Assembly: GCA_004431415.1 (NCBI GenBank)
Contig: QPMI01000401.1
Span: 248,001 to 312,000, forward strand
DNA length: 64,000 nt
DNA from: Cyanophora paradoxa CCMP329
Taxonomy: Eukaryota; Plantae; Glaucophyta
Direction of reading: 5' to 3'
The stretch's first letter is position 1. Every line of letters begins with the position of its first letter. The notes beneath the pieces are model-generated. The model worked only from the letters and a program-made list of their open reading frames with translations, ran no database searches and was not told where the DNA came from. The position numbers and the translations under genes are program-made. This document shows positions 1-64,000 of this stretch, piece by piece.

Positions 1-1091
1 CGCAGACGGACACGCGTACGGGTCGTAATCGCACCTGGTCGAGGAGACGGCCAGTGCGATCGTCTGCGCCAGCCGCCGAAACCTTGAAGCTATTGAAATC
101 ATCATTTTTTTGCGACGCATGCAGGGGCCGAATTCGAAGGCGCACTCGTACGGGTGCAGGCGAGAAGGGACCGCCGCCTCAAGCCCCAGCGTCACACCCA
201 CTGGCGATCGCGAAGGTCTCTGCCCGAAAAGAACAAGTCGAAGAAGATTGATATATATGCACCGCAGTCTCCAGTGGCGCAGAGGGCGTTGCGCTCTTCT
301 TCGGAGATCACGCGCCCCGCCTGCGCGTGGTGCACCGCAGCCAGCGCCCACAGCTGCCGGGCACGGGTCGCGAAGCCGATTTAGTGCCATGCAAATATTA
401 CTGGTGCGATTAAATATTGGTTCCTGGACGGGCGCACCGAGCCAAACGCGACGCACGGGTAGAACGCACACGAGCCGGCCTGGAGACCCTGCACGATCTC
501 CTGCACGCGCGCCTGGGAGCAACCCCGCGAGAGCAGCGCGGCGCCGACGTCGGCCACGACGCGGGCCTCCGCGGGCCGCGTCTCGTGCTCCAGCGCCAAG
601 TCCACGAGCTCCTGCGCGTACGGGAGCTCCTCCCTGCGACACGAGAGTGAGCGAGGGGCGGCAATGGCAGTATCTCGCATTTGATCGCACCGGCCGGCGC
701 CGGCGCCGCGGTACCCGCGATCGTGCCCGGGGCTCCCGTGAGAATCCGAAAGCTTTCCCTCGCTGAGATGAACGACGAAGGCGCGGTCTGCATGCAGAAG
801 ATCGCGGAGAGCGGCGGCCACGTCGGCGAGCTTGCACCTGCGCATGCGATTAAATATTCGCAATCCGTTACGCATATTATATTCTAGCCCCTGAAGCGCA
901 CACAGGAGAGCTCTGAAGAGAGCAACAGCGAGCGCGCACCGCTGCGTGGGGCCGCGGCCGATGCCGCATTCCGGTCGCCCGCTCGAGATCCCCGCTCCGC
1001 CGCAGCTGCAGCACCCGGGACCGCCGAGGCCCAGGGCGCTCGCGGAGCGCTGCAGGGCCTCGCGCGCGAGTGCCTCGTCGCAAATGCGCAT
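1..1091 (-). CDS. 5' part (first GAF domain) of a tandem paralog of the multi-GAF hybrid histidine kinase; gene continues off the left edge
   Basis: Close nucleotide and peptide copy of ~9550-10580 with the same intron positions (MRICDEALAREALQRSAS..PTQR|CKLADVAAALRDLLHADRAFVVHLSE..RREELPYAQELVDLALEHETRP..GRLLDQ). Start codon chosen by analogy. Confidence 0.75.
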
Positions 1092-1604
1092 CGTGGGGAC
1101 GCGGCGAGGCTCGAGATGCAAGTCTGCGAACTCGTTTCGTGTCTGTACCCCTCTCTAAGTTCGAGGCTTCGATCAAGCTTCGCAAAGTGAACTCGAGGAC
1201 TGAACTCGAGAAGAAGAGCTAGGAACAGTCATCAAAAATCACTCCTCGAGCTGAACTTGATTCTTGAGCAAGAGCTCGAGAGAAGAGAAGAGGCTCGAGA
1301 GAAGGGCCAGGGTGAGGAGGATGGCGAGGAAGGCGTCCAAAGTGTTTTCAAACAGCACATGTGCATACTGTGAGGGCTGTACATGTCCAAAACGAGAGAC
1401 GAAACACCTCGCGATAAGCAAGTCAAAGCTAATCGAAGAGGCTAACGTTTTCAAAAGCTCGAGAAAGACCGAATTCTCGAAACGAATCAGCTATACAATT
1501 ACAGCGAATGCGCAAATACGAATGAGAGGCTGACGAGCGAGCTGGCAAAATATTGCGATCGGCGAAAGCGATGTGAAACTGTTGCGAAGACAGACGAGTT
1601 TGTA

Positions 1605-4600
1605 CTAGACCTCTCGACCACCCCAGCGGCTTTCGGGGTGCGGGCAGCTACCCGGCGTAGGGATTGGCAGCGCAGCCGCGGCCGAAGGGTCCGCGGACTC
1701 CTCCAGCCGAAGCCCCGCGCTCCCCGACTCTGCCCCGCCGGCGGGGCGGCCGGCCGCACGGCGGGAAGCGACGGCCTCCTCGGCGGCCTTCAGCGCCTCG
1801 CTCAGCTCCTTCGTCCGCACGGGCTTCTGCGCGCGCCGCGGGCGTCTCAAGCGCCGCGGGCTTCTCAAGGGCGAGGGCGGGGCGGGGCGGACGGCGAGGA
1901 AGGCGTCGTAGCCGGCCTCGGCGCACTCCTGCCGGTCGTGGGCGCCCACGTTGGCGGAGAGGGCCACCGCGTACGGCACGCGGCCCGCCGGCAGCTCCGC
2001 CCGCATCCGCCGCAGCGACTCCAGCCCGTCCATCTCCGGCACTGCCGCCCCCCGTCGGGCGCCTCCCGGGGCCGGGGCGCCGGCCGCGCACTCATGATGT
2101 CCGAGAGGAGGACGTCGAAGGGGCGGCCGGCCGCGGCGGCCGCCTTGGCCGCCTGCAGCGCCCGCGCGCCGTCCTCCGCGTGCTCCACGTCGCTGTAGCC
2201 GAGCTTCCGCAGCAGCACCGTCACGATCTTCGCGTTCGTCTGCGCGGGGGTGGGCCCCAAGCGCGTCGGCTGGCTGAGCGAGGGGCAGAAGAGGGGCGGC
2301 GGCACCGGCGTGTCCTCGGAGAAGAGGATGCGGATCGGCCGCTTGGGGTCGCCCTCGGCCGGGGGCACGGGGCGCGGGGCGGCCGCGGGCTCCGACGCGG
2401 GCTCCAGCCGCTGCTCCAGCTGCGAAAGCGGAGATCATTCTAAGAAGCTCATTCTAAGACCCATCGGCCGAGGGTAAGAAACCAAACTGGAGTTCGAACC
2501 GACGCACTTCCGGGGACAGGGTTGTGAGCAAGTCGTGGCTGCGGATCGGCTCCGTCTGCGTCGGCTGCGGCGGCTGCGGCGCCTCGGCGGGTGGTCCCTC
2601 TGTCCGCGCACTGCACACCCAATGAGAGAGCATGCAAAAAGAAAAAATGTCGAGGTATCAATCATAATAACATCTATTAAACGAGATCAAGAACCGAGCA
2701 GCAGACCGAATACTCTCTGTGAGGCTTTTGTAGAGCATCCGCTCGGACACGGGGAGGCGGAGAGAGATAACATTTTCCCGCACGAATGCTGCAGGTTGAC
2801 GAAGGAAAAGGTCAGACCACAAGAAGCTTTGAGAACAGGATTTGATGGCAAGTTTTCCCTAAATGTGTTAATTTGCGTTTTTGATGGACGAGAAGCCCTG
2901 ATCTACGCATTATCAATGCGGACCTTTCTCTATGCGGACGCCAATGCGGAGGAGGATGAGGGGCGGCGGGGCGCGATCCGCGGCGCCCCGCGCCCGCTGC
3001 AGTTCCTCCAGCAGCCCATCCACCTGCACCCGGGCGGCCGCGGGCGTCGGCGGCGCGGGCGCGGGCGGCGACGGGGGGCGGGGCGGGCCACGGCGGGGAG
3101 CTTGGCGGGGGGGACGAGGGAGGGCATGAAGAAGACGGCCCCCGCGAGCTGCGCGCCCCGCCCCTCCGCCGCCTCCCGCCGCACCGCCCCCAGCGTCCCC
3201 TCCACCGTCCGCTCCTGCCGGAGCGACCATGACATGGCGCGGGCACGAGAAGCAGCGGGCAAAGAACGGCAGGCACCAGGCAGACGCGGACGCCCCACGA
3301 GGCAGCGTCGACTGCAATGGTCCCCTCCCACGCCAGATCGTCGACGCCGACAACCAGCGTCTTTCCCTTGAGCAGCGGATCTTCCTGCACACGCAACGGA
3401 CCCGACTTCAGCGAAGGCTTCAGATCGCCTTGTATGGCTCGCGATCGCGTGCCTTCGGGGGGCAGAGGGCCTGCAGCGTGGGGAGGGCGCGGTCGCCCTG
3501 GGGCACCACGGAGGCCCGGAACGTGAACGCGAAGGTGGACCTGAGCAGAGAGACTGCGTGAGCCCAGCGGGCGGCAATTGCAAGGACGCGGCTGCTGCAG
3601 CTGTCGAAGCGCACCCCGAGCCGACGGTCGAGACGAAGTCGATGCTGCCCTCGAGCGCGAGGGCGATGTGCTTCGAGATGAAGAGCCCGAGGCCCGTCCC
3701 TGCCGGCGCGCCGTTGGCATTGATCTGATCATGAGCCGCGGGCGGCAGCCGCTGAAGCGGACCCTGGTGGCGGCGGCTCTTGGAGGAGTCGAGCTGCGTG
3801 AAGAAGCGGAAGAGCTTCGCCTGGCTCGCCTCCGGGATCCCGCAGCCCGTGTCTGCCGTGGGCGGTGAGAGGAAACATTTACTTCAACAAAGATGGACAA
3901 GGTGGCGGTGCAGGGCGCGCCCGTGACCAAGATGCGGAAGAGGTACTTGCCGTCGGGCCCTGCCGCTCCATAGTATTCAGGGAACAGCGAAGGGAAGCAA
4001 GACGCGGCAGCGACATGGCGCGGACCGGGGCAGCCTTCGGCCTCGAGTTCGACGATGATGCGCCCGTCCGTGGAGAACTTCGCCGAGTCTGACGGGATGC
4101 AGTGAGAGGATGAGGAGTAAGAGTCTTTTACTTGCCAGCGATGACATGTGCCTTGACTTGCCAGGCAAGCGCAAAGCGCGCAAATAAAATTGAATGTTGG
4201 GCATATGGTCAAATCAACGCACTGCCCACGAGGTTGACAATGACCTACGCGACGGGCTAGAAGTCAGCGACCACGGTGATATCGATTTCGTAAATGTGAC
4301 AAGCGTTCAAATGCGAACCTGCCGAATTCGGCCCTTGTCGCAGAAAATGAACCGCGGTACCCCAACTCCCATCTGCGATTAGTCATCCAGTTAGATCAAT
4401 TGCAACTGCCGATTCGCTCTTCCGGCGTATGAGAGCTGACTCTGATTTGCAGAGCGACGTTCTTTTGAGCAGCCACCTGAGAACCGAAGCGAATTCAAAG
4501 TTAGCGATACACAACGCGCCGGCAGCGGGGCTGTCGCGCCGGCCACATCATGTCCATGACCTGTACATGTATGGTGGACTTGTCAAATCACCGGAAATGT

Positions 4601-7600
4601 GAGAGAGCAGGAGGCACCTCCTCGGCGGTGGAGCGCAGGTCCATGGGGTCGGCGGCGACGCGGAGCGACCCGCCGCGCTCGAGGATGCTCGCGTCGAGGA
4701 CCTCGCTCACCAGATCCACCAGCCTGCGCGGTACCGGTGAATCGGCGGTGGCCATGGGAAGCCAAGAAGACATGCATATGACATAGGAATGCAAATGCAA
4801 AAAGGGAAGCCCAGAGAAAATGCAAGTAATTATAATGCAAGCAGCGCACGCTTGGGCGGAGGAACGGATGACGGAGAGGTACTCTCGCTGTTCTACAGTT
4901 TGATTCATGTCCAGCAGCAGATCCGTGATGCCCAGAACCTGGGGATCCGAGCTGACTGATGAGCAGAATATATTTTAATGAACGACATGGGGGATAGCTC
5001 GCTCACCGCTTGCATGGGCGTCCTCATTTCATGCGCTGACGAGCCATCCATCAGCAAGCATTCCGCTCTCGAATTATATATGATCGCAGCAGTGCAAACG
5101 GAGGCATTCCGCTTATAAATTGAGATCAATGAAAGGTTACAAATGCGCACTGATGACGGAGAGGAAGTCACTCTTGGCGCGCGCCGCCTGCTGCGCCTGC
5201 GTCACCAGCGACGCCTGCGCCAGCGCGATGCCCAACACCTGCGAAACATAAAACCACGTTTCAGGTCGCGCTATCTATTTAATGCTAGCGATTCATGCTG
5301 CAGATAGACTATGCTAGCGTTGTGCGATTTATCTATTCAATGCTAGCGTTGTTCTATCTATTTATAAAATTAATGATAGCGATAGATTAGCGCTAGCTCA
5401 TGCGCACCTCGCAGACGTCCTCGAAGAGGGCAAGGTCAGCAGGCCCCAGTGTGCGATTCGGCTCGCCCCAAGTCAACTAGGGAAGGACGAGGGTCAAAAA
5501 AGATCATAGTGTGTCTTTCGCGTGCAGACGCACCCCGACAACGCCGTTGACGAGGCCGCACGAGGTGGTGGCGCGCGCCACGGCAGTACGGCATCCCGAT
5601 TCCCGAAGGAGCTGCACGGTGGCTGCGTCCACGAGTCCGTCCGGGCCCGGCGTCTCCCCGGCCCACTCCTGCGCCCGATGCAAGTCGGCCGCCTGGATCG
5701 TGGTGAGCCCCTTTGTCGCGATGATGGCCTGGAGCATCCGAAACATCAGCGTCAGCGTCGACATCGGAATCGACGTTAACAGACCTCCAGCCGACGTTGC
5801 AGGGTGGCGGAAGACGTAGTGCGTCCCGAGGCCGCATCGATGAGGGAGTCCGGCTTTTCGCGTGCCTCTGCGTCCTTCGCGTACACAGCATCTGAAATAC
5901 GGAACCGCTGAGGGGGACTCTCGGATCCCCGCGGTTCAGGCTCCCACTCAACACAGTATATATGTACGCTTAGCGTGCCGAGAACATCGCACAACATCCG
6001 GGCAGCGGTGTCCATAATTCTGCCGCAGAGTTAACAAAACCTGGGACAAGGGGCTGGCTTCACGTTTTCACGCACGTGCGGGGATCCAGCGTGTCCCGTA
6101 TCTGGTTTGTAATCCTGCGGAGCAGTTGTGCGCGGGCGAGCTGCGCGGTTGACGGCGATTAGTGTTGGGAAAAATTAAAATCAGCGAAGGAAGGCATATG
6201 CATGCCTGTTGCTCGCGGCTGCGAATCTCATCCTCGAGCGCCTGCAGCGAAACAATCAGATGGGTCGAACGGGACTGAGACATTAGACGAGAATAAAGTC
6301 GAACAGGAAGTGCACCTGTACGATACAATCCTGGCCAGTGGCGTCTGCGATTTGCTCGCAAACAGCCTGAACGGAGAGCAGCTTTAATGAAGAGCAGGCC
6401 TGAGTGGCGAAGATATCTACAATCTCACGTCGAATAATGTAAGCGTGTGCTGCCATGGTGCCTGCTTAATTTCCCAACCGATCATGACGATTCCAGTGGG
6501 CTGCAGGCCCAGCACGATTAGAGCCAGCGAGGCGAAATGTTGTACGAGGGACACGCGCCGTTCCACCCCACTTCGTGCCGCGCGCTAGTCCTGAGAGGAA
6601 GCCCATGTCTCGCATCCACTGGCGCAACGCTTCGAACTCCGGCTGCGCGTGCCTTTTCAACGAGAACCAGCGCCCAAGAGAACAAGAGACCAAGAAGGGA
6701 GCGAGCGCGCGCACGTCGTTCTCATTCTTGGCCGGCCCGCCCTCGTCGAATTCAGAGTAACGAAGAAAATCAGAGAACACGTGGACTTGCCCAGCTTCCG
6801 CACGCAGCCGCTGCCAGTTAACGATGAAAAGGCTTTCAGCAGGTAGGAAACGGCCAAATGAAAGACCCACCTCAAAGCGGTAGAGAACGGCGGGCGGGGT
6901 GCTAGCTACTTGGCCGTCCTCCAGGACCTTTGCCGAAGGTGATCCTTTCTTGGCAAAGACCTGCTCATGCGTGCGTGCGCGGCCACACGCTCAAACCCAT
7001 CGAATCGCACTTGAAAAGCTGCGTATACGTAGAGCACCTGCATCGGCGGCTCGCGTGCGATATCCTCGACAAGCACCGCAGTCGCCTTGAAGAGGGTTCG
7101 GATGCCGCCGACGGCCTCCACCATGACCTCCGGCAACGGACGGTTCCTAGGGGGTATGAAGGAGCATGGCGGCCGGGGCGCGGGGCGGGGTTTCAAGTTC
7201 TCGGCTCACGTCCTCATTCCTTTGGCGATGTGGCGGAGCAGCGCCTCGCTCTGCAGCCGCCGCTCGAGCACGCGGAGCAGGTTGTCCTGACCGATCTGTG
7301 CGGCCACCATACGCATCTTAAGAGCTCTCGAATTGAAAAAGTACAGCGAGAGCACGCGAAACAACTGCCCGATCTGGTCGCAGACCGCCTAATGGCCGTG
7401 AAAGGCCGGTGTCGGCATTAGCGGCATGTGACAAAGCTCTGCTTAGCCAAGCGAACCTCAAAAAGAGCACGCTCGTGCGCGGTCGGAGCGTGCTCGTCCG
7501 ACCAGAAGACCGAAACGACGCCCGTCATCTGCGGGAGCTCGATTAAGCCACAGAAGACGTGAATTTCGCACTCGTGATCGGACCTCGCCTCCCCACTCGG

Positions 7601-10551
7601 TGCCGCGGAAGAATCCCGAGGCGGCACCCACGGCGGCGAGCGCTGCTTTCAGCTCCTCCACATCACCCTGGGAATTTTCAAGCGAAGAATGGTCAAGGAC
7701 GCGCAGCAGCGGACGGGATTAGGGCCTTCGCTCGTTTCGGCCTGCGAAACATTGCAAGTTGTCGCCCAGTCGCAGACGTAGACAGTCCGCATCTGGCCGC
7801 GGCCTCCAGTTTCGAAGAGGCGCTGCAAAGAATACGGCTCAAATTAAACTTGAAGTGACTCCTGGGGAATGAGCAGACACGAAGCGAGAACCTGAATGTG
7901 ATGGCGAAGGTCGGCAATGTGTTCGGGCACGACGGCGCCCTCGAGTTGCGCTGGCGGTGAGCCATGCTTCGCGGTCACCTAGGAGTTAAACGGATGAGGT
8001 CGAGTTCAATCGACGAGGTCACATGGTCCTAGTTTGAGAATTGCGTGCCGTGAAGTCTCGAAAGATAGGCGAGACGGATCGGGATGCTTTGTCGACGTCG
8101 ACGATTCCGCCAGCGCCTCCGCCGCCTCCGGATCCACCGCCGCCAGCTCCCTCCGGGCCCCGCAGGCAGTGGACAACCACCATGCTGGCGTCGAACAGCT
8201 CCCGAATCCGATCAACCGTCTGGCACAGAACTTCGCGCATACTCAGCTTCCTGCACGCGTACGCCCGTGAAATCCCTTTCGGCTCTTGGTAAGGATCAAG
8301 TCAAAGCACCTGCAGATGCCGCAGGCGATGTCGCGCAAGAGAGCCTCGCTTCGCAGGCGGCGCTCCAGCACTGCCGTCTGCTGTGCGTGCTGCTGGCCGC
8401 TGAGCGGGCAATCCTTTCACGCTTAGGACAGCGTCGCGTACCTCAGCGGCGAGCTGCCTGTTCCTGGATGCGAGATCGCGCTGCAGTTTGTCCTGCTCGA
8501 CCTGCGAGGCCGCGGGACTCAGCTGCATGAGCGGATCTGGTTATAAGCGGACTGCGCACCGCGCGTCCGGCTTGGTTGCACAGCAGGTCGAAGTGCGATC
8601 GATCCGCCTCTGATGCGACCCGTCCGTCCGCCCAGCCGATCGTCACCAGGCCCATCGTCTACAGGCGCGATGAACGGCGGAGGCGAGGCGGGGCGGGGCG
8701 GCTGGGCAGACCTCGTTGCCCCAATCTGAGACGCGTGAGAGGGCCGAGCGATACCCCATCTGCGAGAGGGCGGCGAGCTCGACCACCTTCTCCTCCTGCG
8801 GCTCTGACGTGAGCCGCGGAGCTGATGCGCCCGCTGGGGCGCGAACTTCGTCTGCTCCATCCAATGGCCCGCCCTCGTCCAGGGGCAGCCGCTGCCGCCA
8901 GTCCGCGAAGAAGAAGACGCGACCGAGTTCCGCGGCCATGCGCTTCCGAGCGATCAGCAAGCAGCGGCTTGAGCACGTGGGAGGCTCGTACATCATGCCG
9001 ATGGCGAATAGCCGGCAAGCAGTCCGGTACCAGCTTCTGGGCAGCGCGCCCAGCTCCCTTTCTCACCGAAACCTGCAGAGTTCGGGGGACGGTGTGAACA
9101 AAAGTGGTCAAGAACAAGATTCCAACAAGCGCACAAGCAGCTCAGGGAGATCCTCCAGCTCTGTTGCTTCGCGGGGGACAGAAGGGTCCACGGCGTCGAC
9201 GCCGCACCTTCTCAGGGTGCGGATTTCGAGGAAGTCCCTGGGCTCAACAATCAGGCGAGGCCGGCGCCGCAGGCGTTTCGAGGGGAAAACGGACGCGTCA
9301 AAAATTCCTTGCAGCCCTATCAGCGCTTTGTGAACCGTGTCCTCAAGACTGCGCTTTCTGCGAGGCGTTCAAATATGGCGACGAAGAAGGTTGGGCAGGC
9401 CAGCTTACTCGTGCAGGCCCCTTGCGATGTCATCAAACAGCTCTTCGCTGCGCTTTCGGCGGTCCAGGTCTCCGGAAGCTTCTTGGAGCTGCGGGGCGGA
9501 GATTATGACGTAAGGAAAATGCATCACCCTGCCTAGCCCGACACGGATGGCACACCTGGTCGAGGAGACGGCCGATGTGCTGCTCTTCTCCAGCTGCAAA
9601 TACCTTGGAGCTGTTGTTCAATGTGAGCGAAAAATACAGCGGTCACAGGGCCCAATCGCGAGGACGCACGGATGCAGGCAAGAAGACACCGCTGCCTCGA
9701 GCGCCAGGCTGCTGGCAACTGCCAATTGCAAGAATTCAGTGCCAGAGAAGAGAGTAGATCTAGATCTAAACTAGTACTATTGCGTTTGCACCGCAGTCCC
9801 CGGTGGCGGAGAGCGCGTTGCGCTCTTCTTCGGAGAGCACGCGGCCCGTCTGCGCGTAGTGCACCGCAGCCAGCGCCCACAGCTGGCGCGCGCGGCTCGC
9901 GACTCAGTATCGATATCGAGGGTTGCTCTCATCGATCTATTCTGGGAGGGGCGCACCGAGCCGAGCGCGACGCACGGGTAGAACGCACACGAGCCGGCCT
10001 GGAGATCCTGCACGATCTCCTGCGCGCGCGCTTGGGAACAACCGCGCGAGAGCAGCGCGGAGCCGACGTCCGCCACGACGCGGGCCTCCGCGGGTCGCGT
10101 CTCGTGCTCCAGCGCCATGTCCACGAGCTCCTGCGCGTACGGGAGCCCCTCCCTGCGACACGAGAGTGAGCGAAGGGCGGCAATGGCAGCATCTCGCATT
10201 TGATCGCACCCGCGCTCGTGTCCGGGGCTCCCTTGAGATTCCGAAAGCTTTCTCTCGCTGAGATGAACGACGAAGGCACGGTCTGCATGTAGGAGATCGC
10301 GGAGAACGGCGGCCACGTCAGTGAGCTTGCACCTGCGATTTGAAAACCGTCACGCCGCGCGCCCGAAGCGCGAGCAGGAGAGCTCTGAAGAGAGCAAGAG
10401 CGAGCGCGCACCGCTGCGTGGGGCCGATGCCGCTTTCCGATCGCTCGCTCGAGCTCCCCGCTCTGCTGCAGCATCCGGGACCGCCGAGGCCGAGAACGCT
10501 CGCGGAGCGCTGCAGGGCCTCGCGCACGAGTGCCTCGTCGCAAATGCGCAT
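1605..10551 (-). CDS. Multi-exon soluble hybrid sensor histidine kinase: 5x GAF - HisKA - HATPase_c - degenerate receiver-like region - REC
   Basis: Spliced H-box AKSDFLSVITHEMRTPMQAVLGITDLLL (5240-4900); LVSEVLDASILERG; N-box VIVNLVGNSAKFS; G boxes DTGCGIP..KLFRFFTQLDSS..GTGLGLFISK; REC IRILFSED..FDVLLSDIMMPEMDG..ALSAN..FLAKPV. GAF entry helices (LRDLLHADRAFVVHL; VLCQTVDRIRELFDASMVVVH; VMVEAVGGIRTLFKATAVLV; LLRRITNQIRDTLD) and exits (GRLLDQ; FDLLCNQ; AVCDQIG; AVCEQIA; LFEDVCEVLGIALAQA). Continuity of all GAF exons in one transcript is inferred. Confidence 0.8.
5271..5397. repeat. AT-rich intronic minisatellite (TATCTATT-N-AATGCTAGCG-like units) in the kinase gene
   Basis: 3-4 degenerate copies of TATCTATT / ATGCTAGCG within one intron. 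Confidence 0.6.
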
Positions 10552-10865
10552 CGTGAGGCGCAGCGAGGCTCGAGATGCAAGTCTTTCTCTTCGCGGCGGT
10601 ACCCGTCTAGATCTGCGTCGCTCAAGTTCGCGGCTCAACTTCGCGGCTCAAGTAGCGCGATTGCGAGGCGAGCTCGCGTGAGGACCGACAGCGAGGCGCC
10701 GACAGCTCGAGGAGCGTCCTAGGCCTGCGGGGCGCCCAGCGTGGGCTTCGAATCCGCCGCGTGTGATGCGCCGGGAACTTGAGCTTCTATAGTTATTCAG
10801 CGTCACGAGAGGAAGGCAGCAGCAGCAGCGACCGCACATCGATGCGTGTGCGCGACTCGCTGCGC

Positions 10866-12208
10866 ATGCAGCTGCCGACGCTGTTGGTGGCGCTCCTCGC
10901 GTTGGTGGCCTGTAGCCGCACAAATATACACGCATCATCGCTAGACGTCGACTTGAACGGCTTCGACGCGATCGCAGCGCAGCGGCGGACGCTGTCCTTT
11001 GAGGAGCTTGAAACCCGTGAGCTACTGGCGTCTGCGCGCGCGTGCGCCGCGTAATTCGCGCTTCTTCAATAGCTGATCATGGGAGCGCGCTCGCCAGGCC
11101 TGGCGCCGGGGCGCGGTGCGGTGCTGGGCGAGGTGCTGAACGAGCTCGGGCTGGTGGGCGTCGGCGCCGAGGTCGGCGTCCAGCGCGCCCTTCACGCGGA
11201 GGACATCATGCTCTGTGCGCATGCGCACGCGCCTGAACTTCCGCCCTGTCGCCGCCTCCCGCTCCAGGCCTAGGCCTCTATATAGCTATATCTACAGCTA
11301 GCGTTCGCGCGCGCGCAGCTTGGGGCGGGAGACGACTGGTCTTGATCGACGCGTGGCACAGCGCGCACGAGACGGCGTACGAGGACACCGCGGACGTCCC
11401 TCTCCCCGACCACGTGCGCGCGAATCGAATCTTCGCTCTCCAGCTTCAGTTCGAGCCCGGACCGCGCGGGGCAGGAGGCGAACATGGCCCAGGCGCAGAG
11501 GCGAATGGCGCCCTTCGCGCCTCGCGTCGAATTCCTCCGCGAGTGGTCACTCGTGCGCTCTGACTTGCCTTGCCGAGTCCCCCGACAGCGGGCGCTGCGG
11601 GGCGCCATCCCTTCATCCGTTCCGGCCTTATATGCAGCCCGCAGAAAGCAGCGAGCAAGTACCCGGACAGCCACTTCGACTTCATCTACCTGGGTACGAT
11701 GTACCCTCGCCCACCTACCCCCCCCCCCCCCCCCCAGCCCCTCCCCCCTCCCAGCCCGGCGGCCGCGCCGCGTATCCCTGAACGTCTCTGGTGTACCCCC
11801 CGCAGACGCCCGGCATGACTACGAAGGGATACGGGACGACATCGTCGCCTGGTACCCCAAGCTGCGCAGCGGCGGGTGAGCGCGTAATCCTCATGATCAA
11901 AACTCTCCTCCCGGCAAACTTCAATCATTTCATGACACATACCTCCCCCCCGCGCCGCCCCCCCTTTCGCCCTTCTTCCGGCAGGATTCTGGCCGGCCAC
12001 GATTGGCTTGACGGCCACTTCATGGGGACCCAGTACGGGGTACGCTAGCTCGTAATTCGCATCGTACCCCCTTACCAGCCCCACGGCTGACCGGCTCCCG
12101 GTGTCGCAGGTCCGGAGGGCGGTGGGCGAGTTCGCGGCCCGCGAGGGGAAGCGGGTGGGGTGCATGGAGTGCCACAGTGACTGGCCCTCCTGGTTCCTCT
12201 TGAAGTGA
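10866..12208 (+). CDS. Class I SAM-dependent methyltransferase (Methyltransf_24-like) with N-terminal signal/anchor
   Basis: MQLPTLLVALLALVAC; GAEVGVQRA (motif I), LIDAW, FDFIYLDARHDYEGIRDDIVAWYPKLRSGGILAGHDW..YGVRRAV; ends WPSWFLLK*. Confidence 0.85.
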
Positions 12209-12445
12209 AGCCCAGAGATGAGCCTGCAGATTCTTGTGCTAATTAAATACAATCTAGTTACTTACGATTCAGCGAATTTCGCGGCAGTCGAACGAAGCCC
12301 TGATGTCCAGACCGCTAAGATTGATATAATACCACACTGGATGTAGAAAGAAACAAGCGGGAAAGAAACAACAGCAGCAGAGAGAAAGGAGCGAGCTTGA
12401 AGAGCACAAGAAGTCGGGGCGCGGGCGGGAGCTTGGGCGGCCTCC

Positions 12446-15400
12446 TCACGAGTCCTCGGCGTCGCTGCCAGGGCCGTACCCCCCGACGCCGTCCTCCCCG
12501 TCCTCCTCGGGCTCGGGGTCGTCCTCCCCTAGCGTTCTCACCTGAGCAGAGCCCGTGAGCTGATTGACGGCTCAAGCCCGAGCCGAGGGGCGCGGGCGGG
12601 GACCTGGATCGCGGCGGGGGCGCAGCCGGCCTCGGCCCCCCTGCGCAGGCGCGGGCCGCGGAGTGAGATGGGGCGAGCGGGGAGGGGGAGAGTGAGGCGC
12701 GGGCGCGCCGGTAGGGCGTGAGGCGGAAGACGTAGTCGCGGTCGGGCTTGAGGCCGGCGGCGCGGTGCCGCGCCCCGGCCCCCTCGTGCAGCGTCCGGTA
12801 CCCCGCCGCCTCCCGCACCTGCCGGAGGAGAAGCTCAGGCGAGACGGACCGCCCGGGGCGTGCGCGGGGCCGGGGCGGGCGGGCCTGGAGGCGGTAGGAG
12901 AGGCCCGGGAGGGGGGCCCACTCGAGGAGGGCCCAGTCGCGCCCCGCCCGCACCGCCCGCAGCTCAGTCCGCGGCAGGTCCTGCGACACCCGAGTCAGGG
13001 CCTCGATCCGAACCGAGCACATGCGAGCGGCGCGCGCGCTCTCAGATCGATGTCGAGCCGGCGCGGCCAGGGCGGGCCTCTTCGGGGCCTTACGGGCGGG
13101 GCGGGGCGGGGCGGGGCGGCGCACGGACTCCGGGGTGTCCGTGAGTAGCTCCACGACGTCGCCCAGGGGCCCGTCCCCGTCGTGGCCCCCGAAGCACACC
13201 ACCCGCCCTGCCGACCCTCGGAAGTCAGAGGGAGGGTGGGAGGGAGGGGGGCAGTCTGGGCGGCGGGCGGGCGGGCGCACCGCCGGGGAAGGCCCCGCCG
13301 GCGTGGGCGTGCCGGGGCCGCACCGCCCCGTGCGAGGCGCGCGGGCGCACGTGCGTCCAGACCCCCGAGCTCGTGTCCAGGACCGCCACCTGCGCGCAAG
13401 GAGACGAAGAAGAGGTCTCAAAGGCGCTGGAAAGCGGCGCGGGCGGGCTGTGCGGGCGGGCGGGGCGTGGGCCTCGCCTGGTCGCTGGGGCGGCCCTCGA
13501 CGAGCCCCCCGAAGAGCCTGCCGGCCCGTCAGCGCCGGCGCGCGATTCGGGGAAGCGGGGCGGGGCGGCGACGAGCTGCTCTATGCGCGCGCCTGTAGGG
13601 TATCTAGTGCCTGTCCCTAGGCCACGCTGATCTCTATTACGTGCGATCCGGCCGCGGTGCGCACCAGAAGCGGGAGCCGAGGAGGCAGCCGACGGGCGAG
13701 GAGACGCAGGGGGGCAGCTCCCCGCAGCCGAGCCCCTCCGTCCACTCCCCCGTCTGCGTGTCGAACTGCAGCCGCCGGTGAGAACGAGCAGGAAGCGGGG
13801 GGGGGGGGGGGGGGGGGGGGGGGGGCTAGGTAATGCTGGGTACTCTGGCGCACGATGTTGATTGTGTTGACGGGGTGCGCGGGCGCCCGTCCTCCAAACA
13901 CGAACATGCGCGCTGGGGGTACAGTCAGTTCCGCAAGGGGTACAGAATACCGGGCGGGACGGGTACCATTGATGACGAACGCGACGTGGCCGGAGACCGG
14001 CCGCGGGATCGCGCCGAACGCGTTGAGGAGCTGCGGGGGTACGGGATCGAACGGGGGGGGAGGCGAGGAAGTGGGGGTACGCGCGCCTGCCACGTGGAGT
14101 GCGTCAGGTCGAGCATCCAGACGCAGTTGGTCTCCTGGTTCTCCGCGAAGCCTCCGAAGACGAAGCTGGGGGCGCGCGCGCGGCGGTCAAGGGGGTACGC
14201 ACGTATGTCGGTCACGAGGGGGGGGGGGGGGGGGGGGAGCGGGCGCACAGCTTGCGGCCGTTGACGGCGACCGTGTGGCCGTAGGTTGGCGGGGGCGCGC
14301 TCGTCCCCTTGACGTTGACCGCCGTCCACACCAGGCTCGTCTGCTCGCGGACCGCTCGGTCGAGGTCGCAGGCGAGGGGTCCAGGGGGGTACGGCGCACC
14401 GTGTTCAGGCGGAACACGTCGTTCCTGGGGCCCTTGGCGTCGTACCCCCCGACCACGTAAATGTCCTTGTTCACCGCCACGGCCGCGTGCTTGTGCCTGT
14501 ACCCCTCGGGTCAGACCGAATGGGGTGGGTGGGGGGGAAGCAAGGGGCGTACCGGGGCGTCGGAGCGGACCCGCAGGTGCTCGCCAGCGCCCACAGACGA
14601 GTCTCGACGTCGAAAGTCCAGACCTGCGGGGGTACGTTATTCGCGGCGCGAAGGAAGGACAGGACACAGAGCGCGCCTCGTTCGTGAGCCCCGCGCCGTG
14701 CACCCAGCCGCCGATGACGATCAGCTACGCGGGGGTACACGTGTCATTCAGAGGGGCGAGGAAGAGGGGTAGGCGCCCGCACCCTGTGTTCGATCGCGAC
14801 GGCGGTGTGGCCAAAACGGGGGGCGGGGACCTCGGGGGGTAGGGTGGGGAGGCCGGCGGGGGGCAGGCCGCGGTCCGGGGAGCGGAAGAGGGCGGAGGCG
14901 GCGCCGGGCCCGGCCGGCAGCGGCGCGCCGACGTTCAGCGGCGCCAGCGGTTTCAGCACCTGCGGAGGAAAGGGGGGGGGAAGGGGGGGAGGGAGGGGGG
15001 AAGAGGAAGATTAGAGCGCGTGGATGCAGCGGGTACGTGAAGGGTTGCTCGCCTTCGGCGCCACGTCGACGACGGACGCGGACGAGACGAACGATTCGTA
15101 CTTGCCCTCCTGGGAGGGGGTGAGAAGGGTACGACGGCCGGAGGGGGGGGGGGGTAGCGGACCCTCAAGGAGCCGCCGAAGAACCAGAGCTCGCTGGCTA
15201 TGGCGGTGCAGGTCTGGCCGGCGTGCGGGAAGGGCGGCAGGCCCACGAAGCTCTCCTCGCTCCTGCTCGACCCAAGTCAGATCAGCTCAGATCAGCTCAG
15301 AGCAGATCGGATCAAGGACCAGAGGGATGTGTCCGGGGAGAGGACGTAGGCGCGTTTGAGGACCGAGCCGACCTCGAGGGCCCACAGGCTGCCGCCCCGT

Positions 15401-16884
15401 GAGGCCGGCGCCGCTCGCGGGCGGGAGCGCGGCGCCGCGGCGGGCTCCAGGGCAGACGACCGCGCACCTCCGCTTCACGACGGCGCACTTGTACCTGAGT
15501 GCAGCGCCGATTCGTCAGGAGACCGGCAAGGGGCGGGCAACGGGGGTACAGGGGGTACCGGTTCGCGGGCCGGGGGCAGTCCCCGAAGCACGGCTGCGAC
15601 TTCCACGTGTCCGTGAGCGTGTCCAGGATGTAAACCTGGGGGTACGCAATCAAGTCAGCGACACCCGGGGTACGCCGCGGAGCGCGGCGCGTATGGCGCA
15701 CGGTCTCCCAGTCGTAGCCGCCCTTGTCGTCGTGCCCTGCAGGCCGGGGGCGGGGGACCGTCGGCGCGGGGGTAGCGAGCAGGGAGGGAGGGGGGTACAG
15801 GGCACCGAAGACCCAGATCGAGGAGCCGACGCGCATGCAGACGCTCCACGCGAGCGCCGGCGGGCGTGTACCCGTCGCGACCACCTCCTTCCATTCCTGC
15901 CGGGCCGTGAGGCGTCCCGGCGTCCCGGAGGGGGCAAGGAGGGGAAAAGGGGGGGTACGCGGACCTTCGTGTCAAGGTCCAGCGCCCACACGTCCATGAG
16001 GTGCTCGGTACCCGTCTGGGCGAGGCGCCGGCCGCCGATGGCGAAGAGCTGCGAGGGGGCGGCGGGGCCGGGCGTGAGAGGGCGCGGGGGCGGGAAGGGG
16101 GCGGGGGGAGAGGGCGGCGCGCGCACGCGGCTGCCGACGACGACGACGGAGTGGCCGCAGCGGGCGGGGAGCTTTCCGGTACACTCCACCGGCCACCACG
16201 TCTGCGAGTTCACGTCCAGCTCCCTGCACGCCGGCCGCGCGACTCAGACGCTGCACGCATCCCGCACGCGAGGCGCGGCGGCGGGGCGGACCAGACGTCG
16301 TTCCGAGTGTACCCGTCCCACCCGCCGACGACGACGACCTACACGCGGCGTGAGCGGCGGGCGCGGCTGGCGGGCGGGGCGGGCGGGCCTTCGTCCCGAC
16401 GAGGGTCGCGGAATGGTAGCCGCGGGCGCTCGGCGCCGGTCCCGGCGTCACTTGGACCTTGATCCATTGCTTTGTGTTCGTTTTGAGCTTGCTGTGTGAG
16501 GAAGGGGGCGGTCGGCGCGAGGGCGGGAGGCGGCGCCGGGCGAAGCGCCGGGCGCCAGGTGGACGCACTACACGTCCGCCGTGAGAGTCCCGGAGCCCTG
16601 CCCGATCTGCGCCGGCGAGATCTAGCGCCCGCACTCGCGCTGCCGCGCTGGCGCCGCCGCGCACCTGCCCTCCGATTATCAAAATCGACGCGTCGGGTAG
16701 CGCGGTGGCCGAGTGCTGCATTCGAAGCGTAAGGAATGGCGGCAGCGGCGTGTCGGGCGCTGCGGCGCAGCGGCGCTTCGGCAGGAGTGGTCTTCACGCA
16801 CATGAGCCCGGCCGCTTGGAAGCTCCCCCGAGCAGACGGTCGCTCCTGGTGGGTGGAATGAGCCGCAACGAAACGCACAGGCAT
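12446..16884 (-). CDS. Kelch-repeat protein (probably two beta-propellers) with C-terminal fibronectin type III domain and acidic tail
   Basis: Repeated kelch blades (HSATALPDASILIIGG; ARGYHSATLVG; ARCGHSVVVVG..LFAIGG; PRFGHTAVA; IYVVGGYD; PVSGHVAFV..MFVFGG; VCFGGHDG); FN3 ALLEWAP..YRL..GLKPDRDYVFRL. Start uncertain (16884 or 16803). Confidence 0.85.
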
Positions 16885-17109
16885 GCGAAAGCGCTCGGCG
16901 GGTCCTTCGCCGTGGCTGTCGCACCGAAGCTCGCGGTGTCGATGAGGCTCGCCCGGGCGCCCATCGCTGCGCGCCTGGCCTCTTTTGGCGCTGTGGCTGG
17001 CTAAGCTAAGGCCTGGGGCTCTCCGATGCGCCCGCTGCCGCCGCTTCAAAGCTCAACGGGGGTGCCCGAATTTGAAACCGCCGACTTGAATCGAAGGCCG
17101 ACCAGAGCG

Positions 17110-19110
17110 ATGGCGGGCCCGCAGCCGGACCCACCCGAGGCTGTGCTGAAGGCGATATTCGAGTTCCTGAGCGACACGCAGGACGGCATTGAGATCGCCG
17201 CCGGTGCGAGACGCGTTCACCCGGTCCCGCCGCCCCGTCGAGCGCGGCCCCGCAGTTCTCGCGGAACGCATGAACGACATGGAGATGGAGCAGGATGACG
17301 ACATGAGGGCGCGCCTGGCGCTCGTGCACCTCCGCGAGCTGTTCCAGGGCGACCAGAGTGCGTTCGACAACCTGGAGAAGGACGACCTTCTGCGGAACCT
17401 CAAGCGCTTCGAGGAGAACTCCTTTGCCGCTGTGGACAAGGCGGAGCACGACAAGTTGCGGAGCGAGTTCAAGATGCAGGCGCGCCCGGCCACCGCCTGC
17501 CTTGCGCCCGCTTGGCTGACGCGTCCGTAGATCGCGTTGCGCTGCATACGCTCCGGGAGCAAAGACTGGGGCGACTTCAAGAGCACGTTCGAGCAGCTGT
17601 TCCCGCAGCGCTCGGGCGGTCGCTTCCGGGACGCCTTCAAGAGGCTCTGGGCGCTCGAGAAGGGCGGAGCGCCGCCCCCGGCGGACCACGAGGTCTTCAG
17701 GACGCAGCACCCTTTCGATGCGTTCGCGGAGCGCATGGACGCGTTCCTCGACAGTGTCCGCGCGGCCCTGCCGGCGCCGGCGCTCGCCGCGGTCAGCTCC
17801 GGCCTCCGTGCGCCCTGCAGCTGCGCCGGCCTCCGCTCACGCTCGGGAGCGCGCAGGACATAGTCCGCATCAAGAAGGCGGCACAGAAGGGCTGGATGCG
17901 CCCCCCGGAGGGACTGGTGCCCTGGGTCGCCGGCGCGGGCCCCGGCGGACGGTCCCCCGGCAAGCGGCCGCGAGGCGCGCCCGAGACGCCGCGCGCGCCG
18001 GGCTCCGCCAGGTGCGCTCCCCTTACCGGCGCGCGCCTCGTCGCTCCGGGCGAGTGACACCGGCGCAGGCGTGTGGCGCCGACGCGGGCCGCCTCGCCCC
18101 CCGCCGAGGCCGCCGACGAGGACGACCTGTTCGAGGAGCCGGAGCCGGCCCAGCAGCCGCGCTGGAAGGGCAAGGCCCCCGCCTCGGTCCGCCGGCCCCC
18201 GTCCCCGCCCCAGCCGCTCCCCGCATCCCCTCACCGGGCCACGCCCCCCGCAGCCGCGGCGCCCGGCGGCGGCCCTGGCGGCGGCGGCGGCTCCGGCGGC
18301 GGCGGCGGCGGCGCGAGGGGCGGTGCCGGCGAAGAAGGCGGTGCGTGTGACGGAGGAGACGAGGAACGAGCTGGAGGACGCGCTGGACGTCGGGGAGGAG
18401 GCCGAGCCCGAGGAGGGGGGCGAGCAGCTCGAGGACTCCGGGGGCGGCGTGGAGGCCCCGGCCCCGCCCCCGCCCTCCTCCTCCTCCCGGCCCGCGGAGC
18501 ACGCCGCCGCGTCCTCCTCTTCCGCCGCCGCCCCGGGCCCGGGTCCGCAGCCCCGAAGGCGCTTTATGGACCCGCAGCCCAACGCCCGTCGCGTCTTCTG
18601 GGACTCGGTAGCCCCCCTCGCCCATGTACCCCTCCACATCTGCGCCCATACCCCCGCAGGACGACGAGGAGGCGGAGGGCCCGTCATCCCCTGCGAAGAA
18701 AAAGGTGCCCCTTCTGGTTCGAACCCGAGCGAAAGCGCTCGCCTAACGCGGCCGCGCAGGCGAAAGCGGCGCCGGCGCCGCGGGCGGCGGGTGGCGCGGG
18801 CTCTCCCGGCAAGGGGCGGAAGCGCCACAGATGGGAGAACGTGCGCCTGCCCCCCCCTCCCCCCCTCCCCCTTCGTCACTGTACCCCTGAATTCGCCGCA
18901 GTGGGAGGACCAGAGCCTGAAGGAGGGGGTGGACCGGTTCGGGAAGGGCCGCTGGCGCGAGATCCGCGACAACTACAAGGTGCCCCGCGCGGGGCCGTTG
19001 ATGTTTACCTCGCCTTTTTCATATTCCCGCGATCCCAGTTCCAGGATTTCCGCACCCCCGTGGACCTCAAGGACAGGCACAAGATCCTCGAGAAGAAGGG
19101 CCTGATCTGA
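17110..19110 (+). CDS. TRF-like telomere repeat-binding protein with single C-terminal telobox Myb domain
   Basis: C-terminal WEDQSLKEGVDRFGKGRWREIRDNYK|FQDFRTPVDLKDRHKIL matches the telobox (GxGxW..RTxVDLKD); helical N-terminal domain and acidic/Pro-rich linker. Confidence 0.85.
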
Positions 19111-19199
19111 TGCGAGGGCGCCGCCGCGCGTTCTCGTTCTTGTTTGCAGAGGACTGTGTCTAGATGTATCGTGATATCTATCGTAGTATCTATCGTAAT

Positions 19200-19850
19200 A
19201 TCGGTCCGGCCAGGCAGGAAGGGGGTTGCCTGGGCTCCCCTCCCCACACGCCGCAGTCGGACTGCGGTTGTATCATGCTTTCATATGCAATTTCAATGGG
19301 CCCGCGGCCGAAACTTGGCCAGATCATCGCGATCGGGTAGAACTGGGCCGCAGTGCCGTGACTGGGCCGCGGTCACCGCGTGCTACGGTGACCGTCGGAC
19401 GGTCAGATATCATGATCATGATCCGATGATCATGCATGGTGACTCAGTGCCACGGTGATCATGATCATGAGCAATATCATGATCACTTGATCACTCCGAT
19501 CATCAGATCTTATATAATTATGCTTCCGAAGCCTTTGAAGTTCATCTATCTTTCAAGTTTGTTCGCCAAACTTGAAAGGCTGCGCCGCCAAGAGTCGACG
19601 TCTGGCCAGGCCTAGGGCAGAGCCGGAGGGCCTGCGGCCCATTAATGGTCTGATGACTCTGAACTCAGTGGCTGTCCTATTAGCCTCGGGGGCTGTACAT
19701 GCCCGACGGTCTGAACCACGATGGCACGGGCGGCGGCCAGTGGGGGCTCCGGATCCGAGGCTCAGCACATGGTATCATTGCATGCCATGATGGCATCATC
19801 ATGATCACAAGAAATCGTCCAATAAATTTTGCGTCCTCTAATTACAGTTT
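19200..19850. repeat. Degenerate dispersed repeat remnant in the intergenic region, rich in TGATCA/TCATGA
   Basis: Shares short motifs with 59.1-61.1 kb (GGGGTTGCC..GGGCTC..CCCCAC; GATCCGATGATC; CATGATGGCATC; TCCGAGGCTCA). Confidence 0.5.
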
Positions 19851-19940
19851 TGCGTTGAAAAAGGAGGGTCGAAAGTGCGCTGCCGGCCGCCCTGCGGGGC
19901 CGCCGCCGGCGCGCGCAGGGGGGGGGGGGAGGAGGAGAGC

Positions 19941-21885
19941 TCAGTCGTCCTCCCCCTTGGGCTGGGGCCGCTCGAGGGGCGTCAGCTTCCCGGCGACGGC
20001 GTCGGCCACGAAGGCGCGGACGCCGGCCTCGGTGACCGCCGCCTCCGCCGCCTTGTACACCGTCGGCACCTCCACCAGGAGCACCGCCGTCTCGTCCTTC
20101 ACCCCCGTGAACCTGCCCGCCACGCACGCTCGACTAACATATAAAAAGGTGCCGCCGGCGCGGCGCACCGGCGGACGGCCTCGACGAGGTTGCCCGAGGA
20201 GCCGACGAAGAAGAGCACGGTGTCGTCCGCGCCCTCCTGCAGGGGGAAAGGGAAGCTTAGGAGGGGAAGCTGCGCTCGGGAGGCGGGGGCGCGGGGCCCG
20301 GCGCGCCTCGACCTGCTTGATGTACTCGAGGGCGACCGGGAGGAGCGCCTTCTTCGCCTCCTCCTCCTTGCCCGCCGGCACGAGCGCCACCAGGCACTTC
20401 TCGCTGTTGATCTGCCCCCGGAGACGTCAGCTCATATTGGACCGCCCGGATCGGATCGGAGCGGAGCGCCCGGGCCCGAGCGCACCGCGTTGCCGGCGGC
20501 GTCGAGGTCCCTCACGGGCAGCGGCTGCGCCGAGCGAGCGAGCGGCGTCAGCGCCGACGCCGTCGAAAGGCGAAGAAGAAGAAGCAGGGGTGGCGGGGCG
20601 GGGCGGGGCGGTGCGCACCTTCCAGGGGAAGCGGGCGCACTCGGCATCCGAGGAGACCTCGCCCACGCCCTCGTCCGTGATCTGGGGCGCGCCGTGAGGC
20701 CGGGCGGGGCGAGCGGAGCGCGGAGAACAGAGCAGGGCGGGGCGGGAGAGGAGAGGGCGGCGCCGCACCTGCTTGCCGTTCTCGTCGAAGAGGACGAGGT
20801 GCGGGATGCCCTGGACCTGAACGCTGCTGCTCAGCCCCGAGAAGGAAGAAGAAAGAGAGGAGGCGGGCGGGCGGGCGGGCGGGCGGGCGGGCGGGCACCT
20901 CGAAGAGCTCGCCGAGCTCCTCCCGCGTCTCGTTCTCGTCGAAGGGCACCGCGAGCCACGGCTGCTTCTCGAAGTACTCCTGCGGGGGGCGAGCCCGTTG
21001 GCTTCTCGGGCGGGAAGGGACGGGGGTAACGGGGGCACCTTGAACTGGGCGGGGGAGCGGTCGTTGGAGACGTACACGACCTCGAAGGGCTTGCCGTCCG
21101 CCTGCAGCTTCTTGTACGCCGCCGCCAGCTTCGGCGTGAAGCCCTGCGCCGCGGAGCGAGTCGGCGGACGGAGAAGGGCGCGGGGGGGCGCGGGAGGGAC
21201 GGACGGACCTGGCAGGGCGGGCACCAGTGGGCGCTGAAGTATACGCCGAAGGGCTTGCCCTTGAACGCCTCGCCCAGCGTCTTCTCCTCACCCGCGTTGT
21301 TCACCGCCTGCAGGGCGCCCGCTCGCACACGCCGGCGCCCCGAGGCACGGGGCACGGGGTACGCGCCTTGATGGGGGCCAGGGTCTCGAGGAGGCTCTTC
21401 TGCGGCCACGGGAAGTCCTTCGCCGCCTTGTCCTTGCTGACCATCTCCCGCCTGCCCCGCGCGCGCGTGAGCCGCGCTCGCCTTCGGCGCGCTGGCTTCT
21501 TCTCTGCTCACCCGCGGGAGGTGATGACCTTGCCGTCCGCGTCGAGCACCACGAGAGTGGGGATCCCCTGCACCTTGAACTTCTTGGAGAGCTTGTTCTT
21601 CAGCTCCCGCTCCGCGTACGGCAGCGCGATCCACGGGTGCTCCCCGTAGTACTCCTGGATCAAATTCGTCGGCGCGGGGCGTTCGCTCGGCGCACGCGCC
21701 GGGGCGGGCGGCGCGCACCTCCCAGCTCTTCTCGTCCCGATCGCTGGAGACGAAGACGATTTCGAAGTTCTTGCTCGCGTGGTGCTGCTCGTAGAACTTG
21801 GCGAGCTCCGGCGTGAAGCCCCGGCAAGGCGGGCACCAGTGGGCGCTGAAGTACAGGAGTACGGCCTTCTTCCCGGCGAGCGCCT
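19941..21885 (-). CDS. Nucleoredoxin/tryparedoxin-like protein: two WCPPC thioredoxin domains plus a C-terminal domain with no CxxC seen (5' end unresolved)
   Basis: LLYFSAHWCPPCRGFTP..EIVFVSSD..VQGIPTLVVL and GVYFSAHWCPPCQGFTP..EVVYVSND..VQGIPHLVLF. Confidence 0.9.
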
Positions 21886-22581
21886 GCGATTGCGCGCATG
21901 AGCGAGCCGCGCACTGGACGAAAATCGACACGGCCGCAGCGTGGCACGTGTTCGACGCTCGAAAGCGCCACAGGGCTGTTACCGGAACTCAAATCTAACA
22001 ACTTAAAGACAGATAGGTACACTTTTTACGCCCGTACAGCAGCTAGACGCCAGGAACGGCACTCGGGACCGGAACGAGCGCTCATGTGTTCCGAACTCTC
22101 ACTCTCACCTTCGCCGTGTCAACCGAGCCGTTCTTGCCTGCGGGGGCGTAAGTTCCAGGGACGCCAGACGACGTCGGTTACATGCACGACGCACCGTGGA
22201 GCGTCGAGCCGAGCAGGGACTCCATTTTAGCACTGTGGCAACGGAGAGGTATCAGGTGCGAGGACGTCGGACGGTGTGGCTGCTTCCGATGGATGCGGTT
22301 GAAGGCGTTAATGGGCGCGCCGGCTGATGAGCGTGTAATGACGGGGGCTGAAGGAGGGACAGCACTGACGGGCGGAACGGCGTGCTATCTCTTTGTGCGA
22401 ATGACGGTTTTACGTGCGTGCGGACCTTCTTTTTAGACCCTCTCAGATGAACGCGTCTAACTGAACCCGCCTGAACGGAGAAGAGGGGTAGGTGTGGGTC
22501 ACACAATTACACGTACCCCACGCGCATAGAAATAGGCCCGGAGCAGCGTGAGCAGCAGGGTCCGGGAGGTTCTTTGCTGAG

Positions 22582-25509
22582 ATGGGCTGCGGCTCGTCGT
22601 CTAGCGCCAGCGCCGCCGCGGGCCAGCCGACGAATGTGTACAATGCAGCGCCCCGGCCACAGCCCCCCGCAGGTGCGCCCTCCGTGCGGCCCACGCATTC
22701 GGGTTCTGATCACGCCAGATCCCTCTGCTTGCAGCTGCGCCGCCAAAGAAGGCGAGCGACGCCAGTCAGAATCCGCCCCCTGCAAAGCCGGCGTCCAAGC
22801 CGAAGCTGGAGTCTTCCTCCGGTGCATATACCTCCCTTACATCTGTGCCGGTGCACTCGCTCATTCGAAATTCGCCGCCGTAGACGGAAGGCAAAAGGAC
22901 ACACAGCAGGCCGCGCCACAGAATCCGAGTTCACAGCAGCAGAACGGGCAGTCCTCGAAACCTGCGGCTTCATCCTCGATATTAGTCATATACGCTACTC
23001 AGGTTTGCTCATCCGGGCCGCCGCCGGGCCGGTGCCCGGACCTCTCGTCCGCTCTAACGCCCGATTCAGTCTGGAAACTGCGAGCGGCTAGCTAGGCAGC
23101 TCGCGAAGAACGCAGCGAACCACAACTTCACTTCCAAAGTGATAGCGATCGACCAGCTGCAGAGCCCGGCCTCCCTCTGCTCGTGCGCGGTCGCGCGTGC
23201 CAGGGTCGCGGTCGCCGCTGAGCGCCGCACCGCCGCAGAGAGAAGCGGGTGGTCATTTTCATTACTTCCTCATACGGCGAGGGCGATCCGCCGGACATGG
23301 CGACTCACTTCTGGGCGTGGCTGACGTCCAACTCGCGGCCCAAGGGCTCCCTCAATGCGCTGCGCTTCGCGCTCTTCGGCTGCGGGCACAGCGTGTACGC
23401 CACGTATCAGAGCTTCCCTAAGAAGCTGTTTGCGGTCCGCGGATCCCTTCCCCTCCCTTTTCCCCGCCTCGCGCGCCGCTGAGCCGCCCGTGCGCAGCGC
23501 CTGCAGTCCCTGGGGGCCAACCCGGTCTGCCGGAGGGGCGAGGCGGACGTACCTAGCCTGGACAACGACTGGGACGAGTGGGAGAAGGGGCTCTGGCCGG
23601 CGATCAAGAAGCCGCCGTCGGTGTCGGCGCTGACGAGCCCGGCGGACTGGGAGCCGACCCCGTCGCCCAACAAGCCGACCTCGATGGCGTCCATGCCCTC
23701 GGCGCGGCCGTCGCCGCCGGCGGCGCACCAGCCGGGCCCGCCGCCGGGCCCGCCCTCGACGGAGGGCCCCTGGCGGCTGGTGCCGGTGGACGTGGCGCCG
23801 GTGGGGGACGCGGAGGACACGCGGGCGCTGCAGGCGTCGGCGCTCTCGCCGGGGGAGACGCTCGTGTGGGGCAAGGTGACGCAGAACCGCGAGCTACAGG
23901 CCTCGAGCTCGGACGAGAGCACGCGCCACGTCGAGTTCGAGCTTCCGGGGCCCACCGTCTACGAGGCCGGCTGGTACCTCGGCGTCGTCCCCGTGGTGCG
24001 CATACCTCCCCCCTCCTCGGGCCGTGAAGAAGAAGAAGAGGCCGGAATCCGACCGGGCGGCGCCGCCCGCTCCCGCGCAGACGCCGGCGAAGCTGGTGAA
24101 GCGGCTGGCGGAGCGCCTCGGGATCGCCCAGTCCCTGGACGAGGTCGTCCGCGTCGAGGGCGCCGGTGCGTCCGCGCCGGAGCGGGGGCGGGGGCCGGGC
24201 CCGGGCCGGCGATCGCCACCGCGGTGCTGAGCACCCGCCCCGCCCCGCAGACGTGCCGAAGGACCTGCACGGCGTGCCGAGGACGCGGCGAGCGCTCCTC
24301 ACGCGCGTTATCGACGCGACGAAGCCATGTGCGCCCCCCCTCCTCCTCCTCCTCCGGCCCCGCAGCCCGCCGCCGCCGCCGCGGGGGCCTGACGCGCGTG
24401 CGCAGCGCCGCAGAAGTTCCTGGGGGCGCTGGCGGCGACGGCGGGCGACGCGGGGGAGAAGGCGCGGCTGGAGCGGCTGGCGGGAGACGAGGGGGAGTAC
24501 AAGGCGTGGCTCGGCTCGGAGCGGCGGACGCCCATCGAGGTGCTGACCGAGTTCCCGTCGGCGCGCCCCGCGCTGGAGCTGCTCGTCGCGCACCTGCCGC
24601 GGCTGCGCCCCGCCCTCTACTCCATCGCCTCCTCCCACGCCCTCAAGCCCGACTCCATCGCCATCGCCGTCAAGGCGCGCCCGACCCGAGCCCGGCCCGC
24701 CCGCCCGCCCCCCGCCTCTGACCGCGCCCCGCGCCCCGCGCCCCGCGCAGGTCCTCCGGTACCAGACCCCCAGCGGCAAGCTCCAGGAGGGCGTCACGTC
24801 CGCTTTCCTCGCCCGCCTCGCCACGGTGCGAGCGCCGCCGCCGGCCCCTCCCCGAGCGAGCGAGCGCCCTGCCTCCGCCTGACACAGCGGTCGCGCCCCC
24901 GCAGAACGATTCGGTGCCGGTGTTCGTGCGCAAGTCGCGCTTCGTGGCGCCGACGGACCACAAGGTGCCCCTCGCCCTCGTCGCCACCGGCTCCGGCCTC
25001 GGTCCCTTCGTTGGCTTCCTCCAGGCCCGCCCCCGCCCGCCCTCCCGCCCCCGCCCCGCCGCCCCCGCCCGAGCCCCGCCCCGCAGGAGCGGTTCGTGGA
25101 GAAGAGCCACGGGAGCGAGGTGGGCCCGGCGCTGCTCGTCTTCGGGTGCCGCCGCGCGGACCAGGACTTCATCTACGAGGAGGAGCTGCGGGCCTTCGTG
25201 CAGGACGGGACGCTCACGCGCCTCGCCACCGCCTTCTCCCGCGAGGGTCCCGACAAGTTCTACGTCCAGCAGCGCCTCGCGGAGGAGGAGACGGCGCGCG
25301 AGCTCGCCGCGCTGCTCGCCCACAGGGGCGGCTCCTTCCTCGTCTGCGGCTCGGGCAAGGGCGGCATGCCCCGCGCCGTCCGCGAGGCCGTCGTCGGCGC
25401 CCTCGAGCGCTTCGGCGGCGAGGGCGGCGCCCCGATGGGGCGCGAGGCCGCCGAGGAGTACGTCAACGAGATGCGCGCCAGCAGCCGCTACCTCGAGGAC
25501 TGCTGGTGA
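22582..25509 (+). CDS. Diflavin NADPH oxidoreductase (cytochrome P450 reductase-like: flavodoxin + FAD + NADPH domains) with N-terminal MGCGSS
   Basis: VIYATQSGNCE; FITSSYGEGDPP; FALFGCG; STRHVEF; LYSIASS; ATGSGLGPF; LVFGCR..DFIYEEEL; AFSRE..KFYVQ; VCG; RYLEDCW*. Confidence 0.9.
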
Positions 25510-25982
25510 TGGGGCGATCGACCCCGCGACCCCCCGGGGGTAGAGCGCGCAGGCGGGCTTAGTGAGCGGCGCGCCGGCCGCTTGCCCTCGTTGTTGTTGT
25601 TGAACGCTGAGAGTAGCCTGCGCCTAGTTTCGTTTCAAAAACACGCCAAACAGATTAGGAGCCTCCAGCAACGGAGGGGGGCGGGATCATTGCCGGCGCG
25701 GCCGCGGCGGTATTGAAAAAAAATGCTTCTTCCAATTAAGAATCACATTGAGACGAGGCTCAGCTAAAACTGCACAAGTATGCACTAGTACTATAGCTAT
25801 GGTGGCCTCCGGGACCTACTTACACGATGCGGAGCACCGAAGGCCTAGACCTGAAGGATCGAAATGCAGAAAAATGCATGACACGATTATAATACAGCCG
25901 AGGGGAGGTACCCTGCCTAAGCTAAGGAAAGATACGCGTCCTCTCTCTCTACCCTGGCCTTGTCCGGGCGCCTTTTGCGGCG

Positions 25983-27794
25983 TCAGTGGGCGACGGGCTC
26001 CTCGGTCTCGAGCTCGGGATCAGCCTCGTGAAGGGCGTCCCTGCGAGCGCGGCCCGGGGCGTGAGGGAGAGGCCCGGCGAAGCGGGGAGGGGGGGGCGAG
26101 GGGCCGGCGCACTTGGCGACGCGCGAGATGAGGGCGATGACTCCGACGGTGGCGGCGAGGCCGAGCCCGACGAGCAGCGGGTTTACCCCCCCGCTGCCCT
26201 CCTGGTCCACCCCGAGCGCCATCTTGCCCACCGAGCCCGTGTACACGTACGCGATCGTGCCCTGGAGCGCCCGCCGAATCAGGTGAGCCGGGGCGAGGGC
26301 GGCGCGGCGGAGGGAGGGGACGGGGGCGCACAGGGAGCATCCCGAGCCACGAGGCAAAGACGTAGGGCGTGAACTCGACGCTCGTCAGGCCGTACAGGTA
26401 GTTCGAGATGCTGCGCGCCCCGCGCGTCAGAACTGGGGGGGAGGGAGGGCGGCCGCGCGGCGGCGGGAGCGCCGCACCTGAACGGCAGGAGAGGGGAGAG
26501 GCGCAGGAGGGCCACGACTTTGAAGGACTCCTTCTTGATCGCATGGTCGATCGCTGAGGAGCGCGCGCGCGCGGCCGCGTACGTGTCAGCCGCAGGGCTC
26601 GGGGCGGGGCGAGGCGGGGCGGGACGAGTGCACCGAGGAACTGCTTGTACTTCTTCGCGATGGAGAAGACGTAGTCGCGCGCCAGGTAGCGCCCGATGAG
26701 GAAGGATAGCGACGCGGCGACCGTCGCGGCGACCTGCGGCCGCGTCGGCGGCGGCGAGCGGCGCGGCGGGGGTCTAGAGCGGGCTGCGGGGCGCCGCTGA
26801 CCGAGATCGTGGCGGTGCCGACCACCGGCCCGAAGAGAAAGCCGGCGGTGAGGGTGAAAGGGATGGCGGGGAGCGCCAGGATCTCGAGCACGACTGCCCA
26901 GGCCGAGCAGGTGGTCAGCAGGCGTGCGGAAGCGTCGCGGTTGGGTGGCAGGGATGCGGACGCACCGTACGCGGCTCCGTAGGCGGCCGGGCCCAGCGGG
27001 CCGAGCTGGTCGACGTACGAGGTCAGCTCGCTCAGATAGCTCTCGAGCTTGTCGGCGTTTTGAATGGCGACTGCGACCCAAGAGATTGGAGTCAGCGACC
27101 GGCGCGGCTGGTTCGAAGGACTCGGCACGCGCGCGCACGCGTAGCGGCGACGCCGAGGCCAGACGCAGCGAACAGAGCCAGACCGCCGGCGACGCGCTTG
27201 CCAAGATCAGGATTCTCTTTGCTCGAGCTTACATGTCCAGTGCTGTCAAGCGCCAGCCCGGGGACGCCCTCAGATATGTCGGCCAAGGCGGCGAGGCTCT
27301 CCGCTGTCTCTATGATGGGTGCCGGGGTCTTCGCCCGGACGTTCTCCCACTTGCTCTGTCGCATCGATATGTGTAAATAAGCGGTCTGAGCGAGACGCCG
27401 GCAGCAAGCGCACCGACGCAGGGGAATCTCCTTGATTCGGGAGCGGCTCGAATCCGGCGACAGGGCTCGACGATTGCGTACTATCCTGGACAGTGGCAGG
27501 TTCGGGTGCTTCCGCGCGCACGTACAGCATCCGCGGTGCGCGCTTCGGCCGCACAGGCCCGCGTGCACCCGCCGAAGCCACGAAGGTTCTCAGACCGTTG
27601 GGGGGCAGTGGCTGCACCCGCGACGTCGTAGGTCCTTGTAGATGCCAGCAAAGCGAGCCGACCGCCCCGGCGCAGGCGCCCGACAAACTTTTCGCTTCGG
27701 GGGCGTGGCAGGCGCGAGTCAAACCGCCAAGCCACGAAGAACCGGCTGAAGATCTCCGCACTGGCGCCGGCGCAAGGAAGGCGGCGCTTGGCAT
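25983..27794 (-). CDS. TVP38/TMEM64 (DedA/VTT) family membrane protein, probably plastid-targeted
   Basis: LEILALPAIPFTLTAGFLFGPVVGT; SFLIGRYLAR; ALLRLSPLLPF..SNYLYGLTSVEFTPYVFASWLGMLPGTIAYVYTG; Ser/Ala/Arg-rich N-terminus MPSAAFLAPAP. Confidence 0.85.
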
Positions 27795-27885
27795 CTCGAC
27801 GTCGATTCGCCTGTGTACCCGGCAAACTCGGACCCCCCCGCTCTTGGGTAGTTCGCCGCACGGCAGAGATCGATACGCCAGCGCG

Positions 27886-28865
27886 ATGGCGGGGCAAGTG
27901 AGGGTCAGCAGGCTCCTGCGCGCTCGAGTCCGTCGCTTCTGACGGCCGCCGCAGAGGCACGTAATCAACGAGCTGGCGTCGCAGAACATGCTGCGAAAGT
28001 GGCATCTCGTGGATGCCCGTGACCAGGTGCGCCGCCCGGGAGCGCGGCGTGTGCCGCCTCGCCGCTGCGACGCCTGTGACCCCCGCCGCGCAGATCCTCG
28101 GGCGGCTGTCGTCGCAGATCGCGCGGCTGCTAATGGGCAAATGGAAGCCGATATACGATCCGTCGGCGGACTGCGGGGACTTCGTCGTCGTGACGAACGC
28201 GCGGCACATCGCTCTCACAGGGAACAAGCTGAACGGGAGGCCAAACGGCAAGATCTACTACAAGCACTCTGGCTATCCTGGAGGCCTGAAGGAGGTGCGG
28301 GCCCCGGCGCCTGTGCGCGGCGCGCGGGTTGTGACATGCCGCACCGAAAGACTCCGGCCAAGACGATGCTCGAGCGGAAGCCGGAGGAGCTCATTCGCAT
28401 CGCCGTGCACACAATGCTCCCACGGAATAGGCTTCGGAATAGGTGGGAGGAGCGGCTGCGGATCTTCCCGGATGCCAACCACGAGCACACGGTCAGAACA
28501 GCCCGGCCCGGCCCCCGCCCGCGCGTGCGCTTTGCCCTCTGACCTCCCCTCAGGCGCAGCGGCCGCAGCCGATCGTGTTCCCAGCTGCAAACCTCGATCG
28601 GGGGCGCTCGACGTGCGTCGCTCTATCCGCCCTCTCGCGTGGCGGCCCCCCGCCCCCAGACCTCCCTGACATAAGCCGTAGACCGGAGCTCATGGAACAG
28701 GTCTATGGCGAGGAAGGAGTCATCGAGGTGGAGGCCGGAGAGAACACCGAGTTCATCGAGATGTCGGAAGAGCAGTGGGCCGCGTGGACCACGCCCCCGA
28801 AGAAGGTCAGGTCGCTGGAGGAGGACCTCAAGGCTGCCGCTGCCGCTGCTGGCAAGAAGAAGTGA
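27886..28865 (+). CDS. MRPL13: Bacterial-type ribosomal protein uL13, probably mitochondrial, with C-terminal extension
   Basis: [71 protein letters not shown]; no long plastid transit peptide. Confidence 0.9.
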
Positions 28866-29217
28866 TTCGAGATCGCTGTGTAGAATGGCATGATTACTTT
28901 GAAGGACAGGCGGCGCGGGGCGCTAGCGGGGTGCCAGCGCTGCGGCGCGGAACTTTGAAAGCTAGTTATCTCATCTGAAGCACTGAGCGTTCTAAGCGAG
29001 ACTGCGGGTGTGCAGCTTGCTAGTGCTGCAGTTCAGGCGGGGGCCGCGTAGCTACGTCCGCGGCGTCCAGTTGGTTGTAGCGGCGCCGCCGCCGCGGCGG
29101 CCGCGGTGGGTACCAGTGGTCTGGGTAGCCAGCACACGAACGCGAGCGACAAAAGCGACGCCGTAATCTCACACTCGAATCGCACGATCACTACAGCGCG
29201 TGCGGCGCGCTCGCAGC

Positions 29218-31904
29218 ATGGGGGACGTCGACACAGTTCGACATGAGTTTGAGAAGCGCACGGCGGAAGCGGCGCGCCTCTCTTCCCTCCAGGCGCCGAA
29301 GGAGACGCCTTATTGCCACAAGTACGAGGGGCGCGCCGAGCTGGTGCGGGAGCCGCGCGCCGCGACTGCGCCGAGCGCGCGCCAACCTCGGGCAGGAAAC
29401 ACTGCGCGCCCGCCTGCAGGCCTTCCCGGACGTCCCCGCATGCGTACAGGCGCGTTTATGCTCTTGCATCTTGTATCAGCATGAATTCACGCTGCTGGGC
29501 AGGCGCTAGGCATTGTCGACTACCATCTCGGGATCAATTTTCTAGACACCGAGGAGCTCGCATCCGGCGAAGCCAGCCTCACGGCTGCGCTAAAGATTCT
29601 GGATCCGACGCCGGATTCGGACGGTGGCGAGGCGCCTTCTGCTGCCTCCGAGGCGAACGACGCGACATCTTGGGTCAAGATCGAGTACAGGGCACGCTAC
29701 CTCGTCGACCTGTACAATCGGCTTGGCGTCCTTTGGAATGACCGCGGAGAGTACTCGAAGGCGGATGAGTTCCTGCAGAAGGCCCTCGATGCGTACAGGC
29801 GCAAGAAGCCCAGCTTACCGACTCCCAGGTCTGTGTGCCCTCTCCTTGCCTCGCTTCCACGGACCTTCTTTGATCATACGGCCACAGCGCATCTACGGAG
29901 GCGTCCTCTGAGAACGCGAAACGCACCATTGAGGACGAGCACACAATGTCCTACTATTACCTTGCACAGGTCCAGTGCACTTTCCTTTGCTTGTAGCATT
30001 ACATACTGACTTTGGATTGCAGGTTGCGGCTAATCTCAAAAAGCCCAAAGCGGTATCTATATTATGGGACCTTGGATTGACCCAGCTTGACGATTTGTGA
30101 CCCTGCAGTCTGCAAAGTACTGTGCCATCACATTGAAACGACAGCTGGAGTCGGGCTCCTTTGACCATCAGGTGTGCTTCCGGTTATAATGAATTATTGC
30201 AAAACCTAGCTCATGATTCATGCAGGACTGGGCCCTGAACTGTGTGAACCTTTCAGCATATCATCGTGCTGTTGGGCACTTCGGGTGAGCAGACTTGTTG
30301 GATCAATTTCAATCTAAACATGAAAAACGAGTGATCCTTTCTCAGCACCGCAGAGCGCTGCCTGCATGCTGCTGCTTCAATAAAAAATGATACAGATGGC
30401 GAGTATGGTGGCAGGCTAGCATTGGGGTTTGCATCCTGTTTCTTTTTTTTTCTTGCCCCCAGTTAGCTCACATGCTGTCTTCAGATGGGGCAAGCTCCAC
30501 GTGGACAGGTTAAAAGTGCGTTTATAGTCTATCAAACATCTTAGGGAATTGAACCGTCCACAGGCCGCGTATGAAAAGCGAAAGGCAGCTGTTGAGGAGG
30601 CCAGCAACACAGGAATACCCGTCCAGCTTTCCTCTGCGGTATGGATGCCCTAATTTAGAAACTTAGAAGCTTTCATCATGCTCACTGTATGCAAACGAAG
30701 GACTCTGGGTCCGCTTCAAAGGAAGCCAATGACGAGGTGCATGAATTTTGCAATTTCTGTGTGCTTGCTGACATTATCCGTAGATTGAGTCTATATTCGC
30801 ATCCCTCAAGCTACCCAGTGCAACTTTAGATGCACCAATCAACTCCTACGAGGAGGTGATGCTATAATTGGTCGACCCATTGTCTCTCAATCCGATGATC
30901 CTGTTTTAGGCCCGTGAAGTGTTCAAGCCTGGGCAAGACTGGCTTGAAAAGGCGAAGATGTTCTTCGTCCTTGATGGCTACGTCACGGATCACTGCAACA
31001 TTCTTTGGGTATGTGCAGATGCATAGAAAAGTTTCCGTGCCGACTCAAAGACAAGGGCTGCAGGACCAATCACAGCTGTACAAGTACCTCGCCACCTTCG
31101 AGATGGACGCCAGCAGAGCCCTGTGCGGAGTTCGCCCTGAATGATTGCTACAGTTGAAAGTAATGCATCTTCCACAGGATCATGACGAAGCGAAGGGCAG
31201 CTCTCCTGGAGCCTATCATCGATGCAATCAACCCGAAGGCCTATGATGAAATCTGGAAGGATTATACGATGGAGCTTGCAGAGATCTGGCGCGAGGCAAT
31301 GGATGCAAAGATTTATGCAACTTTTGAAGTTGAAGAGGACTACAACCCGCGAAAGGACGCGTCTGCAATGAAAAAAATTACAGAATGGTTTGCAAGAAGT
31401 GGTCTTCTAAAAATTACGCTAATGTTCTCCCAGGGGCAAGGCAGGCCTGAAGTACTATGCTTTGTTCCTGAAAAGCTTCGAGACATCAGAAGGAGTCTTC
31501 CCTGATCCGCCGCCATCAAACTACGAATACCTTGTTCTGACTGCCCACTTCTGCTCAGCAAGAATGTAAGATGTTTCGGGGTGCTTGTGATGCGTGATTG
31601 CTGCTGATGGCATTCCACAGTTGGACTAGGCTTTGCCCCCCTGCCTCTCCATCTCTGCGGGAGGAGATTATCGAGAACATGAAGAAGGGATTGAAAGAAT
31701 ACGAGTGGTGTGTCAACTACTGCAACAAGCACAACCCTTCGTGTTTCAAGGTGCTCGCTTTGTATGCAGAGCCACAAATGAATGACACTGACAACCAGCA
31801 ATTACCAGGCCGAAGCGGAACTTGCCAAGCAGATGCTGCAGGTTGTTCCCTTGCGCATCACAGGCATCGCAACCGGTGCCCTGAACTACAAGCCACTTGC
31901 ATAG
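29218..31904 (+). CDS. KIFBP: KIF-binding protein (KBP/KIAA1279 family)
   Basis: PYCHKY; LGINFLDTEELASGE; YNRLGVLWNDRGE; TMSYYYLAQV; SAKYCAITLKRQL; DWALNCVNLS; FFVLDGYVTDH; QSQLYKYLATFE; MTKRRAALLEPIIDAINPKAY. Confidence 0.85.
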
Positions 31905-32036
31905 GCTGTCTACCTTGTTCGCTTGCTGCCGTGCAGCAGTTAGAATTCTAGCTATAGAGTTCTAGAATAATTATGTATGATTTCACAACAGCATTGCATA
32001 GTGTGAAGCACAAATCTGCGGGCGCTATCTGTGTGC

Positions 32037-35000
32037 CTACTTGTGATAAGAGTCCCTAAGTGTGCAGATCCGGTTGAAGACAAGGTTGCCAGGCTTCGAG
32101 TCAGGGTCCACAACGAAGTAGCCCTGGCGCTCAAACTGGAACCGCTCGGCCTCACGGGCTCCTGCAAAAAGATAAGCTTTGCAAGAGAATCTAGGAAAGT
32201 ACAGCTCACCTGCAAGGAATGGGTCGAGATAGGCACGAGTGACAACGAGCGAGTTGGGGTTCAGCGCTGTCAACCAGTTCGGATGGCTGGCAGGGTCCTC
32301 AACAGAGAACAGGGTGTCGTACAGCCGGACCTCAGCCTTAGCAGGTGCCTGGAAAACAGTGAGCTGAACAGCAAATAGAGACAGCACACAGGTGTTCACC
32401 TGGCCGGGTGCAGACTCTGAAACCCAGTGCAGGACACCTTTGGGCTTGCGTGCCTTCGAGAAGTCTGCCTCGCAGAGCAGCTCCACAACTTCGCCAGTTG
32501 CACTCTTCTTCACATCCTTGCAGGTGATATTGATTGCATAACGGAGCATGACCTCCTTGTTTGGTGCGAGGCCAAAATAGTCCTGGGTCGCAAGTCAGGA
32601 CGAAGCAAATCTGACCAATGTTTTAAAAGGACAAACCTTTGAGTCCTCGAGCCGGAAATCAGTTTGCTCGATGTAGACAGTTCCCGTCATTGCGACAGTG
32701 TGGGTGCCACGCTCGGGGTACTTGGGGTGGTTTGCGATCTGGATTTGCTCAACCTGCATCCCAATTGAGAAAGAGAACAGACAGAAATGTGGACTAAAGA
32801 GATCCGGACCTTGCCCTGGGGCCAGTTGGTAATAGTGACCTTCAATGGCGCCAGAACGGCCATAGCGCGGCTGCACTGCTCATCACACTCATCCCGAACA
32901 ACCCCCTCAAGCGTCTGAGTGTCTGTTAGAAATTGCAGGCAACGCAGGATCTGCATAGCGATGCACACCCTGTAAGAGATGAACTGATCGCTGCGAGAAA
33001 CGCCGACCATGTCACAGAACTTGTTTAGCGCAGATGCAGTGTAGCCCCTCCTCCGAAGTCCCTTGATCGTCAGGAGCCGAGGGTCATCCCAGCCTGTCAC
33101 GTGCTTCTCGTTCACGAGCTGGAGCAGCTTGCGCTTCGAAACAACATTGTGTGAAAGGTTCAGCCGGTTGTACTCCCACACGTGTGGCCTGTAAAGGTCC
33201 AGCGCTTCAAGCAACCAGTAGTATGTGTCACGACGAATCTGCATTCGTTGCACTTAGAGAAGAAAGCTCCCACGGAAAGAGCAAGGGCGGACCTCAAACT
33301 CGAGTGTGCACAGCGAGTGTGTGATGTTCTCCAGCGAGTCCACAAGGCAATGTGTGTAGTCATAGGAAGGATAGATGCACCACTTGTCACCAGAGTGAGG
33401 GTGTGGGCAGAGCTTCACACGGTACGCCACCAGATCACGCATGCCTGCAGCGCGGATGAGAGAGAGAAGACGTGACACGACACCAAGCATTGGATGCGCA
33501 CAGGGGTTGGGGTGAGTCATGTCGCCCTTCATGCGGAGGGTGACCTGCCCCTCGCCGAACTTGCCCTTGCGCATATCCTCGAAAAGCTTGAGGTTCTCCT
33601 CGACAGAGCGATCGCGCCACGGGCTGTTCATCTTTTTATCTGCAAGAGGACTTCAGACCAGAAAGTACCCAAGCAGAAGAGAGCGGACCGCGATAGGAGG
33701 ACATCTCCTCGGGCGTCTGGTGGTCAACGTAGGCCTTGCCGCGCTTGATGAGCTCGACGGCCAGGTCGTAGAGTTCTCCGAAGTAGTCAGACGAGTACGT
33801 GACCTTGGCCGGCTTCCAGCCCATCCAGTGCACGTCCTGTGCGAGCTCGCCATGAGGCCAGCGCCAATCTCTTGCACTGCGCGGCATGCACCTCGAGAAT
33901 GCTCTCGATGTACTCCTTCTTCTCCGCCTCGGGGTTGGTATCGTCGAAGCGCATGATGCAGTCACCACCGGCCTCAGCCGCGTACCCGAAGTCCACCCAC
34001 ATCGCCTTGGCGTGGCCAAGGTGGAGGTGGCCCTGCAAAAAAAGTGGAGGGTAAGAAGAAAGAGGAAGAAGCCTCGGATCAGGCCCAGCGCACATTCGGC
34101 TCGGGCGGGAAGCGGGAAACCACGCGGCCGCCCGTCGCCTTCCGGTGCTTCTCGAGCAGCTCCGGCGTGTTCTTCGCCGCATCGAGCTCGCGGGCGGCAA
34201 AATCCCACTTCTCCTTCTTCGGCGCCGGCGCCGCCTCCTTCTCAGCAGTAGGCGCCGCCTCCTTCTTCTCGGCGGGCTTCTTTTTCACCTGCGAACGCGC
34301 AGTCGGCGCCGAGCGAAGCACGCGAGCGCGCCGTAGCAGGATACCTTCGGCTTCTCTGCCAGATCATCCTCCGTCTTGGGCCCGAGCAGGGCAGCGACCT
34401 GGGCGTCAATCTCGTTCTTCACGGCGCCTCCCTCCGCCCACTTGAGCCGCTCGTTCGCGCCCTTCAGCAGCAGACCGACAGGGAACCTGTAGCGGTCCTC
34501 TAGGAGCTTTTCTTTGTTTGCTTCGATGACCGCCTTGACAGCCGAAGCAATTTGGTCGGGCGTGATGACAACACCTGCCGCTTGCTTGAGCGCGACCGTG
34601 CGCGCGGGCCACGGCACAAGAGCACGGCATCGCCAGGAAGCGCAATGAGCACGCACCGACGCCGGTGCTAGCCTCGAAGCTTGCGATGTCGAGGTCCGCG
34701 TTGCCAGTCGCCTTCAGGAACTCGATCGCGGCATCGAACTGGGGCGATATGCGGATCTTGCCAGTCGCAATGTACTGCGCAAGTGTGCGCCGGTGTCGGA
34801 TTGCAGGCGCCGGGCACTTGGTGGAGAGCGCGTAGAGCAGCACGCCAGCCGCCTTGTCGCAGCCGCCGGAGACGCCGGCCTGCGCGCTCCGTAAGTCGGC
34901 GCCAACCGCCAGAGCGCTGCACAGCACCCGCACCTCGTCGATGACAGCCAGGAGCGCGGCGGTAACCTTCTCGTTCGCCGAGACCTGCTTGGCGGTCTTC

Positions 35001-35047
35001 TCGTCGAGCCCGATCCGCACGAAGGCGGCCGCAGCTGCTTCAGCCAT
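32037..35047 (-). CDS. QARS: Glutaminyl-tRNA synthetase, eukaryotic type with N-terminal extension domain
   Basis: [17 protein letters not shown]; RFDDTNPE; [30 protein letters not shown]; [24 protein letters not shown]; FQFERQGYF; N-terminal [12 protein letters not shown]. Confidence 0.97.
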
Positions 35048-35240
35048 AGCCGGCGCTTTGGAGTACCAAGCTAGGCCACTGGCGAGAGAGCTGCGGAGCC
35101 CGGGTACAGGTCCCGGCGACCGGAGGCGCCCTTGGGCCAGGCTAGACCACCAGCACCAGCGCTTCAGTATCGCCGCTCGGCACCTTCTAGTGTGTGCGCT
35201 AGCGAAGGTCGGCAGCGGCCGACATCGCCGCGGTTGGAAT

Positions 35241-36403
35241 ATGCGGCCAACGCGCGTCGTCGGCGCCGGGCGTAGCACGTCGACGTTGGCGGCCGTACTC
35301 GCCGGCGTTCTCCTCGTTTGCCTGTTTGCAAGCGCCTTCGCGGCCTCCTGTGTGGTGAGCAAGACGCTGCGACTCGCGCGCCGGCCGCGCGCACGACACA
35401 CGATACACGAGCTGTCTACTGCATGCGACAACATTTAGACTGCGACCTCATATTGCGCTGCCAAATTGCGCATAGCTTCGCGAGGCACCCCGCCGGCGCG
35501 ACGCCATCTGACCGGATCGGCGGGACGCATGCGCAGACACGAGGCGATGAACCCGTTGATCTTGCTCAGCTAAACGCGAAGGATCCCGCGTACTACAAGT
35601 CGGGCACAGCCGACAGCGGGCTCGAAGTCTTCTTTCAGGTTCGCGTGGCTTCGCGCGGGGGCCGCCTGTGACAGTACTGCGTTATAACTAGCTCTCATGA
35701 TCAACGTGCGCGCTCGGCAGATCTGTGGCGCCTCGGTAGATGCGACCGTGAACCCGGAAATGGCAAGCTGCGGAACTGCGACGTCCCTCGGCTTTGCTGT
35801 CGTCAAGAACGCGTCGGACGGGAGCTGGGACTGCACTGCCCTGGGCGCCGCCGATCCCGAGGTTGTCGCATTGACGACTGGGGATGCGCCAGGCTATGTC
35901 GTACAGACGAAAGACCTCTGGTATTTTTATCTCGATTTTAACCAGTTGGCATCTGTCACACTGACTGGATTGAATTTCGCAGGGTTAAGGTCCTTTGCGA
36001 CGATCAGGCGGATTCGGTTCAGATCGCAGGAGACCCTGTATACGCGGAAGACACTGGTCTCTTCACTGTCGCCGTGTCCTCGAAAGCTGTTTGTGTCACT
36101 CCATCCTCCGGGCACAGCAGTGTGCTCTTCATCTTCTTCGTGTTCTTCCTGCTGGCATTGGGCGTGTACTGCGGCGTGGGGATAGCCTGGAAGCGCAGAA
36201 CCCTTGGTGTCTCAGGCATTGAGGTGAGCTTCTGTTTTGACTTGCCATGATCAAACTCGCCACAAATTTTTTGTTCATGATTATTTGTGCAGGCGATCCC
36301 CAATGTCGAGTTCTGGCGATCAATCCCTGCATACATGAACGCTCTCTGGCATGCAACGCTTGCCAGGTTCAGAAATCAATCTGAGTACACACCTCTAGCT
36401 TAG
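35241..36403 (+). CDS. Cation-dependent mannose-6-phosphate receptor / ATG27-like type I membrane protein
   Basis: Signal peptide; Cys-containing MRH-like luminal region; TM FIFFVFFLLALGVYCGVGIAW; GIEAIPNVEFWRSIP; C-terminal YTPL sorting motif. Confidence 0.8.
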
Positions 36404-36575
36404 AGATGATTCGAATTCATATTTGTAGCATTGTGCAGTCCGTGTTGCAATTGTGTTTATGCCAAGAATTCTTCCTTTCACCCGTATCGTTCCTCCCACC
36501 ATGAGCATCCAATGTCGCTGAAATACACAAGCTCTGTAAATGTAAATGCATTTCCTGGCTACACAGCACCAGGGA

Positions 36576-38152
36576 CTAGGAACCCCCCTTGGCATTGAGG
36601 AAGCTCTTTTTCCTGCCCTCGAAGCCTGGCCTGCGCTTCTTCTGTGCAGATCCACCCTTCTTCTGCACTTCCTGTCAGAGATAGAGCAAGCAGAAATGCT
36701 GCAAAAACCGTACCTTGTCCTTCTTGTCCTTCTTGTCCTTCTTGTCCTTGGACTTATCAACTTTTCTGTTCTTAATATTCTCCATCCGCTGCTTGGCCCG
36801 CTGCTCCTGTGAGTCCTTCTCTGCCTTCTTGCGCTCTTGCCTGCAGACAGAGGGATCCAATCAGCTGATTACAATCAATAGAAGAGAGCTTTGAGCGCAC
36901 CATTTCTGGGCGCTCTTAACCTTGAGCTTCTGTTCTCGCTTCATGCTCTTCTTAATGAGTGCCGGCGAGTCCTTAACCTGTACCCCCAGCATCAAAATGA
37001 GCACTGGAGCCCAGTCCAATCAAAAGCGGACCTTCTCGCCCTGTGCCCGAAGCATCGACTTTTCGTACGCCTTATCTATTGCAAGAGACTGCGAGGAATG
37101 AGCGCTGGCACACGGATGCCTGGATGATGGCAGACGCACGTGTCCCTCCTCAGTGCCCTTTAACGCCTGAAGCTGCTCCTTCTCCGTCTCTGCCTGCAAA
37201 AAGACTCGGGATTTATTGAGTTGTCTGACAAGACGGTGTTACCTTCTTCAAGAGGGCCGCCTTGCTCTTGTGCTTCTCTTTCCTTTCCTTCTGCAGAATG
37301 GTTGTGGGCATTGGCCTCTTTCCGGCGAACTCGACCTTGCCGAATTGAAGTTCCGCATCCTTCTGCAAATGAAGTGTTATTTTGTGCGACGAATGCAGGA
37401 CTTGACCAGTGCAGGCTAACCACGCTAGGCAGTGGCTTGGGGGCAGGCTTAGCTGGAGCCTCGTCCTCGGAACCGGACGGCTCTGTGCGGGGGAGCGGTG
37501 AACGGGCGAAGCAGAGCTAAAACAAGGGACTCACGATGCTCGTGCTCGCCCTCGTGCTGCGAACTCTCCTTCTTCGCCTTTTTCGCCTTCGGCTCCTTCT
37601 TCTTCGGTTCCTTGCGCTTCGGCTCCCGCTGCTGCTTCCTCTGCTCCTCCGCATGCCTCCTTTGCCGCAGGTCCTCGAGGCGCTTGTGCAAGCGCTCGCG
37701 CAACTCCTCGATTGACGCGGCCCCCGTTTTCAGCGGGCGCTCGGCTGCTCGGCGAGGATGATCACGCGTACGTCGCTCACAAGCGCACGCGCATGCACAC
37801 CCTTGGGTTCGTTCTCCTTCTGGAGCCGCTGCAGCTCCGAGATCGACTTCGCCTGCTCGGGATCGAACTGGTGCGGCGAGTCAGCCAGCGAGCGTGCGCG
37901 CAATCGTGCGTAGCTAGCATACCTTCGCCTTCTTCCGGATCTTGGCGCTCGCCTCCTTCTGCTCTTGCTTTGGCGCCTTGCGCTTCTTGTTCTTGCCGAG
38001 CTTCGGGGCCTGAGAGCGCCGTGAGCGGCTAGCTCTGGAACGGCGCCGGGCACGCTTACCCAATCCGCATCATCGCGGGGCATGTAGAACTGCGCCGGGA
38101 TGAGGTCGAGACAGGCGTCGAAGAACCGGGCGGTCTGTAGAGCCCGCTCCAT
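36576..38152 (-). CDS. SURF6: SURF6/Rrp14 nucleolar ribosome biogenesis protein
   Basis: FFDACLDLIPAQFY (RRP14 N-terminus); ELRERLHKRLEDLR; RAQGEKVKDSPALIKKSMKR..KSAQKW; RRPGFEG. Confidence 0.9.
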
Positions 38153-38348
38153 CGCTACACTTTCTAAAAGCACTAGCGCAGGTGGATTCGATCGCGCTGC
38201 TTCCGCCGCCGCGAGGCAGGGTTCGATCGTCGGGGTACGTGGAAATCAGTCTAGACCTGGGTTCTTGGCGAGCGGAACTGGCTTGAGCCTTCGAGAATCT
38301 GATCGAGAAGCTCGGCTTGCAGCGGAAGCGTGAGCTTGCGTGCCAGCG

Positions 38349-38972
38349 ATGAACCCCGCCAGGCCCGTCGTCGGCGGGCGGGGTCTCGCCGAGCCGCCGC
38401 CGCAGCCCGTGCCGAAACGGAAGCTGCAGGACCTCGTTGACAAGGTAGACCGCATTTGAATGAAACGCCTCGCATGCACTCTTCTCGCGTCGCGCACGCT
38501 CACCTCGGCTCCAGATCAATCCGAACGAGAAGCTCGACCCGGATGTGGAGGAGGTTAGCTAAACTCGACGCGCGCAGCGGTAGCATGGCTAAGGCGGCTC
38601 GCTCTCGCAGATGCTCCTTGAAATCGCCGACGACTTCTTGAGCAGCGTCACTGCGATGGCCTGCAGCCTCGCGAAGCACAGAAAGTCGGAAATCCTTGAT
38701 GTCAAGGATCTGAAACTGCACCTTGGTCCGCCGCGGCAGCCGCTGGAGTCTCCCATCCCCAGCTGACCCCACCCGCAGAGAAGAACTACAACATTAGCGT
38801 CCCGGGCTTTACATCCTCTCTGGACGATATTCGACCGACCAAGAAGGCTGCGGTGCGCTCTGCTGATGACCGCAACGCACAGAATCGCCCTCACGCGGGT
38901 CCGTAGATGACGGACTTGCACAAGCAGCGCTTGCAGGCAGCGAAGAAGGCAATGTCTAGTAGTAGCAAGTAG
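38349..38972 (+). CDS. TAF12: TFIID subunit TAF12 (histone fold); five short exons, missed by the ORF track
   Basis: Spliced: [10 protein letters not shown]|[13 protein letters not shown]|[38 protein letters not shown]|[11 protein letters not shown]..|MTDLHKQRL. Confidence 0.93.
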
Positions 38973-39137
38973 ATTCATAGCTAGATTTCCGACAGTGCAT
39001 TCCCCTGTACATACTGAAATCATAAACTTGAAACCCTGTCGCGAGGAAACCCCGGTGACCCTCCGAGCTCATTAATTGCGAGCTCATTGATTGCACGTTT
39101 TCGCTATCGGTGTCCCTCTTATGCTGCATCTCATCCT

Positions 39138-39859
39138 TCAGCTGACAGAAGATCCTTCGTGCTCCAAAATTGAAGTCATGCTTATAAATTCAAGTTGAAG
39201 CGCTTTAGCTATTTCGGTCCATGAAGTAGGGGTTGGAGGGGACCTGCCCTGTGAACTCTGCTCCAGAGAAGTCGAAGCCAGGTGACTGCGGAATGGAGTA
39301 CATTGGTCATCAGGTTCCCATCGGAAGATAGTCTCTCAATACGTCATTCGCCAGCTCACCTCGGCCTGGAACTTCTCCAGCATCATCTTCTTCTGCATCT
39401 CCTCTGCCTTGAAAGGGTCGAGGCCATGCGCGGGCACCAAAAAGTTCCACACGTCGTGCTCCTTTCCCTTCTGCAAGACGATCCGAATCTCTTTTCCGTC
39501 TTCGGGGCGCTGGGTCACGTCCTCTGCGCGCCGCCCTCAAGCCCGAGGTGAAGAACGCAGACAGAAGGCGAACCGAGGGTCCAGATGGAGTCCTCCGGCT
39601 TGGTGAGGCCCCCAAGCTGGCCTTCGATCATGAGCGGCTGCCCCTTGAGCCCCGCCTTGAGGCTCGACGGCTTGAACTCGACGAGCACGTCCTTCCCGCG
39701 CGTTCCTGCGCGGGTCTGATCGGCGAGTGCGGGTTCGCGCGCGCGGCTGCGCACACCTGGCGGTGCAGGCAGCATGATGTGGACCTCATTCCTCGTCTGC
39801 GACCACTTGCCAGCGCCGCAGGGCGCCCACACCAGCCCGGCCTTCTCGTCGAAGTTCAT
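39138..39859 (-). CDS. NudC/CS (p23-like) domain protein, NudCD2-like
   Basis: WSQTRNEVHI..LMIEGQLGGLTKPEDSIWTL..IVLQKG..MQKKMMLEKFQAE|SPGFDFSGAEF. Exact stop uncertain. Confidence 0.88.
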
Positions 39860-40191
39860 CGCACGTGTGACTCCGCGCGACGAGCGCGCCTGTGCGCGTA
39901 TTTAAACTATCTAGAAGTCTGCCTCCTTTGCTGTCCAGACCGACACGACCGCTGTGAGCTTCTGGAAGAGCGCTGCCTCGGTACTCGCCGGCGGTCGAGG
40001 CTGGCGGCTGATGAGAGGGAGACGAAGAGCGCCTATACGTGGCCGATGCGGTTGTGCAGGGGTCGGCTGCGCTTGCTTCGCTGCTTCGGGTCAAGTTCGA
40101 CCGTACCCGGCAAGCGATCCGTCCGATTCCGTCGCGTCCCGATTGCGTCGGTGCCAGCGATTGTTCCGGGACCAGCGAGAGCCACATAGCG

Positions 40192-41543
40192 ATGTTCGGC
40201 GGCGCGCGGGGCCGGGCTGCCTTCGCCGCGCCGCTGCCGGCCGGTATCGCGCCGCTGCGCCGCTGCGGTGCTGACGTATGCCGGGCCGGTACCAGCTGCG
40301 CGACGAGCACGCTGAATAAACACCGGCGGCTCGCGCTGCACGGGACGCGCACGCGGCACCGGCTGCGCTTCCCGCAGCGCGATTTCCAGGCCGCGGAGCG
40401 CGGCGGGGGCGCGCCGCTGATGGTGTCCGAGCTCTCCAGCAACCAGCGTCTGGCTTCCACCGTGCTCGCCGCGATGGGCCTCGCGGACACGGCGTACCTG
40501 ACCGTCGCGGCGCAAAGCGTCGTCTGCCCGACCGCCGGCTGCACGCTGGTCTTGACGAGCGAGTACGCACGAGTCTTCGGCTTCCCGCTTCCTGTCATGG
40601 GCCTCGCGGCGTACGGTGCGAGCCCCGCGGCGGCGGGCGGTCGCCCCCGCTGACGTGAGCGCCGCCGGCAGCAACCGCGCTGGCTTTGGCCGCCGGGCCC
40701 TCGCTCGTCGGACAGGGAAGCGAAGGCTCCGAAGAGGGCGCTGGCCTCGCCCGCGTGTCGGCGCTCGGCCTGCAGTTCGTCTCCGGGGCGCTGGCGGCGG
40801 CGAGCGTCTACTTTGTGTACCTGATGGCCGTCGTGATCGACGAGTGGTGCATCTACTGCCTCGGATCCGTCGCCACGTCCCTCCTCCTCTTCTCCGTTTC
40901 CGCCGTCGGCTCCCGCGCATGGAAGCTCCCCGCCGCCGGCGCCCTCTCGGCCGCCCTCTTCCTCGCCCTCGCCGCGCCCCCTGCCGAGGACGTCCTACCC
41001 CCCTTGTCTTCCGATACAGCCATCTCCTCCTCTTCCTCCTCGACCCCATCTGCCTCCCAGGAGCCATCCAGTCCCGCCGCCCTCGCCCTCGCCTCCCACC
41101 TCCAGCGCCTCGGCGCCCGCTTTTACGGTTCGCCTGTGCCCTCCAAAGCCTCTGCAGCTCGAGCTCATTCCTTCCCCCTCAGGTGCCTTCTGGTGTACCC
41201 AGTGCGCCGCCCCCTTGCGCGCCCCATCCCGCCCCCGCTTCTAGCCTCACTGCGCGTGCACGCGCAGCTGTGCGGAACAAAAGGCCCTGCTGGGGCCCGA
41301 AGCTTTCGCCATGCTGGATTACGTCGAGTGCGACGCGCGGGTCCAGAACGGTGTACCCGCCACCTGCAAGGAGCGGGGCGTGAAGGGGTACCCCACCTGG
41401 TGCGCCCCAATTCGCTATCTACCCAGTGCTCCCTCCCGCCGCCGCGAGCTCGAGCGATGCGCCGCAGGGAGATCAACGGAGAGCTGTACCCGGGAATCAA
41501 GTCTCTGGAACAGCTCGCAGAGATCAGCGGCCTCGATTCGTGA
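40192..41543 (+). CDS. LTO1: Plastid VKOR-thioredoxin fusion (lumen thiol oxidoreductase LTO1)
   Basis: CPTAGCTLVLTSEYARVFGFPL..GLAAYG; WCIYC; then LASHL..GARFYGAFWCTHCAEQK..YVEC..C..GVKGYPTWEINGELYPG; transit-peptide-like N-terminus. Confidence 0.92.
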
Positions 41544-41746
41544 TCGGCCGCGGCCGTGCGCGCGTTCTTGTCACAGTGTCACGTATACGTATGCATATTG
41601 AAATCAAAGAAACTGGACTGGACTGCCTCTGTGGTTCTTGAATAAGGAGAGGAATTATTATGAAAGGCCGCGCGGTGCGGTGGACGGGATCGGAGCGCCC
41701 CGGGCCGGCCGGCCCGCCGCGCCGGGTGGGAAAGGCTCAGCTGAGC

Positions 41747-44448
41747 TCAGCTGAGGAAGCGCTTCACGTTCGCCACGATGCCGTCGACCTCCATCATGGC
41801 GCCCATGCCTTCCATGCCGAAAGCGAGCGGTCAGGCGCAGCTGCCTTCGAACGGGGCGGGGCGGGACGGGGCGGGGAGGCACCTTTGTCCCCGCAGGCGA
41901 GCACCTTGGAGACGGGCTCGAGGACGATCACGCCCCACGACCGCAGCTTCCGCAGCTGCGGCGCGGGGCTCAGAGGGGGCGGAGGGCGGCGGGCGGCGGA
42001 GGGGCCAGCGCCCGCCTGCTCGGCCGTGATCGGGTGCTCCCACATGCACGTGTTCATCGCGGGGGCGACCTGCGGGGCCGGGGGGGGGGTACGGGATGAG
42101 AACGCGGCTGGGCTGGGCCCGACAAGAATGAGCGCGCCATGAAGGGGCGGTTGAAGTCCCAGGCGCGGGCGACGCAGGTGAGGAGGTTGTCGCAGAGGCC
42201 GTTGGAGACCTTGGCCAGCGTGTTCGCCGAGAGCGGCGCGATGAGCAGAAGGTCCGCCCACCGCCGCAGCTGCAGCGCCCGGGGCTCGGCTCGGACGGGA
42301 GGATATGGTGGGGGGGTGGGGGTACCTCGATGTGGACGACGGGGTCGCCGCGCTGGGACCAGGCGGTCCACTCGTCCGAGTTGTTGAGGCAGGCGAGCGT
42401 CGACTCGTTCACGGGGATGGGTGCCAGCCTCAGGAAGTGGTCCGCCCGGTCCGTTGAGAGCACCCGGACCTGCTCGGATTCGAACCGGGGGAGAAGAAGG
42501 CAAACGGGGCCGGGCGGGATTCGAGCGCACGTCCGCGAACTCGGCGAGGCGCACGGCGAGCTCCGCGGCCTTGATGGCGGCGACGCTGCCCGTGAGGCCC
42601 TGCGGCGCGGGTTCGACTCGGGGCGGTGGGATAAGGGAGCGCCCGCGCCCGGCTGACCAGGATGATGTTCGGCCGTCGGCCGGTGGAGGGGCCGTGGTAG
42701 GGTGTGGCGGGGGCGACGGGGATGACGACCTTGGCAGGGGGTATGGGCGCCGCCGCGGAGGCCGCGCTCGCCCCCGGGGCCGCCTCCGTCGCCATGGGGG
42801 TACCGAGGTTGGGAAGGCTGGGGAGGGAGAGGATGGAGTTGGGTACGAGGGAGGGGAGGATGGAGGAGCCGAGGAGGTTGGGGAGGAGGGGGGAGAGGCC
42901 GGCGAGGGGGTTGCCGGCGCCGCCGCCCAGGGACCCGTTCAGGGCGCCCTGGAGCCCCTGGAGCCCCTGAAGCCCCTGGAGCCCCTGGAGTCCTTGCAGG
43001 CCTTGGAGACCTTGGAGCCCCTGTAAGCCCTGCAAACCCTGCAGGCCGGCCAGCCCCTGGAGGGCGTTCAGGAGGAGATTCTGCTGCTGCTGCTGCTGCT
43101 GCTGCGCCCCGGGCCCCGCCGGCGCCGCCCCCGGCACAGGCGGCTGCTCGCCCGGCGAGTGGCCGGCGGCGGGCGTTGCGGCCGAGTGGGGAGCGGGGGC
43201 GGAGTGGTGCATGGGCGGAGGCGGGCCGGCCGGCTTGACGGGCGGTGGGGGCTGGACAGACCGCACGGCGGCGGCTGCGGCTGGGGGAGGGGACGGTGCA
43301 CGGAGGGGCCGGCGACGGCGGGGGAGAGGCACCCGCGGGCGGGCCGTGGGTGGGGCGTGGGGAGGGGCGTGGGACGGGGCGTGGGACGGGGCGTGGGGAG
43401 GGGCGTGGGAAGGGGCGTGGGGAGGGGCGTGGGGAGGGGCGTGGGGAGGGGCATGGGGGGCTGGAAGAGAAGGCTTTGCCAAGGAGGCCGAGGGCTGAGG
43501 CGGAGCGTAGCCGGTGGGGGGCCGGTGGAGGGACTGGGGCTCGGTGCGGGGACGCGCGATCGAGGCCGCCACGGGCGAGGGGCCTGCGGCGCATCAACGG
43601 CGTGCCGAGGGCAGCCTGGAGGGTGGGGGGTACAGGAAAACTCTCACCCGAGGGACGGGGCACGCCGACGACGACGGGGACGGCGGGAGGGGCTTCGGAG
43701 GGGCCCGGGACGGGGCTGGAGACCTGCGTGCGAGTCGGGCGCGGGCGGAAGCGGACGCGGGGCGCAGGCGCACGGTGCTGGGGAGGGAGGTGGGGGTAGA
43801 GGGTTGTGGCCCGGGCCCGGGGGAGGCGAGGCGGCGGGGCTGGACGGCAACTCCGATGGCGGGCGGGGTCGGCGGCGGCGCCCCGTTCGTCGCCAGGGCG
43901 AAGACTGCCGACGCGCTGGGCGCCGCCCCGGGCCGCCCCGAGACGGCCGGGGCCGCGGGGACGGGTGCAGAGCCGTCCGGACCCGTGCCGAAGCGGAACG
44001 GCCTTCCGGCGCTCGAGCTCTGGGTGGGGGTGGAGGCGAACAGGCGGAGCGCCGAGGATCCGGCGGGGGTCGTCGGTGCAGGCGGGCCGGGTCCGACTGC
44101 TGCCGGTGCCTGCGGGACGGGACTCGCTGGCTTGGCCGCCGGAGTTGGGCTGGGCGCCGCAGGGGCGGTGGGCGGCGTGGCGCCAGCCGCCGCCGGCGCG
44201 CTCTGTGCCAGGTCCAAAAGCGCTCCAACGGCAGTTGTCGCCTCTGGCGGTGCTTCGGCCGCTTCCGCAGCGGGCGGAGCGTCATGGGAGGTCATCGTCA
44301 CGTCGCCCGAGCTGCTACCGCGGCGGCTGCCGGAGTTCGCCATCTCGACATCTGGCGCGTCTGCCAGCGGAGCGCTGTCGCTGTTGTAGCCGGCGGACGC
44401 CTCCTCCGTCTCCATGGGCGTTGCGCCGGTCGACGTACCGCCCGACAT
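41747..44448 (-). CDS. Phosphopantothenoylcysteine decarboxylase (HAL3/PPCDC flavoprotein) with long low-complexity N-terminal extension
   Basis: [14 protein letters not shown]; [54 protein letters not shown]; [12 protein letters not shown]; LACGDKG. The extension from the ATG at 44448 is less certain than the core. Confidence 0.85.
42946..43062 (-). repeat. Coding 9-bp repeat: LQG-LAG-(LQG)11, 13 Gly-X-Y triplets
   Basis: Units vary at synonymous positions (CTC/CTG/TTG/TTA/CTT; CAG/CAA; GGN). Confidence 0.9.
43352..43460. repeat. 12-bp tandem repeat GGGGCGTGGG(G/A)N, about 8 copies, encoding (PPHA/PSHA)n on the minus strand
   Basis: Directly visible tandem units. Confidence 0.85.
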
Positions 44449-44758
44449 CGGAGCGGGCCGAGATTTCGCTCCGCAGCGGCTAGCTGCGGAACAGGCACCG
44501 CCGGGCGGCGGTGGCGTGAAATGCCTTCAGATCAATCCGCGTGTGCTCCTGGGCGCCCGCGTGCGCGGGTGGGTGAATGGCGCGCTCGGGCCACGAGAGG
44601 CGACGGGGGCCGTAGAAAGAACGGCTTTCGCCACGGCTGCTCCTCTAATTCGACAATAAGTCGAACGAGGGCCCGGTTGGACGAGGGCTTGGCGCGCGAA
44701 CGAAGGCAGGGTACCCCTGCTTACGACTTTGGCGACTTCGCGGCGCGCCAACGGCGGG

Positions 44759-46833
44759 ATGCAGCTCGGAGGCGGATCCGCTGAGACGCTGGCCCTCGAA
44801 GGCCTCTCGCACTTCCTGCGCCGCCACGAAGAGAGCGACCTGGCCCTTCGGTGCGACGCCAGACACGCGTGGCCGCCACGGTCGGCTCACGCACCTCAGA
44901 TTGTTGCGAACCATCGGTCGGGAGAAGATTATTCTTCAGCTTGTGTTGCTGCAGGCGCGCTTTTGAATACTTGCTGCAGCTGGCCAAGTGCCGGCCGCCC
45001 CCCGTGGCTGGCGGCCGCTGAGCGGTTTCCACGCGCAGGAGGATGTGGCTGCCAAGGTGCAGGAGTCGCTCAAGAAGCGACAGAATCAGTCGCGGCAAAC
45101 GCCGGTTCAGAACGTGCGCCTCCGCATTGCTCCGCGACGGCCCGTCCCGCGCTGAGCGTTCCAGCCTGCGCAGCACTCGCACTTGAGCACAGATGAGACT
45201 CCGCGTGCGGTGCGGAACGAGCGCAACTTCCAGGTGAGCCCGGCCGTCGATTGGTCCCCGCCTCCGTGTTGCGTCTCACGTCGCTGGGCTTCGCAGGACC
45301 GCGAAGTGCGTGGTGAGCTCGACGGTTTGAAAGCCGAGCAGAAGGAGGACGTGGACGAGGCGCGCCTGCGGCCCTTCCTCCGTCTCCGCTGCTGCCTCTC
45401 ACACCCGCACAGCTTACGCGCCGCTGGGAGGACGCTGTGTCGAGCGAGCGGCAGGGGCGCGTGCCATCCGCCTGGTTCGAGCGCTTCCGGCAGATATACA
45501 GCCAGGCGCGGCCGCTCATCGGCATCCCGACGGACAAGATCCCGCCGAACCTCCCGCCCCCCGCCGGTGCGCGCGGCCCGAAGCGCGCGCGGCGGCTGCG
45601 CTCCGCTCACGGGCGCCGGCAGCGCCGCCGTCGACGGGCGGGGCAACGACGCCGCTAAGCAAGAAGAAGCACCACCCGCCCGTGCCGAAGCTGGACCTCT
45701 CAGCGGTGGTGAAGCCCGACCCGCCGGTGGCGAAGGTGCTGCTGGGAGGCGGGACGGCGGCGGCGACGCCGGGGAGCACGACGCCGCACGGGGACGACAT
45801 GCTGTTCAAGCTGGAGCTGATGGACGCGCTCCGGCGGCGGGAGCTCCTCCTGAACGAGCTCTCGGACGCGCTGCTGCGCGAGCTCGCGCGCGAGGGCCTC
45901 GCCTGGAAGACCTACAAGGAGGGCGGCCTCCTCTCCGCCCAGTCGCCCTCGGGCGCCAACCGCCCCGGCACGCCCATCGTCCCCACGCAGGCGCACGCGC
46001 AGCACGCGCCGGCGCTGCAGAGCGGCGGCGCCGCGCTGCTCGGCACTGTGGAGGCGGCCGTGCGGAGGATAGCGGACGCGAGCGAGTGCGCGAGGCAGCT
46101 GCAGGTAGGAGAGTCCTCCTTCGCAGCGGCGGTGCGCCCTCGCTTCCTCGCGCCCCGCGCCGCCCTCGCCGGGGGCGCCGCGAGCCGGGGCGCGCGCAGT
46201 TCCAGAGGCACAGGGCGGAGGTCGCGGCGGGGGCGGAGGCGAGCACGCCGGCGGCGCTGGAGGCGCAGGAGCAGAGGCTGCTCGCCTCGCTCGCCACCGC
46301 CGCCCTCGAAACGGCACGCCAGTGCGAGCGCCTCTGCTCCCTCTCCGACGAGGTGCTGCCTGCCCCGGCGCCTCCGGCTCCCCCTGGGTGCCAGCTTCTC
46401 GCCCCTGACTGGGCCGGGCGCGCAGATCCGCGGTCTGGTCGTGCCGCTTCTGTCGCCGGAGCACCGCTCGCCCTCGAAGGAGGAGAAGCGGCCGTGCGCG
46501 GGCTGCGAGCGGTGCGCGACGGACCCGCCTGCGCACCCTCCCGGCCGATCGATGCGGCGCGCAGGCTGGCGCAGCGCGTGGCGCAGCTCCAAACGGGCAA
46601 CGGGCACGCGCCCGCGGCCGCCGGTCACGCCACAGACGAAACGAAGCTTGCTGCGGAGATCCGGCAGGCGAGGAGAGAACGGTGCGATCCGGCGGGGCGG
46701 GGCTGCCGGTCGTGCGAAATTTGATCTGCGGGGCGGGTCGCGCAGAGACGAGGCGCTGCGGCAGCTGCAGCACGCGCGGGCAGAGAAGAAGGCGCTGGAG
46801 GGCGAGCTAGCCGTGCTGAGGCCAAGGGGCTAG
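44759..46833 (+). CDS. Uncharacterised multi-exon protein with coiled-coil segments
   Basis: Coding-like exons (AWFERFRQIYSQARPLIGIP; DMLFKLELMDALRRRELLLNELSDALLRELAREGLAWKTY; DEALRQLQHARAEKKALEGELAVL*) bounded by splice signals; no family recognised. Confidence 0.6.
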
Positions 46834-47126
46834 CCGAGTCGGCGCTACTCGGCCAGCGGCGATCTGCTCCCAACCCGCCCCCCTTTCTCTTCTTTGAACC
46901 TCTGCGTCTTGCATGTTTTCTTTGCTGCAGCTTTTTGTTTCAAATCGTGCACGCTAGACACGCGGCTAGAGCCCCCGCTATGCAGCGCGCCCAGCCTTGG
47001 GAGTTCGCGCACCAATTGCAATGCACGAATTCGAATACCCTTGACCGACTCTGAGCTATAAGCTCGCTGCTCAATCGCCGTGAAGCGAATGCGAACAGTT
47101 TATTAGAGCGATCAGACTGAGAAGCG

Positions 47127-48772
47127 ATGCCGCCCTGTAAGCGCCAGCGCACGGCCGAGTCAAGCGGGAGCGACGCGCGGGGCGGCGCCGGCTGCAGATG
47201 GAGCGAGCTGCCCGCGGACGTCCTGCGTTCGGTGCTGGAGGCGCTGCGCCCCGACGCGCTCTCCATCCTGCGAGTCTCCCGCGTGTGCCGCGCGTGGTGG
47301 AGGGAGGCGTCGGCGGTGCTGCGGGAGGGGGGCCTGGAGCTCGGCACGGCGTCGCTGCAGCCGCGGCGCGCGAACCAGGCGTGCGCATACGCGTCGACGC
47401 GGCTGCCGCTGCTCACTGCGCTGGACGTCGCCGGCTGCTCCATCACAAACGAGTCCCTGCTCGCCGTGGCCCGCGGTGCGACGCGTCGCGGTCCGCAACG
47501 CGCACCGCCGCCCGACTCGCCAGCGCGCGCCAGGGTGCTCGGTTCTGGAGCGGGTGAACCTCTCGGCGTGCCGGCACCTCTCGAGCGGCGCGCTGGAGAC
47601 TTTCCTGCGCCTGCGCGGCGGCGGGCTGCGCTCCCTCAGCCTCGCCCGCCTGCGGCTCAGCTACCTGCCGCTCCTCGACGTCATGGCCTCCGCCTGCTCT
47701 TCGCGGCCCTTGCCCCTCGAGGAGCTCGACCTGAGCGGTTCCTCCGGTGAGGCGACTCCGATCCGCCGCCGTGCCCTCGCGCCCTCGCTCACGGGGGCGC
47801 CCGGCCGCGCGCCCGACCAGGTGTCCTGCTGCGCTCCCCGATCGGGGGCAGCGCGCATGCCAGCGCTATCGCCCCCCGGCTGCGGCGGGTCAGCCTCACG
47901 GGGCCCCCCGGGTCAGGCCGCGGGGACGCGTACGTCGTTCCCCTCGCGGTGCGCCCGCGGGGTCGAATCGCCGCTCGGCGCGTTTTCGAGCGGGCCGGGG
48001 CGGCAGGCGCTGGCGGGCCTGCCCCTCGAATCGCTTCACTGGGGGCCGGCCCCCGCCCCCGCCATCGAGGCGGTCCTCCCCTCCCACGCCCCCCCTCCCG
48101 GCCACGCCCACCCCGCCCTCTCGTGCGCCCGCCGCGCCGCCCGCGTACCCCGGGCTCAGGGCGTCTCACGCGAGGGATACGTAGGCTGGTGCGGATCTCG
48201 CTGCTCGTGCCGCGGGAGACGCCGCTGGAGGGGGGTAGCCTGGAGGCGCTGCTCGCCGTACCCCTGCCCCGCCTGGAGGCCCTCCGGCTGTCCTTCGTGT
48301 CCCCCTCCGACGCCGCCCTTACCCCCCTCCGCCGCCTCCCCACCGCCTGCCCCGCCCTCCGCGCCCTCGTGCTCGAGGTGAGGCTGTACCCCTCCCTTCG
48401 CTCTTCCCCCCTCTCGAAAAGCTGACCGACCCACGTCTGCAGCTGAGCGCTGGGGCGCCTCACTGGCTGGCGCCGCTCGCGGAGGCGGCCGCGGCCCTAC
48501 CCCTGCTGGCGTACGCCCTCCTCTTCGGGGTGGGGGGTACACCCCCGCAGCAGGAGGCGGCCCTGGAGCCCCTCCGCGCCCGCTTCCCCTCCCTCCGCGG
48601 CGCGCGGTCGCGGTACCCCCACGAGCGGGGGTACGTCTGCGGGGACCCGTCGAAGGCGGACGGGGCCGGGGGGCGGCTGGCGCAGCCGGAGGACGACCGC
48701 CTGGGGGGGTACGCCCTCTCCGTGGACGACGTCGCGTGGCGGCCGCCGGGCGCCCTCGACCGACCCCTCTGA
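47127..48772 (+). CDS. F-box/LRR protein
   Basis: F-box WSELPADVLRSVL..ILRVSRVCRAW; LRRs LTALDVAGCSITNESLLAVARG, LERVNLSACRHLS, LEELDLSG, LEALRLSF. Confidence 0.85.
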
Positions 48773-48952
48773 GGCCCCTTCCCGCGAGGCGCGTGTAGCT
48801 CGAGCGTTCGAAGTCAAGCGGGCCTGCGTATGCCAAGCGTGTGCGGTGCTTCTGAGTCTACTTGCTCTAAAAACCGAAATCGCGGAGCGCGCTCCGGCCC
48901 TTCTGCATCCTTTCTAAAAAGCAAGAAAAGAAGAAGACGGCTCCCCGGCGAC

Positions 48953-51900
48953 CTAAGCGTCGACGTCGGGGGCGGGGCCGCCCTCCGGATCCTCGCCCCG
49001 GGCCTCGCGCCGGCCCTCCTCCCCCCCGTCCCCGCCGTGGTCCCTGTGGGGCCGGCGCCGGCGGAATAGGACGGGGGAGACGAGGCCGGCCTCCTCGGCG
49101 GGGAGGAGCAGCGGGTCGGGGTCCGTCGGCTGCAGGACGACCGCCGTGGAGACGAGCGGGCCCCGCGAGGCCCGCGCAACGCGGTTCAGCACCGAGTCGT
49201 GCAGCCGGATGCTCCGCGCCCGCGCCCGCTCCTGTACCCCGGCCCGTCTCTCAGGGGGGTACCAGAGAGAGGAGAGGGGGAAGGGGGAGGGGGCCCGCCT
49301 GGACGCTGCGGGCGTAGGAGGCGGAGGTGCCGCCCCGCCGCGCCAGCGCCAGCGCCGCCGCGTCGTACAGGTACTGGGCACGAAGTCAAGGGGGGAAAGT
49401 GACAAGGGGGGTACGGGGGGCGGACCTTGAGCTGGTTGCGGTCGGCGGCGGTGGGCCGCCGCCCCACCGCGCGCGCCGCCACCGCCCTCGCGTCGAACTC
49501 TGCCCGGGGCTCAGGGGGGTACGGGGGACGGAGAGAGGGAGCCGGGGGGGTACAGCGAAAGCGCACCGGCCTCGGCGTAGCGCAGGCCCTCCCAGGCGCG
49601 CGCGAAGTCGCCCAGGCTGAACCAGATCGCCACGATGTGCACGTCCGCCCTGCCGCGGCTAAGCAAGGCCGGGGGGTACGCGCCGAGCGAGGCGGGAGGG
49701 GGGGTACGGCACCAGAGGCGGTCCCGCCCGAGGCCGGCGGCCTCCTCCAGCAGCGTCGCCATCTGAGAGCGAGGGGGAGAGGAGTTGAGGGGGGTACCGG
49801 GAGCCGGCGGCCGCGCGCGGGCGCACCGTCGCGGCGCGCGCGCGCCCATTCCTCGCGCGGACGGCGCGCACCTGAGGGGGGGCGCGGGTGAGAGGGGGCC
49901 GGCGGGGTACGAGGGCGGGGTACGGGGCGGGGGCGGACGAGGGCGGAGTAGGCCTCGGAGGGCCCGGTGCGGCCGGAGGCGTGCATGCGGGAGAGGTTCT
50001 GCACCGCCCGCTCGAACGCCTCGTCCTGCGCGAGAAGAAGGTTCGGATCAGACCGGGTCGGATCGTTTTCGGGCTCGGCGGGCCTGGAGGAGGCGGCCGG
50101 CAGCCTTCATCCAGGAGAGGGCGTGCGCGTTGCCGGCCTCCACCAGCGGCTCGCAGATGCGCGCCACGTGCTGCCCGGGGGGGTGAGGGCGGGAGTGAGG
50201 GGAGGGGAGGGGGCGGGGCGCGGGCGCGCCTCGAGCTCCTTGACGGACTCTTCGCTCCCGACGTCCAGCAGACAGCTCGCCCACCTGCGCGAGGGAGGGG
50301 GCGTGAGGCAGAGGGGAGGCGAGGGGCGGGGCGGGGCGGGAGGGCGGACCGCATGCAGAAGCCGTTGAGGTCCCAGAGGGGCACGTTCTTGGGGCCCTTG
50401 CGCGACACGATCTCGAAGAGCTCCGCGAGCGAGCCGGGGCCCAGCTGCCGCCCGGCCGGCCCCGCACGCCGCCTCAGAGGGGGCGGGGGGAGGGGCCCGG
50501 CCCCTCGTGGCGAGCGAGGCGGGCGGCACGCACCACGAGGAGGCACTCCTCGATGAGACCCGTCAGCTGCTGGATGTCCCCTTTGCTCCGCACCTGCCCG
50601 GCGCGGCGCGGCCCGAGATCAGACGAGGGAGAGGAGGCGGAGGGCGGGGGGCGGGCGGCGGCGGAGCTGCGCACCTCGCGGCCGGCGCGGGCGATGGTGC
50701 TGCGGGCCTTGCGCTCGTACACGGCGACCTCCCCGGCCGCCCGCCCCGCCTCCTCCCGCCGCGCCGCCGCCGCCGCCGCCTCCCCGCCGCCGCCTCCTGC
50801 CCCGCCGACCGCCCCGCCGCCTGCCCCGCCGCGTCGCCCCGCCGCCGGCGGAAAGGGAAGGGAAGAAGGAGAAGGGGGAGGGGTACCTCCGCGAGGGACT
50901 GCAGCGCGCCGCAGTGCGCTGCGGGCGGGGCGGGGCGGCGGGGCGTCAGCGGGGCGCGAAGAATCGAGGGCCCCGGCCCCTGCCCTGTGCCCCGCCCAGC
51001 GCACTGAGGTAGAGCCGCGCCAGCTCGATCGAGATCTCGAAGGCGAAGTCCTCCATCCTGTACCCCCCCCCCCGCATGTCAGGGCCGGAGGAAGAGGCGG
51101 GAGGGGGGTACGCCGCGCGCCCGCCGTCCTCGCGCTCCCAGTAGTCGGCGGCGTACGTCTTCAGCAGGGATTCCGCCCCCGCGACGTTCCCGGCCTCGCG
51201 GGCGCCCTGCGGTGGGGTACATAAACGAACGAAGCGGAAGGGGGGGGGCGCGAGGGGGGGGTACCTGGAGGGCCCCGAGGACGAAGTCGGGCCCCCGCCC
51301 GATCTTGAACATGGGCCCCGCCAGGAGCTGAACCGCCCCGTCGAACTGCGTCGGCGACACCGACCTGCCGACCCGGGGTACCGACTTCAAGGCGCGCGGA
51401 GGGGGTACTGCGGCGGAGCCGCGGACCGGGAGGCAAGCCGCAGGGCCCAGTCCCGGACCTGGAGGAAGAGAAAGGTGACGCGTTGGAGGGGAAATGAAAC
51501 GGGGAGGGGGGGAGGGGGCGAGGGGATACCATGTTCGCGTTCGTCTCCTCGGCGCCGTAGATGGCTACCACGTCGGCGACGCGGCGCGCGTACCCGTCCC
51601 ACTTCTCGCGCTCGGCCGCAGAGAGCCGCCGGGGCCCGGGGTACCCCCCCACGGCGAGCCTGGCCAGGTTGCCGGCGGCGTACAGGAGCGTCCAGGGGTA
51701 CTGGTGCCTGTGCTCGGGATTGCTGAGGGCCTCTCGAGCCTCCTTGAACCGGCCCCGCATCGCCATACCGGTCGCGATGAGCGACTGCGACGAGACGAAC
51801 GATGAGCGGCGTGGTACCCCAGGCCGTCTGAAGGGGTACCGCGCACCTGGAGCTTCTCGTTCTCCTGCTCTTTGGAGTCGCGCTCGTCGAGGTAGAACTG

Positions 51901-52783
51901 GTGGATGCGTTCCCACCGCTCGCTCACGTCGGCGCCCACCTGTGCCCCCGCGCGCTCGGACCAACGACGAAAGGGGCGAAGGGGGCGCGGGGGGCGCCCC
52001 GCACCGCGAAGGAGACGAGGGGTACGACGAGCGCGGCGGTGACGCGGGCGCCAGCGCGGCCGGCGACGCGGGCGAGGCTCTCGGCGCGCTCGAAGGAGCC
52101 CTGGGAGTAGACGAGGACGTGCACGGCCTTGTTGTACGCCCGCTCGAACGTTGTGCTCACGTACTCCTCCACCTCGAAGACCGCCGCCAGATCGTCGCGG
52201 ATCGCGCGGATCGCGTCCGCCTGCGCCGGCGCGGGGGTCAGGGGCCGCGCGGACGGTCGGTTCGGGCCGCGGAGGGGGCGCGGACCTCCTCGGCGACATC
52301 GCGCGGGTTGATCGGCAGGAGCGCCCGCGCTATGATCCGCTTGAGGGTCTCTTCAAAGGGGTCCCGCCCCCTGTCGAAGCCCCCGTACGCCGGCCGCGCG
52401 CTCTCCGCGGCTTGGGGGTTGGACCCGTCAATCGCGGGTTGCGACGCGAGCGGGCCGCTTTGTCCGCCGGATGCGCTGCCAGGGGACTGAAGCGGCGCTG
52501 CTCTTCGCGACTCGGGCGTCGCGGGACTTCGTGAGCTAGCTGCGACGAAACCCCGACCTGGCTGCGCTGGGATCCGAGCTGGATCGCAGTCAAAGTGTAC
52601 GCCTGGCGCTGGCTCTCGGAGCCGCCGAGGAGGACGCCGCAGGAGGCCGCTCGGCCCTCGAGAATCAAGCAGATTTCGGTCGAGCTGCGTGTCTGGACGA
52701 TCGCAGATGCGCCTGTGCGCTGTAGACGCTACGCCGATCGTGGGCGGTGGCGCGGGAAGCCAGCCCACCGCGAAGCTCTGCAT
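48953..52783 (-). CDS. Uncharacterised helical protein, possibly plastid-targeted
   Basis: MQSFAVGWLP N-terminus followed by Ser/Arg/Pro-rich leader; many coding-like exons (PFEETLKRIIARALLP; FERAYNKAVHVLVY; ERWERIHQFYLDE; GRFKEAREAL; FAFEISIELARLYL). No family recognised. Confidence 0.6.
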
Positions 52784-53013
52784 TTCTGCCGTACCCGACT
52801 AGCTCGTGCACGTACCCCGCTCGCCTTCGCCGAAAGCAGCCGGCGCCGTGCGCTTGATCGAGTTAGCTAGAGCTTAGCTTAGCTAGAGCTGGTGCTGGCA
52901 TGAAGCGTACGCTAGCTAACACCGCCGACTCTGCTGTGCCGTGCCTTGGAGCGAGCCCCGGAGTCTCACGGAGCCTGCAGCTAGCGCTGGGCCTCGGAAT
53001 TCGAATTCGAAGC

Positions 53014-56000
53014 TTAAGCCGCGCAAGCGCGCCGCTGCAGGCCGGCAGCCTCGGATCGGCGCAAGTCCTCAATAGCCTGTAATAAACTAAGATGAAAACA
53101 CTGCAATAATCTCCCGCGCCCCCGTCTCAGGCGCCCCTGTCGCGTCGCGGTTCGGATCCAGCGCCCGCGGCCGGCCAGTGTCACAGGCCCCCCGCGGGCA
53201 GCCGGTACGGTTCCTGGCCGCGCGGCGGGATCCGGGTCATGATCAGGCGGGGTAGAGGAGGCTCGAAGAAGGCCGGCGGCGGCGGCGCACGTTCTCGAGC
53301 TTGAAGAAGAAGCTGTTGGCCGTGAAGTAGATGCGGGGGACCTGCCGCGCGCCTCGTCTCGCCGGGCCCGGGGGGCGACAGCGAGAGATAGATAGACGGA
53401 TCTAGAGATCCCTTGGAAGGGTTCGCCCACCTCCTTGATCGCGGCGATGGACTTCGTGTCGTTGTGGAAGAGGTCTGCGCGGCGAGCGGCGCGCCCGCGC
53501 GCGGCGGCGGTCAGGTTGCGCGCGCGCAGGCCGGGCCCTGGGCCAAAAGCAAAGCCCGGGGAGCCGGGGCGGCCTGTCGTGACCCAGGGAGCCGCCCAGG
53601 GAGCCAGCGCGGCCTACGGGGAGGCGAGGCTAGGCTGGGCCTGGGGGCCGCTCGAACCGTTGCCGGCGATGACGGCGTCGATGGCGCTCTTGCCCTCCGA
53701 GAGGATCGTCTCCCCCTTGCACAGCTCGATCAGGTTCCCCTGCCGCCCGCCCCGCATCGGATCGGATCGGATCGGATCGGATCAGATCAGATCAGATGTG
53801 ATCTGACCTCGATGGAGCCGCCGGCCTGGTAGTGCAGGCGGATGCCGGCGCCCCCGCACTTTCGGATCACGTTGCGCCGCACCTGCCCCGCCCGCGCCCG
53901 GCGTCAGAGGCGCCCGCGCTCGGCCGCCGCGGACGGCGGCTCTAGCCGGCCGCGGAGCGCGCTGCAGTCGCGAACCTGCGCGGTGGTGGCGGGGTGGATG
54001 ATGATGCCTGCAAGAGCGCTTTCGTCGGCTCAGGCGGAGGCGGGGGCACGGTGCGCGGGCACCGTCCCCCGCGATGGCGTCCAGGCGGCAGTCCTGCAGC
54101 AGGGCCGTGATCTGAGGGCGAGGCGAGCCGCGGCGCGGCGCGGATCGACGTCAGCGGCATGGTCCGGCGCTCGGCGGTTGGGGAGGCCCTGGCCCCGGCG
54201 CCGGACCTCTCGGTCGATGATGACCTGCGCGGACGCGGGGGCGTTTGGGCGGGGCGGGTGCGGGGGCGGGGCGGGTGCGGGGGCGGGGGCGGGGTCAGGC
54301 AGGGGGTCGGGTGCGCACCCCGGCGTTGACGCATTCGCGGATGGTGCAGAACTCGATCTGGAGCGGGCCGCGCTCAGCCGTGCCGTGCCGGGAATGGCCA
54401 CGGGCGGCGCGCACCGTCGGCTCCGCGAGGCGCGAGGCGGAGATGGCCGCCGCCCCGCTGCCGCCGCCGCCGCCCCGTCGGCCCCGGCGCCGCGCGGCGG
54501 CGAGCCGCCGCGCTGAGCAGGCCGGGTCTGGGTCGGGCCCGGGCGCACCGGTGCGGGCACCGGATGGCGCAGCGCGAGATGCGGACCCGCCTGCGGGGCG
54601 AAGGCGGTGGCAGAAGCGTCGCTGGCCGGCCCCGCGCTCCCGCCGCCGCGCGCAGTAGCTATGGATGCGAGGGAAAGGGACGGGGCGGGGAGCGGGGCGC
54701 CGGCCGGACGCAGCAACGGCGGGGTGGGGCGCCCCGCGGGGACGCAGAAAAAGGCGGGGCGGGGCGGGGCGGGGCAGGGCGGGGCCGGCGGACCCCTTGG
54801 TGATCTCGACGGTGGAGAGGCCGTCGCGCCCGCTCGCCATCGAGAGCGTCAGGTTCTCCACCGCCGCCGCCCCCGCGTGGCTGCGCGACCTCACTCAGGC
54901 GCGAGGAGGGGGAGGCGAGGGGCGGGGGGCGGGCGCGGGGGCACCAGGCGAGGGCGGGGTGGCCCTGCGCCTCGATGACCACCGCGTGCTCGTCGGGGCC
55001 CCCGCCCACGATCCGCAGCTCCTTGTCCTGTCCGGGGAGGGAAGGAGGAGGAGGCCTCAGCGCGAGGCGAGAGGGGAGGCGCCGCGGGCTGCGGGCGGGC
55101 GCGCGCCAGGACGATGTGTTCCTCGTAGATCCCCGGCTCGATCACCACCGTGTCGCCCTGCGCTCAAAGTGTAGTGGGGGGGTGTGGTCAGGAGCGGTGG
55201 GCGCGGGCGGGGCGCTGGGACGAGGCGGAGCGGGCGGCGGGCACCGGGTTCGCCGCCTTCAGCGCGTTCGAGATGCGGGAGAAGCCGCCGCCGGACCTGG
55301 AGGGCAGAGGAGGGGCGTGTGAGGGGTACGCACATCTCCCGCGGGGGGCGGGGCGGAGTGGGTGGAGTGGGGCGGTGCGGGGGCGCGCGGGCCTCTTGCC
55401 GGTGACGTGGAGGGTGCGGGGCCCGTCGGCGCGGGAGCGGGCGGAGGCGGCGCCCGGGTCGGCCAGGGCGTACGCGTGCTGCCGCAGGATCGCGAGCACG
55501 TCCTCGGGCATGACCCCGTTGTTCGCCCGCATCCGGTCCAGCGCCCACCTGCCCCCGGCCCCGGGCCGCTCGCGAGGGCGGCGGGTGCAGGGGGCCAGAG
55601 GGGCACGGGCGTGCGCACAGCCGCACGCCGGCCGGCAGGCTGTCGGCGAGGTCGATCTCCTTTCCGTGCTGTGAGTACTGCGGGAGGGGAGAGGCCGGCT
55701 CGGGGTACGGTGGCACGTGTACGAAGGGGTACGGGGTACCTGGTTGCGCCTCCGAAGGGTCGCGAAGAACTGCTGCAGGGCGCGGACGGTGACGTCCACC
55801 TGCTCCGGCACGCTGGGCTCCTGTACCCCCGGCATCTTGAACTTGAACCTGCGCGAGGTTCGGGTCCGGCCGGGGCCCGATCCGGGGCGGGGCCGGCGCC
55901 TCTCGAGGAGCTCCTTGAGCTTGGACTGGGAGGTGAAGCGCATGCCCTTGGGGCTCTCCAGCCAGATCGGGAAGAGCCTGCGGGCGGGGCCGGCCGCGTC

Positions 56001-56674
56001 TCGGGGCGGGGCGCTGGAGACTTCGAGCTCTGCGCCGGGCCGGGGGGCCGGCGCACCGCTTGCCGGCCGTGTGCGCCCACGTGATCTCCTCGAAGCAGAG
56101 CGAGGAGACGGCGGAGGAGGAGGAGAGGCAGATGAGGAAGGCTTTGCTCTGCGCGCGCGGTCGAGGGGTCGGCGGCGCGAGGCGGCGCGGCTCGCGAAGC
56201 GGCGGGGCGGGGCGCCGGCGTGCCTTCTGGATCATGCGGCGGACGAGATCCTGCGTGGATCGCGGCGCCGTCGGCCGGCGCGCGGCGCGGCGCGCCGCGG
56301 GGCCTGCTTCGTTCACACCCGCTTCTCGAGGCCGTAGTCCAGACGCCGCTCGTCGAGCCTGCGCCCGCCGGTGCTGCAGTCAGCCGCGCGCGGCTGAAGG
56401 GCGAGCCCGACGCGAGAGCGCTGGCGCCGCTCTCACCAGCACGAGTACCCGCCATCGTCGCGCAGACCCTCCTCGACGCCCTGCGTGCGCGCGCGAACGG
56501 CCGCTCGGAAGGCCGCGCGCGTCGGGGACCGGCGGGCCCGCGGCCGGCGCCCACCTTCTTGACCTCCTCGACCGCGGCCCGATCTTGAAAGGCGTAGCTA
56601 ACGTAAAGAAAGTGCTCCTGCTTCGCGGCGGGCGCGGACGCGGGGCGCGACCCGCTCCGCGCCGACGCGGCCAT
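53014..56674 (-). CDS. TIR (TIR_2-like) domain + right-handed parallel beta-helix protein
   Basis: LYVSYAFQDRAAVEEV..SKAFLICLSSSSAVSSLCFEEITWAHTAGKRLFPIWLE (TIR); FSRISNALKAANPGDTVVIEPGIYEEHIVLDKELRIVG..VENLTL..IEFCTIREC..RRNVIRKCGGAGIRL..GNLIELC (PbH1). 3' end uncertain (53014-53400). Confidence 0.8.
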
Positions 56675-57077
56675 TTAGTCCTCGCGTGCCCCACCGAGCG
56701 TGGCGGCAGCCGATGTGCGAATCAACTGCTACGCTCGAAGAAGACCCAGTGGGGCGTCTGCAGCTGCTAGACGGTTGCCGCCGCCAGGTCGACCCGCGTG
56801 CTCCCTCGGGACGACTCGGCGAGCAGCGATTTGCTGCACAGATCTATCTAGAGATCGCACAGCAGCCAAAGGGGGCCAGTCCAGTCCACAGGCTTCGAGC
56901 GCCTCCGGGCTCGGGGTACGTGGGAGAGATCAACTGGCCCTGGGGACCGTGACTTGACGGCTCGACGTACCAGCCTTATCAGCAGCTCCAACCAGCTCGC
57001 CAGGCTTAGGATCGCCTGTACCGAAGCCCAGACCGCGGCGATCGCTCCCTTTCAGCCCAGCAGCCGTAACCGCGACG

Positions 57078-58863
57078 ATGGCCGCCGGCGCCAGCGACGA
57101 GGGACTTTTGAAGGCCTGGGCGGGCGCTGTCGAGGAGAGGGTCCTGGAAGGCCACTCGGACTGGGTCCACTGCGTTTGTTTCTCCACGGTGCGTACTCGG
57201 CCCTGCGATCGGCCGTGTTCCCGCCTGGCCGGCTTGGATTTTGCTGTCAAGTGTTGATTACGCGGCCTCGGCTGTCAACTACAGATCAGTTAAAGTTTAA
57301 ACAAGATGATTGATCGGCCGCCGATCGCAGGACGGCAAGATCGCGGTCAGCGGCTCGCACGACGGCTCGATTCGTGCCTGGAATGCCGTGGAGCGCCACG
57401 CTGACGACCCGCTTCGGATCTGGGCTAACGTACACGAGGTCAGGACTAGTGCGCCGGCCGCGGCTGCGGCCGCGGCGCCGACCCTCGAGTGACTGTGACG
57501 CGGGCCCGGGGACAACAGGGCCTGCACGTGAACGCGGTGCTGGCGAGCGCGGCGGGGCAGCTGGTCAGCGGGGGCGGGGACCGGCAGGTGCGGGTGCACG
57601 ACCTGGCAACCGGCGCGGCGCTGCTGCAGCTCGCCGGCCACGAGGACGCCGTCGAGAGCCTCGCCGTCTCCCCCGTGCGCCCCGATCGGGATCGATTGGG
57701 CCGGTCGGGGTCGATATCGACCGGGCGTGGCAGGACGGGGGCGTCGTGGCCTCGGGGTCGGCGGACTGCACGATCAAGCTCTGGGACGCGCGCAGCGGCC
57801 GCGAGCTCCGCACCCTCAAGAAGCTCGGCGGCGCCGTCTCCTCCCTCACCTTCTCCCCGGTGCCCGGCCCCGGCACCGGCCCCCGGACCCAGCGGAACGC
57901 TGCCCTCGGCCCTGACGCCCGCGGCCGCCCCAGCACGGCTCGTCCCTCCTCTCGGGCTGCGAGGACGGCCTCGTCCGCGTCTTCAACATGCGGTGCCACC
58001 AGCCCCGCCCCGCCCCGCCCCGCCGCCTGGATTCGAACCCGGGCCCCGCAGGAGCGCCAAGCAGATCCTCGAGATCGACGGGCACGCCGAGGATTCGATC
58101 CGCGCCATCTCCCTCTCCCCGGTACCCCGCGCGCCCTCCGGCGGCCCCGCGCCCCGGCCGGACGAACGCTCGCCCACGCGATTTCGCGTACCCTTGCCGC
58201 AGGAGGGCGCCCTGATCGCCTCCGGGGGCCACTGCAGCTCCGCGCACGACGCGATCCGCCTCCACGACGGCAAGGTGCCGTACCCCCCGGCCCCTTCTCC
58301 CCCCCCTGACGGGACCACCCAAACCTCCTCCGCTACGGGCAGACGGGGGCCTCGGTGCTGCGGCTCCGCGGCCACATCGGCGACGTCTCCTCTCTCGCCT
58401 TCGCCCACGTGCGACGCGCCGCCCTCGCCCGCCCCTTTCGCTTCCGGCGCCCTCACCGGGGCGGCAGAGCGGGGCGTTCCTGGCGTCGGGGGGCGCCCTG
58501 GACCAGAGCGTCCGCGTCTGGGACTACCGCACGGGGGCCAAGGTCCGAGCCGGCGCCCCGCGCGCTCCGGGTCGCGCCGACGTCCGACGCGGCGCCGGCG
58601 CAGGTGGCGCAGCTGGTCGGGCACACGGGCCACGTCAACTGCGTCGCAGTCTCCCACGTCGGCCCCCCCCCCCCCCCTCCCCCGCCCCCCGCCCCCGCCC
58701 CCCCGCCCCGCCCCGCCCGGCCCGGTCCGACCGCCGCCGCGCGCAGGACGACCTCGCGATCGCGTCGGGCGGCTCGGACAACGCTCTCCGCCTGTGGCGC
58801 GCCCGCCCCCCGAGCGAGGCCGCCGCCCCGGCCGCCCCCGTTGCCGGCGTCTCGGCCGCCTGA
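57078..58863 (+). CDS. WD40-repeat protein
   Basis: LEGHSDWVHCVCFS..VSGSHDGSIRAWN; LAGHEDAVESLAVSP..ASGSADCTIKLWD; LRGHIGDVSSLAF; LVGHTGHVNCVAVS..ASGGSDNALRLW. Confidence 0.92.
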
Positions 58864-59454
58864 GCTCGGCTCGGCCCGGGCGGCGGCTCGCTGCAACGTC
58901 CGCTGGCTATACTGTTAGGAGGTCTCTGCCGGCCCCACCGCCGGGCTAGATCTAGAGCTCGAGTCGGGCCACCCTGGCTGTACATCGTTTAGATTTTCTG
59001 GGCAGGGGGAAGGGGGGGGGGGGGGGATACTCGGTAGATCGTTTCTACTTTGGGCTTCGGGCTTCGCTTTTAGAGATCTTGCAACCCTTGCTTGATTTGC
59101 TGTTTAGCGTGATCGTGATCTTTCATTGCAGCTTCAGCTGATCTTGAATTTTAATGTCGCGAATTGGAATTCATGATCAGCGGAGGGCACTTTAATCTGT
59201 GCACGTGTTCAACGATTATTTTTGAGTTAGTTCGATTCCTCCGACACGACAATCGCAATTACCGTCGTACGACGCGTGCAAGTGCAATCATGATCATAGG
59301 TTTCAAGAGCCATGACTCCGAGGCTCATGACCATGATCATCGATATCGGATCATGAGATTCATGACTCCGCGGGCCGGTACCGGTCGCCGGTCAGACTCT
59401 GAATATCAAGTCCGCGGCCGGTCCAATGACTCTGATCAAAACTAATTAATTATT

Positions 59455-59620
59455 ACTGTAAAGCAGCCTGGCAGGAAATATTTAAGAGGTTGTCTATTAA
59501 TATATAGTACCAAAGTTCTAAAGCCTGATCATTTAGAACAAACCTTAGGTAGTCATGATCAGGCTTTAGAACTTTGGTACTATTAATAGCCAACCTCTTA
59601 AATATTTCCTGCTTTACAGT
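59455..59620. mobile_element. MITE-like foldback element (long terminal inverted repeats, ~21-nt spacer)
   Basis: Left arm ACTGTAAAGCAG[cctggcag]GAAATATTTAAGAGGTTG..GTACCAAAGTTCTAAAGCCTGATCAT pairs with right arm ATGATCAGGCTTTAGAACTTTGGTAC..CAACCTCTTAAATATTTCCTGCTTTACAGT. Left end TA|CTGTA resembles Tc1/mariner-pogo class termini; the right flank reads TT rather than TA. Confidence 0.7.
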
Positions 59621-59699
59621 TCCAACGGGGGGGGGGTTGCCGGGGGGGCTCGCCCCACCTTAGTCTCTCAAAATACAATATTATAATGCAGATCTAATT

Positions 59700-60300
59700 A
59701 TAAAAGATTGAATTCCGGATTCTCCGAACCGGATCATCGGACCGGATCGGATTCGGATGACTCAAGATTGCAGAGAGACTCCTCGGTCCCGGGCCCCGGC
59801 CCGGCCCGGGCCGGGGGCCGGCCGGGCCGGGGGGTCGGGGGCCGGGGGCCGGCCGCGCACTGCGGCATTTCGAACAAATTCGCCGCGTTAAAACGTTCAA
59901 CGGATAATTACGTATACGTATACGTTCAGTACTACTATATGTAGTACAAGTAGTGTTCGTTCGTTCACGTGCACTCAGTGGCTAACCCCCGTGTTCATTT
60001 TCAGTTAACTTAGTAACGCTGATAACGTTCAAAGTTCAAACTCCGAGCTCCTCTGCGGGAGTCCTCGATCGCGATTCGCGAGTCCTCGCGATCGCCCGAC
60101 TCGAGCTCGCGGCCCGAGTCGCCCCCCCGGCCCCCGGCCCGGGCCCCGGCCCGGCGGCCGCGGCCGGCGGGGCCGCCCCGGCCGCGGCCGGGGGCCGGGG
60201 GCCCGGGGCCCGGGGGCTGGGCGCCTTGCCGAAGAAGTCCGGAGTCCGGACTCCGGAGTCCGCGACCGGATCATCGGATCCGCGACGGGCCGTGTTCATG
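59700..60300. repeat. Two degenerate direct copies of a C-rich/G-rich GC hairpin block with ACCGGATCATCGGA motif
   Basis: 59785-59860 and 60110-60220 share CCCGGGCCCCGGCCCGG..GGGGGCCGGGGGCC; ACCGGATCATCGGA at ~59728 and ~60266. Confidence 0.6.
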
Positions 60301-63300
60301 AACATGTACAGCGGTTTCTTTGTTCATGTTCGTTCATGATCAGTCACTGAGTTCAACATCTAAATTAAAGGCTGTTCGTGGAACTTCGTTCATGTTCATT
60401 CGAAATGTGTTCGAAATTCGTCACGGCGTTCAAGATGCATCTGTAAACGTAGGAATCGGCAGGAATCGGTAGGAATCTTCGACAGATCTCGAAGTTAACG
60501 TTGCGTCAACTTGCGGGAGGTATCTTGGCAATGTTGGCATGATGGCATCGTCACAAAAGATCAAAGAATCCATGCATATGACAAAAACCTACCGTATTAC
60601 AGTACTATTGCTGCGTACTAAGATACTAACTTCATTTCTAAGTAGTATTGCAACTTAATTTGCGAGTCTTTGCGACTGCGAGGACCGGTACGTATACCAA
60701 TTTGGAGAACGTTATTATAGACGGGTTCAAACTTAGACGTTTGCCCACCCACCATAAAAGACGTGGACAAATTTAGACGAGCTGCTTGTCGCCGCAATGT
60801 CGCGGTTGTCGAACAGCTGCGGACTCGCGAGCTCGAGTCGCCGCGATCGATCGGATCGGACTCGGCGAATCGACGCGTACGGCGATCGACGCCGTGACGG
60901 GTCACTGTCACTCACTGACTCATGAATCATGATCATGATCAGTGACGACTTTCTGCAGGCTGCATGCAGGCTGCAGGGCCAGTGCAGGCTGCAGCTGAGA
61001 GTCTGACTCTGCGAGACTCTTACGAGGCCTAGGCCCGAACTGTTGATCATGAACTTCGGAAGCTATACCCGGTAAATGAAAATGAAGCCATTGATCATGA
61101 ATTCGAACGGTTTTCTAGCTCTTTGGAAATTGGAACTGATTCCTTCTTAATAATGTGGAATCATTGTGGATCCGAGGAATCGAATTTCCGACTCCTTCGA
61201 GTGTTCAATGTTGACGTTGCACATCCCCGGAACCTTCCGTAAGTTCAGTTTCTGTATCAGAAATACGGTACTCTCAAAAACAAAATGATAAGCAGTACAT
61301 GTCACATGTATGTCACCAAAAAAACATGTCACCAGAAAATTGTGGCAGAAATTGGTCCGACGGACCGGCGACGGTCCAGAATGGAACTTTCGGGATATTA
61401 ATTCAATGATTATATTATATATAATTACCAGTAGTTTGTGAACTCATGTCACCGGACTCCGGGACTGGGCCCACTGGGCCCACTGGGCCAGCTGCAGTGC
61501 ACTGGTACCACAGAAGCGTCTTTCGAAATTCGTGTGCGTATCACCACGTATGTCGGCGTCAGAAACGTGATTGGAATCAGCGGCCGGGCGCATTAGCATC
61601 TGCACACATGTGGCCGTATGCATATGCGTGCTCGATGGATTCCCACGTCTTGCAGCTGGACCTGCATGCGCGGCTGCACGCCCAAGTCGCGATCGACCCT
61701 GGTGCGGAGATCCGCTCCGCATCTCCAAGCCCGGCCGCTTGCCGCGTTCTCCGGCCAGCTGCAGCTGCAACACTCCGCGTCGTGCGCCCCGAAGAGTCGT
61801 GGGGCCAAGTGCACGAAAACGGAGTCCGCGCTGATCATGATTGCGGCGACCTACGCAAGCAAGACATGTATCATGCACATCAAGATCTCGGCCTCTCTTT
61901 CGTGCACGTCGGCCGTGCGCATCGATATCCATTCGACTCTGTCCTCAACATCAGCCCCTCCGAATTTGCACTCTCCAATGTCTCCCGTACAGGTTAGCCG
62001 ATTTTATTTCCTTAAGTTGTTTGATCACTTGATATTTCATGCGCACGTGCGTACAGAAATGCACGTGCGCGTGCATTCGCCGCCCGGAGCTTCCGGTTAT
62101 AGTTACTGTTCGCCATGGCCAGACGTGCAACATTCAGGTCAGTCGCTGATAAGTCATGATCACTAAATAATCTCTGCCTGGTGACCATAGCGATGTATAT
62201 GCCGCCGGCGCCACATGCACTGCGGCATGGCCTTGATCATGAGCTCCGGATCCCTGCGTCTGGCCATGGGCCCCGCATTCGTTTTCGACCGTGCACGTGC
62301 CAACTGCAAGTTGATTTCGAATTGGTGCATGCGCAGATGTGAATGCTCGCGATGCGGAAGCAGCTCCCACGCACATGCATGTGCTTCACCGGCAGATCGC
62401 TCAAGTTGGCGACGACCACGTCGACGTCGACCCCGCCCGCATGCATATACCCCCCCACGTGCACGATCCAGGTAACAACTAGAATCCCGCGACTGCCAGC
62501 CTCCGGCCGCACTGCGCATGCAGCTGGCCATGGCCATCGCATGGCAGCTTTAAATCTCGTCAATAATTCGTGTTTAATTTTTGCCGCCCCTAATTATATA
62601 ACCCGACGCTGCTCGCACTGCGGCAGGCCCGCACGCGTTTTGGGGAGGGGCGCCAACGCCGACCGCGTTGCCGGCATTTCTCGAGCTCCCCATGGCAACG
62701 GATGTTGATCCTGCGTTTGAGGCGGCTGTCGGGAACACTGCCGCGCTCGAGGGGCAGTTCCTTCGGTTGGCACCGCTCCGGCCGTGGATATCTTCCTCCC
62801 AAGCTCGCGATCGCGGGTTTTCATGACGCCGTTAATTTGGTTCACGGCGCTAATCAGCGAATTAATCTGTATCGCTGCTAGGCAGGGCCAGCGATTCGGG
62901 GTCAACAATCGAACATTTGACGTAGCGCTAGCTGAAGAAATTCGAATTCTCGACCGACTGACTGTCATGATCAATTGCAAGCTCACGACCATCACGAATC
63001 GGGCAGGGTACCGGTACCATTGCGAGGTGCCGCATCCGGCCTAACTTCTGGCTAACGAACTTGCCGTTTTGCGCATCACATTGCAATTGAATCGACGTTA
63101 GCTGCACATTGCAATTGCAACATTGTAAAGCAAAACCGTTTATTCTCATGGCGCCGGCTAGCTGCGTAAAGCTAGGACGAAAGCGACGAAACACTGATCT
63201 AAGTGCACCTAAAAAAAGACTATATATAGCTAGCATGAGATCAATATATATTTATCGATATCGGATTATGCACATATGAATATTAATGCGAGTAGAGCAG

Positions 63301-63371
63301 CTGCAGAGCATTGCTGCGGACATCAGAAGAATCAACGCGTACGCGTTCCGGATTCGAACGTATTAGCAGAA

Positions 63372-63920
63372 TCAACGCGCGCCGCGAAGTGCGACGAAAG
63401 CGGCCACAACTGCCCCCAGAACAGCCGCGACTACCGAAGGGACGAGCTGCACACTGGCCGACGGCCAGTACGGTACGTTCGCCGACAAAACCGTGCTGCC
63501 GCCGGCAATTAGCGTGAACTGCGGTGCACACGTCAGCGTTTCGACGACGGCACGCAGCTGGCAGCGCAAAGCGGCGCGCCGGCGTGAGGTGGTCGCATGT
63601 GGCGGTGTACTTGGCCGACCCGGGGGCGCTCGTCGCGGGACTGCACGTGGTCCACTTCTTCCCGGCCTCGTCGTAGAAGGCCAGGGAGACGCTCTGGCCG
63701 CCCCCGACCGAGAGCGTCGCCGGCATCTCGAAGCGGATCTTGTCGGGGAAGTCCTTGATGAAGACGGCCTTGCCGTCGCTGCCGAGCTTTGTCGCGGTGA
63801 TGTCGTAGACGGCGGAGGCGACGCGGTTGTTGGCCGAGGGGCCAGGGAAGTCTCCGGCGTCCGGAGTGGAGACGGAGACCTGGAAATCGCTCGTCGACGC
63901 GCTGGCCGGGAACACGAACT
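63372..63920 (-). CDS. 3' end of a GAIN/GPS-domain surface protein ending in one hydrophobic segment (GPI signal or tail TM); gene starts beyond the right edge
   Basis: SAVYDITA..IRFEMP..LAFYDEAGKKWTTC..ATCDHLTP|FTLIAG then VVAAVLGAVVAAFVALRGAR*; W..C..C-x-H-L-T-x-F is the GPS consensus. Confidence 0.75.
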   Translation of the reverse strand, partial: SSCSRPARRRAISRSPSPLRTPETSLAPRPTTASPPPSTTSPRQSSAATARPSSSRTSPTRSASRCRRRSRSGAARASPWPSTTRPGRSGPRAVPRRAPPGRPSTPPHATTSRRRAALRCQLRAVVETLTCAPQFTLIAGGSTVLSANVPYWPSASVQLVPSVVAAVLGAVVAAFVALRGAR

Positions 63921-64000
63921 GCGGAATTCGAAGATGCGAATTATAGTTATGATTTCGAAATGGTGGGCGGGAACACAAGCCAGCGCACGGTAGCCGATCC

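Follow-up and report, generated by a model that had tools for sequence, protein, structure and literature searches.

A transcribed, intron-rich hybrid histidine kinase gene of Cyanophora paradoxa with five probable cyanobacterial-type GAF domains

Among the described kinases closest to the one reported here, those of the Synechocystis WP_011153597 type join GAF domains to a HisKA-HATPase-REC-REC(-Hpt) chain, and the relatives of this kinase mostly carry two GAF domains and at most four (120 cyanobacterial relatives). On the eukaryotic side, a survey of histidine kinases records one from Cyanophora, a phytochrome named CparaHK1/GPS1 (PMC6324907). The literature searched offered no account of a eukaryotic kinase in which cyanobacterial-type GAF domains are stacked, an absence that weighs little given the limited library covered. 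The locus described here adds to that survey an expressed kinase and its tandem copy, both missing from it. The Cyanophora kinase is a lineage-built multi-GAF hybrid kinase, and we regard it as probably a cytosolic, dimeric hybrid histidine kinase whose sensor consists of five stacked cyanobacterial-type GAF domains, the middle ones having been duplicated within the gene after intron gain.

The gene is a GC-rich, eukaryotic one on the minus strand of the window, i.e., the whole stretch of 64,000 nucleotides that was analysed (Table 1). Three-frame reading and splice-site scans yielded an exon model running from the ATG at 10551 to the stop at 1605-1607, with zero internal stops in 1728 codons and a domain order of five GAF-like units, HisKA, HATPase, pseudo-receiver and intact receiver. 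The 53 modelled introns measure 47-169 nt (median 66 nt); all 53 acceptors are AG, and the donors are GT in 45 cases and GC in 8. Intron size and density are in keeping with the published genome of Cyanophora paradoxa, in which introns average 86 bp and number 9.2 per gene (PMC6704402), and from this agreement we infer the organism. Contigs from two studies, built from four runs that are probably RNA, were compared with positions 4620-10600 and back 19 introns between GAF2 and the kinase: the 15 listed joints agree with modelled introns, three of them having GC donors, three further joints (donors 8846, 7583 and 6870) were read from contig pieces or loose ends, and the joint at the H box was seen in one contig of the paralog. 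The share of GC donors, 8/53 introns (15%), is a feature in itself, the RNA-supported ones being those at 8048, 6558 and 6205. Contigs from two runs also have GC-rich loose ends inside the introns at 7171 and 8678, which may come from unspliced paralog transcripts or from strain differences.

Table 1. Predicted features of the kinase gene and its tandem copy, in coordinates of the window.
Feature	Position	Strand	Basis
Five-GAF hybrid histidine kinase gene, 54 exons, 1728 codons	1605..10551	(-)	Frame continuity and RNA joints
GAF1, exons 1-5	9670..10551	(-)	Profile/alignment; starts at first GAF helix; five introns conserved in paralog
GAF2, exons 7-13	8560..9488	(-)	Homology and introns common to GAF3/GAF4; RNA joints near 8846, 8711, 8559; weak direct GAF-profile signal
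GAF3, exon 15 to start of exon 21	7350..8389	(-)	Exons 15 and 16 on GAF profile, p 0.02 and 0.007; RNA joints
GAF4, end of exon 21 to exon 27	6316..7290	(-)	Exons ordered on GAF profile; RNA joints
GAF5, exons 29-33, adjoining the kinase	5190..6140	(-)	Exons 29, 30, 33 at 23-28 bits, p 0.007; exons 31, 32 in order
HisKA (DHp) domain; phospho-His encoded at 5033-5031 within a 29-nt exon	4618..5190	(-)	Pfam HisKA E 0.0097 on one piece; RNA joints 5006, 4849
HATPase_c with N, G1, F and G2 boxes, exons 37-45	3453..4560	(-)	Pfam HATPase_c E 1.8e-6; introns predicted
Pseudo-receiver, exons 46-49	2707..3384	(-)	Weak, ordered placement on receiver profile; splicing predicted
Intact C-terminal receiver, exons 51-54	1770..2340	(-)	Pfam Response_reg E 0.003
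Tandem paralog, 5' part, exons 1-6 (GAF1), running off the window	1..1125	(-)	ATG at 1091; 78% nucleotide identity over 1.1 kb

The ATG at 10551 is probably the correct start, because the 5' flank differs from that of the paralog by a one-base indel and a gene on the opposite strand apparently begins ~290 nt upstream; the upstream reading frame is not conserved between the two copies. Across the whole modelled protein the best 19-residue hydropathy window reaches 1.62 and falls on the GAF1 beta-hairpin, so no transmembrane segment was found, as the preliminary description had held. A signal or transit peptide was rejected, the protein beginning at the first GAF1 helix without a leader. Two introns stand out. 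The longest (5239-5407, 169 nt) is unusually AT-rich and contains short repeated palindromic words. Modelled intron 2 (10153-10209, minus strand) is 57 nt long, in frame and free of stops, and is 96% identical to its paralog counterpart (634-690, minus strand), above the flanking exons; it may be retained or coding in both genes.

By every sequence test applied, the predicted protein is a hybrid histidine kinase. Its THEMRTP matches the H-box consensus (22 bits) and is followed by an exon with a Pfam HisKA match, and the ATPase domain shows, in order, the N box (VNLVGN, with its Asn on a split codon), G1 (DTGCG), the F box and G2 (GTGLG). The C-terminal receiver keeps ED, the Asp in SDIMMP (2101-2099), the Ser in ALSAN and the Lys in KPV (1826-1824). 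Exons 33-36, 39-41 and 43-45 fall in order on a cyanobacterial hybrid-kinase profile, and the receiver exons are likewise ordered. The claim that the phospho-relay residues (His, N/G boxes, Asp and Lys) are intact therefore stands, and every motif quoted in the preliminary description, as well as the four linkers it placed between the GAF-like units, was recovered in place on the minus strand. Its list of kinase and receiver motifs was sound as far as it went, but it overlooked a pseudo-receiver between the HATPase and the receiver, which, by eye and with predicted splicing, retains DD, with Met in place of the Asp, Arg in place of the Thr and Leu in place of the Lys. The transmitter is a standard HisKA-HATPase-REC-REC hybrid, and the gene, put forward earlier as the best candidate for a new system, is not categorically new. 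Directly after the pseudo-receiver, exon 50 (2508-2610, minus strand) carries EPIRSHDL, a second motif resembling a receiver end, which scores 16.6 bits on the receiver profile; it may be left over from a duplication or belong to an alternative exon. In plasmids and genomes, the kinase and receiver exons find their best matches among mixed bacteria, at 45-59% identity; thus, the kinase core has no specific cyanobacterial signal at exon-level resolution. Word searches with HATPase and GAF4 pieces gave no match.

The five upstream units are very probably GAF domains, an assignment built on sequence profiles and exon order. The reference profile comprised 96 cyanobacterial GAF domains, chosen via one Synechocystis kinase and hence biased. 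Profile A5, built only from the helix2-strand1 exon parts of the gene itself, found the GAF domain of RcaE as its best PDB match (E 2.7e-4 and 3.2e-4); next came 6OAP, 6OZA and 6OZB, which we take to be cyanobacterial GAF structures; profile A1, built from the last-strand exons, had 6OZA/B as its top PDB matches at the matching strand (E 1.1). The entry-helix and helix2-strand groups outscored all 40 column shuffles on the GAF profile, with HH probabilities of 52% and 89%, the latter for the helix2-strand1-2 group against the 96-domain profile. Exons 15-16, 21-22-26-27-28 and 29-33 are placed in order along the GAF domain, several with p values of 0.007-0.02. By eye, GAF1 can be aligned over its whole length, GAF2 was assigned by homology with GAF3 and GAF4, and scaffold similarity occurs in sequence order in GAF1, 3, 4 and 5. 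The A5 match and the ordered exons support the earlier reading of one soluble kinase with five GAF-like units, which are of cyanobacterial type, and its view that PAS and PHY domains are missing agrees with the lack of hits on the Pfam-searched pieces and with the GAF entry helix that opens all five units. Several searches were negative: Pfam/NCBIfam GAF on every single-exon piece, phmmer on 1.84 billion representatives with part of GAF1, plasmid tblastn with exons 4, 33 and 43, and PDB searches with profiles A3, A4 and exon 33. ESM Atlas features gave a best value of 0.78, unnamed. A single-sequence AlphaFold model was all-helical and of low confidence (pLDDT 56), its input piece holding intron-derived and out-of-frame residues, and an alignment-guided model, partly circular and without the last strand and helix, reached pLDDT 68; neither had a significant fold match. 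GAF3 also has a Gly-rich insert (8120-8165, minus strand) after its first strand, in the RNA-supported exon 16.

The protein is best read as a cytosolic ligand or redox sensor. In this scheme, which borrows from two-component biology, the first and last helix of each GAF would line up as one unbroken spine that leads into the DHp domain. A redox change or the binding of a small cytosolic ligand, rather than a covalent bilin, in at least one GAF pocket would shift the autophosphorylation balance at the His; the C-terminal receiver would then accept the phosphate on its Asp and probably hand it to a phosphotransfer protein, the pseudo-receiver acting only as a modulator or docking site. Between the repeats, identity is 61-79% in the linker helices and 19-38% in the pocket exons, as would be expected if signal transmission were kept while the ligand pockets differ. 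The same disparity would also suit a rather unlikely alternative, namely that only one or two GAFs sense (GAF5, perhaps GAF1) and that GAF2-4 are degenerate and serve as a helical spacer or dimerisation scaffold, and so would the Gly-rich insert and the fact that the pocket exons, those of GAF2-4 included, found no match on the 96-domain cyanobacterial GAF profile. However, the exon after the pocket is exactly 28 residues long, with invariant G, S, R, W and G, in all three of GAF2-4, which argues for a maintained fold. Since isolated GAFs are small and expressible, the cytosolic sensing of an early-branching alga becomes directly testable.

The distribution of cysteines raises a narrower version of the redox proposal. 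GAF1 is Cys-rich, with nine Cys of which eight are kept in the paralog, and a Cys in the last helix is common to GAF2-5. A thiol or iron-sulfur sensor that works like the GAF of CSK/Hik2 but in the cytosol would account for these residues, and it has a precedent in CSK, which binds a 3Fe-4S cluster through a GAF Cys without an obvious motif (PMC6949291). The conserved GAF1 cysteines would allow a CSK-like redox role, which we nevertheless hold to be distinctly unlikely: the shared last-helix Cys occupies what is a small buried Ala in the cyanobacterial consensus and so may be structural, and the protein has no transit peptide.

It is quite improbable that the kinase is a eukaryotic cyanobacteriochrome-like photoreceptor that holds bilin through a non-canonical Cys or non-covalently, even though Cyanophora makes phycocyanobilin, the nearest structures are RcaE and GAFs of the 6OAP/6OZA type, and GAF1 fits the Cys-bearing subtype slightly better and carries a Cys positioned four residues ahead of the canonical column. 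The motif at the last strand and helix of cyclic-nucleotide-binding GAFs of the PDE/CyaB type is NKFDE, and in alignment A1 the last strand does not end in Asn-Lys in any of the five units. Under the published definition of the bilin Cys motif (PMC7332365), the canonical column reads R, V, E, A and A in GAF1-5, so that the Cys-His bilin site is absent from all five units, in which no DXCF motif was seen either; similarity to the photoreceptors is, moreover, limited to scaffold helices and strands. The units are therefore neither canonical cyanobacteriochrome GAFs nor PDE-type cyclic-nucleotide GAFs. Bilin and cyclic-nucleotide binding were accordingly set aside as unlikely, these motifs being missing throughout, and judged from its residues the signal is probably not light.

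How the GAF stack arose can be read from its introns. In GAF2, GAF3 and GAF4 four introns coincide exactly in position and phase. One, of phase 2, closes the entry helix and lies 15 residues ahead of a motif common to the three units; the other three, of phase 0, delimit exons of 96/108/96 and 84/84/84 nt. A 72-nt exon is, in addition, common to GAF3 and GAF4. The introns at 9408, 8991, 7891, 7714 and 7209 are predicted, and several other introns of the shared set are RNA-supported. The chance of four coincident introns in two comparisons is roughly 1e-11 or less, and the GAF2-4 exons are homologous (42-46% identity, E about 1e-4 within the window). GAF1 has one of the shared introns, and those of GAF5 are offset. 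From these positions and phases it follows that GAF2-4 were copied after intron gain, inside a eukaryotic nucleus, and were not imported whole; on the modelled exons, they are products of duplication within a eukaryotic gene. The shared introns thus document cleanly how a bacterial-type sensor was enlarged within a eukaryotic gene through duplication of an exon block. GAF5 best fits the non-bilin, kinase-proximal cyanobacterial GAF subtype and GAF1 slightly favours the bilin (Cys-bearing) subtype, in a biased reference set, which suggests, as a lead, an ancestor with two or three GAFs resembling common cyanobacterial kinases. An ancestor with fewer GAFs than today, probably two or three, would then have acquired introns in a eukaryotic nucleus, one exon block would have been duplicated twice to give GAF2-4, and a tandem duplication of the whole gene would have come later. 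The preliminary description had favoured acquisition of an already stacked gene that was filled with introns afterwards. Such transfer of the whole five-GAF kinase from a cyanobacterium would explain the GAF scaffold and the GAF-HisKA-HATPase-REC-REC order shared with a Synechocystis kinase, but it is contradicted by the common intron positions, phases and exon sizes of GAF2-4, and it is made highly improbable also by the mixed bacterial matches of the kinase and receiver exons and by the maximum of four GAFs among the 120 relatives.

The kinase gene is real and transcribed. Individual contigs lead from GAF4 across the linker and into GAF5, and the break at 6.4 kb that the preliminary description named as counting against a single gene is therefore absent; the paralog transcript, recognised by contigs with differing letters, connects the end of GAF5 to HisKA. 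RNA depth is low, about 2-8, no single contig covers the entire gene within 4620-10600, and the GAF1 region (9620-10600) has zero contig coverage in the two studies. The paralog has five GT-AG introns at the same places as the kinase gene, and a comparison of the copies gives a dN/dS of 0.34 in the core of GAF1 (p 0.004) and of 0.45 when exons 1-6 are taken together, which places GAF1 under purifying selection. That the repeats upstream form a gene of their own, or a pseudogene in decay, as the thin RNA depth and the lack of a contig over GAF1 might hint, is very improbable against 1728 stop-free codons, contigs that bridge 6.4 kb, a paralog contig that links GAF5 to HisKA and a dN/dS below 1. 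Identity to the paralog is 85-96% from exon 1 to exon 4 (except intron 3, 70%) and about 70-76% over introns 4-5 and exons 5-6, a drop that suggests either that GAF1 underwent gene conversion recently or that constraint is relaxed in the linker.

Other genes were noted in the window. The head-to-head neighbour (10840-12300, plus strand), about 290 nt from the kinase start, looks by eye like a class I SAM methyltransferase that is either secreted or anchored in a membrane, and one piece of it had no Pfam match; next to it (12300-16720, minus strand) lies what appears by eye to be a protein of kelch repeats whose C-terminal part is fibronectin-like, and Pfam found no match for single pieces of it. 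The N-terminal region of a glutaminyl-tRNA synthetase (34406-35434, minus strand; Pfam E 3e-24) and a WD40 protein (57489-58949, plus strand) lie further along. On a broader view, put forward tentatively and which may well not hold, glaucophytes would have built their own multi-ligand cytosolic sensor kinases by repeatedly duplicating one cyanobacterial-type GAF exon block and diversifying its pockets, each protein integrating several distinct signals, possibly plastid-derived metabolites, redox state or a non-covalently held bilin.

Of the known systems, the cyanobacterial multi-GAF hybrid kinases are those that the Cyanophora kinase would resemble in its working. The chloroplast sensor kinase CSK/Hik2 also joins a cyanobacterial-type GAF to a histidine kinase and has Cys in its GAF region, whereas the Cyanophora protein has no transit peptide, carries five GAFs and has receivers; identity with CSK/Hik2 was rejected on the missing leader before GAF1, the two receivers and the presence of more than a single GAF. 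Plant ethylene receptors of the ETR1 type have the same cytosolic GAF-HisKA-HATPase-REC chain, and the H box of ETR1 is presumably HEMRTP, as here, but the Cyanophora kinase lacks the transmembrane ethylene-binding domain, has five GAFs versus one and an extra pseudo-receiver; an ethylene receptor was rejected on the hydropathy maximum of 1.62 on the GAF hairpin and on the start of the protein at the GAF1 helix. The glaucophyte phytochrome CparaHK1/GPS1 is also a soluble hybrid kinase with a GAF, from the same organism, and differs in its PAS-GAF-PHY module and bilin Cys, both missing here; a phytochrome was rejected on the entry helices of the five units, the absence of PAS/PHY hits on the pieces and the missing bilin Cys. 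Cyanobacteriochromes and knotless phytochromes (RcaE, 7CKV/8K9O; 6OAP; 6OZA/B) have in common with the Cyanophora units the GAF scaffold (helix 2, strand 1, last strand and helix) and a kinase output, in contrast to the Cys-His bilin site and DXCF, which no Cyanophora unit has; a canonical cyanobacteriochrome was rejected on the bilin Cys column. The Synechocystis WP_011153597 type likewise sets a GAF immediately ahead of HisKA, its entry and exit helices being the same, has several GAFs per chain and puts two receivers after the ATPase. Relative to this type, the Cyanophora kinase has no PAS, CBS or Hpt that was seen and its first receiver is degenerate; it is eukaryotic, with 53 introns and five GAFs, the middle ones internally duplicated and their pockets diverged beyond recognition.
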